From the NCBI GenBank assembly GCA_963767345.1, contig CAVYDO010000004.1:30939-94938 (forward strand): 64,000 bases of DNA. Reading direction: 5' to 3'. Shown piece after piece: positions 1 through 64,000 of the stretch (the stretch's first letter is position 1; each line of letters starts with the position of its first letter). Under the pieces are notes generated by a model that saw nothing but the letters and a program-made list of their open reading frames with translations, was not told where the DNA came from and made no database searches. Made by a program: the position numbers and the translations under genes. Source of the stretch: an uncultured Actinomycetota bacterium. Lineage in GTDB: Bacteria; Actinomycetota; Actinomycetes; Propionibacteriales; Nocardioidaceae.

Positions 1-67
1 TGCCGCACAGCCTGCGCATACCCACCCCCGGACCAGCTCGACGAGCACCTGCCGACGCGGTCTCAGT

Positions 68-814
68 CTAGAGCGACGGCCACCGCCGAGCGAGGACGCC
101 TCCGGCGACCACACCAACGAGCACGAGGCCTGCACCGACGGCGATGCCGCGCAGGAAGTCTGAGGACGTTCCCGTGGCGGGTCTGGGCGGCGCGGTGAAG
201 ACCCGGCCGACCGCGGGTGGGGTCTCGACGCGCCGCTCGTCCCTCGCGGCGGCTCGACCATCGAGATCGGTGGTCGAGCCGGCTTCCTCGGTGGTCGAGC
301 CGGGCGACGAAGAAGCCCGTGTCGAGACCACCCCCTCGGCGATCGCCCGGTCGACCGCACCGAAGAACTCGCCGGCCATCCGTCTGGACACCGATCCGAG
401 CATCCGCTGGCCGACCCCGCCGATCATGCCGCCGACGACCGCGTCGGCGGCATATTCGATCGTCGTGGTCTCGATGGTGGTGCTCCCGTCGCCGTCGACT
501 CCGTCGGACTCCCCGGCTCCGCCGGGCGTGAAGCGTACGTCGACCCGTGCCCCGATCGTGCCCGGGGCGCCGGCTCCCTGCAGCCTCATGACGAGGGAGT
601 GCGGCCGTTGGAGGTCGGTCAGCTCGCAGGTGCCGGTGTAGGTGCCGGTGATCGCGGCGACGCCGGCGGTGACGGTCATGTCGTAGGAGTGCTCGGCGGT
701 GGCGACCAGCCGCTCGCAGCCCGGGATCGTGGCGACCAGCACCGCCGGGTCGAGCAGTGCCTCCCACGCCCGCTCGGGCGCGGCGTGCAGGACGTGGCTG
801 CCGGTGATCTTCAT
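68..814 (-). CDS. coxG: CoxG-like SRPBCC domain protein with C-terminal membrane anchor
   Basis: C-terminal part of ORF 68..3364, starting MKITGSHVLHAAPERAWEALLDPAVLVATIPGCE (ATG at 814, ATGA overlap with the large-subunit stop); hydrophobic C-terminal tail; position after the large subunit. Confidence 0.85.
   Translation of the reverse strand: MKITGSHVLHAAPERAWEALLDPAVLVATIPGCERLVATAEHSYDMTVTAGVAAITGTYTGTCELTDLQRPHSLVMRLQGAGAPGTIGARVDVRFTPGGAGESDGVDGDGSTTIETTTIEYAADAVVGGMIGGVGQRMLGSVSRRMAGEFFGAVDRAIAEGVVSTRASSSPGSTTEEAGSTTDLDGRAAARDERRVETPPAVGRVFTAPPRPATGTSSDFLRGIAVGAGLVLVGVVAGGVLARRWPSL
221..329. repeat. Inverted pair of REP-like elements inside coxG
   Basis: GGTCTCGAC...GGCTCGACC at 221-259 and opposite-orientation GGTCGAGCC...GTGTCGAGACC at 289-329; same family as the copies at 9054-9092, 9385-9423 and 26524-26564. 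Confidence 0.75.
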
Positions 815-3252
815 GCGGACTCCTCGGGTCGCTCCTGGGCGGGGTGACGGCGGCGCAGCTCGAACAGCTCGCTCGGTGAGATCGGCATCGAGCTGATCGT
901 CAGTCCCGGGTGGTCGAAGCCCTCGGCGTCGGAGATCGCCGCCGCGAAGACGGCGGCGCCGGGGATGACGCCGGCCTCGCCGGCGCCCTTGATGCCCAGC
1001 GGGTTGAGCGGCGAGGGCGTCTCCAGGTGGTCGATCTCGATGCGCTCGGGAACCTCGGTGGCATAGGGCATCAGGAAGTCCATGAACGACGCGTTGAGGA
1101 GCTGACCGGACTCGTCGTAGACCATCCGCTCGTAGAGCGCTCCCCCGACGCCCTGCGCGACGCCACCGTGGATCTGCCCCTCCACGATCATCGGGTTGAT
1201 CAGGCGGCCGCAGTCGTGGACGACGGCGTACCGCAGGATCCTGATCTCCGCGGTGAGCGGGTCGGTCTCGACGATGACGGCGTGCATTCCCGAGGCGAAG
1301 GTCGACCGCTCCGGGCTGTAGAAGTCCTTGCCCTCGAGGCCGGGCTCGTCGTCGTCGGCGACCGGAGGCCTGCCGGGGTCGCCCACGGAGAACTGGGTCG
1401 CCGCCTTGGACGCCTCGTCGAAGGCGTAGCGAAGCGGGTTGGAGAGCACCGCGATGGTGCCGAGGTCGATCGAGGCCGCGTCGTCGGGGGTGCCGCGGAC
1501 CGACACGACGCCGTCGGAGATCTCGAGATCGGCCTCGTCGGCCTCCAACGCCTCGGCCGCGATCCGCAGCGCCTTCTCCTTCGCACGCAGAGACGCGAGG
1601 TGGATCGCCGAGCCGCTCATCACCGCCGCACGCGACGCGAAGGTGCCGACGGCATAAGGCATCCTGCGGGTGTCGCCGGTGACGATCTCGACGTCCTCGA
1701 AGCGCACGCCGAGCGTGTCGGCGACGATCTGCGCGAAGACCGTCTGGTGTCCCTGCCCCTGGGTCGTGAGGCCCGTCGCGACCTTCACCTTGCCGGAGGT
1801 CTCGATGTGCACGTGCGCACCCTCGTAGGGCCCCACGCCGGTGCCCTCGACGTAGCAGGCGAGCCCGATGCCGACACGCCGCCCCTGCGCCGCCATCTCG
1901 CGTTGGTAGGCCGGGAAGTCGTCCCAGCCGATCAGCTGCTTGAGCTTGACGAGCAGGGCCGGGTAGTCGCCGGAGTCGTACTCCAGCTCGCGACCGTCCT
2001 GGAAGACCAGGCCCTGGTCGTAGGGGAACTCGTCGGGCTGGATGAAGTTGACCGCGCGCACCTCGGTGCGGTCCCTGCCGAGCGCGGCGGCGATCGCGTC
2101 CATGGTGCGCTCCATGACGAAGCAGCCCTGTGGCCGGCCGGCGCCGCGGTAGGGCGTGACCATCACGGCATTGGTGTAGATCGACTCGAAGCGGACCCGG
2201 TAGACGTCGGGCTTGTATGGGCCGAGCAGCTGGGTCGAGGTGATGATCGGGACGATCAGCCCGTACGGCGTGTAGGCGCCGTGGTCGTGCCAGAACATCA
2301 CGTCGAGCGCGAGCAGCCGGCCGTCGTCGTCGAAGGCCACCTCGACGTGGTGCTGCTGCCCGCGCTCGTGGGCCGAGGAGATGAAGTGCTCGCGCCGGTC
2401 CTCGGTGAACTTCACCGGCCGGCCGAGCAGCCGCGCCGCCATCGGCACCAGCAGCTCCTCGGGCCACGGGTGGTTGATCTTGACGCCGAAGCCCCCACCC
2501 ACGTCGGGGGTGATGACGTCGACCTGGGCGAGATCGAGGTCGAGCTTGGCGGCGACGCAGCCGCGCACGCCCGTCGAGGTCTGGGTGGACGACCAGACGG
2601 TCAGTCGCGAGGCGTCCGGGTCCCAGCGCGCCACCACGCCGCGCCCCTCCATCGGCGTACAGGCGCTGCGCTCGATGGTGAGGTCGAGCGACAGCCGGTG
2701 CGGTGCAGATTCGAGCGCCGCCTCGACGTCTCCGGTGTTCTGCTCCATCCGGGCGCCGATATTGTCGGGCACGTCCTCGTGGACGGCGTGCTCGGCCGCG
2801 CGGGACGCCGGGATCCCTACGACGACAGGGAGCAGGTCGTAGGTCACCCTGATCCGCGACAGCGCGTCCTCGGCGACGTAACGGTCCGTCGCGACGACGA
2901 ACGCGATGGCCTCTCCGACGTGGTTGACCTCGCCGGCCGCCAGTGCGTACTGGGTGCGGCCGTGGGTCAGCGCCGGGTGCGGGATGAGCAGCGGCAGCGG
3001 CTCGGCCATCCGCGGCGCCAGGTCGCCGAGGTCGTCGTACGTCCAGACCAGGTGCACCCCCTCGATGTCGAGCACCTCGTCGACGTCGATGTCGACGATC
3101 CGCGCGTGGGCGTGCGGCGAGCGGAGGACGGCGGCGTGCAGCGCACCGTGACGGGCGTCGAGCAGCACGTCGTCGACGTACCGGCCCTTGCCTCGCAGGA
3201 AGCGCTGGTCCTCGGTGCGCTTGACCTTCGTGCCGAACAGCCTGGTGGTCAT
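811..3252 (-). CDS. Xanthine dehydrogenase-family molybdopterin-binding large subunit (CoxL form II-like)
   Basis: 813 aa; motifs GGGFGVK, PYRGAGRP, TFASRAA, GQIHGGVAQGVG, KGAGEAG; lacks the form I CO dehydrogenase AYxCSFR loop. Confidence 0.92.
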   Translation of the reverse strand: MTTRLFGTKVKRTEDQRFLRGKGRYVDDVLLDARHGALHAAVLRSPHAHARIVDIDVDEVLDIEGVHLVWTYDDLGDLAPRMAEPLPLLIPHPALTHGRTQYALAAGEVNHVGEAIAFVVATDRYVAEDALSRIRVTYDLLPVVVGIPASRAAEHAVHEDVPDNIGARMEQNTGDVEAALESAPHRLSLDLTIERSACTPMEGRGVVARWDPDASRLTVWSSTQTSTGVRGCVAAKLDLDLAQVDVITPDVGGGFGVKINHPWPEELLVPMAARLLGRPVKFTEDRREHFISSAHERGQQHHVEVAFDDDGRLLALDVMFWHDHGAYTPYGLIVPIITSTQLLGPYKPDVYRVRFESIYTNAVMVTPYRGAGRPQGCFVMERTMDAIAAALGRDRTEVRAVNFIQPDEFPYDQGLVFQDGRELEYDSGDYPALLVKLKQLIGWDDFPAYQREMAAQGRRVGIGLACYVEGTGVGPYEGAHVHIETSGKVKVATGLTTQGQGHQTVFAQIVADTLGVRFEDVEIVTGDTRRMPYAVGTFASRAAVMSGSAIHLASLRAKEKALRIAAEALEADEADLEISDGVVSVRGTPDDAASIDLGTIAVLSNPLRYAFDEASKAATQFSVGDPGRPPVADDDEPGLEGKDFYSPERSTFASGMHAVIVETDPLTAEIRILRYAVVHDCGRLINPMIVEGQIHGGVAQGVGGALYERMVYDESGQLLNASFMDFLMPYATEVPERIEIDHLETPSPLNPLGIKGAGEAGVIPGAAVFAAAISDAEGFDHPGLTISSMPISPSELFELRRRHPAQERPEESA

Positions 3253-3815
3253 GGGGTCTCGACTCCCCCTGACCCTTCCCGGACGTCATGCGAAGTGGTC
3301 GCCGGGGCAGCCACATCGCATGACGTTGCGGAAAGGTCAGCCGCCCGCAGCACCGCCGCGACAATGTTCTGGTAGCCGGTGCAGCGACAGAGGTTGCCGG
3401 CGATCATCTCCCGCGCCTCGTCCTCGGTCGGGTGCGGGTTGTCGCGCAAGCCCGCGGTGATGGTGGTGAGGAAGCCCGGCGTGCAGAAGCCGCATTGCAG
3501 GCCGTGACAGTCGCTGAACGCCTGCTGCACCGGGCCGAGCCGTCCGGCGGCCGAGCCGTCGTCCTCGGTGAGCCCCTCGACCGTGGTGATCGCCACGCCC
3601 TCGGCCGCCACCGCGAACATCAGGCACGCCCGCATCGGCCGGCCGTCGACGAGCACCGTGCAGGCACCGCAGACGCCGTGCTCGCAGCCGACATGGGTGC
3701 CGGTGAGCCCGCAGTCCTGGCGCAGCGCGTCGGAGAGCAGGCGGCGGGCCGGCACATCGATGAGGTATGCCGCTCCGTTGACCCGCAGCGTGACCTCGTG
3801 GACCTCCTCGGTCAT
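3249..3815 (-). CDS. 2Fe-2S small subunit (CoxS/CutS-like)
   Basis: GCEHGVCGACTV, QCGFCTPG and NLCRCTGY iron-sulfur motifs; ATG at 3815 overlaps the medium-subunit stop. Confidence 0.93.
   Translation of the reverse strand: MTEEVHEVTLRVNGAAYLIDVPARRLLSDALRQDCGLTGTHVGCEHGVCGACTVLVDGRPMRACLMFAVAAEGVAITTVEGLTEDDGSAAGRLGPVQQAFSDCHGLQCGFCTPGFLTTITAGLRDNPHPTEDEAREMIAGNLCRCTGYQNIVAAVLRAADLSATSCDVAAPATTSHDVREGSGGVETP
3283..3326. repeat. Palindrome with 16-bp arms inside the 3' end of the small-subunit gene
   Basis: ACGTCATGCGAAGTGG-N12-CCACATCGCATGACGT, 15/16 complementary. Confidence 0.8.
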
Positions 3816-4753
3816 GCGGCACCACCTGGCCGGGGCCTCGAGACGCCGCTCGCCTGTCCTGAGTAGCCGAGGCACGAGGCGTCTCGAAGGGTGCCTCGCT
3901 GCTCCTCGACCACCGAGAGGCCCAGGGCCCTCTCGTGCGCCCGACGGAGCACCCGGTCGACGAGCACCTCGACCAGGTGCCGGCGAAAGTCGGCACTTGC
4001 GTGCAGGTCGCCCTCCGGCTCGACGCGCGCGGCGGCCTCGGACCCCCATCGGTCGACGGGTACGTCGCTCAGGTCGAGCACCGTGGGCACGTCGGCGACC
4101 GAGACGAGACCGGCGTGCGCGTCGACGACCTCCCCGGCGTCGTCGACGCGCACCAGCCCGGCCACGCCGACGACGGCGTAGTCACCGTGCCGACGGGCGA
4201 TCTCCTCGAAGGCCACCCCGCTGCGCGCGGCGAGCAGCGGGAAGACCGCCTCGACCGCGATCTCGTCGTGCGCGAGGGACGACTCGAGGGGTCCGACGTA
4301 CAGCTCCGCTGCCGGGATCTCCCGGCGGCCGGCCGGCCCGACGGCGGCGACCGAGCCACGCAGCAGTGAGAGCACGACCGGCATCTCGGCCGCCGCGTCC
4401 GCGTGCACGAGCGAGCCGACGGTGGTGCCACGGTTGCGGATGGTCGGGTGGGCGACGTGTCCGAGCGCCTCGCGCAGCAGCGGCTGCGCGAGCGCCGCCT
4501 CGTCGGAGGCGAGCACGTCGGCATGCCGCGCGAGGGCGCCGACGCGGACGCCCTCGGGTGTCACCGACACCCGGTCGAGGCCGGGCAGACCGTTGATGTC
4601 GACCAGCATCGTCGGCGCGGCCAGCCGCATGGAGAGCAGCGGGACGAGGCTCTGTCCACCCGCGAGCACCTTGGCCCCCCGATGCTCCGCGAGCAGCCCG
4701 ACGGCCTCCTCGAGCTCCCGAGGGCGACGGTAGGCGAAAGGGGCGGGCTTCAA
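3812..4753 (-). CDS. FAD-binding medium subunit (CoxM-like)
   Basis: MKPAPFAYRRP, LAGGQSLVP, IRNRGTTVGS, EIARRHGDYA; TTG start. Confidence 0.92.
   Translation of the reverse strand: MKPAPFAYRRPRELEEAVGLLAEHRGAKVLAGGQSLVPLLSMRLAAPTMLVDINGLPGLDRVSVTPEGVRVGALARHADVLASDEAALAQPLLREALGHVAHPTIRNRGTTVGSLVHADAAAEMPVVLSLLRGSVAAVGPAGRREIPAAELYVGPLESSLAHDEIAVEAVFPLLAARSGVAFEEIARRHGDYAVVGVAGLVRVDDAGEVVDAHAGLVSVADVPTVLDLSDVPVDRWGSEAAARVEPEGDLHASADFRRHLVEVLVDRVLRRAHERALGLSVVEEQRGTLRDASCLGYSGQASGVSRPRPGGAA
3834..3914. repeat. REP-like composite element inside the 3' end of the medium-subunit gene
   Basis: GGCCTCGAGACGCCGCTCG...CCTCGACCACCG termini resemble the REP family found elsewhere in the window. Confidence 0.55.
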
Positions 4754-4756
4754 CGG

Positions 4757-6121
4757 CTACCGCGCCCTGCTGGCAGGGGCAGGCCCACGTTCGTCTCGCC
4801 AGTTGACGAGGTGGAAGAAAACGATGACCAAGATGGTGCCGAGAGCGATGCCGCCGAGCTCGAAGTTGTCGGTGATCACCAACGTCACGTTGCCGATGCC
4901 GGCGACGAGACCAGCGGCGAGCGCGACGAGATTGACCGGCTTGCCGAAGTCGACGCCGTTCTCCACCCAGATCTTCGCGCCCACCAGGCCGATCATGCCG
5001 TACAGCACCACGGTGATGCCGCCGAGCACGCCGCCCGGCGTCGCGTTGACGATCGCCCCGAACTTGGGGCACAGGCCGAGCAGGACGGCAACGATCGCGG
5101 CGACGTAGTACGCCGCGGTCGAGTAGACCTTGGTGGCCGACATGACGCCGATGTTCTCGGCGTACGTCGTGGTCGGCGAGCCGCCGAAGGCGGACGCGAG
5201 CGCCGTGGCGATGCCGTCGCCGGCGAGGGCGCGCCCGAGGTATGGGTCGAGGTCGTCGCCGGTCATCTCCGCGACGGCCTTGACGTGGCCGGTGTTCTCA
5301 GCGATCAGGGCGATGACGCCCGGGAGGACGAGCAGGACGAAGGTCAGCGAGAACGACGGGCCGTGCACCACCGACACGCCGTCGGCGAGCTTGCCGCTGG
5401 GCAGCCCGAACCAGTCCGAGGCGCCCACGGAGCTCCACGCCCACATCCGGTCGTGGTCGGTGGGCTCGGGCCCGAGTGCGGGCACCACGGAGCTGATCGT
5501 GCCGAACAGCCCGTCGAAGACCCAGGACAGGAGGTGGCCGAAGACCAACGCCAAGAACACCGCGATGCGGCCCCAGAAGCCGGGCAGCAAGACCGCGGCG
5601 CAGACCATGAACGCCGCGGTGATCAGCGCGACCCACTGGTCCTGCGGCCAGTAGATGCCCGCGACGACCGGCGCCAGGTTGAAGCCGATCAGCATCACCA
5701 CCGCACCGGTGACGGCCGGTGGCAACAGCGTGTGGATGAGCTGTGCGCCGGCGAAGTGCACGGCCAGGCCGACCAGCGTCAGGACTGCGCCGGCGACGAG
5801 GATCGCGCCGGTGACGTCGGCGGAGTCGCCGCCGTCGGCCCGGATCGCGGCGACGCTGGCCACGAAGGACGCGCTGGTGCCGAGGTACGACGGCACCCTG
5901 TTCTGCACGATCAGCAGGAACAGGATCGTGCAGACGCCCGAGAACATGATGGCGAGGTTGGCGTCGAGGCCCATCACGATCGGGAAGACGAAGGTGGCGC
6001 CGAACATCGCCACGACATGCTGGGCGCCGAGGCCGATGGTCTTGCCCCACGGCAGTCGCTGCCGGGGGGAGACCGGCTGGCCGGGGGCCGGATCGACCAC
6101 CTCCCAGGTGAACATCGACAT
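4757..6121 (-). CDS. NCS2-family (uracil/xanthine) permease
   Basis: 454 aa, multi-TM; GAQHVVAMFGAT, YLGTSASF, TTYAENIGV signature. Confidence 0.92.
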   Translation of the reverse strand: MSMFTWEVVDPAPGQPVSPRQRLPWGKTIGLGAQHVVAMFGATFVFPIVMGLDANLAIMFSGVCTILFLLIVQNRVPSYLGTSASFVASVAAIRADGGDSADVTGAILVAGAVLTLVGLAVHFAGAQLIHTLLPPAVTGAVVMLIGFNLAPVVAGIYWPQDQWVALITAAFMVCAAVLLPGFWGRIAVFLALVFGHLLSWVFDGLFGTISSVVPALGPEPTDHDRMWAWSSVGASDWFGLPSGKLADGVSVVHGPSFSLTFVLLVLPGVIALIAENTGHVKAVAEMTGDDLDPYLGRALAGDGIATALASAFGGSPTTTYAENIGVMSATKVYSTAAYYVAAIVAVLLGLCPKFGAIVNATPGGVLGGITVVLYGMIGLVGAKIWVENGVDFGKPVNLVALAAGLVAGIGNVTLVITDNFELGGIALGTILVIVFFHLVNWRDERGPAPASRAR

Positions 6122-6244
6122 CGGCTACCTCCGTGGCCTCGTGGCGCCGCCGGCGGGCGGGGCGACCGATCCCTGGCACCGGCCTCCCCCGGCAACGTAG
6201 TGACGTCCGTTTCGCACCCTCACGGGCGAGAGATGCCGAAGCGA

Positions 6245-6317
6245 GAGCGCCGACTCGGCAGTAGTTGTACCTCCTCCGCTCCGCTCCCCCGGTACATCTA
6301 CGGCCGACTCGGCGTTC
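6245..6317. repeat. Long imperfect hairpin (27-bp arms) with a conserved core
   Basis: Arms 23/27 complementary; core CTCCTCCGCTCCGCTCCCCCGG (6271-6292) recurs at 54759-54780. Confidence 0.7.
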
Positions 6318-6333
6318 AGCGGCTTCGCCGCTG
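6317..6333 (-). terminator. Possible terminator hairpin after the TetR gene
   Basis: CAGCGGC-TTC-GCCGCTG directly after the TetR stop; no U-tract. Confidence 0.35.
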
Positions 6334-7122
6334 TCAGTCGGCCGACTCGACGAGCGCAGCCAGCCCGTCCAACAGCCGGGCGAGGCCGAACTCGAAGGTG
6401 TCACGAGCCTCGGCCTCGAGGTACGACGTCGCGTCGGGTGGCTGGTCGAAGCCGCCGCTCGCCGCGATCCGGGTGAGGGCGGGGAAACGCTCGGCGTAGT
6501 CCGGCGCCACCTCCTCGAGCAGCGCGGCGCGGGCGAACCACCAGGTGTCCTCCGCGACGCCGGTCGCCTCGGTGGCCTGGACCGTCTCGATGAACGCCTT
6601 GGCCGATCCGTGCACGTAGCGGCTCAGCGCCCAGACCGACCGCGCCCGGTCACGTGCCGAGAGAGCCGTCTGCTCGAGGACCGCGACCGCCGCCTCGGCG
6701 TTGCGGGTCTCATGGGGGCCGAGGGTCGGCCGGGCGCCCGAGAGCGACAGGAACCAGGGGTGCCGCTGGCAGAGCGCCCAGTTGGCCTCGGCCCACTCGA
6801 CCAGCGCGGCCCGCCAGCCCGCGGACGCGTCGTACGCCGCGGGCAGCTCGGCGAGCACCCGGTCCCACATCAGGTCGAGCAGCTCCGCCTTGCCGGGCAC
6901 GTAGGTGTAGATCGCCATGGGCGTGCGGCCGAGCCGGTCGCCGACCGCCCGCATCGACAGCGCGTCGATGCCCCCCTCGTCGGCGAGCGCGACGGCGGCG
7001 TCGACGATCTCCTCGACGGAGAGCTTGGGCTTCGGGCCACGCGTCCGCGGGGCCTCCGCGCCGGTCCGCCAGAGCAGCCTCATCGACGGCTCGGCGTCGC
7101 CCTGACCCACGTAGAGCACCAC
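6334..7122 (-). CDS. TetR/AcrR-family regulator
   Basis: HTH region LSVEEIVDAAVALADEGGIDALSMRAVGDRLG...IYTYVPGKAEL; divergent from an ABC exporter. Confidence 0.92.
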   Translation of the reverse strand: MVLYVGQGDAEPSMRLLWRTGAEAPRTRGPKPKLSVEEIVDAAVALADEGGIDALSMRAVGDRLGRTPMAIYTYVPGKAELLDLMWDRVLAELPAAYDASAGWRAALVEWAEANWALCQRHPWFLSLSGARPTLGPHETRNAEAAVAVLEQTALSARDRARSVWALSRYVHGSAKAFIETVQATEATGVAEDTWWFARAALLEEVAPDYAERFPALTRIAASGGFDQPPDATSYLEAEARDTFEFGLARLLDGLAALVESAD

Positions 7123-7128
7123 GGCTTG

Positions 7129-7182
7129 CCAACTCCTTACATCGTAAAGTAATCTCGGATCTCCAACTCCTTACGGCGTAAA
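7129..7182. promoter_or_regulatory. Two TetR operator-like sites
   Basis: CCAACTCCTTACATCGTAAA (7129-7148) and CCAACTCCTTACGGCGTAAA (7163-7182), 18/20 identical, each with a TTAC-N-CGTAA palindromic core, in the tetR/drrA divergent spacer. Confidence 0.7.
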
Positions 7183-7199
7183 CTATCAGGAGGCAGAGC

Positions 7200-8222
7200 G
7201 TGACTCCGGCACAACCTTCCAACCCCGAGGGGGGCCAGGTCGCCGCAATCAGCGCGCGCGGGCTGGTCAAGCGGTACGGCGCGCAGCGGGCCCTCGACGG
7301 TTTCGACCTGACCGTGCCGCGCGGCGTGGTCTGGGGCCTGCTCGGGCCCAACGGCGCCGGCAAGACCACCGCGGTCCGCACCTTCGCCACCCTGCTCCGC
7401 TGCGAGGAGGGAGAGGCGCGCGTCGCGGGGCACGACGTACGCACGGAGGCACACGAGGTACGCCGCCGAATCGGGCTCTCGGGCCAGTCGCCGGCGGTGG
7501 ACGAGATCCTCGGCGGCCGGCAGAACCTGGTGCTGTTCGGCCGCCTCAACCGGCTCGCACGCCGTGACGCCGAGCACCGGGCCGAGGAGCTGCTCACCCG
7601 GTTCGAGCTCGTCGAGGCCGCTGACAAGCCGGTCAAGCAGTACTCCGGTGGGATGCGTCGGCGACTCGACCTCGCCGTCACCCTGCTGCTGCGGCCGGAG
7701 GTGCTCTTCCTCGACGAGCCCACGACGGGGCTCGACCCGCGCAACCGCCTGGAGGTGTGGGAATCGATCCGCTCGCTCGTCGCCGACGGCACCACCGTCC
7801 TGCTCACCACCCAGTACCTCGACGAGGCCGACCAGCTCGCCTCCAGGGTCACCGTCATGGACCGCGGCCGGGTGATCGCCGAGGGACGGCCCGATGACCT
7901 GAAGCGCCAGATCGGTGGCGAGCGCCTCGAGGTGACGGCCGAGGACGCCCGCGACCTCGACGCGGTGGTCGCCGCCGTCGCCCGGCGGGCCACCGCCACT
8001 CCGCAGGTCGACCCCGAGGCCGTGCGGGTCAGCGCTCCGGTCAGCGACCCGGTAGACGCGGTCGGCGACGTCCTCGCGGAGCTGCGGGCGGGCGACGTAC
8101 GGCTCGCGGACATCGGCCTGCGACGTCCCACTCTCGACGACGTGTTCCTCCAGATCACCGGACATCACGCGGAAGCGGACATGGAGCCGACCGACCCGGC
8201 CGAGAGGACCGTCGCCCGATGA
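7200..8222 (+). CDS. DrrA-family ABC exporter ATP-binding protein
   Basis: GPNGAGKTT, YSGGMRRRLDLA, LFLDEPTTGLD. Confidence 0.93.
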   Translation: MTPAQPSNPEGGQVAAISARGLVKRYGAQRALDGFDLTVPRGVVWGLLGPNGAGKTTAVRTFATLLRCEEGEARVAGHDVRTEAHEVRRRIGLSGQSPAVDEILGGRQNLVLFGRLNRLARRDAEHRAEELLTRFELVEAADKPVKQYSGGMRRRLDLAVTLLLRPEVLFLDEPTTGLDPRNRLEVWESIRSLVADGTTVLLTTQYLDEADQLASRVTVMDRGRVIAEGRPDDLKRQIGGERLEVTAEDARDLDAVVAAVARRATATPQVDPEAVRVSAPVSDPVDAVGDVLAELRAGDVRLADIGLRRPTLDDVFLQITGHHAEADMEPTDPAERTVAR

Positions 8223-9046
8223 GCGCCACCGTGCTCAAGCCGGAGACCCGCGGCCACTCCCCCCTCTTCTGGGCGGCCCGCGACGCGCTGCTCATCGCCG
8301 GCAGGGACGTCTCCCACTGGGTCCGCGAGCCGCAGCTGATCCTGTGGACGCTGCTGTTCCCGATCATGTTCGTGCTGCTCTTCGCCTACGTCCTCGGCAG
8401 CTCGATGGTCGTGCCCGGCGGCGGCAGCTACCAGGACTACCTGATGCCCGGCATGTTCGTGCAGACGATGGCCTTCGGCCTCGCGGAGACGGTGATGTCC
8501 GTGCAGGCCGACAACGCGAAGGGCGTGATGGACCGTTTCCGCTCGATGCCGATCGCGCCGTCGGCCGTGGTGGTCGGACGCATCCTGGCCAACCTCCTCT
8601 ACTCCTCGGTGAGCCTGGTCGTGATGATCGGCTGCGGACTGGCCATGGGATGGCGGTGGCACGACGGCGTCGGCGGCCTCCTGGCCGGCGTCCTGCTCCT
8701 GCTCCTGCTCCGGCTGGCGATGATGTGGGTCGGGCTGGTGCTCGGTCTCAAGGCGACCAGCCCGGAGATGGCCAACGCGCTCTTCGGCCTCCTCTACCCG
8801 GTCACGATGCTCAGCAGTGCGTTCGCGAGCCCCGACCTGATGCCGGGCTGGCTCGGCACGATCGCCGAGTGGAACCCCCTCTCGTGGACCATCACCGCGG
8901 TGCGGGACGTCTTCGGCAACCCCTCCGGCGGCGCCGACGGCTTCCTCGCCGACCACGCCGTCCTTCTCGCGTTCGGTTGGCCGGTCGTCGTCTCCGCCCT
9001 CACCCTGCCCCTCGCCGTGCGCGCCTATCGGCGGCTGAGTCGCTGA
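8219..9046 (+). CDS. DrrB-family ABC-2 permease
   Basis: About 6 TM segments; GVMDRFRSMPI and WNPLSWTITAVR; ATGA overlap with the ATPase gene. Confidence 0.9.
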   Translation: MSATVLKPETRGHSPLFWAARDALLIAGRDVSHWVREPQLILWTLLFPIMFVLLFAYVLGSSMVVPGGGSYQDYLMPGMFVQTMAFGLAETVMSVQADNAKGVMDRFRSMPIAPSAVVVGRILANLLYSSVSLVVMIGCGLAMGWRWHDGVGGLLAGVLLLLLLRLAMMWVGLVLGLKATSPEMANALFGLLYPVTMLSSAFASPDLMPGWLGTIAEWNPLSWTITAVRDVFGNPSGGADGFLADHAVLLAFGWPVVVSALTLPLAVRAYRRLSR

Positions 9047-9053
9047 GGAATCT

Positions 9054-9092
9054 GGTCTCGACACGCTCGCTTCGCTCGCGGCTCGACCACCG
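9054..9092. repeat. REP-like element
   Basis: GGTCTCGACACGCTCGCTTCGCTCGCGGCTCGACCACCG; same termini as the coxG copies. Confidence 0.7.
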
Positions 9093-9201
9093 AGAAGCGA
9101 CGGGTGAGGCCGGAGCAGAAGCCGGGAGACTCACAGCACCTCGACACGCGGTGGGAGGTTGTCTCTGAGTCGCTGGAGTGGTCAGAAGCAAGCTCTCCGG
9201 A

Positions 9202-9409
9202 CCGGCGTGAGGTACGAGCCCCGAGAACCGCCGGTCGAGCCGGCGTGAGGTACGAGCCCCGAGAACCGCCGGTCGAGCCGGCGTGAGGTACGAGCCCCGA
9301 GAACCGCCGGTTGAGCCGGCGTGAGGTACGAGCCCCGAGAACCGCCGGTCGAGCCGGCGTGAGGTACGAGCCCCGAGAACCGCCGGTCGAGCCGGCGTGA
9401 GGTACGAGC
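9202..9409. repeat. 38-bp tandem repeat, 5 full units plus a partial
   Basis: Unit CCGGCGTGAGGTACGAGCCCCGAGAACCGCCGGTCGAG, one C>T variant in unit 3, no spacers; runs into a complete REP-like copy at 9385-9423. Confidence 0.95.
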
Positions 9410-9428
9410 GCCGAGTCGAGACCAGACC

Positions 9429-10715
9429 TCAGCGCAGGGCGTCGAGGGCGCGGAGGGCGACGGCGGCGTCGAGACGCAGGTGCGGGTCGCTGGAGAGCGG
9501 GCCGAGGAGCCGCTCGAGCTTGCCGACGCGGTAGCGCATCGTGTTGTAGTGGAAGAACTGGGCGCGGGCGGCCTCGGCGATGTTGAAGTTGGTGTCGATG
9601 AGGACCTGGAGGGTGTTGCGCAGATCGGCGGCCTCGTCGGTGCGGGCGGCCAGCGGTCCGAGCACGTCCTCGGCGAAGTCGCGGAGCTCGGCCTGGTCGG
9701 GCACGAGGGCGATCAGCCGGTGCACGCCGAGGTCGTCGAAGTGGGTGACCGAACCGGGCCCGTGGACCCGCCGGCCGAGCTCGACGGCACGGCGGGCCTG
9801 GGCGTACGCCGCCGACAGGCCGTCGAGACCGGTGGTGACTCGGCTGACGCCGACGGCGAAGCTGCGCCGGCCGCCGCCCCGGTCACCGGCTATGCCCTTG
9901 ACGACCCGGTCGAGCAGGCCGTCCACCTCGGGCAGCAAGGTCGCCACCTCGGAGGAGAAGTCGGCGGTCGGGATGCCGCGACCGGCGTCGCGGGTCACCT
10001 GACGCCAGGCCCTCGCGAACCGGGCCTGCCACTCGCGCTGCTGGCTGCCGGGCACCTGGTCGTCCTCACCCGGCGGGTCGATCTCCGCGCACACGACCCG
10101 CACCGGCCGGTCGAGCCGCCAACCGAAGGTCTCGGCGTGCTCGGCGACCCAGGTCGCGTCGACCGCCCGGCCCAGGAAGAGGTCGCGCAGGAAGTCCGCC
10201 TGGTACTTGTGCTGAACCGCGGCGACCGCCTGCTCCCGGGTGATCACCAGCGCCGCGACGATCGCGACGCGCTCCAGCGCCTGGACGTCGTCGGCGCCGA
10301 TCTCGCCGGAGGCGTCGATCGCGACCAGCCGGCCCAGGTCGCCGTCGCCGGCACGGATCGGCATGCACCTGACCTGCCCGGCCACCGAGTCATTGTCGGA
10401 GGCAACCCGAAGGCCGGCGTCGGGCACCCTCTCCACTCTCAACCGCCCCGTGGGGTCGAGGAGCCCGGCGGCACGCAACCTCGCGCGGAGGACGGCGTCG
10501 ACTCCCCCGGCCGCCATCTCCCGGCCGTCGGTGGAGGTCACCACGATGCCGAGCCCGAGGACGCCGGAGACCTCGATGCTGATCCGCTCGAGGTCGTCGC
10601 CGTCGAGCACCTGGCGGGTCAGCGCCGTGTGGAGGGCGTCGGCGCGGGCCAGCGCGGCCTTCTTCGAGCCCAAACCTTGCCCCTTTCCGACGGTGTTACT
10701 GGCAACTGACGACAA
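9429..10715 (-). CDS. PucR/CdaR-family transcriptional regulator
   Basis: C-terminal HTH LRNTLQVLIDTNFNIAEAARAQFFHYNTMRYRVGKLERLLG; start uncertain (TTG 10715, or TTG 10673 which has an RBS-like GGAAAGGGG). Confidence 0.85.
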   Translation of the reverse strand: MSSVASNTVGKGQGLGSKKAALARADALHTALTRQVLDGDDLERISIEVSGVLGLGIVVTSTDGREMAAGGVDAVLRARLRAAGLLDPTGRLRVERVPDAGLRVASDNDSVAGQVRCMPIRAGDGDLGRLVAIDASGEIGADDVQALERVAIVAALVITREQAVAAVQHKYQADFLRDLFLGRAVDATWVAEHAETFGWRLDRPVRVVCAEIDPPGEDDQVPGSQQREWQARFARAWRQVTRDAGRGIPTADFSSEVATLLPEVDGLLDRVVKGIAGDRGGGRRSFAVGVSRVTTGLDGLSAAYAQARRAVELGRRVHGPGSVTHFDDLGVHRLIALVPDQAELRDFAEDVLGPLAARTDEAADLRNTLQVLIDTNFNIAEAARAQFFHYNTMRYRVGKLERLLGPLSSDPHLRLDAAVALRALDALR

Positions 10716-10750
10716 CTGACACGCTAGCGCGCCGCCGCTACCTTGGCACG

Positions 10751-11521
10751 GTGCCAGCGCTGACCCACGGCTCGATCCCGGCGGCGGCGACGAGCCGCGT
10801 TCGCCGGCGCCTCGCCGCCACCGAGGACGGACCGGTTCGGGTGCTGCACCGCGGCGCGCACGCTCTGTACGTCGATCTGGGTGCCCGCGTCGAGCCGGCG
10901 ACGGACACCCCGGTCCCCGGCGTCGTCGGCATCGTAAGTGCGTCCGCCGCCGCGCTGCCGTTGGCCCTCCGGCTGGCCCGGCCCACCCTCGGCGCGCTGG
11001 CCGGCGCGGACGCCCGCGTCGCGGGGGGCGTGCTCCATCTCGACGACCGGCCGGTGCGGATCACCAGGCTGCTCGGCGCCCGCGTGCCGTCGCTCGCGGC
11101 CGGGTTGCCCGTGCCGGAGGTTCCCGAGGGCGGCGCGCGGCGCCTCCTCGACGCGCTCCCGGCGGTGTCGGCCGAGTCCGTCCCGCGGCTGGTCGGCTCC
11201 GGCCCGGGGCTGACGCCGCTCGGCGACGACGTGCTCTGCGGCTGGCTCGCCTGGCACCGCGCCGCGGGCACGGCGACGGCGGCGGTCGACGACGCCTGCC
11301 GCCGCTCCTGGTCGCGCACAACCACCCTGTCGGCGGCGCTGCTGGCCGACGCGCTGGAGGGCGAGGTGGTGCCCGAGTTCGCGGACCTGGTCGCCTCGCT
11401 CGGCACCCCCGCCGCAGCATCGGCGGCTGCGGCGCTGACCCGCCTCGGCGCGACCTCCGGTGCCGGCATGCTGTACGGCGTCTGGTCGGCTTCGCTCGCG
11501 CACCGGGCGGCCGCGGCATGA
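10751..11521 (+). CDS. DUF2877 protein (AllH/YlbF-like)
   Basis: LVGSGPGLTPLGDDVLCGWL, TTTLSAALL and GATSGAG motifs; coupled to the fdrA-like gene. Confidence 0.8.
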   Translation: MPALTHGSIPAAATSRVRRRLAATEDGPVRVLHRGAHALYVDLGARVEPATDTPVPGVVGIVSASAAALPLALRLARPTLGALAGADARVAGGVLHLDDRPVRITRLLGARVPSLAAGLPVPEVPEGGARRLLDALPAVSAESVPRLVGSGPGLTPLGDDVLCGWLAWHRAAGTATAAVDDACRRSWSRTTTLSAALLADALEGEVVPEFADLVASLGTPAAASAAAALTRLGATSGAGMLYGVWSASLAHRAAAA

Positions 11522-12960
11522 CCGAGCCCGCGGTGCATGTGGAGGTCCGGCCCGGCGCCTACGCCGACTCGGTCGCGCTGCTCGAGGTGAGCCGCCGCGT
11601 GCAAGGAGTCGGCGGTGTCGCCGCCGCACAGGTGGCCATGGCGACCGCCCTCAACCTCGAGGTGCTGACGCAGATGGGCTTCCTCCTGCCCGACGGCACC
11701 TCGCCCAACGACCTGGTGGTCGCGGTCCGGCTCACGCCCGACGCCTCCGACGGCGCACTCGATGCCGCACTCGCGGTCGCCGACGCAGCCCTCGGCGAGC
11801 GCTCGCCCGGCTCCGGCGAGGCGGAGATCGCGCCGCCGCGGACCACGGCGTCCGCGCTGCGCCGTACCCCCGGCGCCCTCGTCCTGGTCTCCGTGCCGGG
11901 CGCGCACGCCTTCGCCGAGGCGATCGACGCCCTCGACGCCGGCAGCGACGTGATGATCTTCAGCGACAACGTGCCGGTCGAGCAGGAGGTCGTGCTCAAG
12001 CGGATCGCCGGCCATCGTGACCTCCTGGTCATGGGACCGGACTGCGGCACAGCGGTCGTCGACGGGCTCGGCCTCGGCTTCGCCAACGCCGTCTCGCCCG
12101 GTCCGGTCGGCGTCGTCGCGGCCTCCGGCACCGGCTGCCAGCAGCTGATGACGCTGCTCGACGCCGCCGGCGTCGGGGTCTCGTACGCGCTCGGAGTCGG
12201 CGGTCGCGACCTGTCCGTCGAGGTGGGCGGACTCTCCGCGCGCGAGGCGCTGCGCCGGCTCGACGCCGACCCCGCCGTCGAGCTCATCGTGCTGGTCTCC
12301 AAGCCGCCCGCACCGGAGGTCGCGGCCGACCTCACGACGTACGCCGAGACGCTGGCCACGCCGGTCGAGCTCGCGCTGCTCGGTGAGGGGCAGCCCGACC
12401 TGAGCGCCGCCGCCGAGAGGGTGCTACGCCGACTCGGCCGGCCCACGCCGTCCTGGGCCCGATGGCTCCCGCCGTCGGCGCGGCAGGCCACCGGCCGCTT
12501 CCTGCGCGGCCTCTACGTCGGCGGGACCCTGAGCGCCGAAGCCGCCCTGATCGCCGCCGACCGCCTCGGTCACGTCGCGACCGCCGCCGGCGCGCTCGAC
12601 CGACCGGGACATGCCGTGGTCGACTTCGGCGCCGACGAGCTGACCGGCGGCCGCGCGCACCCGATGATCGACCCGTCGCTGCGCTCCGCGGAGTTCGAGC
12701 GGCTCGCGGCCGACCCCGACACCGGGGTGCTGCTGCTCGACGTGGTCCTCGGCCACGGCGCCGAGGCCGACCCGGCGGCCGGTCTCGTCCCGCTGGTCGG
12801 AGCCACCGACGTGCCCGTCGTCGTCGCACTGGTCGGCACCGAGCTCGATCCGCAGGTTCGCTCCGACCAGGCGGAGCGGATGGTGGCCGCGGGCGCGGAG
12901 GTCTACGTCTCCAACGCCGACGCGACCCGGCGGGCTCTCGAGCTGCTGGGGGCGTCATGA
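11518..12960 (+). CDS. fdrA: FdrA-family protein (AllF-like, succinyl-CoA synthetase-related fold)
   Basis: YADSVALL, MIFSDNV, MGPDCGT, ASGTGCQ, GVGGRDLS, RAHPMIDP. Confidence 0.88.
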   Translation: MTEPAVHVEVRPGAYADSVALLEVSRRVQGVGGVAAAQVAMATALNLEVLTQMGFLLPDGTSPNDLVVAVRLTPDASDGALDAALAVADAALGERSPGSGEAEIAPPRTTASALRRTPGALVLVSVPGAHAFAEAIDALDAGSDVMIFSDNVPVEQEVVLKRIAGHRDLLVMGPDCGTAVVDGLGLGFANAVSPGPVGVVAASGTGCQQLMTLLDAAGVGVSYALGVGGRDLSVEVGGLSAREALRRLDADPAVELIVLVSKPPAPEVAADLTTYAETLATPVELALLGEGQPDLSAAAERVLRRLGRPTPSWARWLPPSARQATGRFLRGLYVGGTLSAEAALIAADRLGHVATAAGALDRPGHAVVDFGADELTGGRAHPMIDPSLRSAEFERLAADPDTGVLLLDVVLGHGAEADPAAGLVPLVGATDVPVVVALVGTELDPQVRSDQAERMVAAGAEVYVSNADATRRALELLGAS

Positions 12961-14348
12961 CGGTCCCGCGCGTCGTCACCGCCGGAGCCGGCCACCTCGC
13001 CGACGCGGTCGAGGCGCAGGCCGCCGAGGTCACCCGTGTCGACTGGCAGCCGCCGATGACCGGCACGGAGACCGACCTCGGCACCGTGCTGGCCGACCCG
13101 CGGCGGCCGGACGCCAATGCGCGCGCGCTCGCGGCGTTCCTCGCCGTGACCGCGCGGCTGGTGGACGTGGCGCCGGCGAGCGAGCTGCTCGGCCTCGAGC
13201 GAGGGCAGTTCCTCCACGCCGGTCCGCCCATCGACTGGGAGCGCGCCTCCGGTCCGCTCCGCGGTGCGCTGATGGGCGCCGCGGCCCTCGAGGGCCTGGT
13301 CGACGACCCCGAGGACGCCGCCGCCCTCTTCGCGCGGAGCGGGAGCGTGTCCTTCGAGCCCTGCCACCAGCACGCCTCGGTCGGGCCGATGGCCGGTGTG
13401 GTCTCACCGTCGATGTGGATGTGGGTCCTGGAGGACCCGGCGACGGGTCGTCGTACCCACTGCACCCTCAACGAGGGCCTCGGCAAGGTGCTGCGGTACG
13501 GCGCCTACTCGCCCGAGGTGCTCGACCGGCTGCGCTGGATGGGCGACGTCCTCGGGCCCCTGCTCCGGTCCGCCGTACGCGCCGGAGACCGTCCGGACAT
13601 CACGGGCATCCTCACGCAGATGCTGCAGATGGGCGACGAGGCCCACAACCGCAACCGGGCGGGCACACTGATGCTGCTGCGCGACCTCGCGCCGGCAATG
13701 GTCACCTCGAGTCTCGGCGGCGGCTTCGACGCCGGCGACATCGCCCGGGCGATGGCCTTCATCGGCGGCAACGACCACTTCTTCCTCAACCTGGCGATGC
13801 CCGCCTGCAAGCTAGCCCTCGACGCCGCGCGCCGCATCGAGGGCTCGACCATGGTCGTGGCGATGGCCCGCAACGGCACCGACTTCGGCATCCAGGTCGC
13901 CGGCACCGGCGACGAGTGGTTCACGGGTCCAGCGCAGCAGGTCGACGGGCTCTACCTCGGCGACTACGGCCCGGCCGACGCGAACCCCGACATCGGCGAC
14001 TCCGCGATCACCGAGACCGCCGGCATCGGCGGCTTCGCGATGGCCACGGCGCCGGCGATCGTGCGGTTCGTCGGCGGCTCGGTGCCTGACGCGCTGGCCA
14101 CTACGCGGCGCATGCACGAGATCACCCTCGGCGACAACCCGCGCTGGCAGGTGCCGGTCCTCGACTTCCAGGGCACGCCGACCGGCATCGACGTCACCCG
14201 CGTCTGCCGCACCGGCATCCTGCCGCAGATCAACACCGGCATGGCGGGCCGGGTGGCCGGCGTCGGGCAGGTGGGTGCGGGGCTCGTCACCCCGCCTGCC
14301 GAGATCTTCCCGAAGGCGCTCGCCGCCCTCGCCGCCCGCGTTCCCTGA
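12957..14348 (+). CDS. DUF1116 protein (AllG/YlbE-like)
   Basis: ATG at 12957 (ATGA overlap); LHAGPP, VGPMAGVVSPSM, MGDEAHNRN, NDHFFLNL, PDIGDSAITE, INTGMAG. Confidence 0.85.
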   Translation: MTVPRVVTAGAGHLADAVEAQAAEVTRVDWQPPMTGTETDLGTVLADPRRPDANARALAAFLAVTARLVDVAPASELLGLERGQFLHAGPPIDWERASGPLRGALMGAAALEGLVDDPEDAAALFARSGSVSFEPCHQHASVGPMAGVVSPSMWMWVLEDPATGRRTHCTLNEGLGKVLRYGAYSPEVLDRLRWMGDVLGPLLRSAVRAGDRPDITGILTQMLQMGDEAHNRNRAGTLMLLRDLAPAMVTSSLGGGFDAGDIARAMAFIGGNDHFFLNLAMPACKLALDAARRIEGSTMVVAMARNGTDFGIQVAGTGDEWFTGPAQQVDGLYLGDYGPADANPDIGDSAITETAGIGGFAMATAPAIVRFVGGSVPDALATTRRMHEITLGDNPRWQVPVLDFQGTPTGIDVTRVCRTGILPQINTGMAGRVAGVGQVGAGLVTPPAEIFPKALAALAARVP

Positions 14349-14362
14349 CCTGCCGCCGGCGA

Positions 14363-14848
14363 TCACACACGCTCGACGTGGTCGGCGAGATCGAAGGCCG
14401 GGTCGGTGAGGCCGCCGTCCTCGAAGTCGACGAGCCGGCAGGTCTCGCCGTCCCAGAGGACGTTGGCGGGGTCGAGATCGGCGATCCCCAGCGCCGTCAG
14501 CCTCGGGTCTGGCAGGGCGCCCTCGGTTGTCAGCCAGACGCACGCCGCGGCCTGGGCACTGCCGACGAGCGCCGGGTCCTGACACGCCCGGCCGAGCGAC
14601 GCCGTCTGGGCTGAGGTGAGGGGTACGCCGCCCAGCGGCTCCCCCGCCAGCCGCTCCATCACCACGACCGGTGCACCGCCCTCGACCTCCCGGCGCAACG
14701 GCCGAGGCGCCAAGCCCGGTGCGTGCTCGGCGAGCAGAACCAGGCAGGCCCACTCGCGGTCCGCCTCGCCCCTGTCCCAGCTCACGAACCGCTTGCGCAC
14801 CTCGGTGTCCGTGAACCTCAGCTCGTGCGTCTGCGACTGAGTCTGCAC
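14363..14848 (-). pseudogene. Degenerate aminoglycoside-phosphotransferase/choline-kinase-like gene
   Basis: Retains VMERL hinge, ADLDPANVLWD and LVDFEDGG, but stops about 18 aa after DFE and the hinge-to-catalytic-loop distance looks short. Confidence 0.55.
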
Positions 14849-14941
14849 GACATCACCCAAGGGAGGGCCGCCCCGGTCGCCTTGCTTGACGTCAAGCAAG
14901 GCGATCACTACCTCACGTCGTCAGACGCCAGGTCTGCCGGT

Positions 14942-15259
14942 TCAGCCGGTGTCGGGCGGGAGCCAGAGGGCCTTCCTGATGTCGACGCTGCTCGACGGCC
15001 GGAGCGGCGTGCCCTCCTCGAGGTAGGCCTGCCGGGCCTCGCCCTGGTGGCTCGGCGGGAGGGAGCCGTCCGCCCGCACGACGCGCCACCACGGCACCGG
15101 TCCGCCGTGGCGAGCCATCACAGCGGCCACCTGCCGGGGACCGCCGCCGAAGCGGTCCCATAGCGCGTCGGCCAGCGCGCCGTACGTCGTGACCCGCCCG
15201 CGGGGCACCCGCTCGACGAGCGCGAGCACGGCCTCGACGTACTCCTCCCGGTCCGACAT
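14942..15259 (-). CDS. Alkyltransferase-like protein (ATL, MGMT family)
   Basis: VPRGRVTTYG and PWWRVV (Trp in place of the catalytic Cys of PCHR). Confidence 0.88.
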   Translation of the reverse strand: MSDREEYVEAVLALVERVPRGRVTTYGALADALWDRFGGGPRQVAAVMARHGGPVPWWRVVRADGSLPPSHQGEARQAYLEEGTPLRPSSSVDIRKALWLPPDTG

Positions 15260-15285
15260 CCCCGCTCAGCCCGACTCAGCCCGGT

Positions 15286-15816
15286 TCAGTCCGCCGGGAG
15301 CTCGCCGCGCACCAGCGAGAACGCGACTCCCCCGCCGGCGATCGCCAGCAGAGCGGCCGCCAGCCCCGCCAGCCAGATCCCGGGCGGCGGGGGTTGGTCG
15401 CGCAGCCCGACCACCAGGAAGAGCACGAGTGGCGCGGGATAGAGCACACAGAGCCCGCGCCAGGCCCAGCGGCGCGCGAGCACACCGGGGATCGGCGCAG
15501 CGTCGGGCCCGTACGAGGCGACCAGCGCCGCGAGGTGGGCGACCAGTAGGGCGGCGGCGGCCGGGAGCGCCCAGACCGAGAGCCCGTCGCGCAGCCCGAC
15601 ACCCCACCAGGCGACGACCAGGCACAGCACACCGGTGCCGACGGACGACTCGGGGCTGCTGGCGAAGTACGCCGCGAGCAGGGCGACCACGACCACCAGC
15701 CACGGGGCCGGCCAGTTGCCGGCTCCGCCCGTCGCGAGCACCGCGGCGACCGGCCCCAGCAGGATCGGCAGCCGCACGGCCCACTGGCCCGCGCTCCAGC
15801 CCCGCCGGCCCGTCAT
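15286..15816 (-). CDS. Multi-pass membrane protein of the MoxR operon
   Basis: C-terminal part of ORF 15286..17061 from MTGRRGWSAGQ; several hydrophobic segments; ATGA overlap with DUF58. Confidence 0.65.
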   Translation of the reverse strand: MTGRRGWSAGQWAVRLPILLGPVAAVLATGGAGNWPAPWLVVVVALLAAYFASSPESSVGTGVLCLVVAWWGVGLRDGLSVWALPAAAALLVAHLAALVASYGPDAAPIPGVLARRWAWRGLCVLYPAPLVLFLVVGLRDQPPPPGIWLAGLAAALLAIAGGGVAFSLVRGELPAD

Positions 15817-17120
15817 CGCCGCACCACCTGCGGGAGCGCCGCGCGCCGGGCCAGCCTGCGCAGGACCTCGTCGAGGCTGCGCGGACCCCGCCAGGCGACG
15901 ACCGGACAGCCGCCCGCTGCCAGCTGCTCGAGCAGCAGCCGCCGCTCCAGGAGCAGCATCCGCCAGGCGACCATGGCGCGGTCGGCCGGATAGCCCTCGC
16001 TGGCCTCCGGGGTCACGTCGTCGGGCAGCGTGTCGACCACCAGGACCGGGATCCCCCTCCGCATGAGCGAGGCCGTCGACGCCGCCACGCTCTCGTTGAG
16101 CATGGCGGTCAGCCAGATCACCGTCGTGCCGGCACCCACCTTGAGCCGGATCGCGTCGCCGGCCGATCGGTCCAGGTGCTCGCGCGGAGTGCCGGCGCGG
16201 ATCTGTGCGAGGGTGCCCAGAATGCGGCGCAGGTGCCGGGTGCCGGCGCCGAGACCGAGCTGCTGCCCGCTGCCGCCGACCACCTGCAGACCGACCCGGT
16301 CCCCGACGCGGGCATGATGCTCCGCCAGCGCCGCGGCCGCGCGCACGGCCCGGTCGAGACAGCTCTCCGCACCGTCGATCCCACCCGATCGGCCGTAGTC
16401 GGCGAAGGCGTCCAGCCCGATCAGCACGGCGCTGTCCTCCTCGCCGCGAGTGTCGACCACGTGCAGCTCCCGGCTCCGCAGGGACACCCGCCAGTCGATC
16501 CGGCGCAGCCGGTCGCCGGCGTGGAAGGGACGGATGCCGGAGAACTCGGTGCCGGTGCCCACCCGGGCGGACCGGTAGGCGCCCACGAGGCCGTCGGGGG
16601 CCGGCATCTCGGCGCCCGAGTCGAAGGGTGCGGTGCGCGGCAGCGCCACGAGCTCCTGGCCGGTGAGCACCACCGGCCCGAACCGGAAGCCCGCCCAGCG
16701 CGTGTAGAGCGCCACCCGCTCCTCCGCGACCAGCCGCCGGCCCCACCGGCGCGGGCTGATGGCCACATCGAGGGGCGCGGCATCGCCGGCGTACGTCGCG
16801 CTCACGACGCCGCGGTAGGGCTTCAGACCGAGGAAGGGCACCGCGCCGACGACGCGGACCACGTGGTCGACGTCGCCGTCGTCGGTCAGCTCGAGACTCG
16901 AGACGGTGCCCTGGCCCTCGTGCAGGACGCGGTGCCCGACCCGGTTGGCCACGGTGGGATGCCCGGCGGGCAGGTGCACCAGACCGAACCCCGCGCACAG
17001 CGCGATCGGCGCGACCAGGACGACCAGCACCGGGTCGCCCAGGAGCACCGCGAGCGCGCACCCCACGCTGCCGACCAGCAGCGCCCGGGCGAGAGCCGGG
17101 GTGGGACGCCAGACCCTCAC
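15813..17120 (-). CDS. DUF58 domain protein
   Basis: EFSGIRPFHAGDRLRRIDWRVS; follows MoxR. Confidence 0.88.
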   Translation of the reverse strand: MRVWRPTPALARALLVGSVGCALAVLLGDPVLVVLVAPIALCAGFGLVHLPAGHPTVANRVGHRVLHEGQGTVSSLELTDDGDVDHVVRVVGAVPFLGLKPYRGVVSATYAGDAAPLDVAISPRRWGRRLVAEERVALYTRWAGFRFGPVVLTGQELVALPRTAPFDSGAEMPAPDGLVGAYRSARVGTGTEFSGIRPFHAGDRLRRIDWRVSLRSRELHVVDTRGEEDSAVLIGLDAFADYGRSGGIDGAESCLDRAVRAAAALAEHHARVGDRVGLQVVGGSGQQLGLGAGTRHLRRILGTLAQIRAGTPREHLDRSAGDAIRLKVGAGTTVIWLTAMLNESVAASTASLMRRGIPVLVVDTLPDDVTPEASEGYPADRAMVAWRMLLLERRLLLEQLAAGGCPVVAWRGPRSLDEVLRRLARRAALPQVVRR

Positions 17121-18124
17121 CGCCGCGACAGCCCCTCCCTGACCGACGGCGTACGCGTCGAAGGCGTGGGCACCGACCCGAGCACGCTGTCGACGACGCC
17201 GCTCCCCGAGGCCTCCGTCATCCAGAGCTCGGGCTTCACCGTGATCCGGTGGGCGAGCACCGGCCGAGCGACCGCCTTGACGTCCTCGGGGATGACGTAG
17301 TCACGGCCGCGGATGACGGCGAACGCGCGCGCCGCGAGCACCAGCCCGAGGGAGCCCCGGGGCGACGCTCCGGTGAGTACGTCGGCATGGGCGCGGGTCG
17401 CATTGGCCAGCGCCACGCAGTAGCGGCCGACCGACTCGTCGACCGCGACGGTCTCGACGGCGGCCTGGGCGGCGAGCAGGCCGTCCGCGTCCGTCACCGG
17501 CTCGAGCACCTGCTCCTCCCGGCGCCGCGCCAGGCGCGCGGCGACCACACCGTACTCCTGCTCGGCGCTCGGGTAGCCGAAGGAGACCCGCAGCAGGAAG
17601 CGGTCGAGCTGCGCCTCGGGGAGCGGGTAGGTGCCCTCGTACTCGATCGGGTTGGCCGTCGCGAGCACGTGGAAGGGCGACGGCAGCGGGAAGGTCTCGC
17701 CCTCGACGGTGACCTGGTGCTCCTGCATCGCCTCCAGCAGCGCCGCCTGGGTCTTCGGTGGGGTGCGGTTGATCTCGTCGGCCAGCAGCAGGCCCGTGAA
17801 GACCGGACCCTTTCGGAACTCGAACTCCTGGCGGCCCTGGTGGTAGATGAACGACCCAGTGAGGTCGGCGGGCAGCAGGTCCGGGGTGAACTGGGCACGC
17901 GCGAAGTCGAGCCCCAGCGTCTGGGCGAACGACCGGGCGGCCAGGGTCTTCCCGAGGCCGGGGAAGTCCTCGAGGAGCACGTGGCCCTTGCCGAGGATAC
18001 CCGCCAGCACGATGGTCAGGGCGTCGCGCTTGCCGACGACGGCGGCCGACACGCGGTCGAGGACGGTGCCGGCGAGCACACCCGCTTCGGGGACGGTCAT
18101 CGCTGGGACGTCGGCGGCTGTCAC
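17117..18124 (-). CDS. MoxR-family AAA+ ATPase
   Basis: HVLLEDFPGLGKT, QFTPDLLPAD, LADEINR, ATANPIEYEGTYPLPEAQLDRF; start GTG 18124 or ATG 18100. Confidence 0.93.
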   Translation of the reverse strand: MTAADVPAMTVPEAGVLAGTVLDRVSAAVVGKRDALTIVLAGILGKGHVLLEDFPGLGKTLAARSFAQTLGLDFARAQFTPDLLPADLTGSFIYHQGRQEFEFRKGPVFTGLLLADEINRTPPKTQAALLEAMQEHQVTVEGETFPLPSPFHVLATANPIEYEGTYPLPEAQLDRFLLRVSFGYPSAEQEYGVVAARLARRREEQVLEPVTDADGLLAAQAAVETVAVDESVGRYCVALANATRAHADVLTGASPRGSLGLVLAARAFAVIRGRDYVIPEDVKAVARPVLAHRITVKPELWMTEASGSGVVDSVLGSVPTPSTRTPSVREGLSRR

Positions 18125-18600
18125 AGGTCCTCGATTCGATCGAGCAGCCGGTTGAGCTGCGGGACGGTCAGGCGTCGCGCCGGAGAGGCCAGGATCTCGG
18201 TCAGCTCCGGGCCGAGCAGGTGGGCGGCCTCGGGCGAGGGGCGCCGTACGCCGTATCGCTGGCGGAGCCTCCGGTCGGCCAGCGCCGCGAGCCGGTCGCG
18301 GAGCACGCCGTCGGGCGACCCGGCCGTCAGGTGACTCTCGACGATGCGCAGGTAGGCGGCCAGACGCGGATCGCCGCCCACCTCGCGCCCGGTGGACCCG
18401 GCGCCGACCTGCCACTCGCCCGTCCTGTCCTCGAGCGTGTCGAGCACGACCAGAACGCCCGCGAAGCCGACCGCGACGAGCAGTGCGAACGGCACCAGGC
18501 GTGGCCCGAAGTCGAAGTGCCTCAGCAGCAGGTAGGGCACGGCGACGGCGACCGCGAAGATCGCCGTCCGCCGGCCCCACTTCCGCCGCACCGGGCTCAT
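18121..18600 (-). CDS. Hypothetical membrane protein of the MoxR operon
   Basis: 159 aa with 2 N-terminal TM segments; overlaps both neighbours by 4 bp. Confidence 0.7.
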   Translation of the reverse strand: MSPVRRKWGRRTAIFAVAVAVPYLLLRHFDFGPRLVPFALLVAVGFAGVLVVLDTLEDRTGEWQVGAGSTGREVGGDPRLAAYLRIVESHLTAGSPDGVLRDRLAALADRRLRQRYGVRRPSPEAAHLLGPELTEILASPARRLTVPQLNRLLDRIEDL

Positions 18601-19388
18601 CCGCGCCCACCGGTGCCGGCACCGCTCAGGTCGGCGTGGATCCGCTCGAGCGCGGTCCTGGCCGACTCCCGCTCGGCCTCCCCGACCGGATGCTCGCTGA
18701 AGCGGGCCTCCCGGAAGAGGCCCGCCAGTGTGGAGACCGCGTGCGGTTCGGCGCTGACCAGGTCGAGTACCCTCAGCGCGTACTCGGAGGAGGTGTCGGC
18801 CGGAGCCCTGACCACGCCGGCCTGGCTGCCGAGCGTCTCGAAGCGCTCCCAGCAGCGCACGATCGCGTTGCGCGGCTCGCCGTCGGCCAGGATCGCCAGC
18901 ATCGCGTCGCGGTCGGCCACGATGCGCTCCTTGACCCGGGACGGGTCGTCGACGACGTCGAAGTCGACGCTCTCACGCACGATCACCTCGCGCCGCGGCC
19001 GGCTCTCCCATGTCAGCTTGGCCAGGAAGCCGATCACGGCGACGAAGACGGCGATCATGCCGGCCAGCAGCCCGAGGCCGAGGATCCGCACGACGAGGGC
19101 CAGGCCCTCGTTGTCGTCGGTCGGCCCGCCGAGCCGGTCGGTCGGGTCCCCGGTCTGTACGTCGGTCGGGCTGGCCGAGGCCGAGAGCGTCGTCCGCTGC
19201 GGCTCCGGCCCGTCGCCGGTGAGCACCTGGCCCGGCCCCAGCGCGGCCGCCCAGGCCACGAGGAGGGCGACCACGAGCAGGCAGCCGGCGACGGCGACCA
19301 TGGCCGCGGACCGGCGCTGCCCAGCGGCAGGCCCGGCGTCCGGCCCGGCCTGGTGCCCGGCCTGCTCCCCCGCCTGCGCCCGGCCCAC
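18597..19388 (-). CDS. DUF4129 domain membrane protein
   Basis: C-terminal PRNAIVRCWERFE...TSSEY...LAGLFREARFSEH; start uncertain. Confidence 0.78.
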   Translation of the reverse strand: MGRAQAGEQAGHQAGPDAGPAAGQRRSAAMVAVAGCLLVVALLVAWAAALGPGQVLTGDGPEPQRTTLSASASPTDVQTGDPTDRLGGPTDDNEGLALVVRILGLGLLAGMIAVFVAVIGFLAKLTWESRPRREVIVRESVDFDVVDDPSRVKERIVADRDAMLAILADGEPRNAIVRCWERFETLGSQAGVVRAPADTSSEYALRVLDLVSAEPHAVSTLAGLFREARFSEHPVGEAERESARTALERIHADLSGAGTGGRG

Positions 19389-19537
19389 GGCATGGGAACG
19401 TACCCGGCCCGGGTCACGATGGGGTCACGACACCGACTCGGCCTGCCCTGAGGAGCCGCGAGGGACGAGCGGCGACTCGTTGGGTCTGCGACCTCCCATG
19501 TAGTTCCCCGCGGGGGGCCGGGACGAATCGGTGTTGC

Positions 19538-20746
19538 TCAGTACGCCGGCTGGGACGGGTCGATCTGGTTGACCCACGCGACGACGCCACCGCCGACGTG
19601 CACCGCGTCGTCGTAGCCGGCGCCCTTGACGACCGCGAGCGTCTCCGCGGAGCGGACACCGGTCTTGCAGTGCATCACGACCTGCGTGCCCGAGTCGACG
19701 GTCGGCAGCTTGGCCAGGGCCGAGCCGTCGAGGAACTCGCCCTTGGGGATCAGCACCGACCCGGGGATCTGGTTGATCTCGTACTCGTTGGGCTCGCGGA
19801 CGTCGACGAGCACGAAGTCACGAGTGCCTTCGGAGCGCTCCTTGAGCATGTGCTCGAGCTGGGCCACGGAGATCGTGGCCCCGGCGGCCGCGTCCAGGGC
19901 CTCGTCGGACACCGCGCCGCAGAAGGTCTCGTAGTCGATGAGGGAGGTGACGGTGGGGTTGTCGCCGCAGAGCGCGCAGTCGGGATCCTTGCGGACCCTG
20001 AGCTTGCGCCAGCTGAGCTCGAGCGCGTCGTAGATCACGAGCTGCCCGATGGCCGGGTCGCCGATGCCGGTGAGCAGCTTGATCGCCTCGTTGACCTGGA
20101 TCGAGCCGATGGACGCGCAGAGCACGCCCAGCACGCCGCCCTCGGCGCAGGAGGGGACCATGCCCGGCGGGGGCGGCTCCGGGTAGAGGCAGCGGTAGCA
20201 GGGCGCCTGCTCGTCGAGCGACGGCGCGAAGACCGAGGCCTGGCCGTCGAAGCGGTAGATCGAGCCCCACACGTAGGGGATGCCGAGGAAGTACGCCGCG
20301 TCGTTGACCATGTAGCGGGTCGCGAAGTTGTCGGTGCCGTCGATGATCAGGTCATAGCCACGGAAGACATCGAGGACGTTGTCGTTGTCGAGCCGCTGCT
20401 CGTGGAGCACGACCTCGACGTACGGGTTCGTCTCGTTGATCGACTCCTTGGCCGAGAGCGCCTTCGACTTGCCGATGTCGGACTGGCCGTGGATGACCTG
20501 GCGCTGGAGGTTGGACTCGTCGACCTCGTCGAACTCGGCGACGCCGATCGTGCCGACACCCGCGGCAGCCAGGTAGAGGAGCGCCGGGCTCCCGAGGCCA
20601 CCCGCGCCGATCACCAGGACCTTGGCGTTCTTCATGCGCTTCTGCCCGGTCATGCCGACGTCGGGGATGATCAGGTGCCGGCTGTAGCGGCGTACCTCGT
20701 CGATGGTCAGCGCGTCGGCGGGCTCGACCAGGGGGGCGTAGGACAC
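19538..20746 (-). CDS. moeZ: MoeZ/MoeB adenylyltransferase-sulfurtransferase (ThiF plus rhodanese)
   Basis: RRYSRHLII, IGAGGLGS, SNLQRQ, CYRC, CAEGGVLG, rhodanese HCKTGVRS; GTG at 20746. Confidence 0.93.
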   Translation of the reverse strand: MSYAPLVEPADALTIDEVRRYSRHLIIPDVGMTGQKRMKNAKVLVIGAGGLGSPALLYLAAAGVGTIGVAEFDEVDESNLQRQVIHGQSDIGKSKALSAKESINETNPYVEVVLHEQRLDNDNVLDVFRGYDLIIDGTDNFATRYMVNDAAYFLGIPYVWGSIYRFDGQASVFAPSLDEQAPCYRCLYPEPPPPGMVPSCAEGGVLGVLCASIGSIQVNEAIKLLTGIGDPAIGQLVIYDALELSWRKLRVRKDPDCALCGDNPTVTSLIDYETFCGAVSDEALDAAAGATISVAQLEHMLKERSEGTRDFVLVDVREPNEYEINQIPGSVLIPKGEFLDGSALAKLPTVDSGTQVVMHCKTGVRSAETLAVVKGAGYDDAVHVGGGVVAWVNQIDPSQPAY

Positions 20747-20788
20747 TGTTTGCTCTCTCCAGACTCGTGGGCGGGCGACCTGCGTATC

Positions 20789-20815
20789 CAACGCGACCGT
20801 CCGCCTCCATGTTCC
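20789..20815 (-). promoter_or_regulatory. SigR/SigH-type promoter of moeZ
   Basis: GGAAC-N18-GTTG on the minus strand, about 40 nt upstream of the moeZ start; matches the actinobacterial thiol-stress sigma consensus. Confidence 0.7.
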
Positions 20816-21008
20816 CCGCACCGGTGGGGCCGACACCCGCGGGTCCCGCCATCCGGACCCTGGCGGCCGCACACCCGGAAACGGGACGGGCAACCGGAGA
20901 CTGGGCGGGCGGCCGAACCCTGGGCAACGAACCCTGGGCAACCGGCGAGTAGGCTCGCCGATCGCGGGGCTCGAAGCCGGACGTGGGGAACAAGGGAAGG
21001 CAGGACCG

Positions 21009-21659
21009 ATGGCCGAAGTGTCGATGAACGGCCCGGATCTGGGTACGCCGCCGGGCAGGCGCGGCGCGCGGATGCCGCGGCCGCAGCGACGCGCTCAGCT
21101 TCTCGACTCCGCCCGCGAGGTGTTCGTCGCGCAGGGCTACCACGCCGCGGCGATGGACGACATCGCGGAGGCCGCTGGGGTCTCCAAGCCCGTCCTCTAC
21201 CAGCACTTCCCCGGCAAGCTCGAGCTCTACCTCGCCCTCCTCGCCGAGTCGTGCGACTTGGTGATCACCGGAGTGCGCGACGCGCTCGAGGAGACCGACG
21301 ACAACAGGCGCCGGGTCGAGGCGACGATGGCCGCCTTCTTCACCTACGTGGCCGGCGAGTCGGGGACATTCCGGCTGGTCTTCGAGTCCGACCTCACCAA
21401 CGACGAGCGGGTGAGGGCCCAGGTCGACCGGGTGACCGACGAGTGTGCCTCGATGATCGCCGAGGTCATCCACGACGACACCGGGCTGCCGGACGAGGCG
21501 TCCCGCCTGCTCGCGGTCTCCCTGGTGGGAATGGCCCACGTGAGCGCGCGGTTCTGGCTCTCGGAGGGCCGGCGGATGGACCGCGAGCACGCATCGGCTC
21601 TGGTGGCCGGCCTGGCGTGGCGCGGCATCCGCGGCTATCCGCTGCACGACGAGCACTGA
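21009..21659 (+). CDS. TetR-family regulator
   Basis: GYHAAAMDDIAEAAGVSKPVLYQHFPGK. Confidence 0.92.
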   Translation: MAEVSMNGPDLGTPPGRRGARMPRPQRRAQLLDSAREVFVAQGYHAAAMDDIAEAAGVSKPVLYQHFPGKLELYLALLAESCDLVITGVRDALEETDDNRRRVEATMAAFFTYVAGESGTFRLVFESDLTNDERVRAQVDRVTDECASMIAEVIHDDTGLPDEASRLLAVSLVGMAHVSARFWLSEGRRMDREHASALVAGLAWRGIRGYPLHDEH

Positions 21660-21711
21660 GCCACCGCTGCACGACCAGCCCTGAGACGTAACACGAGCGA
21701 GAGAGGACCCC

Positions 21712-21933
21712 ATGGAGGTCAAGATCGGCATCCAGCACGCACCGCGCGAGCTGACGTTCGAGTCGGAGGAGACGGTCGAGGCGGTCGAGCGGCAGGTCGC
21801 CGAGGCGGTCGGCTCGAGCGGCACGCTGAGCCTCACCGACATCAAGGGCCGGCGCATCCTGGTCCCGGGGGACCGGATCGCCTACGTCGAGATCGGGACC
21901 GGCGTCCTCGGCACGGTCGGTTTCCGCAGCTGA
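21712..21933 (+). CDS. DUF3107 protein
   Basis: MEVKIGIQHAPRELTFES...IAYVEIG. Confidence 0.9.
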   Translation: MEVKIGIQHAPRELTFESEETVEAVERQVAEAVGSSGTLSLTDIKGRRILVPGDRIAYVEIGTGVLGTVGFRS

Positions 21934-22048
21934 CGCGGGCGCCCGGGCTCCCCGGATTGCCGGTCCCGGCGAGGCATGATGGCCTCGCAGGCGCCGTACG
22001 GGCGGCGCCGTACGTCGGAGACGGCGTAGGACGAAGGGTGGCAACGCC

Positions 22049-22321
22049 ATGTTCTGGACGGTCATCTTCTACATCGTGGTCGGCCTCGTCGTCGGCCTGG
22101 TCGGCAAGTTCCTCGCCCCTGGCGACAAGGACAACATCCCGCTGTGGCTCACGATCATCTGTGGCATCGGCGGCATGGTGATCGGCGGCGAGCTCATCTA
22201 CCGAGCCTTCGGCGGCGACGGCAGCAGGGGCCTCGACGTGACCCAGGGCGTCGTCACGGTGCTCACGGCGATGGTGCTCGTGATCATCGCGGCCGGCGTC
22301 ACCGGACGCAGGCAGGCCTGA
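22049..22321 (+). CDS. GlsB/YeaQ/YmgE-family small membrane protein
   Basis: 90 aa, hydrophobic, GLVVGLVGKFLAPG...TIICGIGG. Confidence 0.8.
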   Translation: MFWTVIFYIVVGLVVGLVGKFLAPGDKDNIPLWLTIICGIGGMVIGGELIYRAFGGDGSRGLDVTQGVVTVLTAMVLVIIAAGVTGRRQA

Positions 22322-22330
22322 CCGCTTGCC

Positions 22331-23044
22331 TCAGGCGTCGAGGCCGAGCGCGGCCATCCGCTCGGCGTGCCGCTCCGTGAGCCGGGTGAACATCCGGCCG
22401 ATCGCGGCCAGGTCGAGTCCGGGCCGGTCCACACCGCCGGCCAGGAGGGCCGTGAGCTCGTCACGGTCGGCGGCGACCCGCTGTGCCTGCGTCAGCGCCT
22501 CGCCCATCAGCCGCCGGCCCCACAGCGCGAGGCGGCCGCTGACCCTCGGGTCGGCCGCGATCGCGGCACCGACCTTGTCGACGACGAAGTCGGCGTGGCC
22601 AGCGTCCTGGAGCGACGCGACGATCAGGTCGCGCGTGTCGTGGTCGAGGTACGCCGCGATCTCCCGGTAGAAGTCCGCGGCGAGGCCGTCGCCGACGTAC
22701 GCCTTGACCAGGCCCTCCAGCCAGTCGCGCGGCGCGGTGTGCTCGTGGAAGCCGTCGAGCGCCGCGCGGAACGGCGTCATCGCCACGAACGGGTCGGCGC
22801 CCAGCTCCGCGATGCGATCGCGCAGGCGGCCGAAGTGCGCCAGCTCCACGGCCGCCATCTCGACCATCGCGACCTTGTCGGCGAGGGTGGGGGCGAGCTT
22901 CGCGTCGTCGGAGAGGCGCTCGAACGCCGACAGCTCGCCGTACCCGATGGCACCGAGCAGATCGACGACCGCGGCCCGGTACGCCGGATCGCTGAACGGG
23001 CCGGGCTCCGGGGATGCCGTCATGGCGTCAGGGTAGCGATACAA
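22331..23044 (-). CDS. Ferritin-like fold protein (MiaE-like)
   Basis: VVDLLGAIGYGELSAFERL, EGLVKAYVGDG; usual neighbour of the actinobacterial DEAD-box gene. Confidence 0.82.
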   Translation of the reverse strand: MYRYPDAMTASPEPGPFSDPAYRAAVVDLLGAIGYGELSAFERLSDDAKLAPTLADKVAMVEMAAVELAHFGRLRDRIAELGADPFVAMTPFRAALDGFHEHTAPRDWLEGLVKAYVGDGLAADFYREIAAYLDHDTRDLIVASLQDAGHADFVVDKVGAAIAADPRVSGRLALWGRRLMGEALTQAQRVAADRDELTALLAGGVDRPGLDLAAIGRMFTRLTERHAERMAALGLDA

Positions 23045-23238
23045 TGACCCCGACCCCGTCGGCTCACCCGAGCTCCACCCGAGCCGGCAGCCCGGGTCGC
23101 GAGCCGCCCGACCACCTCTCGGAGGAGGGGCCGGTCTTTCCAGCAGTCGGCTCGCTGTATGCGCGCGGCGCAGCCATCGGATCTCATCGCCTGTAGGTCT
23201 CGCCGCACGGTCGAACCGATCAGAAAGCGAAGAGAGCC

Positions 23239-24792
23239 ATCACCACCTTCCGAGACCTCGGGGTGCTCCCCGAGATCTGCGACGCGCTCGAGCGCGCAGG
23301 TATCACGACCCCGTTCGCCATCCAGGAGATGACCCTGTCGGTCGCCCTCCTTGGCACCGACCTCATCGGCCAGGCCCGCACCGGCACCGGCAAGACGCTG
23401 GCCTTCGGCATCCCGGTGCTGCAGCGCAGTGTCGCCCCCAAGGACCCCGACTACGCCGAGCTCCCGCAGGGCAAGCCGCAGGCGCTCGTCGTCGCACCGA
23501 CCCGTGAGCTCGCGCTCCAGGTCTCCGGCGATCTCGCGCTCGCCGCCGCCGACCGCGGCCTGCGCGTGCTCACCGTCTACGGCGGCGTCGGCTACGACTC
23601 GCAGCTCGATCCCCTCATCGAGGGCGTCGACGTCGTGGTCGGTACGCCGGGCCGGCTCATCGACCTGATGAACCGGCGGGCCCTCGACGTCTCCCACGTG
23701 CACGCGCTCGTGCTCGACGAGGCCGACGAGATGCTCGACCTGGGCTTCCTCCCCGACGTGGAGCGGATCCTCAAGGAGACCCCGGAGACCCGGCAGACCA
23801 TGCTGTTCTCCGCCACCATGCCGGCCGCGATCGTGGCGCTCGCCCGCACCCACATGCGGCACCCGATGAACATCCGCGCGGAGTCGTCGTACGAGAACGC
23901 GACCGTGCCGGCCACCGCGCAGCACATCTTCCAGGTGCACGACCTCGACAAGCCCGAGATCGTCGGGCGCATCCTGCAGGCCGACGACGCCGAGAAGATC
24001 ATCGTCTTCACCCGCACCAAGCGGCAGGCCCAGCGGGTCGCCGAGGACCTGCAGGAGCGTGGCTTCAAGGCCTCGCCCCTGCACGGCGACATGGCGCAGA
24101 TCGCCCGCGAGAAGGCCATGACGAGGTTTCGCGACGACAAGATCCAGGCGCTGGTCTGCACCGACGTCGCCGCGCGCGGCATCGACGTCCGCGGCGTCTC
24201 CCACGTGATCAACTACAGCTGCCCGGAGGACGACAAGACCTACGTCCACCGCATCGGCCGCACCGGCCGCGCGGGCGCCACCGGCACCGCGGTCACCTTC
24301 GTCGACTGGGCCGACCTGCACCGGTGGAAGATGATCAACAAGACCCTCGACCTGCCCTTCGACGAGGTGCAGGAGACCTACTCGACCTCCGAGCACCTCT
24401 TCCACGACCTCGGCATCCCGCCGGGCACGAAGGGGCGCATCGTCGACCCCAAGCCACGGGAGGAGCAGGCTCGCGAGCCCCGATCCCGTGACGGCCGCTC
24501 CCGAGACGGCCGCTCTCCTGACGGCCGCTCCCGTGACCGTCAGGGCGGCGAGCAGCGCGCCTCCCGCGACCGCAGCCGGCGCCGTACCCGCAGCGGGCGG
24601 CCCGTCGCCGGCGGCGCGGATGCGGGCAGCGCTCCCGAGACCAGGACTTCCGAGACCAGGGCTCCCGACAGCCAGGCAGCCGGGACCAGGGCCGTCGAGC
24701 AGCCGGCCGGCGCACGGGACGGCGAGCGCAAGCCCCGTCGCCGGCGTCGCGGCCGCTCGGGCGGCTCCGCCAAGCAGACCACCACCGACTGA
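23239..24792 (+). CDS. DEAD-box RNA helicase (start probably ATC at 23239; first canonical start GTG at 23263)
   Basis: Q-motif PFAIQ, ARTGTGKT, DEAD, SAT, HRIGRTGRAG; Arg-rich tail. Confidence 0.93.
   Translation: MTTFRDLGVLPEICDALERAGITTPFAIQEMTLSVALLGTDLIGQARTGTGKTLAFGIPVLQRSVAPKDPDYAELPQGKPQALVVAPTRELALQVSGDLALAAADRGLRVLTVYGGVGYDSQLDPLIEGVDVVVGTPGRLIDLMNRRALDVSHVHALVLDEADEMLDLGFLPDVERILKETPETRQTMLFSATMPAAIVALARTHMRHPMNIRAESSYENATVPATAQHIFQVHDLDKPEIVGRILQADDAEKIIVFTRTKRQAQRVAEDLQERGFKASPLHGDMAQIAREKAMTRFRDDKIQALVCTDVAARGIDVRGVSHVINYSCPEDDKTYVHRIGRTGRAGATGTAVTFVDWADLHRWKMINKTLDLPFDEVQETYSTSEHLFHDLGIPPGTKGRIVDPKPREEQAREPRSRDGRSRDGRSPDGRSRDRQGGEQRASRDRSRRRTRSGRPVAGGADAGSAPETRTSETRAPDSQAAGTRAVEQPAGARDGERKPRRRRRGRSGGSAKQTTTD
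24490..24534 (+). repeat. 15-bp coding repeat x3 (DGRSR/DGRSP)
   Basis: GACGGCCGCTC-N4 three times in the helicase tail. Confidence 0.8.
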
Positions 24793-24851
24793 CGAAGCCG
24801 CAACGTCATACCTTCTCCCAGCTATTTGCCAGGAGTTGGTATGACGTCCGC

Positions 24852-25652
24852 CTACGATGTGCGGGGCCTCCTGGAGCGGGTCACGAGGGCATCGGCCACG
24901 TCGCGGTAGGCGGCGGCGCCCTTGCTGCTGCGGCTGGTCCGCAGGATCGACCGACCGGCCGCGGGTGCCTCGGCGAACTTGATCGTCTTCGGGATCGGGG
25001 GCTCGAGCACCTCGAGGTCATAGGTGTCGGAGATGGTCTCCATCACGGCACGCGCGTGGTTGGTGCGGCCGTCGTAGAGCGTCGGCAGGACGCCCCACAC
25101 CTCCAGGCCACGATTGGTGAAGCGGCGTACGTCGTGGACGGTGTCGAGGAGCTGCCCCACCCCGCGGTGGGAGAGCGTCTCGCACTGCAACGGGATCAGG
25201 ACGCCGTCGGCAGCCGTCAGCGCGGCGACGGTGAGCACCCCCAGGGACGGCGGGCAGTCGAGCAGCACCCAGTCGTAGCCCTCCAGATCCTCGAGCAGCG
25301 TCTTGAGCGCGTGCTCCCGGCCGGTGCGGGTCAGCAGGTCGGCCTCGGCTCGCGCGAGCTCGATCGTCGCCGGCAGCAGGTCGACGCCGTCCTCGGTCTC
25401 GACGACCGCGTCGGCGACGTCCTCACCCTGGGTGAGCGCGTTGTAGATGGATGTCTCGAGGTCCTCGGGGTCGATCCCCAGCGAGAAGGTCAGGCACGCC
25501 TGCGGGTCGAGGTCGACCAGGAGCACCCGGTGGCCGAGGTCGGCCAGCGCCGCCCCGATCGACGCGACGGTGGTCGTCTTGGCCACGCCGCCCTTCTGGT
25601 TGGCGACGGCCAGGACGGTGCCCGACCTACGACTCTGCTGCGCGCTCATCAC
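24852..25652 (-). CDS. ParA/Soj-family ATPase (orphan)
   Basis: NQKGGVAKTTT, DLDPQA, DCPPSLG, FAEAP; no parB nearby. Confidence 0.92.
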   Translation of the reverse strand: MMSAQQSRRSGTVLAVANQKGGVAKTTTVASIGAALADLGHRVLLVDLDPQACLTFSLGIDPEDLETSIYNALTQGEDVADAVVETEDGVDLLPATIELARAEADLLTRTGREHALKTLLEDLEGYDWVLLDCPPSLGVLTVAALTAADGVLIPLQCETLSHRGVGQLLDTVHDVRRFTNRGLEVWGVLPTLYDGRTNHARAVMETISDTYDLEVLEPPIPKTIKFAEAPAAGRSILRTSRSSKGAAAYRDVADALVTRSRRPRTS

Positions 25653-25709
25653 CGATCATCATGCCGGACCATGCACACCACGCGAGGAACCACCTGGTTG
25701 GCTGAGCGC

Positions 25710-26510
25710 ATGTCCCCAGGTGCTAAGGCCCCGATGACCCTCGGCTCGACCGCGCTCGTCACCGGCGCCAGTGCCGGCCTCGGCCACGAGTTCGCCCGGC
25801 AGCTCGCCGGGCGCGGGCACGATCTGGTGCTCGTCGCGCGCTCCACCGAGCGCCTCGAGGAGGTCGCCGACCAGCTGCGCACGACGTACGGCGTGTCCGT
25901 CGAGGTGCTCACCGCCGATCTGTCCGAACGAGCGGGCATGGCGCTCGTCGAGGAGCGGCTGGCAGACCCCGCCCGACCGGTCGACCTGCTGGTCAACAAC
26001 GCCGGCTACGGGCTCAAGCGGCGCTTCCTCGACAACACGATCGATGCCGAGACCGCGAACCTCGACGTGCTCGTCACGGCCGTGCTGAGGCTCTCCCACG
26101 CGGCGCTCGGCCCGATGGTCGAGCGTGGCCCCGACCCGAGCGGACGACGCGGGGTCATCAACGTCTCCAGCGTCGCCGGCTTCCTGCCGGGCGGCACCTA
26201 CTCGGCCGCGAAGGCCTATGTGAACTCCTTCGGACGCTGGGCACACAACGAGTACGCCGGCCGCGGGATCACGGTCACGACACTCTGCCCGGGCTTCACC
26301 AAGACCGAGTTCCACGAGCGGATGGAGGTGCGCCGGGGCAGCGGTCCGTTGTGGCTCGACGCCGAGCGGGTCGTCGCCGACGCGCTCGCCGACTTCGACC
26401 GCGGCCGCTCGTTCTCCATCCCCAGCAACCGCTACAAGGCGATCGTCGCCGTGGCGCGCGCCGTCCCCGCTGGAGTCATCCAGCGGCTCGGGTCCTTCCG
26501 CCGCCACTGA
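25710..26510 (+). CDS. Short-chain dehydrogenase/reductase
   Basis: TGASAGLG, NNAG, YSAAK; start ATG 25710 or 25734. Confidence 0.9.
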   Translation: MSPGAKAPMTLGSTALVTGASAGLGHEFARQLAGRGHDLVLVARSTERLEEVADQLRTTYGVSVEVLTADLSERAGMALVEERLADPARPVDLLVNNAGYGLKRRFLDNTIDAETANLDVLVTAVLRLSHAALGPMVERGPDPSGRRGVINVSSVAGFLPGGTYSAAKAYVNSFGRWAHNEYAGRGITVTTLCPGFTKTEFHERMEVRRGSGPLWLDAERVVADALADFDRGRSFSIPSNRYKAIVAVARAVPAGVIQRLGSFRRH

Positions 26511-26523
26511 CAGCTCCCTCGCT

Positions 26524-26564
26524 GGTCGAGCCGGTCGCGAGGGACGAGCGACCGTGTCGAGGCC
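26524..26564. repeat. REP-like element
   Basis: GGTCGAGCCGGTCGCGAGGGACGAGCGACCGTGTCGAGGCC between convergent genes. Confidence 0.7.
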
Positions 26565-26576
26565 ACGACCACGGTG

Positions 26577-27209
26577 TCACCAAGGCGGCGGCGGGCCGCC
26601 GAAGGGCAGGTCGACGAGCTGCGGGCCGGCGCCCGCGAGATCGCGCAGGATCCAGTCGTCGCGCAGGAGCAGGACGGCGGACGCCGGCCGGAGCACCAGC
26701 CAGAGCCAGCGTCCGTGCGCCTCACCGGCGAGGACCATCCGGTCGAGGGTCACGCCGGGTGTCGGGACACTCCACAACGCGATCACGTTGTGGTCGACCC
26801 GCAGCCTGACGACTGGCTGTCCGTGACCGAAGTCCGGTCCCGGGTCGGGACCGGGCACGCCGGCCACCCGCGCGCCGAGGCCGACGTCCGGCTCCTCCGC
26901 GACGACCAGCACCTCGACCGCGCCGTCGAGGTCCGAGGTGCCGCTGCTGCAGCTGACCGTCGCCCGTCCGCGTCCGCCGACGTCGGCCACGACCCCGAAG
27001 TCGCTGACCCGCCAGCCCGGGCTCAGCGGCCAGGGCAGGTACGTCGGGAAGCCGGCCGCGCGCGTCAGGTGGTCGCTGAACGACTCGTACGCCGCCTCGA
27101 CCGGCTGCCACAGCGGGCGGATGTGCCCGTGCCCGGGGCACGACCACCCGCCATCAGCCCTCTCGACGGGCTCGGCGCAGCGCGGGCAGCCCGGTTGCAG
27201 CGGCGGCAT
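26577..27209 (-). CDS. DUF6758-like protein with an N-terminal Cys/His cluster
   Basis: CPRC...WSCPGHG, PTYLPWPL, EEPDVGLGAR. Confidence 0.65.
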   Translation of the reverse strand: MPPLQPGCPRCAEPVERADGGWSCPGHGHIRPLWQPVEAAYESFSDHLTRAAGFPTYLPWPLSPGWRVSDFGVVADVGGRGRATVSCSSGTSDLDGAVEVLVVAEEPDVGLGARVAGVPGPDPGPDFGHGQPVVRLRVDHNVIALWSVPTPGVTLDRMVLAGEAHGRWLWLVLRPASAVLLLRDDWILRDLAGAGPQLVDLPFGGPPPPW

Positions 27210-27305
27210 GTGACAACCGTCGGGGGCGACCCGCCCAGCAGTCAACACCCGCCGATCCGCTCGCCCAGGTTCGAGCCGGGTTGGCACAGGGTCGCTCCGG
27301 GTCGT

Positions 27306-27872
27306 TCAGGTGTTCCAGCGCAGGATCGCCGGCGTCTCGCGCTCGAAGCCGAGCACCGAGATCGTGGCGGTGTCGAGCCTCAGGTGCCGGCCGAACTGCG
27401 GCTCCTCCCCCAGCCACCGGGCCGCCAGCACCCGGCTCGCGTGGCCGTGGCTGAAGACCAGCGTGCGGCCCGTCGTCCGCGCCCGCTCGACCACACGGTC
27501 GAGCCGCGAGGCCACCTGCGCGGCGGTCTCGCCGCCGGGCAGGGGGTGGGTCCACACCGTCCAGTCGGGCACCGACTCGCGGATGCCGTTCGTGGTGACT
27601 CCCTCGTAGTCGCCGTACGACCACTCCACCAGATCGTCGTCGACCTCGGCGTCGGGGAAGCCCGCGAGCTCTGCCGTATGCCGGGCGCGAAGCCGAGGGC
27701 TGACCAGGACCTGGTCGAAGGCCGTCGCCGCCAGGCGCTCACGCAGGGAGGCGGCCGTCTCCTCTCCCGCATCGGTGAGCGGCAGGTCGGTGACCGACGT
27801 GTGCCGGCCGTCGCGGCTCCACTCGGTCTCTCCGTGTCGCACCATCCACAGCTCCGCGCCCGGCTCGCTCAT
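27306..27872 (-). CDS. Histidine phosphatase family protein
   Basis: RHGETEWS, EWSYGDYEG, SHGH. Confidence 0.9.
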   Translation of the reverse strand: MSEPGAELWMVRHGETEWSRDGRHTSVTDLPLTDAGEETAASLRERLAATAFDQVLVSPRLRARHTAELAGFPDAEVDDDLVEWSYGDYEGVTTNGIRESVPDWTVWTHPLPGGETAAQVASRLDRVVERARTTGRTLVFSHGHASRVLAARWLGEEPQFGRHLRLDTATISVLGFERETPAILRWNT

Positions 27873-28411
27873 CGCTCGACCGGCCCGGCCTTGTCGGGCC
27901 CAGCCTGGTCCGGCCTCGGGACCGGGCGGCCGGGCTGGTCGCCTCCTCGCGCCTCGAGGTAGCTCTGCTTGGGCACCATCATCTTGCGGCGGAAGGTGCA
28001 CACCACCGTGCCGTCCTGGTTGTAGCCGATCGTCTCGACGTGGACGACCCCGCGGTCGTCCTTCGACCTCGACTCCCACTTGTCGAGCACGGTGGTCTCG
28101 CCGTAGAGCGTGTCGCCGTGGAAGGTCGGTGCGACGTGGCGCAGCGACTCGACCTCGAGGTTGGCGATGGCCTTGCCCGACACGTCCGGCACGCTCATGC
28201 CGAGCAGGAGCGAGTAGACGTAGTTGCCGACCACGACGTTCCTGCCGAACTGGGTGGTCTCCTGCGCATAGTGCGCGTCCAGGTGCAGCGGATGGTGGTT
28301 CATGGTGAGCAGGCAGAAGAGATGGTCGTCGTACTCCGTCACCGTCTTCCCCGGCCAGTGCTTGTACGTCGCACCGACCTCGAACTCCTCATAGCCTCGC
28401 CCGAACTGCAT
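27869..28411 (-). CDS. MaoC-family dehydratase
   Basis: HWPGKTVTEYDD, NHHPLHLD, PTFHGDTLY. Confidence 0.9.
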   Translation of the reverse strand: MQFGRGYEEFEVGATYKHWPGKTVTEYDDHLFCLLTMNHHPLHLDAHYAQETTQFGRNVVVGNYVYSLLLGMSVPDVSGKAIANLEVESLRHVAPTFHGDTLYGETTVLDKWESRSKDDRGVVHVETIGYNQDGTVVCTFRRKMMVPKQSYLEARGGDQPGRPVPRPDQAGPDKAGPVER

Positions 28412-28473
28412 GGGCTCATCGTGCCGGACGGGTACGCCGCTACGTTCGCGTCGTGGGATATCTCACCGGCTCA

Positions 28474-28665
28474 TCAGGCGCCACCGCCGCCGGCCTTCCG
28501 CCGGTGCATGCGCGACGCCACGCCACCGCCGGCGACCTCCGGGCCGTGGGCCTTCTCGCGCGTGGGGGCGTCCTCGTGCACGCCCTTCTCTCGCGAGTTC
28601 TTCTTCGCCAGCGCCTCGCGCATCTTGGCCTTGATGTCGTCGTTGGCACCTTGGGAGTCAGGCAT
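28474..28665 (-). CDS. DUF5302-like small basic protein
   Basis: KAKMREALAKK...RMHRRKAGG. Confidence 0.7.
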   Translation of the reverse strand: MPDSQGANDDIKAKMREALAKKNSREKGVHEDAPTREKAHGPEVAGGGVASRMHRRKAGGGGA

Positions 28666-28794
28666 GTCGGTTCCCCTTCGCTCGGCTCGCTCTTCGCTGG
28701 CGTACGCCGCCCACCCTGCCACGCGGCCGGTGGCCGGGTCGAAGGGGATTCCCTCGCCGGGGAACCCGCGTGCGTCACCGCTCGTCCCACCAGC

Positions 28795-29328
28795 ATGACC
28801 CGGAGCCGCATGCTGATCGCCTCGCCCGTGCTGCTCGCCTGCCTGCTCCTGGCGGGCTGCGGCAGCGACACCGGCACCGAGGGCGGCAGCGAGCCGTCGC
28901 CGAGCCCGACCGGGACGCCCAGCGGGACACCCAGCGGGACACCCTCGCCCTCCAGCGGTACGCCGGCGCCGACCGGCCCCAACCCGCCGTACTCCCCGAC
29001 CGACTACGGCTTCACCCTGCAGATCTCCTGCTACTGCCCCGACGCCGGTGCGCCGATCCGTGTCACCGTCACCGACGGCGAGGTCAGCGACGCCCGCTGG
29101 CTGCGCCGCTCGAGGGACCATGCCAAGGGCGACCCGGTGACGCAGGACTGGCAACGGCTGACCATCCAGGACATCATCGACGCCGCCAACGACCCCGAGG
29201 CCGCCGACGTGAAGGTCGACTGGCCCGACGGCCAGGACTACCCGAGCCAGGTGAGCATCGACCAGAACAAGCGGATGGTCGACGAGGAGCGCTACTACAC
29301 GATCAAGGACGTCGAGCTCGCCGAGTAG
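28795..29328 (+). CDS. Lipoprotein (DUF6174-like)
   Basis: Lipobox LLAGC; ISCYCP; YPSQVSID...DEERYY. Confidence 0.7.
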   Translation: MTRSRMLIASPVLLACLLLAGCGSDTGTEGGSEPSPSPTGTPSGTPSGTPSPSSGTPAPTGPNPPYSPTDYGFTLQISCYCPDAGAPIRVTVTDGEVSDARWLRRSRDHAKGDPVTQDWQRLTIQDIIDAANDPEAADVKVDWPDGQDYPSQVSIDQNKRMVDEERYYTIKDVELAE

Positions 29329-29359
29329 CCCCCACCCCGCCGAGTCGGGTCGGGGTCGG

Positions 29360-30574
29360 TCAGCCCTTGAGGGGGTAGTCCTCGAGGAGGCGGCGGCCGA
29401 TGATCATCCGCTGGATGTCCGCCGTACCCTCCCCGATGAGCAGCATCGGCGCCTCGCGGTAGAGCCGCTCGATCTCGTACTCCTTGGAGAAGCCGTAGCC
29501 GCCGTGGATGCGGAAGGAGTCCTCCACGACCTGGGCGCAGTACTCCGCGGCGAGGTACTTGGCCATGCCGGCCTCGAGGTCGTTGCGCTCGCCGCCGTCC
29601 TTCTTGCGAGCCGCCTTGACCATCATCTGGTGCGCGGCCTCGACCTTGGTGCCCATCTCGGCGAGCCGGAAGAGCACCGCCTGGTGCTCGGCGATCCGCT
29701 TGCCGAAGGTCTCGCGCTGTTGGGAGTAGGCGATGCCGAGCTCGAAGGCGCGGTTGGCGACGCCGCAGCCACGGGCGGCCACGTTGACCCGGCCGACCTC
29801 GACGCCGTCCATCATCTGATAGAAGCCCCTGCCCGGTGTGCCGCCCAGGATCTGGTCGGCGGAGATGCGGTGGCCCTCGAGCACCATCTCGGTGGTGTCG
29901 ACGCCCTTGTAGCCCATCTTCTCGATCTTCCCGGGGATGGTGACGCCCTGGGCGGTCTCGCCGAAGCCCACCTCCTTCTCCACGAGGAAGGTCGTCATCC
30001 TCCTGTAGACCGACGCCCCCTCCTCGGCGTCCTCGTCGGTGCGCACGAGCACGGCGACGAGGTTGGCCGAGCCGCCGTTGGTCAGCCACATCTTCTGGCC
30101 CGTGATCTCGTACGTCGACGGGTCGCCCGCGGCTCGCACCGCCTTGGTCTTGATCGCCGCGACATCGGAGCCGCAGCCGGGCTCGGACATCGAGAAGGCA
30201 CCGCGTACCTCGCCGGCGGCCATCCTCGGCAGGTACTTCCGCTTCTGCTCCTCGGTCCCGTGTTGGAGCAGCATGTAGGCGACGATGAAGTGGGTGTTGA
30301 TGATGCCGCTGACGCTCATCCATCCGCGGGCGATCTCCTCGACGACCAGCGCGTAGGTGAGCAGCGACTCGCCGAGGCCGTCGTACTCCTCGGGGATCGT
30401 CAGCCCGAAGACGCCGAGCTCCTTGAGTCCCTCGACGATCTCGGTGGGGTACTCGTCCCGGTGCTCCAACTCGTTCGCGACCGGGATGATCCGCTCGTCG
30501 ACGAACGTCCGGACAGCTTTGAGGATCTCGACCTGGTCATCGGTGAGGTCGTCGGTCTGACAGAGGCGCGCCAT
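29360..30574 (-). CDS. Acyl-CoA dehydrogenase
   Basis: FSMSEPGCGSD, GQKMWLTNG, IHGGYGF, IGEGTADIQR. Confidence 0.93.
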   Translation of the reverse strand: MARLCQTDDLTDDQVEILKAVRTFVDERIIPVANELEHRDEYPTEIVEGLKELGVFGLTIPEEYDGLGESLLTYALVVEEIARGWMSVSGIINTHFIVAYMLLQHGTEEQKRKYLPRMAAGEVRGAFSMSEPGCGSDVAAIKTKAVRAAGDPSTYEITGQKMWLTNGGSANLVAVLVRTDEDAEEGASVYRRMTTFLVEKEVGFGETAQGVTIPGKIEKMGYKGVDTTEMVLEGHRISADQILGGTPGRGFYQMMDGVEVGRVNVAARGCGVANRAFELGIAYSQQRETFGKRIAEHQAVLFRLAEMGTKVEAAHQMMVKAARKKDGGERNDLEAGMAKYLAAEYCAQVVEDSFRIHGGYGFSKEYEIERLYREAPMLLIGEGTADIQRMIIGRRLLEDYPLKG

Positions 30575-30651
30575 GCCGCCGGACGCTAGACCCCTGGGCT
30601 CCCGGACGGCAATGAGAAGCACCACACAGTGGGGTTTGTCATGATGGGGTC

Positions 30652-31296
30652 ATGGACACCCGACTGACGCGACCCCGAGCCAAGGCCATGCGCGCCCTCC
30701 CCCTCGTTGCCGGCGCCGCAGCGGTGTTGTTCACCGTGAGCGCCTGCGGGAGCGACGACAGCTCCGGCGACACCGCCGAGGGCGGAGCGGAGAGCTCTCC
30801 GTCCGCCACCACGGAGACCTCGGCCGCGCCGAGCGAGACCGCGACCCCGGAGCCGCCCGACGGCCTGGCCGACAAGGTGTGGACGAAGCAGGCGGCCAAG
30901 GCGCTGAGGGCCGGCCTGCCCGCCCTCGTGCCCTCCGACACGTCCTCCGGCTATTCGCTCAGCAAGGCCACGTACAGCGCCGAGCCCGAGCCGGCGTGGG
31001 ATATCGAGCTGACCAACGGCGCGGGCACAGTGGCGGCGGTCAGCCAGAGCCTGGCGGGGGCCGACGCGCTGGTCGCCGACCGCCTGGGCGCGGGCGCCGA
31101 GGCCGGCGACCCCGTCGACCTCGCCGACTACGGCACCGGCAGCTGGGACACCTACACCGTCGACGACGTGGCTGCGATGACGCTGCAGCTCAAGCACGGC
31201 TCGGCGATCGTGACCGCCCCGACGCTCGACGAGGCGACCGCGATCGCCAAGACGCTGCTCACCTACGAGATCGACCCCGGCGGCAGCGAGGGCTGA
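30652..31296 (+). CDS. Secreted lipoprotein (DUF4245-like)
   Basis: Signal peptide with lipobox-like VSAC; Ser/Thr-rich linker. Confidence 0.6.
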   Translation: MDTRLTRPRAKAMRALPLVAGAAAVLFTVSACGSDDSSGDTAEGGAESSPSATTETSAAPSETATPEPPDGLADKVWTKQAAKALRAGLPALVPSDTSSGYSLSKATYSAEPEPAWDIELTNGAGTVAAVSQSLAGADALVADRLGAGAEAGDPVDLADYGTGSWDTYTVDDVAAMTLQLKHGSAIVTAPTLDEATAIAKTLLTYEIDPGGSEG

Positions 31297-31306
31297 CCAA
31301 CGCACG

Positions 31307-31328
31307 CCGATTCAGTCGACTGAATCGG
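31307..31328. repeat. Perfect 22-bp palindrome between convergent genes
   Basis: CCGATTCAGTCGACTGAATCGG. Confidence 0.9.
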
Positions 31329-31335
31329 GGTTTGC

Positions 31336-32661
31336 TCAGGCCTGGGCCCACATCTGGTCGAAGAGGTAGGCGTACTGGTCGGCGTACGCCGGGTCGTTGA
31401 TCTGGACGATCAGGTCGTCGCGGTTGAGCGCTCGGTCGCTCCAGTTGTGCGACCCGGTCCAGGCCCGTGAGGTCCGGGGCAGGCCGTCGAAGCCACCCTG
31501 CACGATCATCACCTTCTGGTGGGTGCGGATGCCCTGATGGGTGCCCGCGTTGACCGCGACGCCGGCCCCGGTCAGGATCGAGGTGACCGCGCTGCCGGTG
31601 CCGACGCCGTAGAGCACCTGCACCGCGCAGCCCGAGCGAGCCAGCTCGGCCACCCGGAAGGCGATCGCCTTGCCGCGCTCGCCGTTCCACGCATGGGCGC
31701 TCAGCAGCAGCCGGGTCTGCACGACCGCCGTGGGGTCCGGGTACGTCGGGTCGATCTCGACCATCGGCACCAGGCACCGGATGCGGCTCATCGCGTCGAG
31801 AACGGGGTCGGGCGTGAAGGCAAGGTTGATGGGCGTCATCTCGACCTGGTTGAGGCCGGCGACCCGCCGGCGGAAGGACGGGATGACCTCCTGGTCCTTC
31901 TTCAGCTGGTTGAACCAGCGGTTGTAGGACTTGTAGTACGTCTTGTCGTTGGCGACCGTGTAGAGGTCGTTCCACTGCCGCTGCGCGTTGTACTGGGTGA
32001 TATTCACCGACCCGGCGATCGTGACGAACTGGGCGGTGCCCACGTCGCTGAAGGCGAAGTACTTCGCGTGCATCTGGCCACCCTTCGGGCCGCGGCAGCT
32101 GCCGACGCAGGCGATCGCGAACGACGCCGCGTTGGGGTTCGTGCCCAGCACTCGCCGTGCTCGACGTACGGCGGGGAAGTTGCGGTCACCGGACACCACG
32201 AGCTTGACCCGCACACCGCGCTGGTAGGCGGAGATCAGGGCGTTGGAGACGCTCGGGTCGGCGAAGGAGAAGACCGCCATCTTGATCAGGCTGCCCTTGG
32301 GGCTCGCGTTGATGTTCTGGATCAGGAAGTCGACGAGCGTGCGCTGCTCGGTCGACGCGCCGAGCGGGTTGTTGAACATGACGCCCGACGCCGGCGTGAA
32401 CCGGCGGCCCAGCTGGCGTGCCCCCGGGCCGAGGTTGGTCTTGCGGACGCGAGCGACGCTCGCGGCGGCCTTCGCGCTCCAGTCGTCCTTGAGCCGGACG
32501 ACCGTGCGCCCATCGGGCGCGGGCGTGGGATCGGCGGAGGCGGAGCCTCCGACGAGCGCGGGCAGGACGCTCGCGACCAGCGTGGCGGCGACCGCGAGTG
32601 CGAGGGCGCGCGGGGTGGGTCGCCCGCGCCTGGCAGCGGTGGTGGACGTGGGAAGGGGCAC
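31336..32661 (-). CDS. Secreted phospholipase D-superfamily protein
   Basis: Signal peptide; HAKYFAFS...GSVN and HQKVMIVQ...TGSHNW (variant HKD motifs). Confidence 0.8.
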   Translation of the reverse strand: MPLPTSTTAARRGRPTPRALALAVAATLVASVLPALVGGSASADPTPAPDGRTVVRLKDDWSAKAAASVARVRKTNLGPGARQLGRRFTPASGVMFNNPLGASTEQRTLVDFLIQNINASPKGSLIKMAVFSFADPSVSNALISAYQRGVRVKLVVSGDRNFPAVRRARRVLGTNPNAASFAIACVGSCRGPKGGQMHAKYFAFSDVGTAQFVTIAGSVNITQYNAQRQWNDLYTVANDKTYYKSYNRWFNQLKKDQEVIPSFRRRVAGLNQVEMTPINLAFTPDPVLDAMSRIRCLVPMVEIDPTYPDPTAVVQTRLLLSAHAWNGERGKAIAFRVAELARSGCAVQVLYGVGTGSAVTSILTGAGVAVNAGTHQGIRTHQKVMIVQGGFDGLPRTSRAWTGSHNWSDRALNRDDLIVQINDPAYADQYAYLFDQMWAQA

Positions 32662-32859
32662 CGGATTACTCCTCGGTCGACGTCACGGATGTGCCTTGGT
32701 TTGGTGCAGGTCGCGTCGGCTTCTACCCCTCGGTGACCGAAGACACACCCATCACTGTAAGTACATCCCGTCACACGAGCAACATGGCGCCACCTGCGGA
32801 CGTCTGGTACGACGCTCGCGGACCGCCCCGGGTTCGGTCGGGTTCGGACCGGGAGCGGG

Positions 32860-34227
32860 TCAGTCGTTCTCCCAGGTGCGGCCCGGGTGGAGCTGCTCGG
32901 TGCGCAGCTTCTGCACCTTCCGGGTGCCCTGCTTGGTCACCAGCCGACCGTTCTCTCGGACCAGATAGTCGAAGTTGGTATAGGTCGTGGTGTAGGCGTT
33001 GCGGGAGTAGCGGGGGCGCCACATCAGGTTGAAGTTCCTGGTCCACTTCTTGACCGCGGACGCGCTGTTGAGGGCGACCATGATCTCGTCCTGGGGCAGG
33101 CCGAGGCTGGACCAGTTGGACGACCCGGTGTAGACGTACCTGGCTTTGGGGTTGCCGCGGTACATGCCGTCGATGGTCAGGTACTTCTGGTGGGTGTAGC
33201 GCTCGATGGTCAGCAGCCCGTCCTTGTCGCGCACGCCGTCGAGGTCGAAGCCGGTCGAGCGCATCGGCATCCTGCCGCGCGGCGTGACCGCGCCGAGCTT
33301 CTGCTTCACGTGGAAGCCCATGATGCCGAAGCTCAGCCGGACGTTGCAGCCTTCGGCGTACTTGCGCCGGATGACGTCCGCGAGCCGCTCACTACGCTTG
33401 CCGCGCATCGTGTGCATGGAGATGTTGAGCGAGGTCCTTCGCTCGTTGCCGGCGGAGCCGGTGTAGAGGCATTGGACGTTGTTCAGCACCTGGGTGACCG
33501 GGTCGTTCGCGGGCGTCACGACGAGCGGGAAGACCTTGGTGAAGATCTTCGAGGTGTCCTCGTTGCACGGCGCGACCTCGACATCGCAGAAGTCGTAGGC
33601 CGGCTGCCGGTCGCTGTAGTCGTGCCGCATGTCGTTGAACAGCTTCACGTACTGCCGGTAGAGGTACTGCTTGTTGCGCCCGGTCCACAGGTCGTTCCAC
33701 TGCCACCTCACCGCGTTGAGCGTCATGTTGTACGACCCGAGCATGACCACGTGCTTGGCCTTGCCGGTCTTGGAGAAGAGGTAGAACTTCGAGTGCAGGT
33801 TGTTGTAGGAGGTCTTGTTCGCCCGGCAGCCCGCGTTGCAGCGCCACACGAAGTTCTTCTTGCTCCGGTCGGTGCCGAGATATTTGCGCAGCTTCGCCTG
33901 CGGGGCGGGCCGCAGCGCCGGGTGGTCGTTGAGCAGGAGCTGCACCTTGACGCCGCGACGCTTGGCCGCGATGAGGGCGTCGGTCACCGGCATCCGGTCG
34001 AGGGAGTAGGAGGCGATCCGGATCCGCTCGCCCTTCTTGGTGTGCCGGATCGCGGCGAGGAGGTGGCGCTCGATCTTGAACTTCTGGGCGGAGCTGCCGA
34101 CCGGGATGTTGAAGATGCCGCCCTTGGGAGGCTTGTAGCGCTCGGCCTGGGCGGGAGCCACGGACAGCGCCAGCAGCGACGCGACGAGGCCCAGGAGCAC
34201 GAGGGCGGTGGTCAGGCGCGACTTCAC
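32860..34227 (-). CDS. Secreted phospholipase D-superfamily protein
   Basis: GTG at 34227; signal peptide ending AQA; HSKFYLFS...GSYN and HQKYLTID...TGSSNW. Confidence 0.82.
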   Translation of the reverse strand: MKSRLTTALVLLGLVASLLALSVAPAQAERYKPPKGGIFNIPVGSSAQKFKIERHLLAAIRHTKKGERIRIASYSLDRMPVTDALIAAKRRGVKVQLLLNDHPALRPAPQAKLRKYLGTDRSKKNFVWRCNAGCRANKTSYNNLHSKFYLFSKTGKAKHVVMLGSYNMTLNAVRWQWNDLWTGRNKQYLYRQYVKLFNDMRHDYSDRQPAYDFCDVEVAPCNEDTSKIFTKVFPLVVTPANDPVTQVLNNVQCLYTGSAGNERRTSLNISMHTMRGKRSERLADVIRRKYAEGCNVRLSFGIMGFHVKQKLGAVTPRGRMPMRSTGFDLDGVRDKDGLLTIERYTHQKYLTIDGMYRGNPKARYVYTGSSNWSSLGLPQDEIMVALNSASAVKKWTRNFNLMWRPRYSRNAYTTTYTNFDYLVRENGRLVTKQGTRKVQKLRTEQLHPGRTWEND

Positions 34228-34380
34228 TGTGGACTCTCCCGATGCTGATGGCGGATGGGGCCGGCGCAGCGCGAGACGATGGCCCCCCGCTACGACGAAC
34301 GGCGCGCGATGCGATCGATCGCTCGCGTGCCGTGTCGGTAGGTCCGATGCTGCCCTCGGGGCGCGACCCCTCCGCACTGG

Positions 34381-35433
34381 TTACCGGGGGGGCCGAGACT
34401 CTCGGGACAGGTCTCGGACGTCTTGGAGCATAACAGCGACGAGTGTCGCGGCCGCATCAACGAGCCTCGAGTCGGGTACGTCGTGTCGCGGCTCACCGAC
34501 CCCGTCGCTCGTGGTCGGCGCGTCGCCGGGGACCAGGAGTGCTGCGACGTCACCACGGACGTCGTAGCCAGCCTCCTCGATCATCCGTACGGCGCGGCCG
34601 GCCCGTCGCCGGCAGTCCTCGACCAGGTCCGGTGGCGCCAGGATCGGGCCTCCGCGCTGCTGGGCGAGGCGCCCCTCCGCCAGATAGCCGCGGATCCACT
34701 CGCCCCGGTCGAGGGAGGTGTCGAAGCCGTCCAGTCGCTCGTTGACCCTGCGCAGCAGCTCGATCTGCTCGTGTCCGATGCGTGCGTTGACCGCACCCTC
34801 GGGGGCCCGGTGGCGGTCGGGGTCGAGACCGAGGACGCCCGCGAAGTTGCGCCAGTGGGCATCGGGACGCGAGGTGGACCGATCGGGCATCGGCAGGATG
34901 TGCAGCCGCTCGGGCGGTACGTGACCGCCCCACCGGCGCAGCACCTTGCCGAGGTCCCAGGTGCGCCAGCCGAACTCGGAGCCGGCACCGCGTGCGGTGT
35001 GCGCGGCGACCTCCTCGAGGGTCCTGCGACCGCCGTTCTTCACCGACTCCTGCCAGCCGGCGGTCAGCATGCCGAGGGTGTCCCGGGCGGTGATGACGAC
35101 GTGGACCTCCGCCTCACCGAGGGCCGCCACGGCGGCGGCGGCCTGGGCGCGCGTGGCGCCGCACATGAACTCATGGGTGATGAGCGCGTCCTGCCGCCAG
35201 CCGGCGGTCTCTGCGACCAGGCGCGACCAGGCGCCGGGGGCGTCGGGGTGTCGCCGGGCCAGCCTCGGCCGCTGCTGCAGGTCGAGCGCCGCCCAGAGGT
35301 GCTCCCGGTGACCTGCCCCCGGCAGCAGCAGTCCGTCCGCGCGAAGCGGTCTCCTCGCCTCCCAGAGGATCTGCTGGAGATACGTCGTCCCGGTCTTGGG
35401 CAGACCGATGTGGAGGAAGACCCGGCGTGCCAT
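34381..35433 (-). CDS. Sulfotransferase-like P-loop protein
   Basis: FLHIGLPKTGTTYLQ (PAPS-binding-loop type); SAWQE-like AGWQE motif. Confidence 0.65.
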   Translation of the reverse strand: MARRVFLHIGLPKTGTTYLQQILWEARRPLRADGLLLPGAGHREHLWAALDLQQRPRLARRHPDAPGAWSRLVAETAGWRQDALITHEFMCGATRAQAAAAVAALGEAEVHVVITARDTLGMLTAGWQESVKNGGRRTLEEVAAHTARGAGSEFGWRTWDLGKVLRRWGGHVPPERLHILPMPDRSTSRPDAHWRNFAGVLGLDPDRHRAPEGAVNARIGHEQIELLRRVNERLDGFDTSLDRGEWIRGYLAEGRLAQQRGGPILAPPDLVEDCRRRAGRAVRMIEEAGYDVRGDVAALLVPGDAPTTSDGVGEPRHDVPDSRLVDAAATLVAVMLQDVRDLSRESRPPR

Positions 35434-35447
35434 CGGGACCGCCCGGC

Positions 35448-35729
35448 CTACAGGTCCTTGCCGTACTGCTTGAGCAGCGCGGCGAGCTTCTCCTCGTCAC
35501 GGGCGGCGACCGGGATCAGGAGCTCACCCACGATGTCGGTCAGCTCGGCGAGGCGGCCGTTGAGAGCACGGCACTCCTGGACCTCGGCCTCGAGGCGCGC
35601 GACCCGGCGACGCAGATCCTGCTGCGAGCTGCGCCGCTCCCGCGCGGTCGAGACGGTCTTGCGCGCCCAGTCGAGGGCGGCTCGGCCGCCTCCATCCCGT
35701 GTCCGGTTGGGCGAGTCCGACTGCGTCAT
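35448..35729 (-). CDS. DUF6752-like small coiled-coil protein
   Basis: LEAEVQECRALNGRLAELTDIVGELLIP. Confidence 0.7.
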   Translation of the reverse strand: MTQSDSPNRTRDGGGRAALDWARKTVSTARERRSSQQDLRRRVARLEAEVQECRALNGRLAELTDIVGELLIPVAARDEEKLAALLKQYGKDL

Positions 35730-35736
35730 GGGCACA

Positions 35737-37398
35737 TCATCCCCTCTCCTGGGCGGTCGCGCCGTCCGGGTCCGGGGCATCCGCTCCGGGTGCCGGCCAG
35801 GTCACGACCATTCGGCAGACCTTCGTCGCGCGCGGGTGATCGGACACGGCGTACCGCTCGACCGACTCGACGACCGCGCCGGCCGCCTCGAGCTCGCGCT
35901 GGACCTCGCGCGGCCGGCGGCGTTTCACGCGCACGGCCCGGGCGTAGCCGTCGGGGCCGCGCTTGGCCATGAACTCGAGGTACAGCCGTCCTCCCCCACC
36001 CTCGGCGGCGGCCCCCCGCAGCATCAGCCCGCAAGCCCGCCACAGGTTGGCCCGGGCCGGAGCGCCGATGGTGTCGACGAGGTGCCGGGCGAGGAGGATG
36101 CGCGGCTCGGGCAGCCGCGCCCCGAGCGCGCTGCCGGCCAGGACGCTGCGGATCTCCAGCAGGTTGAACGCCTGGAAGCGGACGTCGCGGGCCTCGCCGT
36201 CCTCGCCCAGCCGGGTCGCCATCTCCTGGTAGGAGCGGGTCTGGAAGTCGAGCCCGAGCCCGGAGGCGCCGTCGCGGGTGAGCAGCTCGAGGTCGGCCCC
36301 ACGGCCGCAGCCGAGGTCGACGAAGGCTCGCGCATCCGGCTCGATGCGGCGTACGTCGTGGGCGAGCCGCGACGCCTCGGGCACCGGCTCGCGCAGGGCG
36401 CGGGAGTAGAAGCGGTCCCAGCCGGCCCGCCCGGTCCGGGTGCCGCGGAAGATGCCGGTGAACATCCGCTGGGTCGACTCCGGCGTCGTGTACTTGAACG
36501 CCGGGTCGGGTGTGCGCCAGTGGGGTCCGTAGGTGGCGACGAGGAACGCGTCGGTGTTGCGAGGCACCGGGAAGGTGCGCCCCTCGAGGGTCGCCTCGCC
36601 GAGCGGGTGGATCCAGTCCTCGCGGTAGGGCGTGCGGATCTCGCCCAGAAGGTGCAGCTGCCCGTCGCGCAGGTAGCCGCCGAAGACGTCGAGGCCGCGA
36701 TGGACGCCGTCGCCCTCGGGCACGTAGATCTTGAAGGCGCCGCCGGAGTAGCGGGTGATGCGGTAGCCCACCTGTTGCAGGCTGCGCTGGAGGGCGAAGG
36801 ACTCGCGGATCACGTCGACGGGGTGGTCGTGGCGGCTGACGTAGCCCAGGTCGGCGTCGCTGTCGTGGCCGATCAGCCTGCCGTCGCGGATCGCGCCGAG
36901 CGCGGTGCCGTAGGCGAGGAAGGCCTCGACGCCGGCGGACCTCAGGGCGCCGAGCGCCTCCTCGATGGCGTCGAGCAGCGGCCCCCGCAGGCCCGCGTCA
37001 CGGGTCTCGAAGGTGCCGACCAGTCGCTGGAGGTAGTCGAGGCTGAGCGGGACGCCGTCGGGGTTGACGATCTCGATCCGGTCAGGACGGTCGGTGAAGG
37101 CGACCTCGGCCCGGAAGACCTCGTCGTCGCTCGTCCGGTCGATGACGGTGATCTCGCTGTGGCCGTCGAGGAACTTGGCCAGGTTGCCCGGCCAGGCGGC
37201 CAGCCGGCCACCGGCCACCCGATGGCCGTCGCGGACCGACCAGAAGGACCAGATCCGGCGCCCGTCGAACAGCACGTCGTAGAGCGCGTCGGAGCGACCC
37301 CCCACGCGGACGCCCTCGGCGTCGACGGTCACCCGGGGCGTACGGCGCGCCAGCAGCGCGCGCGGGGCCAGCCGCGCCGGGGTCGGGGGGACGCTCAC
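35737..37398 (-). CDS. LicD-like nucleotidyltransferase fused to a class I SAM-dependent methyltransferase
   Basis: GTG at 37398 (GTGA overlap); AYGTALGAIRDGRLIGHDSDADLGY and FVDLGCGRGAD. Confidence 0.72.
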   Translation of the reverse strand: MSVPPTPARLAPRALLARRTPRVTVDAEGVRVGGRSDALYDVLFDGRRIWSFWSVRDGHRVAGGRLAAWPGNLAKFLDGHSEITVIDRTSDDEVFRAEVAFTDRPDRIEIVNPDGVPLSLDYLQRLVGTFETRDAGLRGPLLDAIEEALGALRSAGVEAFLAYGTALGAIRDGRLIGHDSDADLGYVSRHDHPVDVIRESFALQRSLQQVGYRITRYSGGAFKIYVPEGDGVHRGLDVFGGYLRDGQLHLLGEIRTPYREDWIHPLGEATLEGRTFPVPRNTDAFLVATYGPHWRTPDPAFKYTTPESTQRMFTGIFRGTRTGRAGWDRFYSRALREPVPEASRLAHDVRRIEPDARAFVDLGCGRGADLELLTRDGASGLGLDFQTRSYQEMATRLGEDGEARDVRFQAFNLLEIRSVLAGSALGARLPEPRILLARHLVDTIGAPARANLWRACGLMLRGAAAEGGGGRLYLEFMAKRGPDGYARAVRVKRRRPREVQRELEAAGAVVESVERYAVSDHPRATKVCRMVVTWPAPGADAPDPDGATAQERG

Positions 37399-38591
37399 CT
37401 GCCGCCACCATCCTCGGTCGGCGTACCCGGGCCGGGTCCCTCGGTCGGCGTACCCGGGCCGGGCCCCTCGGTCGGAGGCTCCTCGCCAACCACCGTCGCA
37501 TCGGCGAAGACCAGGTCGTGGTCGGAGACCCGGCCCTCGGTGCCGGTGCCCGACTGGGTGTAGTTGGCCCAGGTGATGAGGGAGGCGGTGCCGTAGATCC
37601 AGTCCACGTGCATCGCCGGCGGCGGGGAGCAGGGGCCCGAGCCCACCGATCCGCCGTTGGCCGCGCCCATGTCGGTGCGCTGCACCATCGGGCAGAAGCT
37701 CTGCTCCCGCTCGTTCATGTCGCCGGTGATGATCACCGGGAGCCCGGTCTCGGCGCGGAGCCGGTTGATGAGGTCGATCTCGATCTCGCGGGCCGTCAGC
37801 CGCCAGCGGTCGTTGTTGCCCAGGCGGCCGGTGCTCGCGGGGTTGTGCACGTTGATGAAGTACACCTCCCGGCCGGTGTCCTTCCGGCGGAGCCGGACGA
37901 CGGGCATGTCGATGTAGTTGCCACCGGCGTACGTCACGCCGACGGTGCTGGTATCGACGGCGGTCCACTCGTCGGTGCGCCAGGCGATCGAGAAGCGGAC
38001 CGACCTGGGCCCGAGGCTGGTGCCGGGGAAGAGGGCGTAGCGGCCGCCCGTCATCGCGCTGAACCGGTTGGCCTGGGAGGTCTCGAACTCCTGGAAGCCG
38101 ACCACGTCGATGTCATGGTCGTCGAGGGCGGCCACGGTCCACCCCATCCGGGTGCCGCTGGACGCCCAGCCGGGCTTGTTGCCGCCGGCATCGGTGTGCG
38201 ATGCCCCCAGCACGTTGAAGGTGGCCACCCGGAAGGTGCTCGGCAGGGCCGCCCGCTCCGCCGCGACCGCCAGCCTGCGGCGTCGTACGTCTGCCTGCCG
38301 GGCCTCGATCTTCCCGATCTCGACGGCGACCCGCTGCTTGCGGCGCTTGTGGGCGTCCCGCTCGGCCGGCGGGTCGGGAGCCACCTCGACGTCGATCTCC
38401 TCGCCGGCCATCGACACCTCGGTCGGCTCAGGGCGAGGGCGGGGACGACGGTCGTCCTCGACGCGCTCCGCGGCGTAGAGCACCGCGGACGCCAGCACCA
38501 CCAGCGGCACCACCAGGACGACGGCGCGGCGCAGCCACCTGGCGGCAGGGCGGGATCGGGCGTGCGACTGCTGGCCGCGGCTGCTGGACAT
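37395..38591 (-). CDS. Membrane-anchored endonuclease/exonuclease/phosphatase (EEP) family protein
   Basis: N-terminal TM; VATFNVLG, DVVGFQE, TGDMN, VDWIY, SDHDLV. Confidence 0.85.
   Translation of the reverse strand: MSSSRGQQSHARSRPAARWLRRAVVLVVPLVVLASAVLYAAERVEDDRRPRPRPEPTEVSMAGEEIDVEVAPDPPAERDAHKRRKQRVAVEIGKIEARQADVRRRRLAVAAERAALPSTFRVATFNVLGASHTDAGGNKPGWASSGTRMGWTVAALDDHDIDVVGFQEFETSQANRFSAMTGGRYALFPGTSLGPRSVRFSIAWRTDEWTAVDTSTVGVTYAGGNYIDMPVVRLRRKDTGREVYFINVHNPASTGRLGNNDRWRLTAREIEIDLINRLRAETGLPVIITGDMNEREQSFCPMVQRTDMGAANGGSVGSGPCSPPPAMHVDWIYGTASLITWANYTQSGTGTEGRVSDHDLVFADATVVGEEPPTEGPGPGTPTEGPGPGTPTEDGGGR
37412..37475 (-). repeat. 27-bp coding repeat x2.4 (TEGPGPGTP)
   Basis: CCTCGGTCGGCGTACCCGGGCCGGG(T/C)C in the EEP C-terminal tail. 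Confidence 0.85.
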
Positions 38592-38771
38592 CCTGCCCTT
38601 CTCGTTGGGTCCGACTTCGTCGGAGACGGCGGTCGGCGGCAGCGGGTGCGCTCGGGGCACCCGGTCGGGCCGCTCCGCGAGTGTAGCCGTCGCGCTAGGT
38701 CGCATCCCGCCCTCGCCCGCGCGGTCGGCGCAGCACCCTGCGGGCCGCTCCGGCCGGTAGCGTGTGCGCCC

Positions 38772-40022
38772 GTGAGCATCGCCCCGTCGCGCGTCTACGT
38801 GGCCCGCCTCGTCGGCCTGCCGGTCTTCGACCCGCAGGGCGACCAGGTGGGCAAGGTGCGCGACCTCGTGGTGACGCTGCGCTCCGACAACCGGATGCCC
38901 CGAGTCGTCGGCCTGGTCGCCGAGGTCTTCGGACGGCGCCGCATCTTCGTGCCGATGACGCGGGTGACGAATATCGACGTCCGGCAGGTCTACACCACCG
39001 GCCTGATCAACACGCGCCGCTTCGAGCAGCGACCGACCGAGACCCTGATCGTCGGACAGCTCTTCGACCGCACGGTGACGATCCGCTCCAGCGGGGTTTC
39101 CGGCACGGTGTTCGACGTCGCGATGGAGCAGGCGCGCAACCGCGACTGGGTTCTCAGCCGGGTTGCCATCGCCGAGCCGGGAAAGGGACTGCGCCGACGC
39201 GGCCAGCAGCACGTCGCGGAGTGGGACGAGGTCGACGGGCTCACCCACGCCGAGCCCGCGCAGGGTGCCACCCACCTGATCGCGGCCCTCAACGACATGC
39301 GCCCGGCCGACGCCGCGAACGTCATCCACGACCTGCCGGCCGAGCGCCGGTCCCAGGTCGTCGCGGCCATGGACGACGAACGGCTCGCCGACGTCCTCGA
39401 GGAGCTGCCCGACGAGGACCAGGTCACCATCCTGGAGGCGCTCGAGCACGAGCGCGCGGCCGACGTCCTGGCCGAGATGTCAGCCGACGACGCAGCCGAC
39501 CTCATCGCCGACCTGCCACCCGACACGGCGGCCGCGCTCCTGGAGCTGATGGAGCCCGACGAGCGCGAGGACGTCCGGCGGCTCATGCAGTACGGCGAGG
39601 AGACGGCCGGCGGCATGATGACGCCGGAGCCGGTGGTCCTGCCACACGACGCGACCGTCGCGGAGGCCCTGGCCCACGTCCGCCGCGAGGAGCTGCCGAC
39701 CTCGCTCGCCGCGCAGGTCTACGTCTGCCGCCCTCCGCTCGAGACGCCGACGGGCAGACTGCTCGGGCTCGCGCACATCCAGCGGCTGCTGCGTGAGCCA
39801 CCGTCGACCCAGGTGGCCGGCATCCTCGACCGGGAGACGACGTACATCAAGGCCGAGGCCTCACTCGCCGACGTCGCCGTGCACCTGGCCTTCTACAACC
39901 TGACCGCCGCACCCGTCGTCGACGACGAGGGACGGCTCCTCGGGGTGGTCACGGTCGACGACCTGCTCGACCACCTGCTCCCGGACGGCTGGCGCGACCG
40001 CAAGAGCGGCGGCGAGTTCTGA
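38772..40022 (+). CDS. MgtE N-terminal/CBS domain protein
   Basis: PRC-like N-terminus; repeated ADVLEEL; TAGGMMTPEP; LLGVVTVDDLLD. Confidence 0.85.
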   Translation: MSIAPSRVYVARLVGLPVFDPQGDQVGKVRDLVVTLRSDNRMPRVVGLVAEVFGRRRIFVPMTRVTNIDVRQVYTTGLINTRRFEQRPTETLIVGQLFDRTVTIRSSGVSGTVFDVAMEQARNRDWVLSRVAIAEPGKGLRRRGQQHVAEWDEVDGLTHAEPAQGATHLIAALNDMRPADAANVIHDLPAERRSQVVAAMDDERLADVLEELPDEDQVTILEALEHERAADVLAEMSADDAADLIADLPPDTAAALLELMEPDEREDVRRLMQYGEETAGGMMTPEPVVLPHDATVAEALAHVRREELPTSLAAQVYVCRPPLETPTGRLLGLAHIQRLLREPPSTQVAGILDRETTYIKAEASLADVAVHLAFYNLTAAPVVDDEGRLLGVVTVDDLLDHLLPDGWRDRKSGGEF

Positions 40023-40053
40023 TGCCGGGCGCCGGCAGCGGGAGGGCGGGCTG

Positions 40054-40608
40054 ATGGCCGAGCGTCTCGACACCCCGAAGCAGAAGCGACGCCCGCTGAT
40101 CAACCGCGCGTCGTACGACGCGGACGCGGTCGGCATCTTCGCCGAGCAGTTCGCCCGGTTCATGGGGACCGCGCAGTTCCTGTTCTACATGACGGTCTTC
40201 GTGCTCGTCTGGGTCGGCTGGAACGTGCTCGCGCCGCAGGACCTGCGCTGGGACGACTACCCCTTCATCTTCCTCACCCTGATGCTGAGCCTGCAGGCGT
40301 CGTACGCCGCTCCGCTGATCCTGCTCGCGCAGAACCGGCAGGAGGCCCGCGACCGCGTGCTCGCGGAGCAGGACCGGCGGGCCGACGCCCGCGCCCACGC
40401 CGACATGGAGTTCCTGGCCCGCGAGGTGGCGTCGCTGCGGATGGCGGTGGGCGAGGTGGCGACACGCGACTTCCTCCGCTCGGAGCTGAAGTCCCTCCTC
40501 CAGGAGATCGAGGAGCGTCAGCCCGCTCCCTCCGAGTCCTCCGCGGACGGCGCGCGTCCCAGCGAGGACGGTCCCGACCGCAGCGGCCGACCCACGAACT
40601 ACAGTTGA
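40054..40608 (+). CDS. DUF1003 membrane protein
   Basis: YPFIFLTLMLSLQASYAAPLILLAQNRQ. Confidence 0.9.
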   Translation: MAERLDTPKQKRRPLINRASYDADAVGIFAEQFARFMGTAQFLFYMTVFVLVWVGWNVLAPQDLRWDDYPFIFLTLMLSLQASYAAPLILLAQNRQEARDRVLAEQDRRADARAHADMEFLAREVASLRMAVGEVATRDFLRSELKSLLQEIEERQPAPSESSADGARPSEDGPDRSGRPTNYS

Positions 40609-40612
40609 CTCG

Positions 40613-41809
40613 GTGAGCACCTCCACGTCCGACACCGGCAGCGACCAGCCACTCGAGCGGGCCTTCCCCGAGATCTGGGCGGCGCTGGCGACCGTCAACG
40701 ACCCGGAGATCAAGCGACCGATCACCGAGCTCGGCATGGTCGACCACATCGCCACCGACGACGGTGTGGCCAGTGTTCGTGTGCTGCTCACGGTGGCCGG
40801 GTGCCCGCTCAAGGACACCATCACCCGTGAGGTCAAGGGCGCCGTGGGCCGAGTCGTCGGCATCCGCGAGGTCGCTCTCGAGCTCGGCGTGATGACCCCC
40901 GAGCAGCGCTCGGGCCTCCAGCAGAGCCTGCGGGGCGGGCAGGCCCAGCGCGAGATCCCGTTCGCCCAGCCCGGCTCGCTGACCAAGGTCTTCGCGATCG
41001 CCAGCGGCAAGGGCGGCGTCGGCAAGTCGTCGGTGACGGTCAACCTCGCCCAGGCGATGGCCGCACTGGGTCTGAAGGTCGGGGTCATCGACGCCGACAT
41101 CTACGGCCACTCGGTGCCGGCGATGTTCGGCGTGGCCGACGCCAGGCCCACCCAGGTCGAGGACATGATCATGCCGGTCCCGACCTCGAGCGGCGTCAGC
41201 GTGATCTCGATCGGCATGCTCAAGTCGCGGCGCGACCAGGTCATCGCCTGGCGCGGACCGATGCTCGACCGCGCGCTCGTCCAGATGCTCGCCGACGTCT
41301 ACTGGGGCGACCTCGACGTCCTGCTCCTCGACCTGCCGCCGGGCACCGGCGATATCGCCATCTCGCTCGGTCAGCATCTCCCCGGAGCCGAGGTCGTCGT
41401 GGTCACGACCCCGCAGGACGCCGCCGCGGAGGTCGCGGAGCGGGCCGGCACGATGGCCTCGATGATGCACCAGCGGGTGATCGGTGTCATCGAGAACATG
41501 TCCTACCTCGCCTGTCCCCACTGCACGGCCGAGGGCAAGGTGCACCACCTCGACATCTTCGGCAGCGGCGGCGGCGCACAGGTCGCCCAGACCCTGTCTC
41601 AGCGCTTCGGGTACGACGTGCCGCTGCTCGGCCGGGTGCCGCTCGAGCCGTCCCTCCGCGAGGGGGGCGACGTCGGCAAGCCGATCGTCGAGGCCGACCC
41701 CGGGGCTCCGGCGGCGAGCGTCCTCACCGAGATCGCCGGAGGGCTGGCCGGCCGCGGCCGCGGTCTCGCCGGCATGCAGCTCGGACTCACGCCCTCGGGC
41801 CGACTCTGA
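40613..41809 (+). CDS. mrp: Mrp/NBP35-family Fe-S carrier ATPase
   Basis: N-terminal GCPL; SGKGGVGKS, WRGPM, DLPPGTGD, CPHC. Confidence 0.92.
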   Translation: MSTSTSDTGSDQPLERAFPEIWAALATVNDPEIKRPITELGMVDHIATDDGVASVRVLLTVAGCPLKDTITREVKGAVGRVVGIREVALELGVMTPEQRSGLQQSLRGGQAQREIPFAQPGSLTKVFAIASGKGGVGKSSVTVNLAQAMAALGLKVGVIDADIYGHSVPAMFGVADARPTQVEDMIMPVPTSSGVSVISIGMLKSRRDQVIAWRGPMLDRALVQMLADVYWGDLDVLLLDLPPGTGDIAISLGQHLPGAEVVVVTTPQDAAAEVAERAGTMASMMHQRVIGVIENMSYLACPHCTAEGKVHHLDIFGSGGGAQVAQTLSQRFGYDVPLLGRVPLEPSLREGGDVGKPIVEADPGAPAASVLTEIAGGLAGRGRGLAGMQLGLTPSGRL

Positions 41810-41826
41810 TCACCTAGGCTGCACCC

Positions 41827-42171
41827 GTGTTCGGGATAGGCCTGGGCGAGCTGGCCGTGATCGCCGTGCTGGCCGCACTCGTCTTCGGTCCCGACAAGGT
41901 GCCGGAGCTCGCCCGTCAGGCCGGCCGGCTGCTCCGTCAGGTCAGGCGGATGGCCAACGACGCGCGCGACGAGCTGCGCACCGAGCTCGGCCCGGAGTAC
42001 GCGAACCTGGAGCTGCGCGACCTCGACCCGCGCACCATCGTCCGCAAGCACATCGCCGAGGCGATGGCCGACGAGGAGGACGACGACGACAACGAGATCC
42101 GTCCCGCCAAGCCGGCCTCCCGCCAGCTCGAGGACGGCGAGCGCCCGCCGTACGACTCCGACGCGACCTAG
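41827..42171 (+). CDS. tatB: Sec-independent translocase TatB-like
   Basis: MFGIGLGEL...VFGPDKVPE plus amphipathic helix. Confidence 0.85.
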   Translation: MFGIGLGELAVIAVLAALVFGPDKVPELARQAGRLLRQVRRMANDARDELRTELGPEYANLELRDLDPRTIVRKHIAEAMADEEDDDDNEIRPAKPASRQLEDGERPPYDSDAT

Positions 42172-42219
42172 CGCCGAGAACCATCCACGGGTCGGCTGAG
42201 AAGTAGCCACGGGTCGGGG

Positions 42220-42759
42220 TCAGGGGTCGGGGCGGCTCTGAACGGCGGCGATGGCCGCGAAGCCGAGCAGCACGACGGTGTCGAGCCCCTCGACCGCCTC
42301 GACGAAGTCCGCGCCCACCCGACGGAGTCGTACGTCGTGACGCGCGCCGTCGCGCAGATGTGCGACGCAGGGCTGGTCGGCCTCCGCGATCCGGCGCAGC
42401 GCGGCGGCGAACCCGAGCCGGGTGAGGGGTGACCAGGCGACCTCGGGGACCGAACGCTCGGAGACGCCGGCGAGCGCCGACACGGCGTCGAGCCGGATGA
42501 CCCAGTCCTGGCCGTTGCCGTGGAGCAGGAGCCAGTCGGCCGCGACCCGCCGGATCTCCCCGGCCACCGCTCCGACGCCCAGGACGTGCGCCCGGACGGA
42601 TCGGTCGACGGAGGCCATCACCCGGCTGGCCAGCGTGACACCGGCGTACTCGGCGCGGCTCCGGTCGGCGTGGTCCACGATCCGTTCCGCCTCGTAGAGC
42701 GCCTCCGCGCGGCCCTCGAGATCGTCGAAGAGCGCGAACAGGTCCTCTTCCCAGGCCAC
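42220..42759 (-). CDS. Conserved actinobacterial hypothetical protein
   Basis: AWEEDLFALFDDLEG...VGADFVE; GTG start at 42759 inferred. Confidence 0.65.
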   Translation of the reverse strand: MAWEEDLFALFDDLEGRAEALYEAERIVDHADRSRAEYAGVTLASRVMASVDRSVRAHVLGVGAVAGEIRRVAADWLLLHGNGQDWVIRLDAVSALAGVSERSVPEVAWSPLTRLGFAAALRRIAEADQPCVAHLRDGARHDVRLRRVGADFVEAVEGLDTVVLLGFAAIAAVQSRPDP

Positions 42760-42889
42760 CACCCCATCCTGTGGGATCTTTCGCGCCTCGGCAAGCGATT
42801 CCCGAATGAACCATTGACAAATCATCTCAAATCGCGTTCAGTATCGGAAACATAGGTAAACAGATACGTCAGAGACCATCGGGGACACC

Positions 42890-43579
42890 ATGGATGCATC
42901 TCATCGACCAGCACCGGTCGCCCGCTGCCTGGCCGTGTGGAGTGGCATCACCCTGGCGGCCGCGGCCGTGCTCTGGTTCCTATCCCCCGACCTGCTCGCC
43001 CTCACCGGCCCGGGCGGGGCGACCTCCGGCGGTCTCGACGACCTGCTCGCCCGGTGGGGCGCGCTGATCGGCGCCGCCTGCGTCGTGTGGCTCTGGGCGG
43101 TGGGCTCGGTGGCCGTCGCCGAGGGCCTGACCGGCCGGTTTCCCGCCAGGGTCGCCGGCTGCCCCCTCGCGCTCCGGCGCCTCGTCCTCGCCTCCTGCGG
43201 CGCGGTCGTCACGGCCGGCCTCATCGCCCCGGCGCACGCCGGGCAGATCGGCGTCGACGACCCGGGCGAACGCCCGCGGACGCACGTGCTCTCGGGCCTC
43301 CCGCTGCCGGAGCGGCCATCGGCCGCTCCGGATCGGCCGCCTGCGCGTCCGGCGGCCGCGCCGCGCCCGGTCGAGCGTGAGGTCGTCGTGCGAGCCGGCG
43401 ACACCCTCTGGTCGCTCGCCGAGGCCACCGTGCCCGCGGCCCGCCGTACACCGGCGACCATCGCCGCCCGGGTCCGGACCATCTACGCGGCCAATCGTGA
43501 CCTCATCGGCGCCGATCCCGACCTGATCCACCCGCACCAGCGTCTGCGGGTCCCGCCACAACCCTCGGAGGAACGATGA
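42890..43579 (+). CDS. LysM domain membrane protein
   Basis: TM segments, then VVVRAGDTLWSLA...IGADPDLIHPHQRL. Confidence 0.85.
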   Translation: MDASHRPAPVARCLAVWSGITLAAAAVLWFLSPDLLALTGPGGATSGGLDDLLARWGALIGAACVVWLWAVGSVAVAEGLTGRFPARVAGCPLALRRLVLASCGAVVTAGLIAPAHAGQIGVDDPGERPRTHVLSGLPLPERPSAAPDRPPARPAAAPRPVEREVVVRAGDTLWSLAEATVPAARRTPATIAARVRTIYAANRDLIGADPDLIHPHQRLRVPPQPSEER

Positions 43580-44124
43580 GCAAGACGCCGAAGCCGGCCG
43601 CCCAAACCAACGCCGCCCCCGGCCGCATCACCCGGCTGAGACGCAGGGAGCCGCTCCCGTCCGCGGCACCGATCGACTCCTTCCAAGGAGCACTCGCGCT
43701 CGACCTCGGACCACGCCTCGCACCGCCGGAGGCGCCTCCGGTCAGCTCGGCGCCCATCGCCGACGACGCGGAGCTCCGGGAGTGGGAGCTCCTCCACCGG
43801 TCGGGGTTCGAGAAGTGGTCGTGGCGCTACCTGCAGACCGCCGTCGAGATCGCGGGCGGCGGTCGCCCGGCCGCCCAGCTCCTGCGGTGGAGTCGTCCCG
43901 TCGTCTACAACGAGCTCGGGCGGCTCGCGCAGTCCGCGGCGCGTCGCCAGCGTCCCGAGGGCCACCCCTGCCCGCAGCTCGTCACCCTGCACAGCAGCTT
44001 CGTGAGCCGGATGACCTGCGAGGTCACCGCACGGGTGCGGTACGGCGACCGCTACCGTGCCCTCGCCGCCCGCTTCGAGCTCCTCGAAGGCCGCATGCAG
44101 TGCACCGCACTCGAGCTGGGTTGA
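43576..44124 (+). CDS. Rv3235-family protein
   Basis: GRPAAQLLRW, RALAARFE, CTALELG; normally lies next to secA. Confidence 0.8.
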   Translation: MSKTPKPAAQTNAAPGRITRLRRREPLPSAAPIDSFQGALALDLGPRLAPPEAPPVSSAPIADDAELREWELLHRSGFEKWSWRYLQTAVEIAGGGRPAAQLLRWSRPVVYNELGRLAQSAARRQRPEGHPCPQLVTLHSSFVSRMTCEVTARVRYGDRYRALAARFELLEGRMQCTALELG

Positions 44125-44161
44125 CCACGGGGCTAACCACGGGCTAACCACGCGGTCAACC
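44119..44161. repeat. Short tandem/inverted repeat at the convergent junction of Rv3235 and the MBL gene
   Basis: GGTTGACC...GGTCAACC termini enclosing repeated ACCACGGGCTA-like units. Confidence 0.6.
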
Positions 44162-45376
44162 AGGAAACCGGATCTCCAGGGAGGCCCCGCGAGCAACCGC
44201 GCGGGTGTCGTGGAGGGTGCACCGCGAGCCGTAGAGCGACAGGGTCCCGTCCGTGTCGGGCACGCTGTCCCAGTCGCCGTCATGGGTGGACACCAGTGCA
44301 TGCCGGTCCCGCCCGTCGGGGCTCTGGTCCGGCATGAGCCGGTCGAACAGCTCCTCGTAGGTGCCGTTGTGGCTGCCGTGGTGCGAGATCTTGACGAAGT
44401 GCACCGGCTCGAGCAGCCCCTGCTCGGTCATCTTCCGCCACGAGCCGAGCTCGGCGTCGCCGGCGAAGAGCAGCCGCCAGCCGCGCCACTCGAGCTCGAG
44501 GACCACGCTGGTGTTGTTGTTGGCCCGGTCGATCTCCAGGATCTGGCGGCGGGTGCCGTTGAGCCGCGACGCCTGCAGGTCGAAGAAGGCTCCCGGCTCG
44601 ACGCCCACCGGCGGAACGGACAGACCCGGCGCCGTCTCGCGGGTGTCGGCGTCGGCGGCCGCGGCCGCCGACGTGAGGACCGGCGCGCTCGCCTGCCTCC
44701 GGTAGTACGACGCCGTGTCCTCCTCCGGCGCCAGGATGCGCAGGGTTGCCTCGCGGAAGGGATGCCTCTCGTCCAGGCCGGTCGTGGTGCGGTCGACGTA
44801 GTGGGTCCGGTCGGCCGGGGCGATGCCGCGCAGATGGTCGACGTAGTCGCAGGTCCTCAGCCCCAGCGCGCCCGGCGGCAGCATCGTCGAGTTGTTGCGG
44901 ATCATCATCTCCAGCCACGGGTCGGGGGCGGCCCGGGCGAGCCGATGCGCGTCCTCCAGCGCCAGCTCGAGCGAGCGCTTCCGCTTCCTCGCCTCGGGGT
45001 GGTTCGCGTAGTAGTCGGGGTGGGCCGACCCGGTGAGCCACGCATGCCGAGCCGCGAGCTCGACACCTGCCCGCTTCGCGGCCAGCAGTCCCTGGACGTG
45101 ATCGAGGTGCTCGTGCGTCATCACATAGAGGTCGACGGTGCCGCCGGTGCGGTCGGCGATGTCTCGCACCACGTCGGCGAAGACCGTGTCCTCGTTGCCG
45201 TCACCGGCCAGCAGGTTCCCCACGTCGATGAGGAGGTGGCGGGTCACCTCGGCGATTGGTCTCGACTCCTCGCTCGTCCCTCGCGAGGGCTCGACCACCG
45301 GGCCGCGCTCCGGCACCGAGACCAGGATCGCGTCACCGAACCCGACGTTGTACGCGCGCACCACCAGGTCGCTCAT
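44156..45376 (-). CDS. MBL-fold metallo-hydrolase (ComEC/Rec2-like)
   Basis: NVGFGDAILV, THEHLDHVQG (HxHxDH), NNTSVV, FAGDAE, KISHHGSHNG; no signal peptide; ATGA overlap with the protease gene. Confidence 0.85.
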   Translation of the reverse strand: MSDLVVRAYNVGFGDAILVSVPERGPVVEPSRGTSEESRPIAEVTRHLLIDVGNLLAGDGNEDTVFADVVRDIADRTGGTVDLYVMTHEHLDHVQGLLAAKRAGVELAARHAWLTGSAHPDYYANHPEARKRKRSLELALEDAHRLARAAPDPWLEMMIRNNSTMLPPGALGLRTCDYVDHLRGIAPADRTHYVDRTTTGLDERHPFREATLRILAPEEDTASYYRRQASAPVLTSAAAAADADTRETAPGLSVPPVGVEPGAFFDLQASRLNGTRRQILEIDRANNNTSVVLELEWRGWRLLFAGDAELGSWRKMTEQGLLEPVHFVKISHHGSHNGTYEELFDRLMPDQSPDGRDRHALVSTHDGDWDSVPDTDGTLSLYGSRCTLHDTRAVARGASLEIRFPG

Positions 45377-47067
45377 TCGTCCCATCCCGCGAGGTGGAGC
45401 AACCGGTGGCTGCAGCGTAGGCCGGCGTCACCCGTGCCCCGGAGCCCGACACCGGCCACATCGTCGGGCTCGAGCAGGCCCTCCTGCTCCAGCTGGGCGA
45501 GGAGTCCGTCCCGTTCCCGGCGATGACCGGCGCCGGTCACGTCGCTGTGCACAAGAGCCAGGCACTCCCCCGTCGCCCACTCGAGTACGACGGTCGAGCC
45601 GGTCGGGACCACCCGGATCCGGCCGGATCCACCTGCGGCGTCCTCCGTGTCGTTCCAGGAGATCTTCATGATCAGCTCCCGCTGGACCGGCGCGGCTCCG
45701 TCCCGCTTGGGCCCGATCACCTTCGTGCTGTCGACGCGGGGAAGCACCGTGAACGAGAGGCCGTCGGGGATTCCCAGCGTCGCTCGGCGCTGGGTGACGT
45801 ACTGGTAGGCCGCCCAGTCGCTGTCGTGCAGCTGCGGCACCTGACCCGCCGCGACCCCGAGCTCCCGCGGTCGCGCGCTGTCGAGTTCGCTCGCTCCGCC
45901 CACGACGAGCCGCTTGACGAACTGTGCGGCGAAGTGCGCCCGCTGCTCGAGGAGGGCCGTGCTCGCGTCGGCGTCGGGACGCGTCGCGCGATCGGCCGCC
46001 AGGGTCGCCCTGCCGACGTCGGCGAAGCTGAGCTCTCCGGGCGGCAGGTAGTCGATCCCGCGCAGCAGGAGCCTGCGGAAGATGATCTGCGCCGTGCCGA
46101 GTGCCCTGTTGGCGGCCGCTGCCGGCGAGAGCGCGACACCGCGGTCGTCGGGCATCTGCTCCGCTTCGAACCTGGTCGCGAAGATGAAGCTCAGGGTGTC
46201 GTAGAAGATCGCGGACAGCAGCGTGCTGAGGATGTGGGGCCGCGCGCCGGCCAGCGTCGTCAGGGTCTCGTCGTTCCTCAGGTCCCGCAGCGCACGGCGG
46301 GCCAGGCCATCGGCCCCGGGACGCGCCATGCCGAACTCCTCGGCGATGGCGTTGAACGCGTTCGCACCGGCCAGCGAGTTTTCGCTGCGGGCCAGCACCT
46401 CCTCGCGAAGGCGCCTGCTGTCGAGCGCCATGATCACCGCGATCAGGTCGGCGACGGCCTCATGGATCGCGATCGACTGTGGTGTCGAGCTGTCGTAGAG
46501 CGACGGGACCACGGCGTCGAGCAGGGCGTGTCCGCACTCGTGCGCGACGATGTCGCGACTCAGCGCGGTGTGGACCCGGACGCCCGACCTCCCAGCGAAC
46601 GAGAAGAACTGCAGGCTCCGGGTCCCCCTGTCGTAGAAGGCGTTGGCCCACTCCCCGGCTCGGGGCACGACGAGAAGCTGCTCGCTCCCGAACGCCCACT
46701 CGACCCTTCTCCCCAACGCGTCGGGACCCTCGAACATGCGCACCGTCAACAGCACCGTCCCGAACGCGTTGACAGCGATATTCGCCGCGGAGGTCGCGTC
46801 GCCGTCGGCTTCATACCTCCCGGAGCGGGGGTTGGACCTGAACGGCGTGAACCTGGCCGGCGGTGGGGCCGGAGCGCCGGTTGCGGGGTCGAAGTCGACG
46901 ATCGCGAACCGTCGGCACGCCGGCCCGTCGAGGAAGCGGTCGTTGTTGTCGCCGGACAGCTCGAGCTCCTTGGTCTCTCGGGCGGCGTCGCCCGGGGTGC
47001 CCATCTCGGCGAGGGACACCGAGCAGTCCTGGATGAGGAGCTCCACCTCGGCGACGACGTCAGCCAA
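45373..47067 (-). CDS. Cytoplasmic gluzincin zinc metalloprotease (M4/M36-like)
   Basis: NAFYD, AHECGH (HExxH), HEAVAD (ExxxD); TTG at 47067 with GGAGGT RBS; no signal peptide. Confidence 0.78.
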   Translation of the reverse strand: MADVVAEVELLIQDCSVSLAEMGTPGDAARETKELELSGDNNDRFLDGPACRRFAIVDFDPATGAPAPPPARFTPFRSNPRSGRYEADGDATSAANIAVNAFGTVLLTVRMFEGPDALGRRVEWAFGSEQLLVVPRAGEWANAFYDRGTRSLQFFSFAGRSGVRVHTALSRDIVAHECGHALLDAVVPSLYDSSTPQSIAIHEAVADLIAVIMALDSRRLREEVLARSENSLAGANAFNAIAEEFGMARPGADGLARRALRDLRNDETLTTLAGARPHILSTLLSAIFYDTLSFIFATRFEAEQMPDDRGVALSPAAAANRALGTAQIIFRRLLLRGIDYLPPGELSFADVGRATLAADRATRPDADASTALLEQRAHFAAQFVKRLVVGGASELDSARPRELGVAAGQVPQLHDSDWAAYQYVTQRRATLGIPDGLSFTVLPRVDSTKVIGPKRDGAAPVQRELIMKISWNDTEDAAGGSGRIRVVPTGSTVVLEWATGECLALVHSDVTGAGHRRERDGLLAQLEQEGLLEPDDVAGVGLRGTGDAGLRCSHRLLHLAGWDE

Positions 47068-47866
47068 GGCGCCCACCTCCGCGGAGCAGAGCGCCGAGCA
47101 GGGCATCAGTCGCCAGCCAGGCGCCCGCGGCGCCCACGAGGATCACCGGCACTGGGTCGCGCCACGCCCTGGGGTGCCAGGCCTCCCACCAGGCCGCCAG
47201 CGACGCGCAGACCATCAGGACCGGGCTGTGCCCGACGGTCATCGCCATCATCATCGGTCCGCAGAGCAGTGCGCAGCGACGCCAGGTCAGTACGCCGGCC
47301 ATCGTCGCGGTCACCACCCCACGGCGACCTCCCGGCGCCAGCGCCGGCAGCCTCTGGCACTTCTCCAGCAACCGGCTGCGCCGCGCCGAGCGCAGCGCGA
47401 CGAGGGCGAGGCAGACGCATGAGAGCTGCCACCAGACGCTGCCCGGCGGGAACGAGAGCGTCCGGGCGAGCATGGCCCCGGCCAGGCCGAAGGCCAACCA
47501 CAGGACGGTCACCGTGGCAAGGCAGACGCCTCCCAGCCGGGTGCGCCAGCCGCGGAAGCTGGATCGGCCGATCGCTCCGACCGTGGGGACGGCCAGCGGC
47601 CACATCATGGCGACCACCATCAGCAGCCAGGTCGCGACCCAGGTCGGGCTCCAGGGGTCGACCGGCCCGGCATCCGGCAAGGTCACGGAGAGAGGGTGGT
47701 GAGCCGCGGCCGACTCGGTTTCGCCGTGGCCGTGGGCACCGACCGGCCACGGAAGAACCAGCGCCACCCACGCCGCCGCCGTACCGGCCAGCACGACCCG
47801 TGCGGTCGTGGAGCCGAGCGCCTCCGTCAGGCGCACCGACGATCGCGGTGCCTGCAGCAGGGTCAT
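47060..47866 (-). CDS. DUF2182 putative metal-binding membrane protein
   Basis: WLLMVVAMMWP, KCQ, CALLCGPMMM; His-rich loop AHGHG...HH; ATGA overlap with tyrosinase. Confidence 0.72.
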   Translation of the reverse strand: MTLLQAPRSSVRLTEALGSTTARVVLAGTAAAWVALVLPWPVGAHGHGETESAAAHHPLSVTLPDAGPVDPWSPTWVATWLLMVVAMMWPLAVPTVGAIGRSSFRGWRTRLGGVCLATVTVLWLAFGLAGAMLARTLSFPPGSVWWQLSCVCLALVALRSARRSRLLEKCQRLPALAPGGRRGVVTATMAGVLTWRRCALLCGPMMMAMTVGHSPVLMVCASLAAWWEAWHPRAWRDPVPVILVGAAGAWLATDALLGALLRGGGRLG

Positions 47867-49233
47867 CGCTGCTGCTCGTAAACCGTCACCTGCTCGACGT
47901 GAATCCCCCGATCCGGGTCGTCGGAGTCGGGCCGCCCGGCTTCGGGGACGAGGTTCACCGACAGCTGCCCGCCGGTCCATCCCTCCGCCAGCAGGTCGGG
48001 CAGGATGCCGGAGGCGTCCACCAGGTAGCTGCGCTCCTCCTCGGGTGGGGTCCCGAGCAGACCGAAGGTCGCGAACCTCCCGGCTCGGTGGGGCTCCTGG
48101 TCGGGCGCGGAGCGCACCTCGACGACGTACGCCGCATGCGGCTCGACCGCGCGCACCCCGGCGAACTCCAGGACCAGGCGAGTCGGTGGCGGGTCGTCCA
48201 GCCCGCGGGGTGCGGTGTGGAAGACGACATCGCGCTCCTCACCGGAGTCCAGGTTGAAGCTGGCAGCCACCGGCTCCCATCGGGGCTCGGCCTCGTCCAA
48301 GGGGATCCCGCCTCCCTGCATCGCCTCGCGAGCGGCGGCGATGGCCGTCGCGGCCGCGTCCGGCAGCTCGATCGACTCGTACTCGTAGTCCATCTTCGCG
48401 CTGGACAGGTCCTCGACGTCGTCCATCGTGTACGTCGAGGGCGACTGCTCGGAGCCGAACCAGAAGATCGCCGACCGCCACTGCGTGGCGAGGAAGGCCG
48501 ACGCCCCACCGGGGTCCGTCAGGCGAACCGAGCCCGGGAGCGAGAGCCACACCTCCCACAGCCGGTCGATGTTGGCGTGGTGCAGCCAGAAGATCGGGTC
48601 CTGGCCGGCCGTGGCCGGGCTCTGCATGAGTCCGCCGATGTCCACGTGCACCCAGTTGTGCGGCGCACTCTCCACGTCACCGAATCGGCGGTCGCGGTCG
48701 GTGCCGCCGAAGCCGACGTCCGGCACGCCGCCGACGAAGCGGGGCTCGGTGAGCGCAGGCACGACGTCGATGTCCTCGGCCGGGATGGGACCGTCGTTGC
48801 GGGTCGAGTCGAAGAGCGGGTTCGGCACGACCTGGCCGCCGACGGTCCTCGTGGGCACCCGGAACTCCGCGGGAAGGAATGCCGCGTCGGGGTTGTCCGG
48901 GTTGGAGTAGTCCCAGTAGGGCAGCCCCCAGCCGTCCTCGCCGGTGAGCCTCCGGACGGTCCCCTCGAACCAGGCGAGGTAGCCGCGGTGCCAGGCCAGG
49001 AAGAAGAGCGAGGCGTGCGCGCACTGCCCCCAGGCAGGGCGCGGCGGCGTACCCGAGGGGAATCCGTGGGTGTTGGCCGCCCACTGCCACGACTCGGGGT
49101 CCTCGGTGGGCAGGGCGCGCATCAGCGCGACGCCCCGGGCGTAGGTGTCGAGGACCGGGTCCCACTCCTGGGTCCGTGCGTCGGCCTCGTTGCCGAGCGT
49201 CAGTGTGGCGATGTCGTGCCGCGTCCGAACCAT
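47863..49233 (-). CDS. Tyrosinase/polyphenol oxidase with a C-terminal extra domain
   Basis: CuA: NTHG...QCAH...FLAWHR; CuB: PHNWVH...DPIFWLHHANIDRLW; YEY motif; no signal peptide. Confidence 0.92.
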   Translation of the reverse strand: MVRTRHDIATLTLGNEADARTQEWDPVLDTYARGVALMRALPTEDPESWQWAANTHGFPSGTPPRPAWGQCAHASLFFLAWHRGYLAWFEGTVRRLTGEDGWGLPYWDYSNPDNPDAAFLPAEFRVPTRTVGGQVVPNPLFDSTRNDGPIPAEDIDVVPALTEPRFVGGVPDVGFGGTDRDRRFGDVESAPHNWVHVDIGGLMQSPATAGQDPIFWLHHANIDRLWEVWLSLPGSVRLTDPGGASAFLATQWRSAIFWFGSEQSPSTYTMDDVEDLSSAKMDYEYESIELPDAAATAIAAAREAMQGGGIPLDEAEPRWEPVAASFNLDSGEERDVVFHTAPRGLDDPPPTRLVLEFAGVRAVEPHAAYVVEVRSAPDQEPHRAGRFATFGLLGTPPEEERSYLVDASGILPDLLAEGWTGGQLSVNLVPEAGRPDSDDPDRGIHVEQVTVYEQQR

Positions 49234-49411
49234 GGCCTTCTCCCCGCGTCTGTACGTCGAGTACGTCGGGTCCACGATCCTCGGACCGCGCGGCGATGCA
49301 CATGGCCCGAACGGGTCAGTTCGGCGAGTGCCGATCCCGACAACGAGCCGCCGCTCGGGTCAGCGCGGCGCTCGGCCTTGCCCGGTCGGCCTGGTCTGCC
49401 GTGCAAACTAG

Positions 49412-49456
49412 TTGACAGCACTCTCCTGAGGGACTAAGTTGGCAGCACAAACTAGT
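49412..49456 (+). promoter_or_regulatory. Principal-sigma promoter with an overlapping imperfect palindrome
   Basis: TTGACA (49412-49417)-N17-TAAGTT (49435-49440); ACTAAGTTG-N6-CAAACTAGT at 49433-49456. Confidence 0.65.
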
Positions 49457-49469
49457 CTGGGAGATCGAG

Positions 49470-50072
49470 ATGGAGCGGACGAAGCTCGAGTCGGCGGCGG
49501 CGAACTACACCTACCTGCGGGGACTCTTCCTCATCCCGTTGGGCGTGCTCCCGATCGTCAGCGCGTTGGGGAACACGGGTTGGGGCCCGCTGCGGAGCAC
49601 CTGGGTGTTCCTGGCGGTCGTGGGGCTGGTCGGGATCGCCTGCCTCCCGATCAACAGCTTCTACAACAAGCACTACGGCAGGCTTCGCCCCTCGGCGCGA
49701 CAACAGGCACGTGCCTCCGTCGCGGTCGTCCTCGCCATCGTGGTGGTCGTGGTGGGTTCGACGCTGCTGCGAAGCCGCGCGGACTGGTCCTTGAACCTCC
49801 CGGTCAACGCGACCGCGGTGACGTTGTCCCTGGTCGTCCTCCTCTCCTACGCTGCCGGCCGCGTCCTCAACACCCACCACCTGATCATCTGGGGGACCGT
49901 CCTGTTGGCGGGGGCGATCCCACTGTGGGACGGGGCGGACCCGAGCAATATCGGCCTGGCGATCGTGGGAGTGGCGATGATGGTGAACGGCCTCTTCGAC
50001 CACCTGCTCTTCGTCCGCACCTTCGGTACTCCCGCGGGCCTCGACGGCCAGGGCGGCCATGCCCGAGCCTAA
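49470..50072 (+). CDS. Hypothetical multi-pass membrane protein
   Basis: 200 aa, about 6 hydrophobic segments; overlaps the downstream regulator gene. Confidence 0.7.
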   Translation: MERTKLESAAANYTYLRGLFLIPLGVLPIVSALGNTGWGPLRSTWVFLAVVGLVGIACLPINSFYNKHYGRLRPSARQQARASVAVVLAIVVVVVGSTLLRSRADWSLNLPVNATAVTLSLVVLLSYAAGRVLNTHHLIIWGTVLLAGAIPLWDGADPSNIGLAIVGVAMMVNGLFDHLLFVRTFGTPAGLDGQGGHARA

Positions 50073-50373
50073 GCCCGAGCCGGTGCTCGACCGACTGGTT
50101 CACGAGCCCGGCCGGCTGGCGATCCTGACGGTTCTCTCCTCGGTGACCGATGCCGACTTCGTCTTCCTGCAGCGCGCGACGGGGCTGACCAAGGGCAACC
50201 TCTCCAGCCACCTCACCAAGCTCGAGGACGCGGGACTCGTCGCGATCGAGAAGCGGTTCGTGCGGAGGAAGCCGAACACCAATATCGCCCTGACCGGGTC
50301 CGGCAGGACGCGAGTCACCCAGCACTGGGAACAGCTCGACCAGCTCAGGCGCCTCTCGGAGCCGCCGCCATGA
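50059..50373 (+). CDS. Winged-helix transcriptional regulator (ArsR/MarR-like)
   Basis: LDRLVHEPGRLAILTVL...GNLSSHLTKLEDAGLV. Confidence 0.88.
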   Translation: MPEPKPEPVLDRLVHEPGRLAILTVLSSVTDADFVFLQRATGLTKGNLSSHLTKLEDAGLVAIEKRFVRRKPNTNIALTGSGRTRVTQHWEQLDQLRRLSEPPP

Positions 50374-50419
50374 TCGGCCGCAAGACCCGCCAGTGCTTGC
50401 TCGGGCCCGGCGTGCCTAC

Positions 50420-53302
<2,883 letters not shown>

Positions 53303-53394
53303 GTTCGGTGGACTCCCGGGGTGGTGTGGAGCGAAGGGGGCAGGTGACCCGCCGACCATGCTAACGGTCAGTCGGTGGGCATCGTTCCGACCGG

Positions 53395-54630
53395 CTAGCG
53401 AAGCTCGGCGCCGAGCGCGGCCGAGAGATCGCCGCGGTCTGACCTGACGACGTCGTCGAGGCCCAGCCAGCCGGCCAGCCGCCGCAGCTCGCCGGCTAGC
53501 CGGTCCGCCGTCTCGGGCGGCGCGGCGGGTTCGCCGTACGCCGCCTTGACCAACAGCCGGCCGCCCGGCCGGTCGGCCTTGAGGTCGACCCTGGCCGCGA
53601 TGCGGTCGCCGAGGAGGAAGGGCAGGACGTAGTAGCCGTACCGCCGCTTGTGCGCGGGGGTGTAGATCTCGATGCGGTAGTGGAAGTCGAAGAGCCGCTC
53701 GGCGCGCTCCCGCTCCCAGACCAGCGGGTCGAACGGGCTCAGCAGGGTCGCCGCGTCCACCCGACGCGGCCGGACGGCCTCGTGCCAGAGGTACGCCGGC
53801 CGCCGCCAGCCCTCGACCCGCACCCGCTGCAGCTCGCCCGACTCGACGAGGTCGTCGATGGCTCCCTTCGCGCCGCGGGTGCCGAGGCCGGGCTGGTAGC
53901 GCATCCGGTAGTAGTCGGCCAGGCAGCGCCCGGTCGCGACGCCGTGCGACCGGGCGGCGCGACGGACGAGCTCACGTTCGGCGTCGTCGATCGAAGGGGT
54001 CGGCGCGGCGAGCACCTCGGCCGGCAGCACGCGCTCGGGCACGTCGTACCGGACCTCGAACTGGCTGTTTCGCCCGGCGATCGCGACGTCCCCCACCAGG
54101 AACAGGTAGTCGAGGACCTGCTTGGCCTCCGACCAGTTCCACCCCCAGTGCATCCTGTCGCGCGGCACCGAGGTGAACTCGGCCTCCAGGTCGCGGGCGG
54201 TGACGGGGCCTCGTTCGCGGACCGCGGACAGCACCCCCGGCTCGAGGTCCTCGCTGGCCGTCCAGCCCCACTTGCCGCGCTTGGCGCGGTAGGAGTCCAT
54301 GCGATGGCGCATGACCGGCCACAGCTCGACCGGCATGAGCGCCTGCACGTGCGCCCAGTACTCGACGAGGCGCCGGGGGCGGGGTCCGTTGCTCGACGCT
54401 CGGGCGAGGAGCGCTGTGTCGTAGGGACCCATCCGCGAGTAGAGGGGCATCAGGTGGGCTCGTGCGAGCACGTTGACCGAGTCGACCTGGAGCACCCCGG
54501 TGCGGGCCAGAGTGCGGTCGAAGGTGCGCAGCGTCGGCACAGCGTGACGGCGATCGGTGAAGCCCTGAGCCGCCAGCGCGACCCGGCGCGCCTGGGCCTG
54601 CGAGAGGTCGTACGACGGTGCCCGGCTCAC
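53395..54630 (-). CDS. YcaQ/AlkZ-family DNA crosslink-repair glycosylase (winged helix)
   Basis: [43 protein letters not shown]; GTG at 54630 inferred from promoter position. Confidence 0.88.
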
Positions 54631-54638
54631 GATGTCGG

Positions 54639-54660
54639 ACATTACGCGGGCCCGCCGACA
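54639..54660 (-). promoter_or_regulatory. PafBC-type (RecA-NDp) DNA-damage promoter
   Basis: TGTCGG-N10-TAATGT, 8 nt upstream of the GTG of the ycaQ-like gene. Confidence 0.72.
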
Positions 54661-54735
54661 GTCGGGGCGGCGAACGTCGTCCGGCTCGCGGGGCGTGCGT
54701 GGGCGCCGACCCGGCGCAGATTGTCCGGGCATGGG

Positions 54736-54802
54736 CGCCGACCCGTCTGTGTTTGCTGCTCCTCCGCTTCGCTCCCCCGGCGCAAACGCAGACGGGTCGG
54801 CG
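54736..54802. repeat. Hairpin with 21-bp arms, sharing its core with the 6245-6317 element
   Basis: CGCCGACCCGTCTGTGTTTGC / GCAAACGCAGACGGGTCGGCG (20/21); loop contains CTCCTCCGCTTCGCTCCCCCGG. Confidence 0.85.
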
Positions 54803-54808
54803 TTGTGC

Positions 54809-55513
54809 CTACGGCACCTCGAAGAGCTTCTCGCGGACGGCGTACATGACCGCCTCCATGCGCGAGTGGAGCTGGAGCTTCTCCAGGATGTTGCGGACAT
54901 GGTTCTTGACGGTGTTGTCGCTGATGAACAGGCGCGCGGCGATGTCCTTGTTGGTGAGCCCGCGCGCGACGAGCTTGAGGACCTCCATCTCCCGGTCGGT
55001 CAGGCGCAGCCTCGGCAGCTGCTCCTCGGGCTCCTCGGCAAGCTGCTTGAACTCGGCGATCAGCTTGGCGGCCATCGACGGCGAGATGAGCGACTGGCCG
55101 TCGGCCACCACGCGGACCGCGTGCACCACGTCGTCGGTGGACGCGTCCTTGAGGAGGTAGCCGGAGGCGCCGTTCTTGACCGCCTCGACCAGGTCACCCT
55201 CCTCGTCGGATGCGGTGAGCATGATGATCTTGGCCGAGGGCACGGCCTGCTTGATGGCGCGGCAGGCGACGATCCCGGTCTGCTTGGGCATCCGTACGTC
55301 GAGGAGGACGACATCCGGCACGGTCTGCTCGGCCAGGGCGGCGCCCTGCTGGCCGTCGTCGGCCTCGCCGACCACGCGGATGCCGGGCTCGGTGTCGAGC
55401 AGCATGGTGAGTCCACGGCGGAAGAGCTCATGATCGTCGACGACGACGACCCGGACCTCGTCCGTGGGACCGCCGTCGGCTCGGGGGGACGTCACGCTCA
55501 CAGCTGGCATCAT
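54809..55513 (-). CDS. NarL/LuxR-family response regulator (orphan)
   Basis: VVDDHELFRRG, LLDVRMP, GYLLK, LTDREMEVL...TVKNHVRNILEKL; start uncertain. Confidence 0.93.
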   Translation of the reverse strand: MMPAVSVTSPRADGGPTDEVRVVVVDDHELFRRGLTMLLDTEPGIRVVGEADDGQQGAALAEQTVPDVVLLDVRMPKQTGIVACRAIKQAVPSAKIIMLTASDEEGDLVEAVKNGASGYLLKDASTDDVVHAVRVVADGQSLISPSMAAKLIAEFKQLAEEPEEQLPRLRLTDREMEVLKLVARGLTNKDIAARLFISDNTVKNHVRNILEKLQLHSRMEAVMYAVREKLFEVP

Positions 55514-55571
55514 CGCAGAGTCCAGCGGCCGCACGCCGTTATCGGCGTGCCGCACCATGAGTCCGCGCGCG

Positions 55572-56213
55572 CTACGAGGCGTCGGAGCAGTCCATGTCGA
55601 GGCTGATGACGCCGTAGTCGTAGCCGCGGCGCCGGTAGACCACCGACGGCCGCTCGCTCTCCTTGTCGACGAACAGGTAGAAGTCGTGGCCGACCAGCTC
55701 CATCTCGTAGAGCGCCTGGTCGAGCGTCATCCTGGCGGCCGGGTGCGTCTTCTCGCGCACCACCAGCGGCCCCTCACCGGTCACCGTGATCGGACCGATC
55801 TGGCGCTCGACGGCCACGTCGACCTCCTCGACGAGGTCGCCGCCGGAGTCTTGCGCGGCGGCGAGCGCGGCCAGCTCCTTGGCCGCTGCGGCCTTCTGTC
55901 CGCGAGCGCGGTGCCGGTGGCGGCGATCGGCCGCCCGGCGCATCTGCGATGCCATCTTGTCGAGGGCGAGGTCGAGGGCACCCATCTTGTCCTCGGCGGC
56001 GGCCTCGGCGCGGATGACCGGACCCTTGGAGAAGGCGGTCAGCTCGACCTTCACCGCGCGATCGTGCTGCCGGGGGTTGCGCTCACTGGCGACCTCCACC
56101 TGTACCCGCATGATCCGATGGTCGTGCTTCTCGAGTCTGGCGAGCTTGTCCGAGACGTGACTGCGGAAGCGCTCCGTGATCTCGCAGTGCCTGCCGGTGA
56201 CGACAACGTCCAT
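55572..56213 (-). CDS. hpf: Long ribosome hibernation promoting factor (HPF/RaiA)
   Basis: MDVVVTGRH, VIRAEA, MTLDQALYEMELVGHDFYLF, VVYRRRGYDYG. Confidence 0.95.
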   Translation of the reverse strand: MDVVVTGRHCEITERFRSHVSDKLARLEKHDHRIMRVQVEVASERNPRQHDRAVKVELTAFSKGPVIRAEAAAEDKMGALDLALDKMASQMRRAADRRHRHRARGQKAAAAKELAALAAAQDSGGDLVEEVDVAVERQIGPITVTGEGPLVVREKTHPAARMTLDQALYEMELVGHDFYLFVDKESERPSVVYRRRGYDYGVISLDMDCSDAS

Positions 56214-56319
56214 TCCTAACCTCCAGGATCCTTGGGACTTGCGGATTCACAGGGCGTAGCGCCGCGGGTCGGCTCCTTCCAGGTGTGCGGGTACGCCGGT
56301 CGAGTACGGCCGAGATACA

Positions 56320-56646
56320 GGAGTCCGCCCGGCCGACCTGGTCTTCGACCCCACAATCGCCTGCTGAGGTGCTCGCAGCTTCTCTGCCATCCCTGGCGCC
56401 ACTAATGACCTTCTCCCACGGGCTCCCGCATCTGGCGGGACCCGTGAGGCAGGACTTACGTCTAAGCCGCACCGTGATCCCCTCACACCGGCCCGGATCC
56501 CCGTCGACCACCGAAAGGCGTGCGCGGGGGCGGCTCCCGTGCGTGGGTTACGTGGGCCGCTTCGCCTGCGACTGGCATCGGCTAGCCGCCCGGTGGTTTG
56601 CTCGTGCGCACCCCGGACGGGGCAACCACGGACCCGGGCGGACTCC
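56320..56646 (-). ncRNA. raiA-motif structured noncoding RNA
   Basis: Perfect 13-bp terminal stem GGAGTCCGCCCGG/CCGGGCGGACTCC; blocks GATGCCAGTCGCAGGCGAAGCGGCCCACGTAA, GGTGCGGCTTAGACGTAAGTCCTGCC and CAGCAGGCGATTGTGGGGTCGAAGACCAGGTC match the raiA consensus as I recall it; canonical position between comF and hpf. Confidence 0.88.
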
Positions 56647-56657
56647 ATGACGTGACG

Positions 56658-57437
56658 CTACTCGCTGGACCCGCCACGGGAAAGGGCTGCCCCGCCGCCA
56701 TGGATGCCGTAGGCGCCATCAGAGGGAGGCACCCGCGTGCGCCGGGCGGTGGCCGCGACGGTCGCGATCGCCGCGACCGACAGGCCGACGGCCTCCAGGG
56801 CACGCTGCGCCTCGCGTGCGGTGGCACCGGTGGTGATCACGTCGTCACAGACGACCACCCGGACGGCGCCCGCGGATGCCGCCGCCGTCCGGCGCAGCCT
56901 CGCCAGCCGTTCACTCGGGCACTGGTGGTGACCGTGCAGGTTGCTCCACCGCCGCTCGGCGTCGAGGCCGGCTTGGTCCAGGGGCGCCCCGCGCACCACG
57001 AGCAGCCCCCGGCAGCCGACGACATACCCCTGGGCGAGGAGGAGCCTGGCCGCGACGCCGGTGACCGCGCCCAGCGGGTCGTGCCCGCGCGCGCGAACCG
57101 TGGCCGGCCGAGACGGCACCGGCACGAGGACCACCGGCAGGTCAGCGGGGACGGCGAGGCGGACCGAGGCCGCGAGCAGATGCGCCAGCGGAGCCCGCAG
57201 GGCATGCCGGGCGTGCTCCTTGTGGGCGAGCAGCGCGGCCCTGACCACGCCGTCGTAGGCGGCCGCCGCGAACACCGGGGCAAGCCCTGGCGGGGCGGGC
57301 GTCGGACCGGTCCGGGTGGCCACCGCCGGCAGCGTGCGCGCACAGTCGCAGCACAGGGAACGCCCCGGCCGCAGGCAGCCGACGCAGGCCGAGCCCCGGA
57401 TGAGGTCGGCGGCCGAGTCACGCAGCCAGGCCAGCAC
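56658..57437 (-). CDS. comF: ComF-family phosphoribosyltransferase-like protein
   Basis: CVGC...CCDC zinc finger, LVPVPS, RGHD, VVCDDVITTGAT; GTG at 57437. Confidence 0.9.
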   Translation of the reverse strand: MLAWLRDSAADLIRGSACVGCLRPGRSLCCDCARTLPAVATRTGPTPAPPGLAPVFAAAAYDGVVRAALLAHKEHARHALRAPLAHLLAASVRLAVPADLPVVLVPVPSRPATVRARGHDPLGAVTGVAARLLLAQGYVVGCRGLLVVRGAPLDQAGLDAERRWSNLHGHHQCPSERLARLRRTAAASAGAVRVVVCDDVITTGATAREAQRALEAVGLSVAAIATVAATARRTRVPPSDGAYGIHGGGAALSRGGSSE

Positions 57438-57488
57438 CCCGTGAGCACAGCAGGGCCGGAGGCCGGACGCCAGCGCAGATCGCGGAGC

Positions 57489-57525
57489 TGTGGATGACCC
57501 GGGGCCTCCCGCCACCTGTGGACGA
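57489..57525 (-). promoter_or_regulatory. Two DnaA-box-like 9-mers upstream of comF
   Basis: TCGTCCACA and TCATCCACA on the minus strand, each 8/9 to TT(A/G)TCCACA. Confidence 0.35.
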
Positions 57526-57550
57526 GCGTCGCCGTCGGCCGACGTACCGA

Positions 57551-59305
57551 TCAGCCCACGTACGTGAGCGTCAGCGGGTCACCCTGGATCGGCACCGGAG
57601 TCCGGTCGGTGCTGGCCAGCCGGCTCACGCCCTCCCGGCCCGCGACGAACGACTCCTCGCTGGGCACGGGGGAGCCGGCGAGCCACTTGTACTGCCGGCC
57701 CAGGGTGGCGATGCCCTCGCCGAGGTCGACGGGCTGCCGATCGACGTTGAGCGGCCGGGCCTGGACCACGTCCGCGACGCGGCTCAGCACGGTGACGCTC
57801 GTCGGGCTCCGCCAGGCGATGTCGCGGATCCTGGGTCGGTCGTCGTTGGGCCACGGGATCCGCAGCGCGTCGGACAACCCGAGCACCTGCCCCCGGCGGT
57901 TGTGCCGGATGCGCGCGACCGCGACGCGGTCCTGACGCGCACCGCGTACGACGGCGACAAGGCGCGACCCGTCACGTGAGACCAGCACGGAGCGCAGCGT
58001 CTGCCCTGCGAGACCCGGGGCGTTCAGCGTGCGTACCCTCCCGGCATCGAGCACCCGGAGGCGGGCGCCGGTGGCCGGGTGGTCGACGAGCCACAGCCGG
58101 TCGGCGAAGTCCCAGGCCGGCCGCAGGACCCGCCCGGCCCCGAACGCCACCTCCCGCGCCGACGCACCGGGGTCGCGGGTCTGGCTGAGCAGCACCGCTC
58201 CGCTCCCCCCGATGACGGCCGCGACCTGGTCGGCGTCGAGGGAGACACCGAACGACTGGACCGTGTAGTCGCGCTGCCCGAACGGACCCCCGACCGGGTC
58301 GAGACTTGCGAGGCCTCCCGTGACCAGTCGGCCGTCGCGAAGCGCGAAGAGGCTCGCGGTCGCCGAGATGTCGGTCGGAGCGAACTCGAACCCGGCACTC
58401 ATGTCGACGACCCCCAGCAGGCCGGGCGGCGGCGCCCCCCCGTAGCTGATCCGCAGCCCGGAGATCGCCGGATCCTGCCCCAGGGTCCAGGTGAGCTGGG
58501 CGGCGGCCAGCTCGGCGTCGTGCTCCGAGCCGGCCGATGCCGTGTCAAGGGGCACGTCCGCCACTCCGTCGGCGTCGACGGAGAGTCGCAGGCTGTGCCG
58601 GGCGTCCGTCGGCAGGAAGGTCCTGACCACCCGGTCCATCCCCGGCCCGGGCCCTCGCAAGAGGCTCTGGGCCAGGGCGCCGGCGAGCTGGTCGCCGCGC
58701 GGCACGAGCACCGGTTCGGGCACCAGGATCTGGCCGGTGGGGTCGAAGTAGTAGATGTTCGCACGGGTGTAGTTGGAGGCCACCCACGACTGCGGCACGA
58801 TCCACGCGTTGGGGGCGGCCGCGATCCGCCACTCCCCGGCCTCGAGCTCCATCGGCAGTGTGAGCCGGGCGTCGGCAGCCGGCAGGTCGCCGACATACGC
58901 GCCTCGCTGGTCGAGCCGGTATGCGTCCTGGAGCCGCACCAGCACCCGGCCCTGCCCGGTGGGCTCGTCCGCACCGCCGTAGACGACCATCCCGCTGTCG
59001 GGTCGCCAGCGCGCCCGGGCCGTCTCGGACAGGTACTTCTCCGCGACGCCCGTCTGCGGCGGCGAGGCGGTCATCGCGCCGAGGAACCCGTCGACGATCT
59101 CCGCCGCGCTCTCGCCGGGCTGCGGCGGGTTGGGCAGGTAGCCCGCGGCGCGCTCCCCCGTGACCCCTCCGTCGTTGACCGACTCGACGGGACCGCTGTC
59201 GGGCAGGCCGACACACCCCGCGCAGACCGACGCGGCGAGCAGCAGCGCCGACCACCTGCCGAGTGCGGCCAGGCGGGCGCGTACGACGAGTCGTGGGCGG
59301 GTCAC
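57551..59305 (-). CDS. lpqB: Lipoprotein LpqB
   Basis: Lipobox CAGC, then VGLPDSGPV; YYFDPTGQILVPEP; follows mtrB. Confidence 0.9.
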   Translation of the reverse strand: MTRPRLVVRARLAALGRWSALLLAASVCAGCVGLPDSGPVESVNDGGVTGERAAGYLPNPPQPGESAAEIVDGFLGAMTASPPQTGVAEKYLSETARARWRPDSGMVVYGGADEPTGQGRVLVRLQDAYRLDQRGAYVGDLPAADARLTLPMELEAGEWRIAAAPNAWIVPQSWVASNYTRANIYYFDPTGQILVPEPVLVPRGDQLAGALAQSLLRGPGPGMDRVVRTFLPTDARHSLRLSVDADGVADVPLDTASAGSEHDAELAAAQLTWTLGQDPAISGLRISYGGAPPPGLLGVVDMSAGFEFAPTDISATASLFALRDGRLVTGGLASLDPVGGPFGQRDYTVQSFGVSLDADQVAAVIGGSGAVLLSQTRDPGASAREVAFGAGRVLRPAWDFADRLWLVDHPATGARLRVLDAGRVRTLNAPGLAGQTLRSVLVSRDGSRLVAVVRGARQDRVAVARIRHNRRGQVLGLSDALRIPWPNDDRPRIRDIAWRSPTSVTVLSRVADVVQARPLNVDRQPVDLGEGIATLGRQYKWLAGSPVPSEESFVAGREGVSRLASTDRTPVPIQGDPLTLTYVG

Positions 59306-60930
59306 ACCGCCTCCTTCGCATCGACCGGCACCAACGGCAGGGGGCTGCGTCGCAAGGTCGCGCCGAGGTGCCGGGGCAGGGTCAGCCGGAAGTGTGCTCC
59401 TCCGCCAGGGCGTCCCCAGGCCTGCAGCCAGCCTCCGTGGAGGTGGGTGTCCTCGAGCGCGATGGACAGACCGAGCCCGGTACCGCCGCTCGTCCGTGCC
59501 CGGGCGGGGTCGGCGCGCCAGAAGCGGTTGAACACCATCGCCGACTCCTCCGCGGTCAGCCCGACGCCGTAGTCGCGCACCCCGATCGCGGCGGCGCCCC
59601 CGTCTGTGCCCTCGTCTGTGTCGTCGCTGTCCTCGGAGGCTGCGATGGTGACCACGACGTCGGTGGCTCCGGCGTGGTCGATGGCGTTGCCGACCAGGTT
59701 GCGCACGATCCGCTCGACCCGGCGTACGTCAGCCTCCGCGAGGCAGGGCGTGTCGGGGGCCCGGACGACGACCGAGATGCCGCGGCGGGCCGCCAGGCCG
59801 CTGGTGAGGTCGACGACCCGGTTGACGACGTCGACGAGGTTGACATCGGTCGTCTCCAGGTGGGCGGCGCCGGCATCGAAGCGGCTGATCTCCAGGAGGT
59901 CGGTCAGCAGGGTCTCGAAGCGGTCGAGCTCGGTCTGGAGGAGCTCGGCCGCCCGGGCGGTCGCCGGGTCGAAGTCGAGGCGGGCGTCATGCAGCATGTC
60001 GCCGGCCATCCGCACGGTCGTGAGTGGCGTCCGCAGCTCGTGGGACACGTCCGCGACGAAGCGGCGCTGAAGCCGGCTCAGCTCCTCGAGCTGGCGGATC
60101 TGCCGCTGGAGGTTGCCGGCCATCTGGTTGAAGGACGTGGCCAGCCGGGCGAGGTCGTCCTCGCCGGTCACCCTGAGTCGTTCCTGGAGGTCACCCGCGC
60201 TCAGCCGCTCGGCCACCCGTCGTGCCATCCGGATCGGCGTCACGACCTGGCGGGTCACCAGCCAGGTCACGCCGGCGACGAGAACCATGAGGACTCCGGC
60301 GGCGGTCAGCGCGGCCCGCGCGACGAGGGTGAGAGTGTCGGCCGCCTCCTGCATCGAGAAGAGGTAGTAGAGCGTGTAGGTCTGCTGGTCGGCCGGGAGC
60401 ACGAACTGCGTGCCGACGGCGATGCCGGGCTCGTCGAGCAGGATCGTGCCGTCGTCGACCCGGATCCGGGTGAAGGTCCACTGCGGGTCGGTCTGCTCCG
60501 ACATCTGCTCCTGCAGGGAGGCGGGCACGCTGCGCAGGTCAAGGCCCGGGCTGAACCTCGGACTGCCCTCGGCGATGGACCGGCCGCTACCGACCGGACC
60601 GGCGAGCACGACCTCGAAACCGCGGGCGGCGCCACGTTGGATGATCGGGTCGACCAGGTCCTGGAGCTGTGCGCGGGTGTCGCTGTCGGTGCCCGGCACC
60701 CGGTTGAGCCAGTCGATGACCTCGGCCGACTCGTTGGCCACCTCGGCGACCACGGCCTCCCGTCGTTGCTCGACCAGGCCCTCCTCGGTCTGCTGCAGCA
60801 GCAGCCACCCGACCACGACGACCACCATCGCCGAGAGCACCACCGTGCTCGCCACGACCCGGGCCTGGATCGAGCGTCGCCAGAAGGTCGGTGCCCTGCG
60901 GAGCGCCGACCCTAGCGTCGACCGGGCCAT
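59302..60930 (-). CDS. mtrB: Sensor histidine kinase MtrB
   Basis: 2 TM, HAMP, DVSHELRTPLT, NLVGNAIDH, GGTGLGL; start ATG 60930 or 60972. Confidence 0.93.
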   Translation of the reverse strand: MARSTLGSALRRAPTFWRRSIQARVVASTVVLSAMVVVVVGWLLLQQTEEGLVEQRREAVVAEVANESAEVIDWLNRVPGTDSDTRAQLQDLVDPIIQRGAARGFEVVLAGPVGSGRSIAEGSPRFSPGLDLRSVPASLQEQMSEQTDPQWTFTRIRVDDGTILLDEPGIAVGTQFVLPADQQTYTLYYLFSMQEAADTLTLVARAALTAAGVLMVLVAGVTWLVTRQVVTPIRMARRVAERLSAGDLQERLRVTGEDDLARLATSFNQMAGNLQRQIRQLEELSRLQRRFVADVSHELRTPLTTVRMAGDMLHDARLDFDPATARAAELLQTELDRFETLLTDLLEISRFDAGAAHLETTDVNLVDVVNRVVDLTSGLAARRGISVVVRAPDTPCLAEADVRRVERIVRNLVGNAIDHAGATDVVVTIAASEDSDDTDEGTDGGAAAIGVRDYGVGLTAEESAMVFNRFWRADPARARTSGGTGLGLSIALEDTHLHGGWLQAWGRPGGGAHFRLTLPRHLGATLRRSPLPLVPVDAKEAV

Positions 60931-60943
60931 CGGCGCGCGGGTG

Positions 60944-61642
60944 TCACGAGACGCCCGCCTTGTAGCCGACACCGCGCACGGTCACCACGATCTCGGGGCT
61001 CTCGGGGTCGTGCTCGATCTTCGAGCGCAGCCGCTGGACGTGGACGTTGACCAGCCGGGTGTCGGCCGAGTGACGGTAGCCCCAGACCTGCTCGAGCAGC
61101 ACCTCGCGGGTGAAGACCTGCCAGGGCTTGCGGGCCAGACAGAGCAGCAGGTCGAACTCGAGGGGCGTGAGCAGGATCTGGTCGCCCCCGCGGGTCACGG
61201 AGTGGCCCGCGACGTCGATGGACACGTCCCCGACGGAGAAGGTCTCCTGGTCGTGTTGGTCGGTACGGCGCAGCCGAGCGCGGATGCGCGCGATCAGCTC
61301 CTTGGGCTTGAACGGCTTGACGACGTAGTCGTCGGCGCCGGACTCCAGGCCGACGACCACGTCGACGGTGTCGCTCTTGGCGGTCAGCATCACCACCGGT
61401 GTGCCGGACTCCTCGCGGATCTGGCGGCAGACGTCGATGCCGTCCTTGCCCGGCAGCATCAGGTCGAGCAGCACGACGTCGGGCTGATAGTCGCGGAACG
61501 CCGTCAGCGCCTCGTCTCCGCGATCACACACGCGCGTGTCGAAGCCTTCCTGGCCGAGCACCAGAGTGAGCATCTCCGCCAGGGAGGCGTCGTCGTCGAC
61601 TACCAGGACACGACCGACGGCCGCCGAGTGCTCCGAGCTCAT
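60944..61642 (-). CDS. mtrA: Response regulator MtrA
   Basis: GRVLVVDDDASLAEML, RLVNVHVQRLRSKIEHDPE. Confidence 0.95.
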   Translation of the reverse strand: MSSEHSAAVGRVLVVDDDASLAEMLTLVLGQEGFDTRVCDRGDEALTAFRDYQPDVVLLDLMLPGKDGIDVCRQIREESGTPVVMLTAKSDTVDVVVGLESGADDYVVKPFKPKELIARIRARLRRTDQHDQETFSVGDVSIDVAGHSVTRGGDQILLTPLEFDLLLCLARKPWQVFTREVLLEQVWGYRHSADTRLVNVHVQRLRSKIEHDPESPEIVVTVRGVGYKAGVS

Positions 61643-61658
61643 GTGAGCCAGTTTAAGG

Positions 61659-63143
61659 TCAGTACCGATAGGCCTCGGACTTGTAGGGGCCGGTGACCGG
61701 GATGCCGAGGTACGACGCCTGCTCGCCGGTCAGCTCGGTCAGGTTCACACCGAGGCTCCCGAGATGCAGCCGGGCGACCTCCTCGTCGAGGTGCTTGGGC
61801 AGCACGTAGACGCCGACCGGGTACTCCTCGGGCTTGGTGAACAGCTCGATCTGGGCGAGGACCTGGTTGGTGAAGGAGTTGGACATCACGAAGCTCGGGT
61901 GACCGGTCGCGTTGCCGAGGTTCATCAGCCGACCCTCGGAGAGGACGATGACCTGGCTGCCCTGGCCCGAGTCCTGGCTCGAATCCTGGCTCGGGTCCTT
62001 GGCGGGGAAGGCGAAGATGTCGACCTGGGGCTTGACGTTGGTGCGCTCGATGCCGGGCCACGACTCGAGGCCGGCCATGTCGATCTCGTTGTCGAAGTGG
62101 CCGATATTGCCGATGATGGCGTTGTGCTTCATCCGGCTCATCTGGTCGGCGGAGACAACGTCCTTGTTGCCGGTGGCCGTGATCACGATGTCGGCGATCG
62201 GCAGGACGTTCTCGAGCGTGTCGACCTGGTAGCCGTCCATCGCGGCCTGAAGGGCGCAGATCGGGTCGATCTCGGTGACCACGACGCGGGCACCCTGGCC
62301 GCGCAGCGACTCGGCGCAGCCCTTGCCGACGTCGCCGTACCCGCAGACGACGGCGACCTTGCCGCCGATCAGCACGTCGGTGGCGCGGTTGATGCCGTCG
62401 ATGAGCGAGTGCCGGCAGCCGTACTTGTTGTCGAACTTGGACTTCGTGACCGAGTCGTTGACGTTGATGGCCGGGAAGAGCAGCGAGCCCTCCTTCATCA
62501 TGTCGTAGAGCCGATGCACGCCGGTGGTGGTCTCCTCGGTGACGCCCTTGAGCTCCGCGGCGATCTCGGTCCAACGGTTGCCGCTCTCCGAGAGCGACTT
62601 CTGGAGGACCTCGAAGACGACCTTCTGCTCACCCGAGGTGGCGCTCGCCGGGTCCGGCGCCTGGCCCGACTTCTCCATGTCGACACCGAGGTGCACGAGC
62701 ATGGTGGCGTCGCCGCCGTCGTCGAGGATCATGTTGGCGAAGCGCTTCGCGCCGCCCTCGTCCGTGCCCCAGTCGAGGATCTGCTGGGTGCACCACCAGT
62801 ACTCCTCCAGCGTCTCGCCCTTCCAGGCGAACACGGGGACCCCGGCCGGGGCGTCGACGGTGCCCTCGGGGCCGACGACGACGGCGGCCGCCGCGTGGTC
62901 CTGGGTGGAGAAGATGTTGCACGAGGCCCAGCGGACCTCGGCTCCGAGCGTCACGAGGGTCTCGATGAGTACGGCGGTCTGGATGGTCATGTGCAGGGAG
63001 CCGGCGATCCGCGCGCCGCGCAGCGGCCGCTCCTTGCCATAGCGCTCACGCATCGCCATCAGGCCGGGCATCTCGTGCTCGGCGAGCTCGATCTCGGTGC
63101 GGCCGAACGCGGCCTGGCTCAGGTCGGCAACCTTGAAGTCCAC
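61659..63143 (-). CDS. ahcY: Adenosylhomocysteinase
   Basis: [55 protein letters not shown]. Confidence 0.97.
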
Positions 63144-63342
63144 GGTGTCTCCTCAGACGTTGATGCTTGTCGGCGCTGCGCGTCCGCACATCATTGGGAT
63201 CTCCCACACCGACCTGGACCAGACTAGGACGCCCCCTGGGCGTCGACAGAATCCGCGACCGCCTCGTGCGGCGGCCCTGGGAACCACGTCCGCCCGTCCA
63301 CGCCACCACCCCCGGAACGGCAGGTCCACGACCGGAGTGCGG

Positions 63343-64000
63343 TCAGTGCGCGGCCTTCTCCCCGTGGCCGACGGGCAGGAAGTGCATGACACCCACGACG
63401 ACGAATCCGACGATGACGCCGATGATGGCCGAGAAGATCGTGTTGACCAGCCAGCCCAGGGCCGCGCCGACGCCGGCGACGGCGTGGTGGATGTCCTCCT
63501 CGATGTGGTGGACGAACTCGTACGGCGGGTGGAAGCCGAGCTCGTCGGCTCCGACGAGGAGGATGTGGCCGCCGACCCACAGCATGGCGACGGTGCCGAC
63601 CACCGCGATGACCGCGAGCAGCTTGGGCATCCCGGCCACCAGCCCCCGGCCGATCCGTTGCGAGGCGGCCGACCGGCGCTCGGCCAGGGCCAGACCGAAG
63701 TCGTCCATCTTCACGAGCAGTGCGACGAAGCCGTACACGGCGATGGTGATGACGAAGGCGACGACGATGAGGATGGCCAGCCGCGCCAGGAAGCCCTCGT
63801 CGGCCACCTCGTTGAGGGAGATCACCATGATCTCGGCGGAGAGGATGAAGTCGGTGCGGATCGCGCCGGACACCGTCTCGTCCTCCTGCTCCGGCGTCAT
63901 CTCACCGGCGCTCCCGTGGAACTCCGGCTCGTTCTCGACGTGGCCGCTCAGCTTCTCCCAGATCTTCTCGGCTCCCTCGTAGCACAGGTACGTGCCGCCG
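63343..64000 (-). CDS. DUF808/YedI-family membrane protein (5' end beyond the window)
   Basis: GGTYLCYEGAEK, GAIRTDFILSAEIM, LVKMDD, MLWVGGHI; frame stays open to the window edge. Confidence 0.85.
   Translation of the reverse strand, partial: GGTYLCYEGAEKIWEKLSGHVENEPEFHGSAGEMTPEQEDETVSGAIRTDFILSAEIMVISLNEVADEGFLARLAILIVVAFVITIAVYGFVALLVKMDDFGLALAERRSAASQRIGRGLVAGMPKLLAVIAVVGTVAMLWVGGHILLVGADELGFHPPYEFVHHIEEDIHHAVAGVGAALGWLVNTIFSAIIGVIVGFVVVGVMHFLPVGHGEKAAH

What the first reader, a model, noticed from the sequence alone, without database searches (positions are those of the whole stretch)
56320..56646. Unannotated raiA-motif RNA between comF and hpf
Seen: a 327-nt minus-strand region closed by a perfect 13-bp stem, starting 11 nt after the comF stop and ending about 106 nt before hpf, with three long conserved-looking blocks. 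Known: the raiA motif is a large, highly structured ncRNA of Firmicutes and Actinobacteria found in this gene context; its biochemical function is unknown. The ORFs called across it are spurious.
Basis: partly seen in the sequence, partly recalled or inferred. Interest (0 to 1): 0.75.

Follow-up and report, generated by a model that had tools for sequence, protein, structure and literature searches.

The report
raiA RNA with conserved reading frame
The flagged stretch is a genuine, full-length copy of the already known raiA (ModT) structured RNA in a Nocardioides genome. Comparing about 200 related loci showed that in this group the RNA starts with a start codon, keeps one reading frame free of stops, and sits directly ahead of the ribosome-hibernation gene hpf.

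Summary
Window 56324..56642 (-) matches Rfam raiA (RF03072) over the whole model at 116.4 bits, above the cut-off of 101.3. The perfect 13-bp closing stem is helix P1a, and every published helix and both pseudoknots can be drawn. The locus is an ordinary single-copy member of a known family, of the P2+/P8+ subtype solved for Nocardioides, with unusually long P5 and P7 arms. It lies in the published mtrB-lpqB-comF-[RNA]-hpf-RR-secA context.

Comparison added three points. (1) A conserved sigma-A-type promoter (-10 TAGCGT, overlapping the comF stop) puts the predicted +1 at an ATG 2 nt before P1a. (2) hpf always follows on the same strand, at a median of 61 nt and as little as 29 nt. Relatives that lack raiA keep the same promoter before hpf, so RNA and hpf probably form one unit. 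(3) The frame set by that ATG/GTG is stop-free across the RNA in about 90% of 175 loci. P2 lengths change in multiples of three, and the frame tends to close just before hpf.

This suggests leaderless translation through the RNA. It is not shown: no transcript data could be obtained.

The parts
56678..56683 (-). -35-like hexamer TTTCCC, 17 nt before the -10
   Evidence: Consensus cTTtcg in 72 Nocardioides-type loci and cTGACA in 67 Streptosporangiales-type loci at the same position. Promoter function is inferred, not shown.
56655..56660 (-). -10 hexamer TAGCGT (TANNNT type); its first three bases are the comF stop codon
   Evidence: cTA(G/A/C)CGTc is conserved (T 92%, A 91%, final T 99%) at a fixed distance in 142 distinct loci. 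It is also kept before hpf in relatives without raiA.
56646..56648 (-). ATG at the predicted transcription start (A56648, 7th nt after the -10); its G is the first base of P1a
   Evidence: ATG in 136 of 143 loci, replaced by GTG in 10 loci of other families. TSS 7-8 nt after the -10 is the norm in Streptomyces (PMC7157823). The TSS is inferred.
56320..56648 (-). raiA (ModT) RNA, 329 nt from predicted +1 to the end of P1a (Rfam match 56324..56642)
   Evidence: 116.4 bits, full model; helix map.
56634..56646 (-). P1a 5' strand GGAGUCCGCCCGG
   Evidence: 13/13 pairs with 56320..56332; covariation.
56625..56633 (-). GU bulge (56633..56632), P1b 5' CCG (56631..56629), P1c 5' UGGU (56628..56625)
   Evidence: invariant in 133 loci; matches the bulges described in PMC12968392.
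56584..56622 (-). P2 hairpin, 39 nt (optional stem, present in 42% of the family)
   Evidence: Folds alone to -22.4 kcal/mol. It is the 37-nt insertion in the Rfam alignment. Relatives all have a hairpin here, with lengths that are multiples of 3.
56556..56582 (-). P3a/P3b with AU // GAAG internal loop and apical loop GUCGCA (56572..56567), the 5' strand of pseudoknot PK1
   Evidence: all pairs canonical in 133 loci.
56551..56555 (-). P4 5' strand CCACG (pairs with UGUGG 56355..56351), followed by the conserved UAA
56480..56547 (-). P5, unusually long (68 nt; 61 nt against 12 in the Rfam consensus)
   Evidence: -38.3 kcal/mol. The P5-bearing segment ranges 22-77 nt in relatives; the window's is 76.
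56456..56475 (-). PK-L strand: PK2 ACG (56475..56473), PK1 3' strand UGCGGC (56471..56466), exposed linker UUAGACGUAA (56465..56456)
   Evidence: PK1 6/6 pairs. The linker is identical to the conserved UUAGA(C/A)GUAA of PMC12968392. A 32-nt core here is exactly shared by more than 120 genomes.
56360..56453 (-). P6 (CCUGC 56453..56449 / GCAGG 56364..56360) enclosing P7 (56448..56415, 34 nt) and P8 (56411..56367, 45 nt)
   Evidence: P6 invariant and paired in 133 loci.
56343..56355 (-). P4 3' strand UGUGG and the 8-nt linker GGUCGAAG that forms PK2
   Evidence: Same 8-nt sequence pattern as G227-G234 of the Nocardioides structure (PMC12968392). PK2 C-G pair 133/133, G-C pair 122/133.
56320..56342 (-). 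P1c 3' ACCA, GGU bulge, P1b 3' CGG, P1a 3' CCGGGCGGACUCC
56247..56648 (-). Sense ORF of 133 codons from the +1 ATG through the whole RNA; stop TGA 56249..56247, 33 nt before the hpf ATG
   Evidence: Frame conservation. No family hit; no GC3 bias. Translation is inferred, not shown.
56214..56319 (-). 106-nt spacer between RNA and hpf, with the hpf Shine-Dalgarno GGAGG near its end
   Evidence: No TANNNT hexamer in it. No terminator-like site. Its fold is no better than shuffles, z +1.46.
55572..56213 (-). hpf, long-form ribosome hibernation-promoting factor (213 aa)
   Evidence: Pfam Ribosomal_S30AE 78.2 bits plus Ribosom_S30AE_C 79 bits; NCBIfam TIGR00741 84.5 bits against a cut-off of 40.9.
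56658..57515 (-). comF-like phosphoribosyltransferase-fold gene (285 aa)
   Evidence: Pfam Pribosyltran 27.5 bits. NCBIfam TIGR00201 comF gives 35 bits, E 1e-8, over profile positions 1-179 of 190, which is below its curated cut-off. Position is conserved in 26 of 27 relatives.

Best explanation
The locus is the single raiA-motif (ModT) RNA gene of a Nocardioides genome. It belongs to the most elaborate subtype (P1-P8 plus PK1/PK2, like the Nocardioides RNA solved by cryo-EM), with extra-long P5 and P7 arms.

Shown here: family membership, all defining helices, the conserved context, and single copy.

Inferred, about 75%: it is transcribed from its own conserved sigma-A-type promoter (TTTCCC-17 nt-TAGCGT), starting at A56648, 2 nt before P1a.

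Inferred from the family's literature: the folded RNA is a stable, abundant, trans-acting molecule that influences the transition to stationary phase, possibly as an RNP with KhpA/KhpB, whose genes are present in this genome.

Inferred from comparison, about 60%: in this actinomycete clade the RNA is also the 5' part of the hpf transcription unit. hpf is reached by read-through past P1, so making the RNA and making the hibernation factor are coupled.

Inferred, about 45-50%: some nascent transcripts are translated as leaderless mRNA from the +1 AUG through the whole RNA. Selection keeps that frame open until shortly before hpf. The most likely reason is that a ribosome following the polymerase keeps P1 from closing, or prevents polarity, and delivers ribosomes next to the hpf start. 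Transcripts that are not translated fold into the free raiA RNA.
For: Identity:
- RF03072, 116.4 bits against a gathering score of 101.3, E 7e-28, model positions 1-209.
- P1a 13 bp, GU and GGU bulges, P1b, P1c, P2, P3a/b, PK1 6 bp, P4, P5, PK2, linker UUAGACGUAA, P6-P8 are all formable.
- covariation in P1a.
- single copy.
- context mtrB-lpqB-comF-RNA-hpf-RR-AlkZ-like-secA; the lpqB-comF-RNA-hpf-RR core recurs in the relatives (comF in 26 of 27, hpf in 27 of 27) and matches PMC10861870.

Promoter:
- the -10 box sits at a fixed distance in 142 loci.

Unit with hpf:
- hpf lies on the same strand in 112 of 112 loci; the RNA-to-hpf gap has median 61.5 nt, with about 30 loci at 29-35 nt, too short for a promoter.
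- no TANNNT in the window's spacer.
- genomes without raiA, including two of the same genus, keep comF-hpf synteny and the same box plus ATG 88-188 nt before hpf.

Frame:
- ATG in 136 of 143 loci; that frame is open in 130 of 143 against 6 and 10 for the other sense frames.
- stop triplets by frame 350/349/19; P2-bearing segment 48, 51 ... 99 nt.
- 124 of 133 open against a null mean of 28 (maximum 44); 59 of 65 nearest pairs differ in P2 by 3n.
- the conserved UAA and the linker UAG/UAA are never in frame (0 of 133); compensating P5 class in 4 of 4.
- independent set, 29 of 32 open; GTG replaces ATG in 10 loci, 9 of them open; 0 of 13 open in lineages without a start codon.
- the frame closes in the spacer in 70 of 122 loci against 38 and 29 for the control frames.

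Background:
- Leaderless AUG/GUG translation is efficient in Actinobacteria (PMC6101614).
- KhpA and KhpB genes are present.
Against: - The TSS, the 3' end, read-through into hpf and translation are therefore all inferred.
- The generic promoter/terminator scan finds nothing here, though it is not suited to actinobacterial promoters.
- The open frame has no coding-type GC3 bias (0.69/0.70/0.675 against hpf 0.73/0.42/0.92).
- The frame differs between lineages after P5, so no conserved protein is encoded.
- The position of the ORF stop relative to the hpf start is scattered (-116 to +998).
- In raiA-less leaders the ATG frame is no more open than a control frame.
- In Clostridia the RNA acts in trans, and authors argue against a cis role (PMC10861870, PMC11706538). 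P2-less lineages have no 5' start codon or open frame. Any translation-linked role is therefore clade-specific, not the family's core function.
- KhpB binding is disputed: not seen in C. difficile, micromolar in vitro.
- Loci are phylogenetically related, so the counts overstate the number of independent events.
Confidence: 0.85

Rival explanations
1. Stand-alone small-RNA gene only. The RNA ends at P1, hpf has its own promoter in the spacer, nothing is translated, and the open frame is a by-product of something other than translation.
For: This is the published view for Clostridia: trans complementation, own promoter and terminator (PMC10861870, PMC11706538). Some actinobacterial loci have a U-run right after P1 and long spacers of 185-450 nt, which fits independent units. 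There is no GC3 bias.
Against: About 30 loci leave only 29-35 nt between P1 and the hpf ATG. The window's spacer has no TANNNT. No non-translational process is known that would restrict hairpin lengths to multiples of three, exclude three conserved stop triplets from one frame in 133 of 133 loci, or swap ATG for GTG.
Confidence: 0.3
2. Cis-acting riboswitch-like leader. The RNA binds a ligand, and P1 formation decides hpf expression through an alternative pairing.
For: Rfam types the family as 'Cis-reg; riboswitch'. The RNA is always on the same strand and close to hpf in this clade.
Against: No conserved pairing exists between the P1 3' strand and the downstream spacer (mean z 0.02 over 142 loci; window z -1.06). 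No terminator-like site. The spacer fold is no better than shuffles. Published tests found no small-molecule binding (PMC5737381), and trans complementation is shown in Clostridia.
Confidence: 0.07
3. Ribosome-engaging decoy. The mature RNA is loaded on 70S ribosomes through its 5' AUG, and the ribosome stalls on the pseudoknotted core or at the stop-less 3' end. This would sequester ribosomes in concert with HPF.
For: Start codon at +1 and absence of stops, with the constraint strongest in the 5' two thirds; 8 of 13 exceptions hit the P8 UAG near the 3' end. Neighbourhood with hpf.
Against: In the folded RNA the G of the AUG is already paired in P1a. The frame tends to close in the spacer, which only matters on a read-through transcript. 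The feature is absent from most of the family.
Confidence: 0.07
4. An ordinary protein-coding gene of 133 codons that happens to match the RNA model.
For: Open frame with ATG; triplet indels.
Against: No Pfam or NCBIfam hit. Flat GC by codon position. The frame through the conserved core differs between lineages (P5 classes 1 and 2). Stop positions are variable. Conservation follows helices and pseudoknots.
Confidence: 0.02

Closest known systems
raiA motif RNA / ModT (Rfam RF03072; Weinberg 2017 PMC5737381; Soares 2024 PMC10861870; Lence 2024 PMC11706538)
   Same: Same family by covariance model. Same P1, P3, P4, P6 and PK1/PK2 core, same conserved linker, same comFC-upstream / hpf(raiA)-downstream context.
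   Different: The studied Clostridium RNAs lack P2, are 204-215 nt, are AT-rich with stops in all frames, and have their own terminators or a long isoform. Here the RNA is 329 nt, has P2, starts with AUG, keeps one frame open and lies 106 nt before hpf.
Ns-raiA, the 253-nt raiA RNA of Nocardioides sp. Iso805N solved by cryo-EM (He 2026, PMC12968392)
   Same: Same genus-level lineage and same subtype (all eight stems). From the Rfam start, numbering coincides up to position 83: G10, G14, U19, G20, C21-U59 for P2, A60, A65-U66, G71-A76. Same 8-nt GGUCGAAG linker and same UUAGACGUAA.
   Different: The window's RNA is about 70 nt longer, through P5 (68 nt) and longer P7/P8 arms. It has G where Ns-raiA has A80. 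That paper does not discuss promoter, hpf linkage or reading frame.
Leader-peptide attenuators and translated upstream ORFs; leaderless small ORFs of Actinobacteria (general knowledge; PMC6101614)
   Same: A start codon at the 5' end of a leader, a frame whose sequence is not conserved but whose openness is, and closure shortly before the regulated gene.
   Different: Known leader ORFs are short and lie beside, not throughout, a 300-nt tertiary-structured RNA that also exists as a functional free molecule. No terminator/antiterminator pair was found here. Membership is not claimed.
Dual-function RNAs such as SgrS/SgrT or RNAIII/hld (from my own knowledge, not tested here)
   Same: One transcript with both a structured-RNA role and a translated frame.
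   Different: In those RNAs the peptide is conserved and occupies a separate segment. Here the frame runs through the structured core and the peptide sequence is not conserved beyond what the RNA dictates.

Membership tests
raiA motif RNA (RF03072) | Score at or above the curated gathering threshold of the family covariance model, over the full model | tested here: met
   116.4 bits against 101.3, model positions 1-209 of 209, E 7e-28. Same result in the whole genome, single copy.
raiA motif RNA (RF03072) | Closing stem P1 in three segments, with a GU bulge (5' strand) and a GGU bulge (3' strand) and conserved P1a length | tested here: met
   P1a 13 bp, GU, P1b CCG/CGG, GGU, P1c UGGU/ACCA. P1a pairs 13/13 in 110 of 118 loci, with compensatory changes.
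raiA motif RNA (RF03072) | Core P3a-P3b with A-rich asymmetric loop, P4, and pseudoknots PK1 (6 bp) and PK2 | tested here: met
   P3a GCCG/CGGC, P3b GCC/GGC, loop AU // GAAG, PK1 GUCGCA/UGCGGC 6/6, P4 CCACG/UGUGG, PK2 C-G and G-C. Pairs are canonical in 122-133 of 133 loci. The core is nearly invariant in this clade, so it offers little covariation of its own.
raiA motif RNA (RF03072) | Conserved single-stranded linker UUAGA(C/A)GUAA between PK1 and P6 | tested here: met
   UUAGACGUAA at 56465..56456.
raiA motif RNA (RF03072) | Typical context: downstream of comFC (74%), upstream of raiA/hpf (66%); in Actinomycetota near mtrA/mtrB/lpqB, RR, secA | tested here: met
   The comF assignment itself is weak (TIGR00201 35 bits, below its cut-off).
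raiA motif RNA (RF03072) | Expressed as a discrete, abundant, stable RNA | not testable with these tools
Only a conserved promoter supports expression.
raiA motif RNA (RF03072) | Acts in trans on growth-phase transition; binds KhpA-KhpB | not testable with these tools
   Genes for KhpA (KH, 68 bits) and KhpB/Jag (KH + R3H, 72.5 bits) exist in the genome. Binding and phenotype are untested.
Riboswitch / cis-regulatory leader | Expression platform: alternative pairing or terminator that couples aptamer folding to the downstream gene | tested here: not met
   No terminator-like site. No conserved complementarity of the P1 3' strand to the spacer (mean z 0.02).
Riboswitch / cis-regulatory leader | Constant position in the 5' leader of the regulated gene, on the same strand | tested here: met
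   112 of 112 loci on the same strand, median gap 61.5 nt. This holds for this clade only; the literature reports variable distance and orientation family-wide.
Translated leaderless (upstream) ORF | AUG or GUG at the transcript's 5' end | tested here: inconclusive
   ATG in 136 of 143 loci, and ATG or GTG in 42 of 55 of the second set, always 6-7 nt after the -10. The TSS itself is only predicted.
Translated leaderless (upstream) ORF | Reading frame maintained in evolution (indels in triplets, stops excluded) | tested here: met
Translated leaderless (upstream) ORF | Coding-type codon bias, or a peptide conserved beyond nucleotide constraints | tested here: not met
   GC by codon position is flat. 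Two alternative frames are used after P5.
Translated leaderless (upstream) ORF | Ribosome occupancy or a peptide product | not testable with these tools
   No Ribo-seq or proteome access.

The most novel reading that the evidence does not exclude
In the P2-bearing actinomycete lineages (Nocardioidaceae, Streptosporangiales, Acidothermaceae, Sporichthyaceae and others), the raiA RNA is not only a free structured RNA. It is embedded in a leaderless open reading frame that begins at the +1 AUG/GUG of the promoter that also serves hpf. Ribosomes would read through the whole RNA on part of the transcripts. Selection therefore forbids in-frame stops, forces the optional hairpins to grow and shrink by triplets, and closes the frame just ahead of hpf. 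Under this reading, the choice between a folded free raiA RNA and a translated raiA-hpf messenger would couple the cell's translational state to production of the ribosome-hibernation factor. That would give the first mechanistic link between raiA RNA and the gene it is named after.
Probability: 0.45. Interest if true: 0.75.

Novelty: new member of a known kind. Interest (0 to 1): 0.5.

Why it matters
The locus itself adds only one more raiA RNA to a family of more than 2,500 species. raiA is nevertheless one of the most widespread and most abundant bacterial RNAs without a known biochemical function. Nothing so far explains why it sits next to the hibernation gene it is named after, and all functional work has been done in Clostridia.

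The comparative patterns found here are a fixed promoter with the RNA at +1, obligatory same-strand proximity to hpf, retention of that promoter where the RNA was lost, and a start codon with a frame kept open by triplet indels. They turn that association into concrete, cheap experiments in non-pathogenic actinomycetes.

If translation through the RNA is real, it would be an unusual case of a large tertiary-structured RNA evolving under a reading-frame constraint. It would tie raiA to translation control.

Tried and rejected
2. The generic sigma-70 and terminator scan found nothing. It cannot see TANNNT-type actinobacterial promoters, so promoter inference rests on conservation.
3. Riboswitch-like anti-P1 element. 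In the window a downstream GGAGCCGACCCG resembles the P1a 5' strand. The duplex is no better than shuffles (z -1.06) and nothing similar is conserved (mean z 0.02, 142 loci). Rejected.
4. Ordinary protein gene: rejected on no family hits, flat GC3 and lineage-dependent frame after P5.
5. Fixed translational coupling. The ORF stop relative to the hpf start is scattered and the hpf frame is random relative to the ATG frame. Only a statistical tendency to close in the spacer remains.
6. 'Ancestral leaderless uORF before hpf' in relatives that lack raiA. The ATG at +1 is there in 14 of 20, but its frame is no more open than a control frame (0.80 against 0.81 of leader length). Not supported.
7. 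Antisense ORF as the cause of the triplet pattern: antisense frames are open in only 22-55 of 143 loci. Rejected.
8. Naming the organism by exact DNA search gave no match, because the window's own genome is withheld. The genus was inferred from contig-length identity of same-genus handles with named records (G024:C14 = Nocardioides mangrovi scaffold, 1,072,428 bp).
9. Building my own covariance model was not attempted, because the model would be too long for the calibration limit. Anchor-based mapping in Python was used instead.
Full report
**1. The observation.**
On the minus strand, GGAGUCCGCCCGG (56646..56634) and CCGGGCGGACUCC (56332..56320) form a perfect 13-bp helix enclosing 301 nt. The upstream ORF 57515..56658 ends with TAG 56660..56658, 11 nt before the helix. 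The downstream ORF starts at ATG 56213, 106 nt after it. The 327-nt strand folds to -175.8 kcal/mol, z = -3.35, and none of 100 shuffles folds as well. All stated coordinates are correct.

**2.
A scan of the whole window against Rfam 15 gives one hit above threshold: raiA (RF03072), 56324..56642 minus strand, 116.4 bits (gathering score 101.3), E 7e-28, model positions 1-209 of 209, not truncated. It is the only copy in the 4.38-Mb genome.

The modest score comes from long insertions. There is a 37-nt insert after model position 21, 61 nt where the model has 12, and a longer hairpin after the linker. In a sample of 401 genomes of the phylum, 144 carry the RNA, and this copy ranks about 141st by score.

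**3. Anatomy.**
The sequence was mapped onto the nomenclature of the 2024 consensus and the 2026 cryo-EM structures (PMC10861870, PMC12968392). Every element can be formed:
- P1a, 13 bp
- GU bulge
- P1b, CCG/CGG
- GGU bulge
- P1c, UGGU/ACCA
- P2 hairpin, 39 nt
- P3a and P3b, with AU // GAAG loop
- PK1, GUCGCA/UGCGGC, 6 bp
- P4, CCACG/UGUGG
- P5, 68 nt
- PK2
- exposed linker UUAGACGUAA
- P6, CCUGC/GCAGG
- P7, 34 nt
- P8, 45 nt
- the 8-nt GGUCGAAG strand

Counted from the Rfam start, numbering coincides with the Nocardioides sp. Iso805N RNA of the cryo-EM paper up to position 83, including a P2 of identical length (C21-U59).

The genus is Nocardioides.

At 327-329 nt the RNA is among the longest of about 118 actinobacterial copies (median 270 nt). 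The extra length lies in peripheral arms that the structural work shows to be dispensable for the fold.

**4. Comparative support.**
28 of 41 relatives carry one copy, 222-319 nt. The order lpqB-comF-RNA-hpf-response regulator recurs across the 27 relatives: hpf follows in all 27 and comF precedes in 26, with lpqB and the regulator missed in a few. This is the context published for Actinomycetota.

A 32-nt core around the linker is exactly identical in more than 120 genomes, including Bifidobacterium and, in a variant, Clostridia MAGs.

P1a pairs 13/13 in 110 of 118 loci. Pairs 3, 4, 5, 6 and 9 show double-sided changes (for example A-U 69 / C-G 62). The inner core is invariant in this clade, which is consistent but uninformative.

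Flanking genes:
- hpf is a long HPF: S30AE plus the C-terminal domain, TIGR00741 at 84.5 bits.
- The 'comF' assignment rests on a PRTase domain and a sub-threshold TIGR00201 match plus synteny.

**5. Promoter (inferred).**
All loci share cTA(G/A/C)CGTc, followed after 6 nt by ATGG. The GG opens P1a. A -35-like element lies 17 nt upstream: cTTtcg in Nocardioides-type loci and cTGACA in Streptosporangiales-type loci.

In the window the elements are:
- -35 TTTCCC, 56683..56678
- -10 TAGCGT, 56660..56655, whose TAG is the comF stop
- predicted +1 at A56648

A start 7-8 nt after a TANNNT box is the rule in Streptomyces (PMC7157823). P2-less lineages of other classes instead have TATAAT boxes and no ATG.

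**6. Link to hpf (inferred).**
- In 112 of 112 loci where hpf could be located, it follows on the same strand. The distance from the end of P1a to the start codon has a median of 61.5 nt, and about 30 loci have only 29-35 nt. That leaves room for a Shine-Dalgarno sequence but not for a promoter.
- The window's 106-nt spacer has no TANNNT hexamer, no terminator-like site and no significant structure.
- Two species of the same genus and several other families have lost the RNA. They keep comF-hpf and the same box plus ATG 88-188 nt before hpf, in 14 of 20 loci examined.

The simplest reading is that this is the hpf promoter and that the RNA sits at its +1. A few loci have a U-run directly after P1 and long spacers, so the arrangement is not uniform.

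This differs from the family-wide statement that the RNA is commonly hundreds of nucleotides from the next gene and variably oriented.

**7. An unexpected reading-frame constraint.**
The ATG at the predicted +1 is present in 136 of 143 loci. The frame it sets has no stop across the whole RNA in 130 of 143. The other two sense frames are open in 6 and 10, and antisense frames in 22-55. Over 142 distinct RNAs, stop triplets fall 350/349/19 by frame.

This is not a by-product of G+C content. The RNA contains conserved UAA (after P4), UAG and UAA (in the linker) and UAG (in P8), separated by hairpins of very variable length.
- The segment holding P2 takes 20 lengths from 47 to 99 nt. Fourteen are multiples of three (127 of 133 loci), six are singletons of 3n-1, and none is 3n+1, the class that would put UAA in frame.
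- The segment holding P5 takes 23 lengths and never the class that would put the linker stops in frame.
- The conserved UAA and the linker stops are in frame in 0 of 133 loci.
- All four Nocardioides-type loci with a 3n-1 P2 carry the minority P5 class that restores an open frame.
- Adding a random 0-2 nt in each variable loop leaves on average 28 of 133 frames open (maximum 44 in 1000 trials), against 124 observed.
- 59 of 65 non-overlapping nearest pairs differ in P2 length by a multiple of three.

An independent set found with a different core variant reproduces the pattern:
- 29 of 32 new ATG loci are open, against 7 and 1 for the other frames.
- The P2 segment is 3n in 31 of 32.
- Ten loci from other families (Acidothermaceae, Sporichthyaceae and others) have GTG at the same place, and 9 of them are open.
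- Among 13 loci without a start codon there (mostly P2-less Acidimicrobiales and Clostridia), that frame is never open.

In a further control set of 28 P2-less RNAs of other classes, only 2 have any stop-free sense frame. In P2-less RNAs the junction GGUUGAAAG would place UGA exactly in this frame.

Downstream of the RNA the same frame acquires a stop before hpf in 70 of 122 loci, against 38 and 29 for the other frames. For spacers of 51-120 nt the figures are 46 of 63 against 19 and 11.

In the window the ORF runs 56648..56247 (133 codons) and stops 33 nt before the hpf ATG.

**8. What the frame is not.**
- It has no coding-type GC3 bias: 0.69/0.70/0.675 against 0.73/0.42/0.92 for hpf.
- It has no family match.
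- After P5, different lineages read the conserved core in different frames. No conserved protein is encoded beyond what the RNA sequence dictates.
- The stop position relative to hpf is scattered.
- In raiA-less leaders the ATG frame is not preferentially open.

Selection therefore appears to act on openness of the frame, not on a product.

Only translation reads in triplets. A 5' AUG or GUG suffices for efficient leaderless initiation in mycobacteria, and leaderless transcripts gain weight under starvation (PMC6101614).

My preferred interpretation, at about 45-50%, is that part of the nascent transcripts is translated from +1 through the RNA toward hpf. I did not find this described: the three raiA papers searched do not mention a start codon, leaderless translation or an ORF in the RNA, and earlier notes of this scan on other raiA loci do not either.

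**9. How it most likely works.**
Shown: family membership, architecture, context, conserved promoter-like box, and the frame statistics.

Inferred from the literature: the folded RNA is stable, abundant and trans-acting, and influences entry into stationary phase (PMC10861870, PMC11706538). It may bind KhpA-KhpB through the exposed linker (PMC12968392). Both genes exist in this genome, although KhpB binding was not seen in C. difficile.

Inferred here: RNA and hpf share one promoter. Transcripts on which a 70S ribosome loads at the 5' AUG before P1 can close are read through, and this favours hpf expression. Transcripts that fold first become free raiA RNA, whose AUG is then tucked against P1a.

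A riboswitch-like switch was tested and not found.

**10. Verdict.**
The finding is real and correctly interpreted, and the element belongs to a known family, so the locus as such is ordinary. The added value lies in the clade-wide patterns, which are statistically strong but rest on sequence comparison only.

Noticed in passing
window 56584..56622 (P2) against 56625..56646 and 56320..56342: The window's P2 looks like a miniature copy of P1. Its 3' strand ACCACCGGGCGG could pair with the P1 5' strand (CCGCCCGG ... GUGGU) in place of the true 3' strand. This is a potential misfolding or alternative pairing, and it is not seen in relatives' P2 sequences.
   Followed up: partly
L154, L191-L193 (Kribbella-like genomes without raiA), leader before hpf: The ~170-180-nt leader after the conserved TAGCGT-N6-ATG is closed by a 9-bp long-range stem (ACACCCGCU / AGCGGGUGU) followed by a U-rich run. 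It contains GGAGUCCGCCGGGCCGGAC, reminiscent of the two P1a strands. This is possibly a collapsed remnant of raiA or a different small leader RNA. Its 47-50-codon frame from the ATG stops 30-33 nt before hpf.
   Followed up: partly
L025 (G036:C2), same order, other family: The Rfam hit (119 bits) lacks a recognisable P1 5' strand and promoter box, but keeps the 3' strand followed by a U-run (GGGUGCUUUUUUCGG). This is either a 5'-rearranged copy or a different 5' closure.
   Followed up: no
L215, L220, L228, L253 (Clostridia MAGs): A 32-nt stretch around PK1 and the linker (GAGCACGGTGCGGCTTAGNNGTAAGNCCTGCC) is matched exactly in Clostridia as well as Actinomycetota. This shows extreme cross-phylum conservation of this part of the RNA.
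   Followed up: no
L195, L196 (raiA-less, same order) and six raiA loci: The frame from the +1 ATG ends in a UGAUG or AUGA overlap with the hpf start codon (stop at -2 or +1). This is the classical arrangement for translational coupling.
   Followed up: partly
G014:C216:6755-6905 (L029): One same-genus assembly has a second, partial raiA match (79 bits, model positions 33-176) at a contig end. It is probably an assembly fragment or contamination rather than a true second copy.
   Followed up: no
window 53395..54900 (-) and 54809..55558 (-): The listed AlkZ-like DNA glycosylase ORF (501 aa from ATG 54900) overlaps the end of the LuxR-type response regulator by about 90 nt. The Pfam match begins at residue 131, so its true start is probably further downstream.
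   Followed up: no
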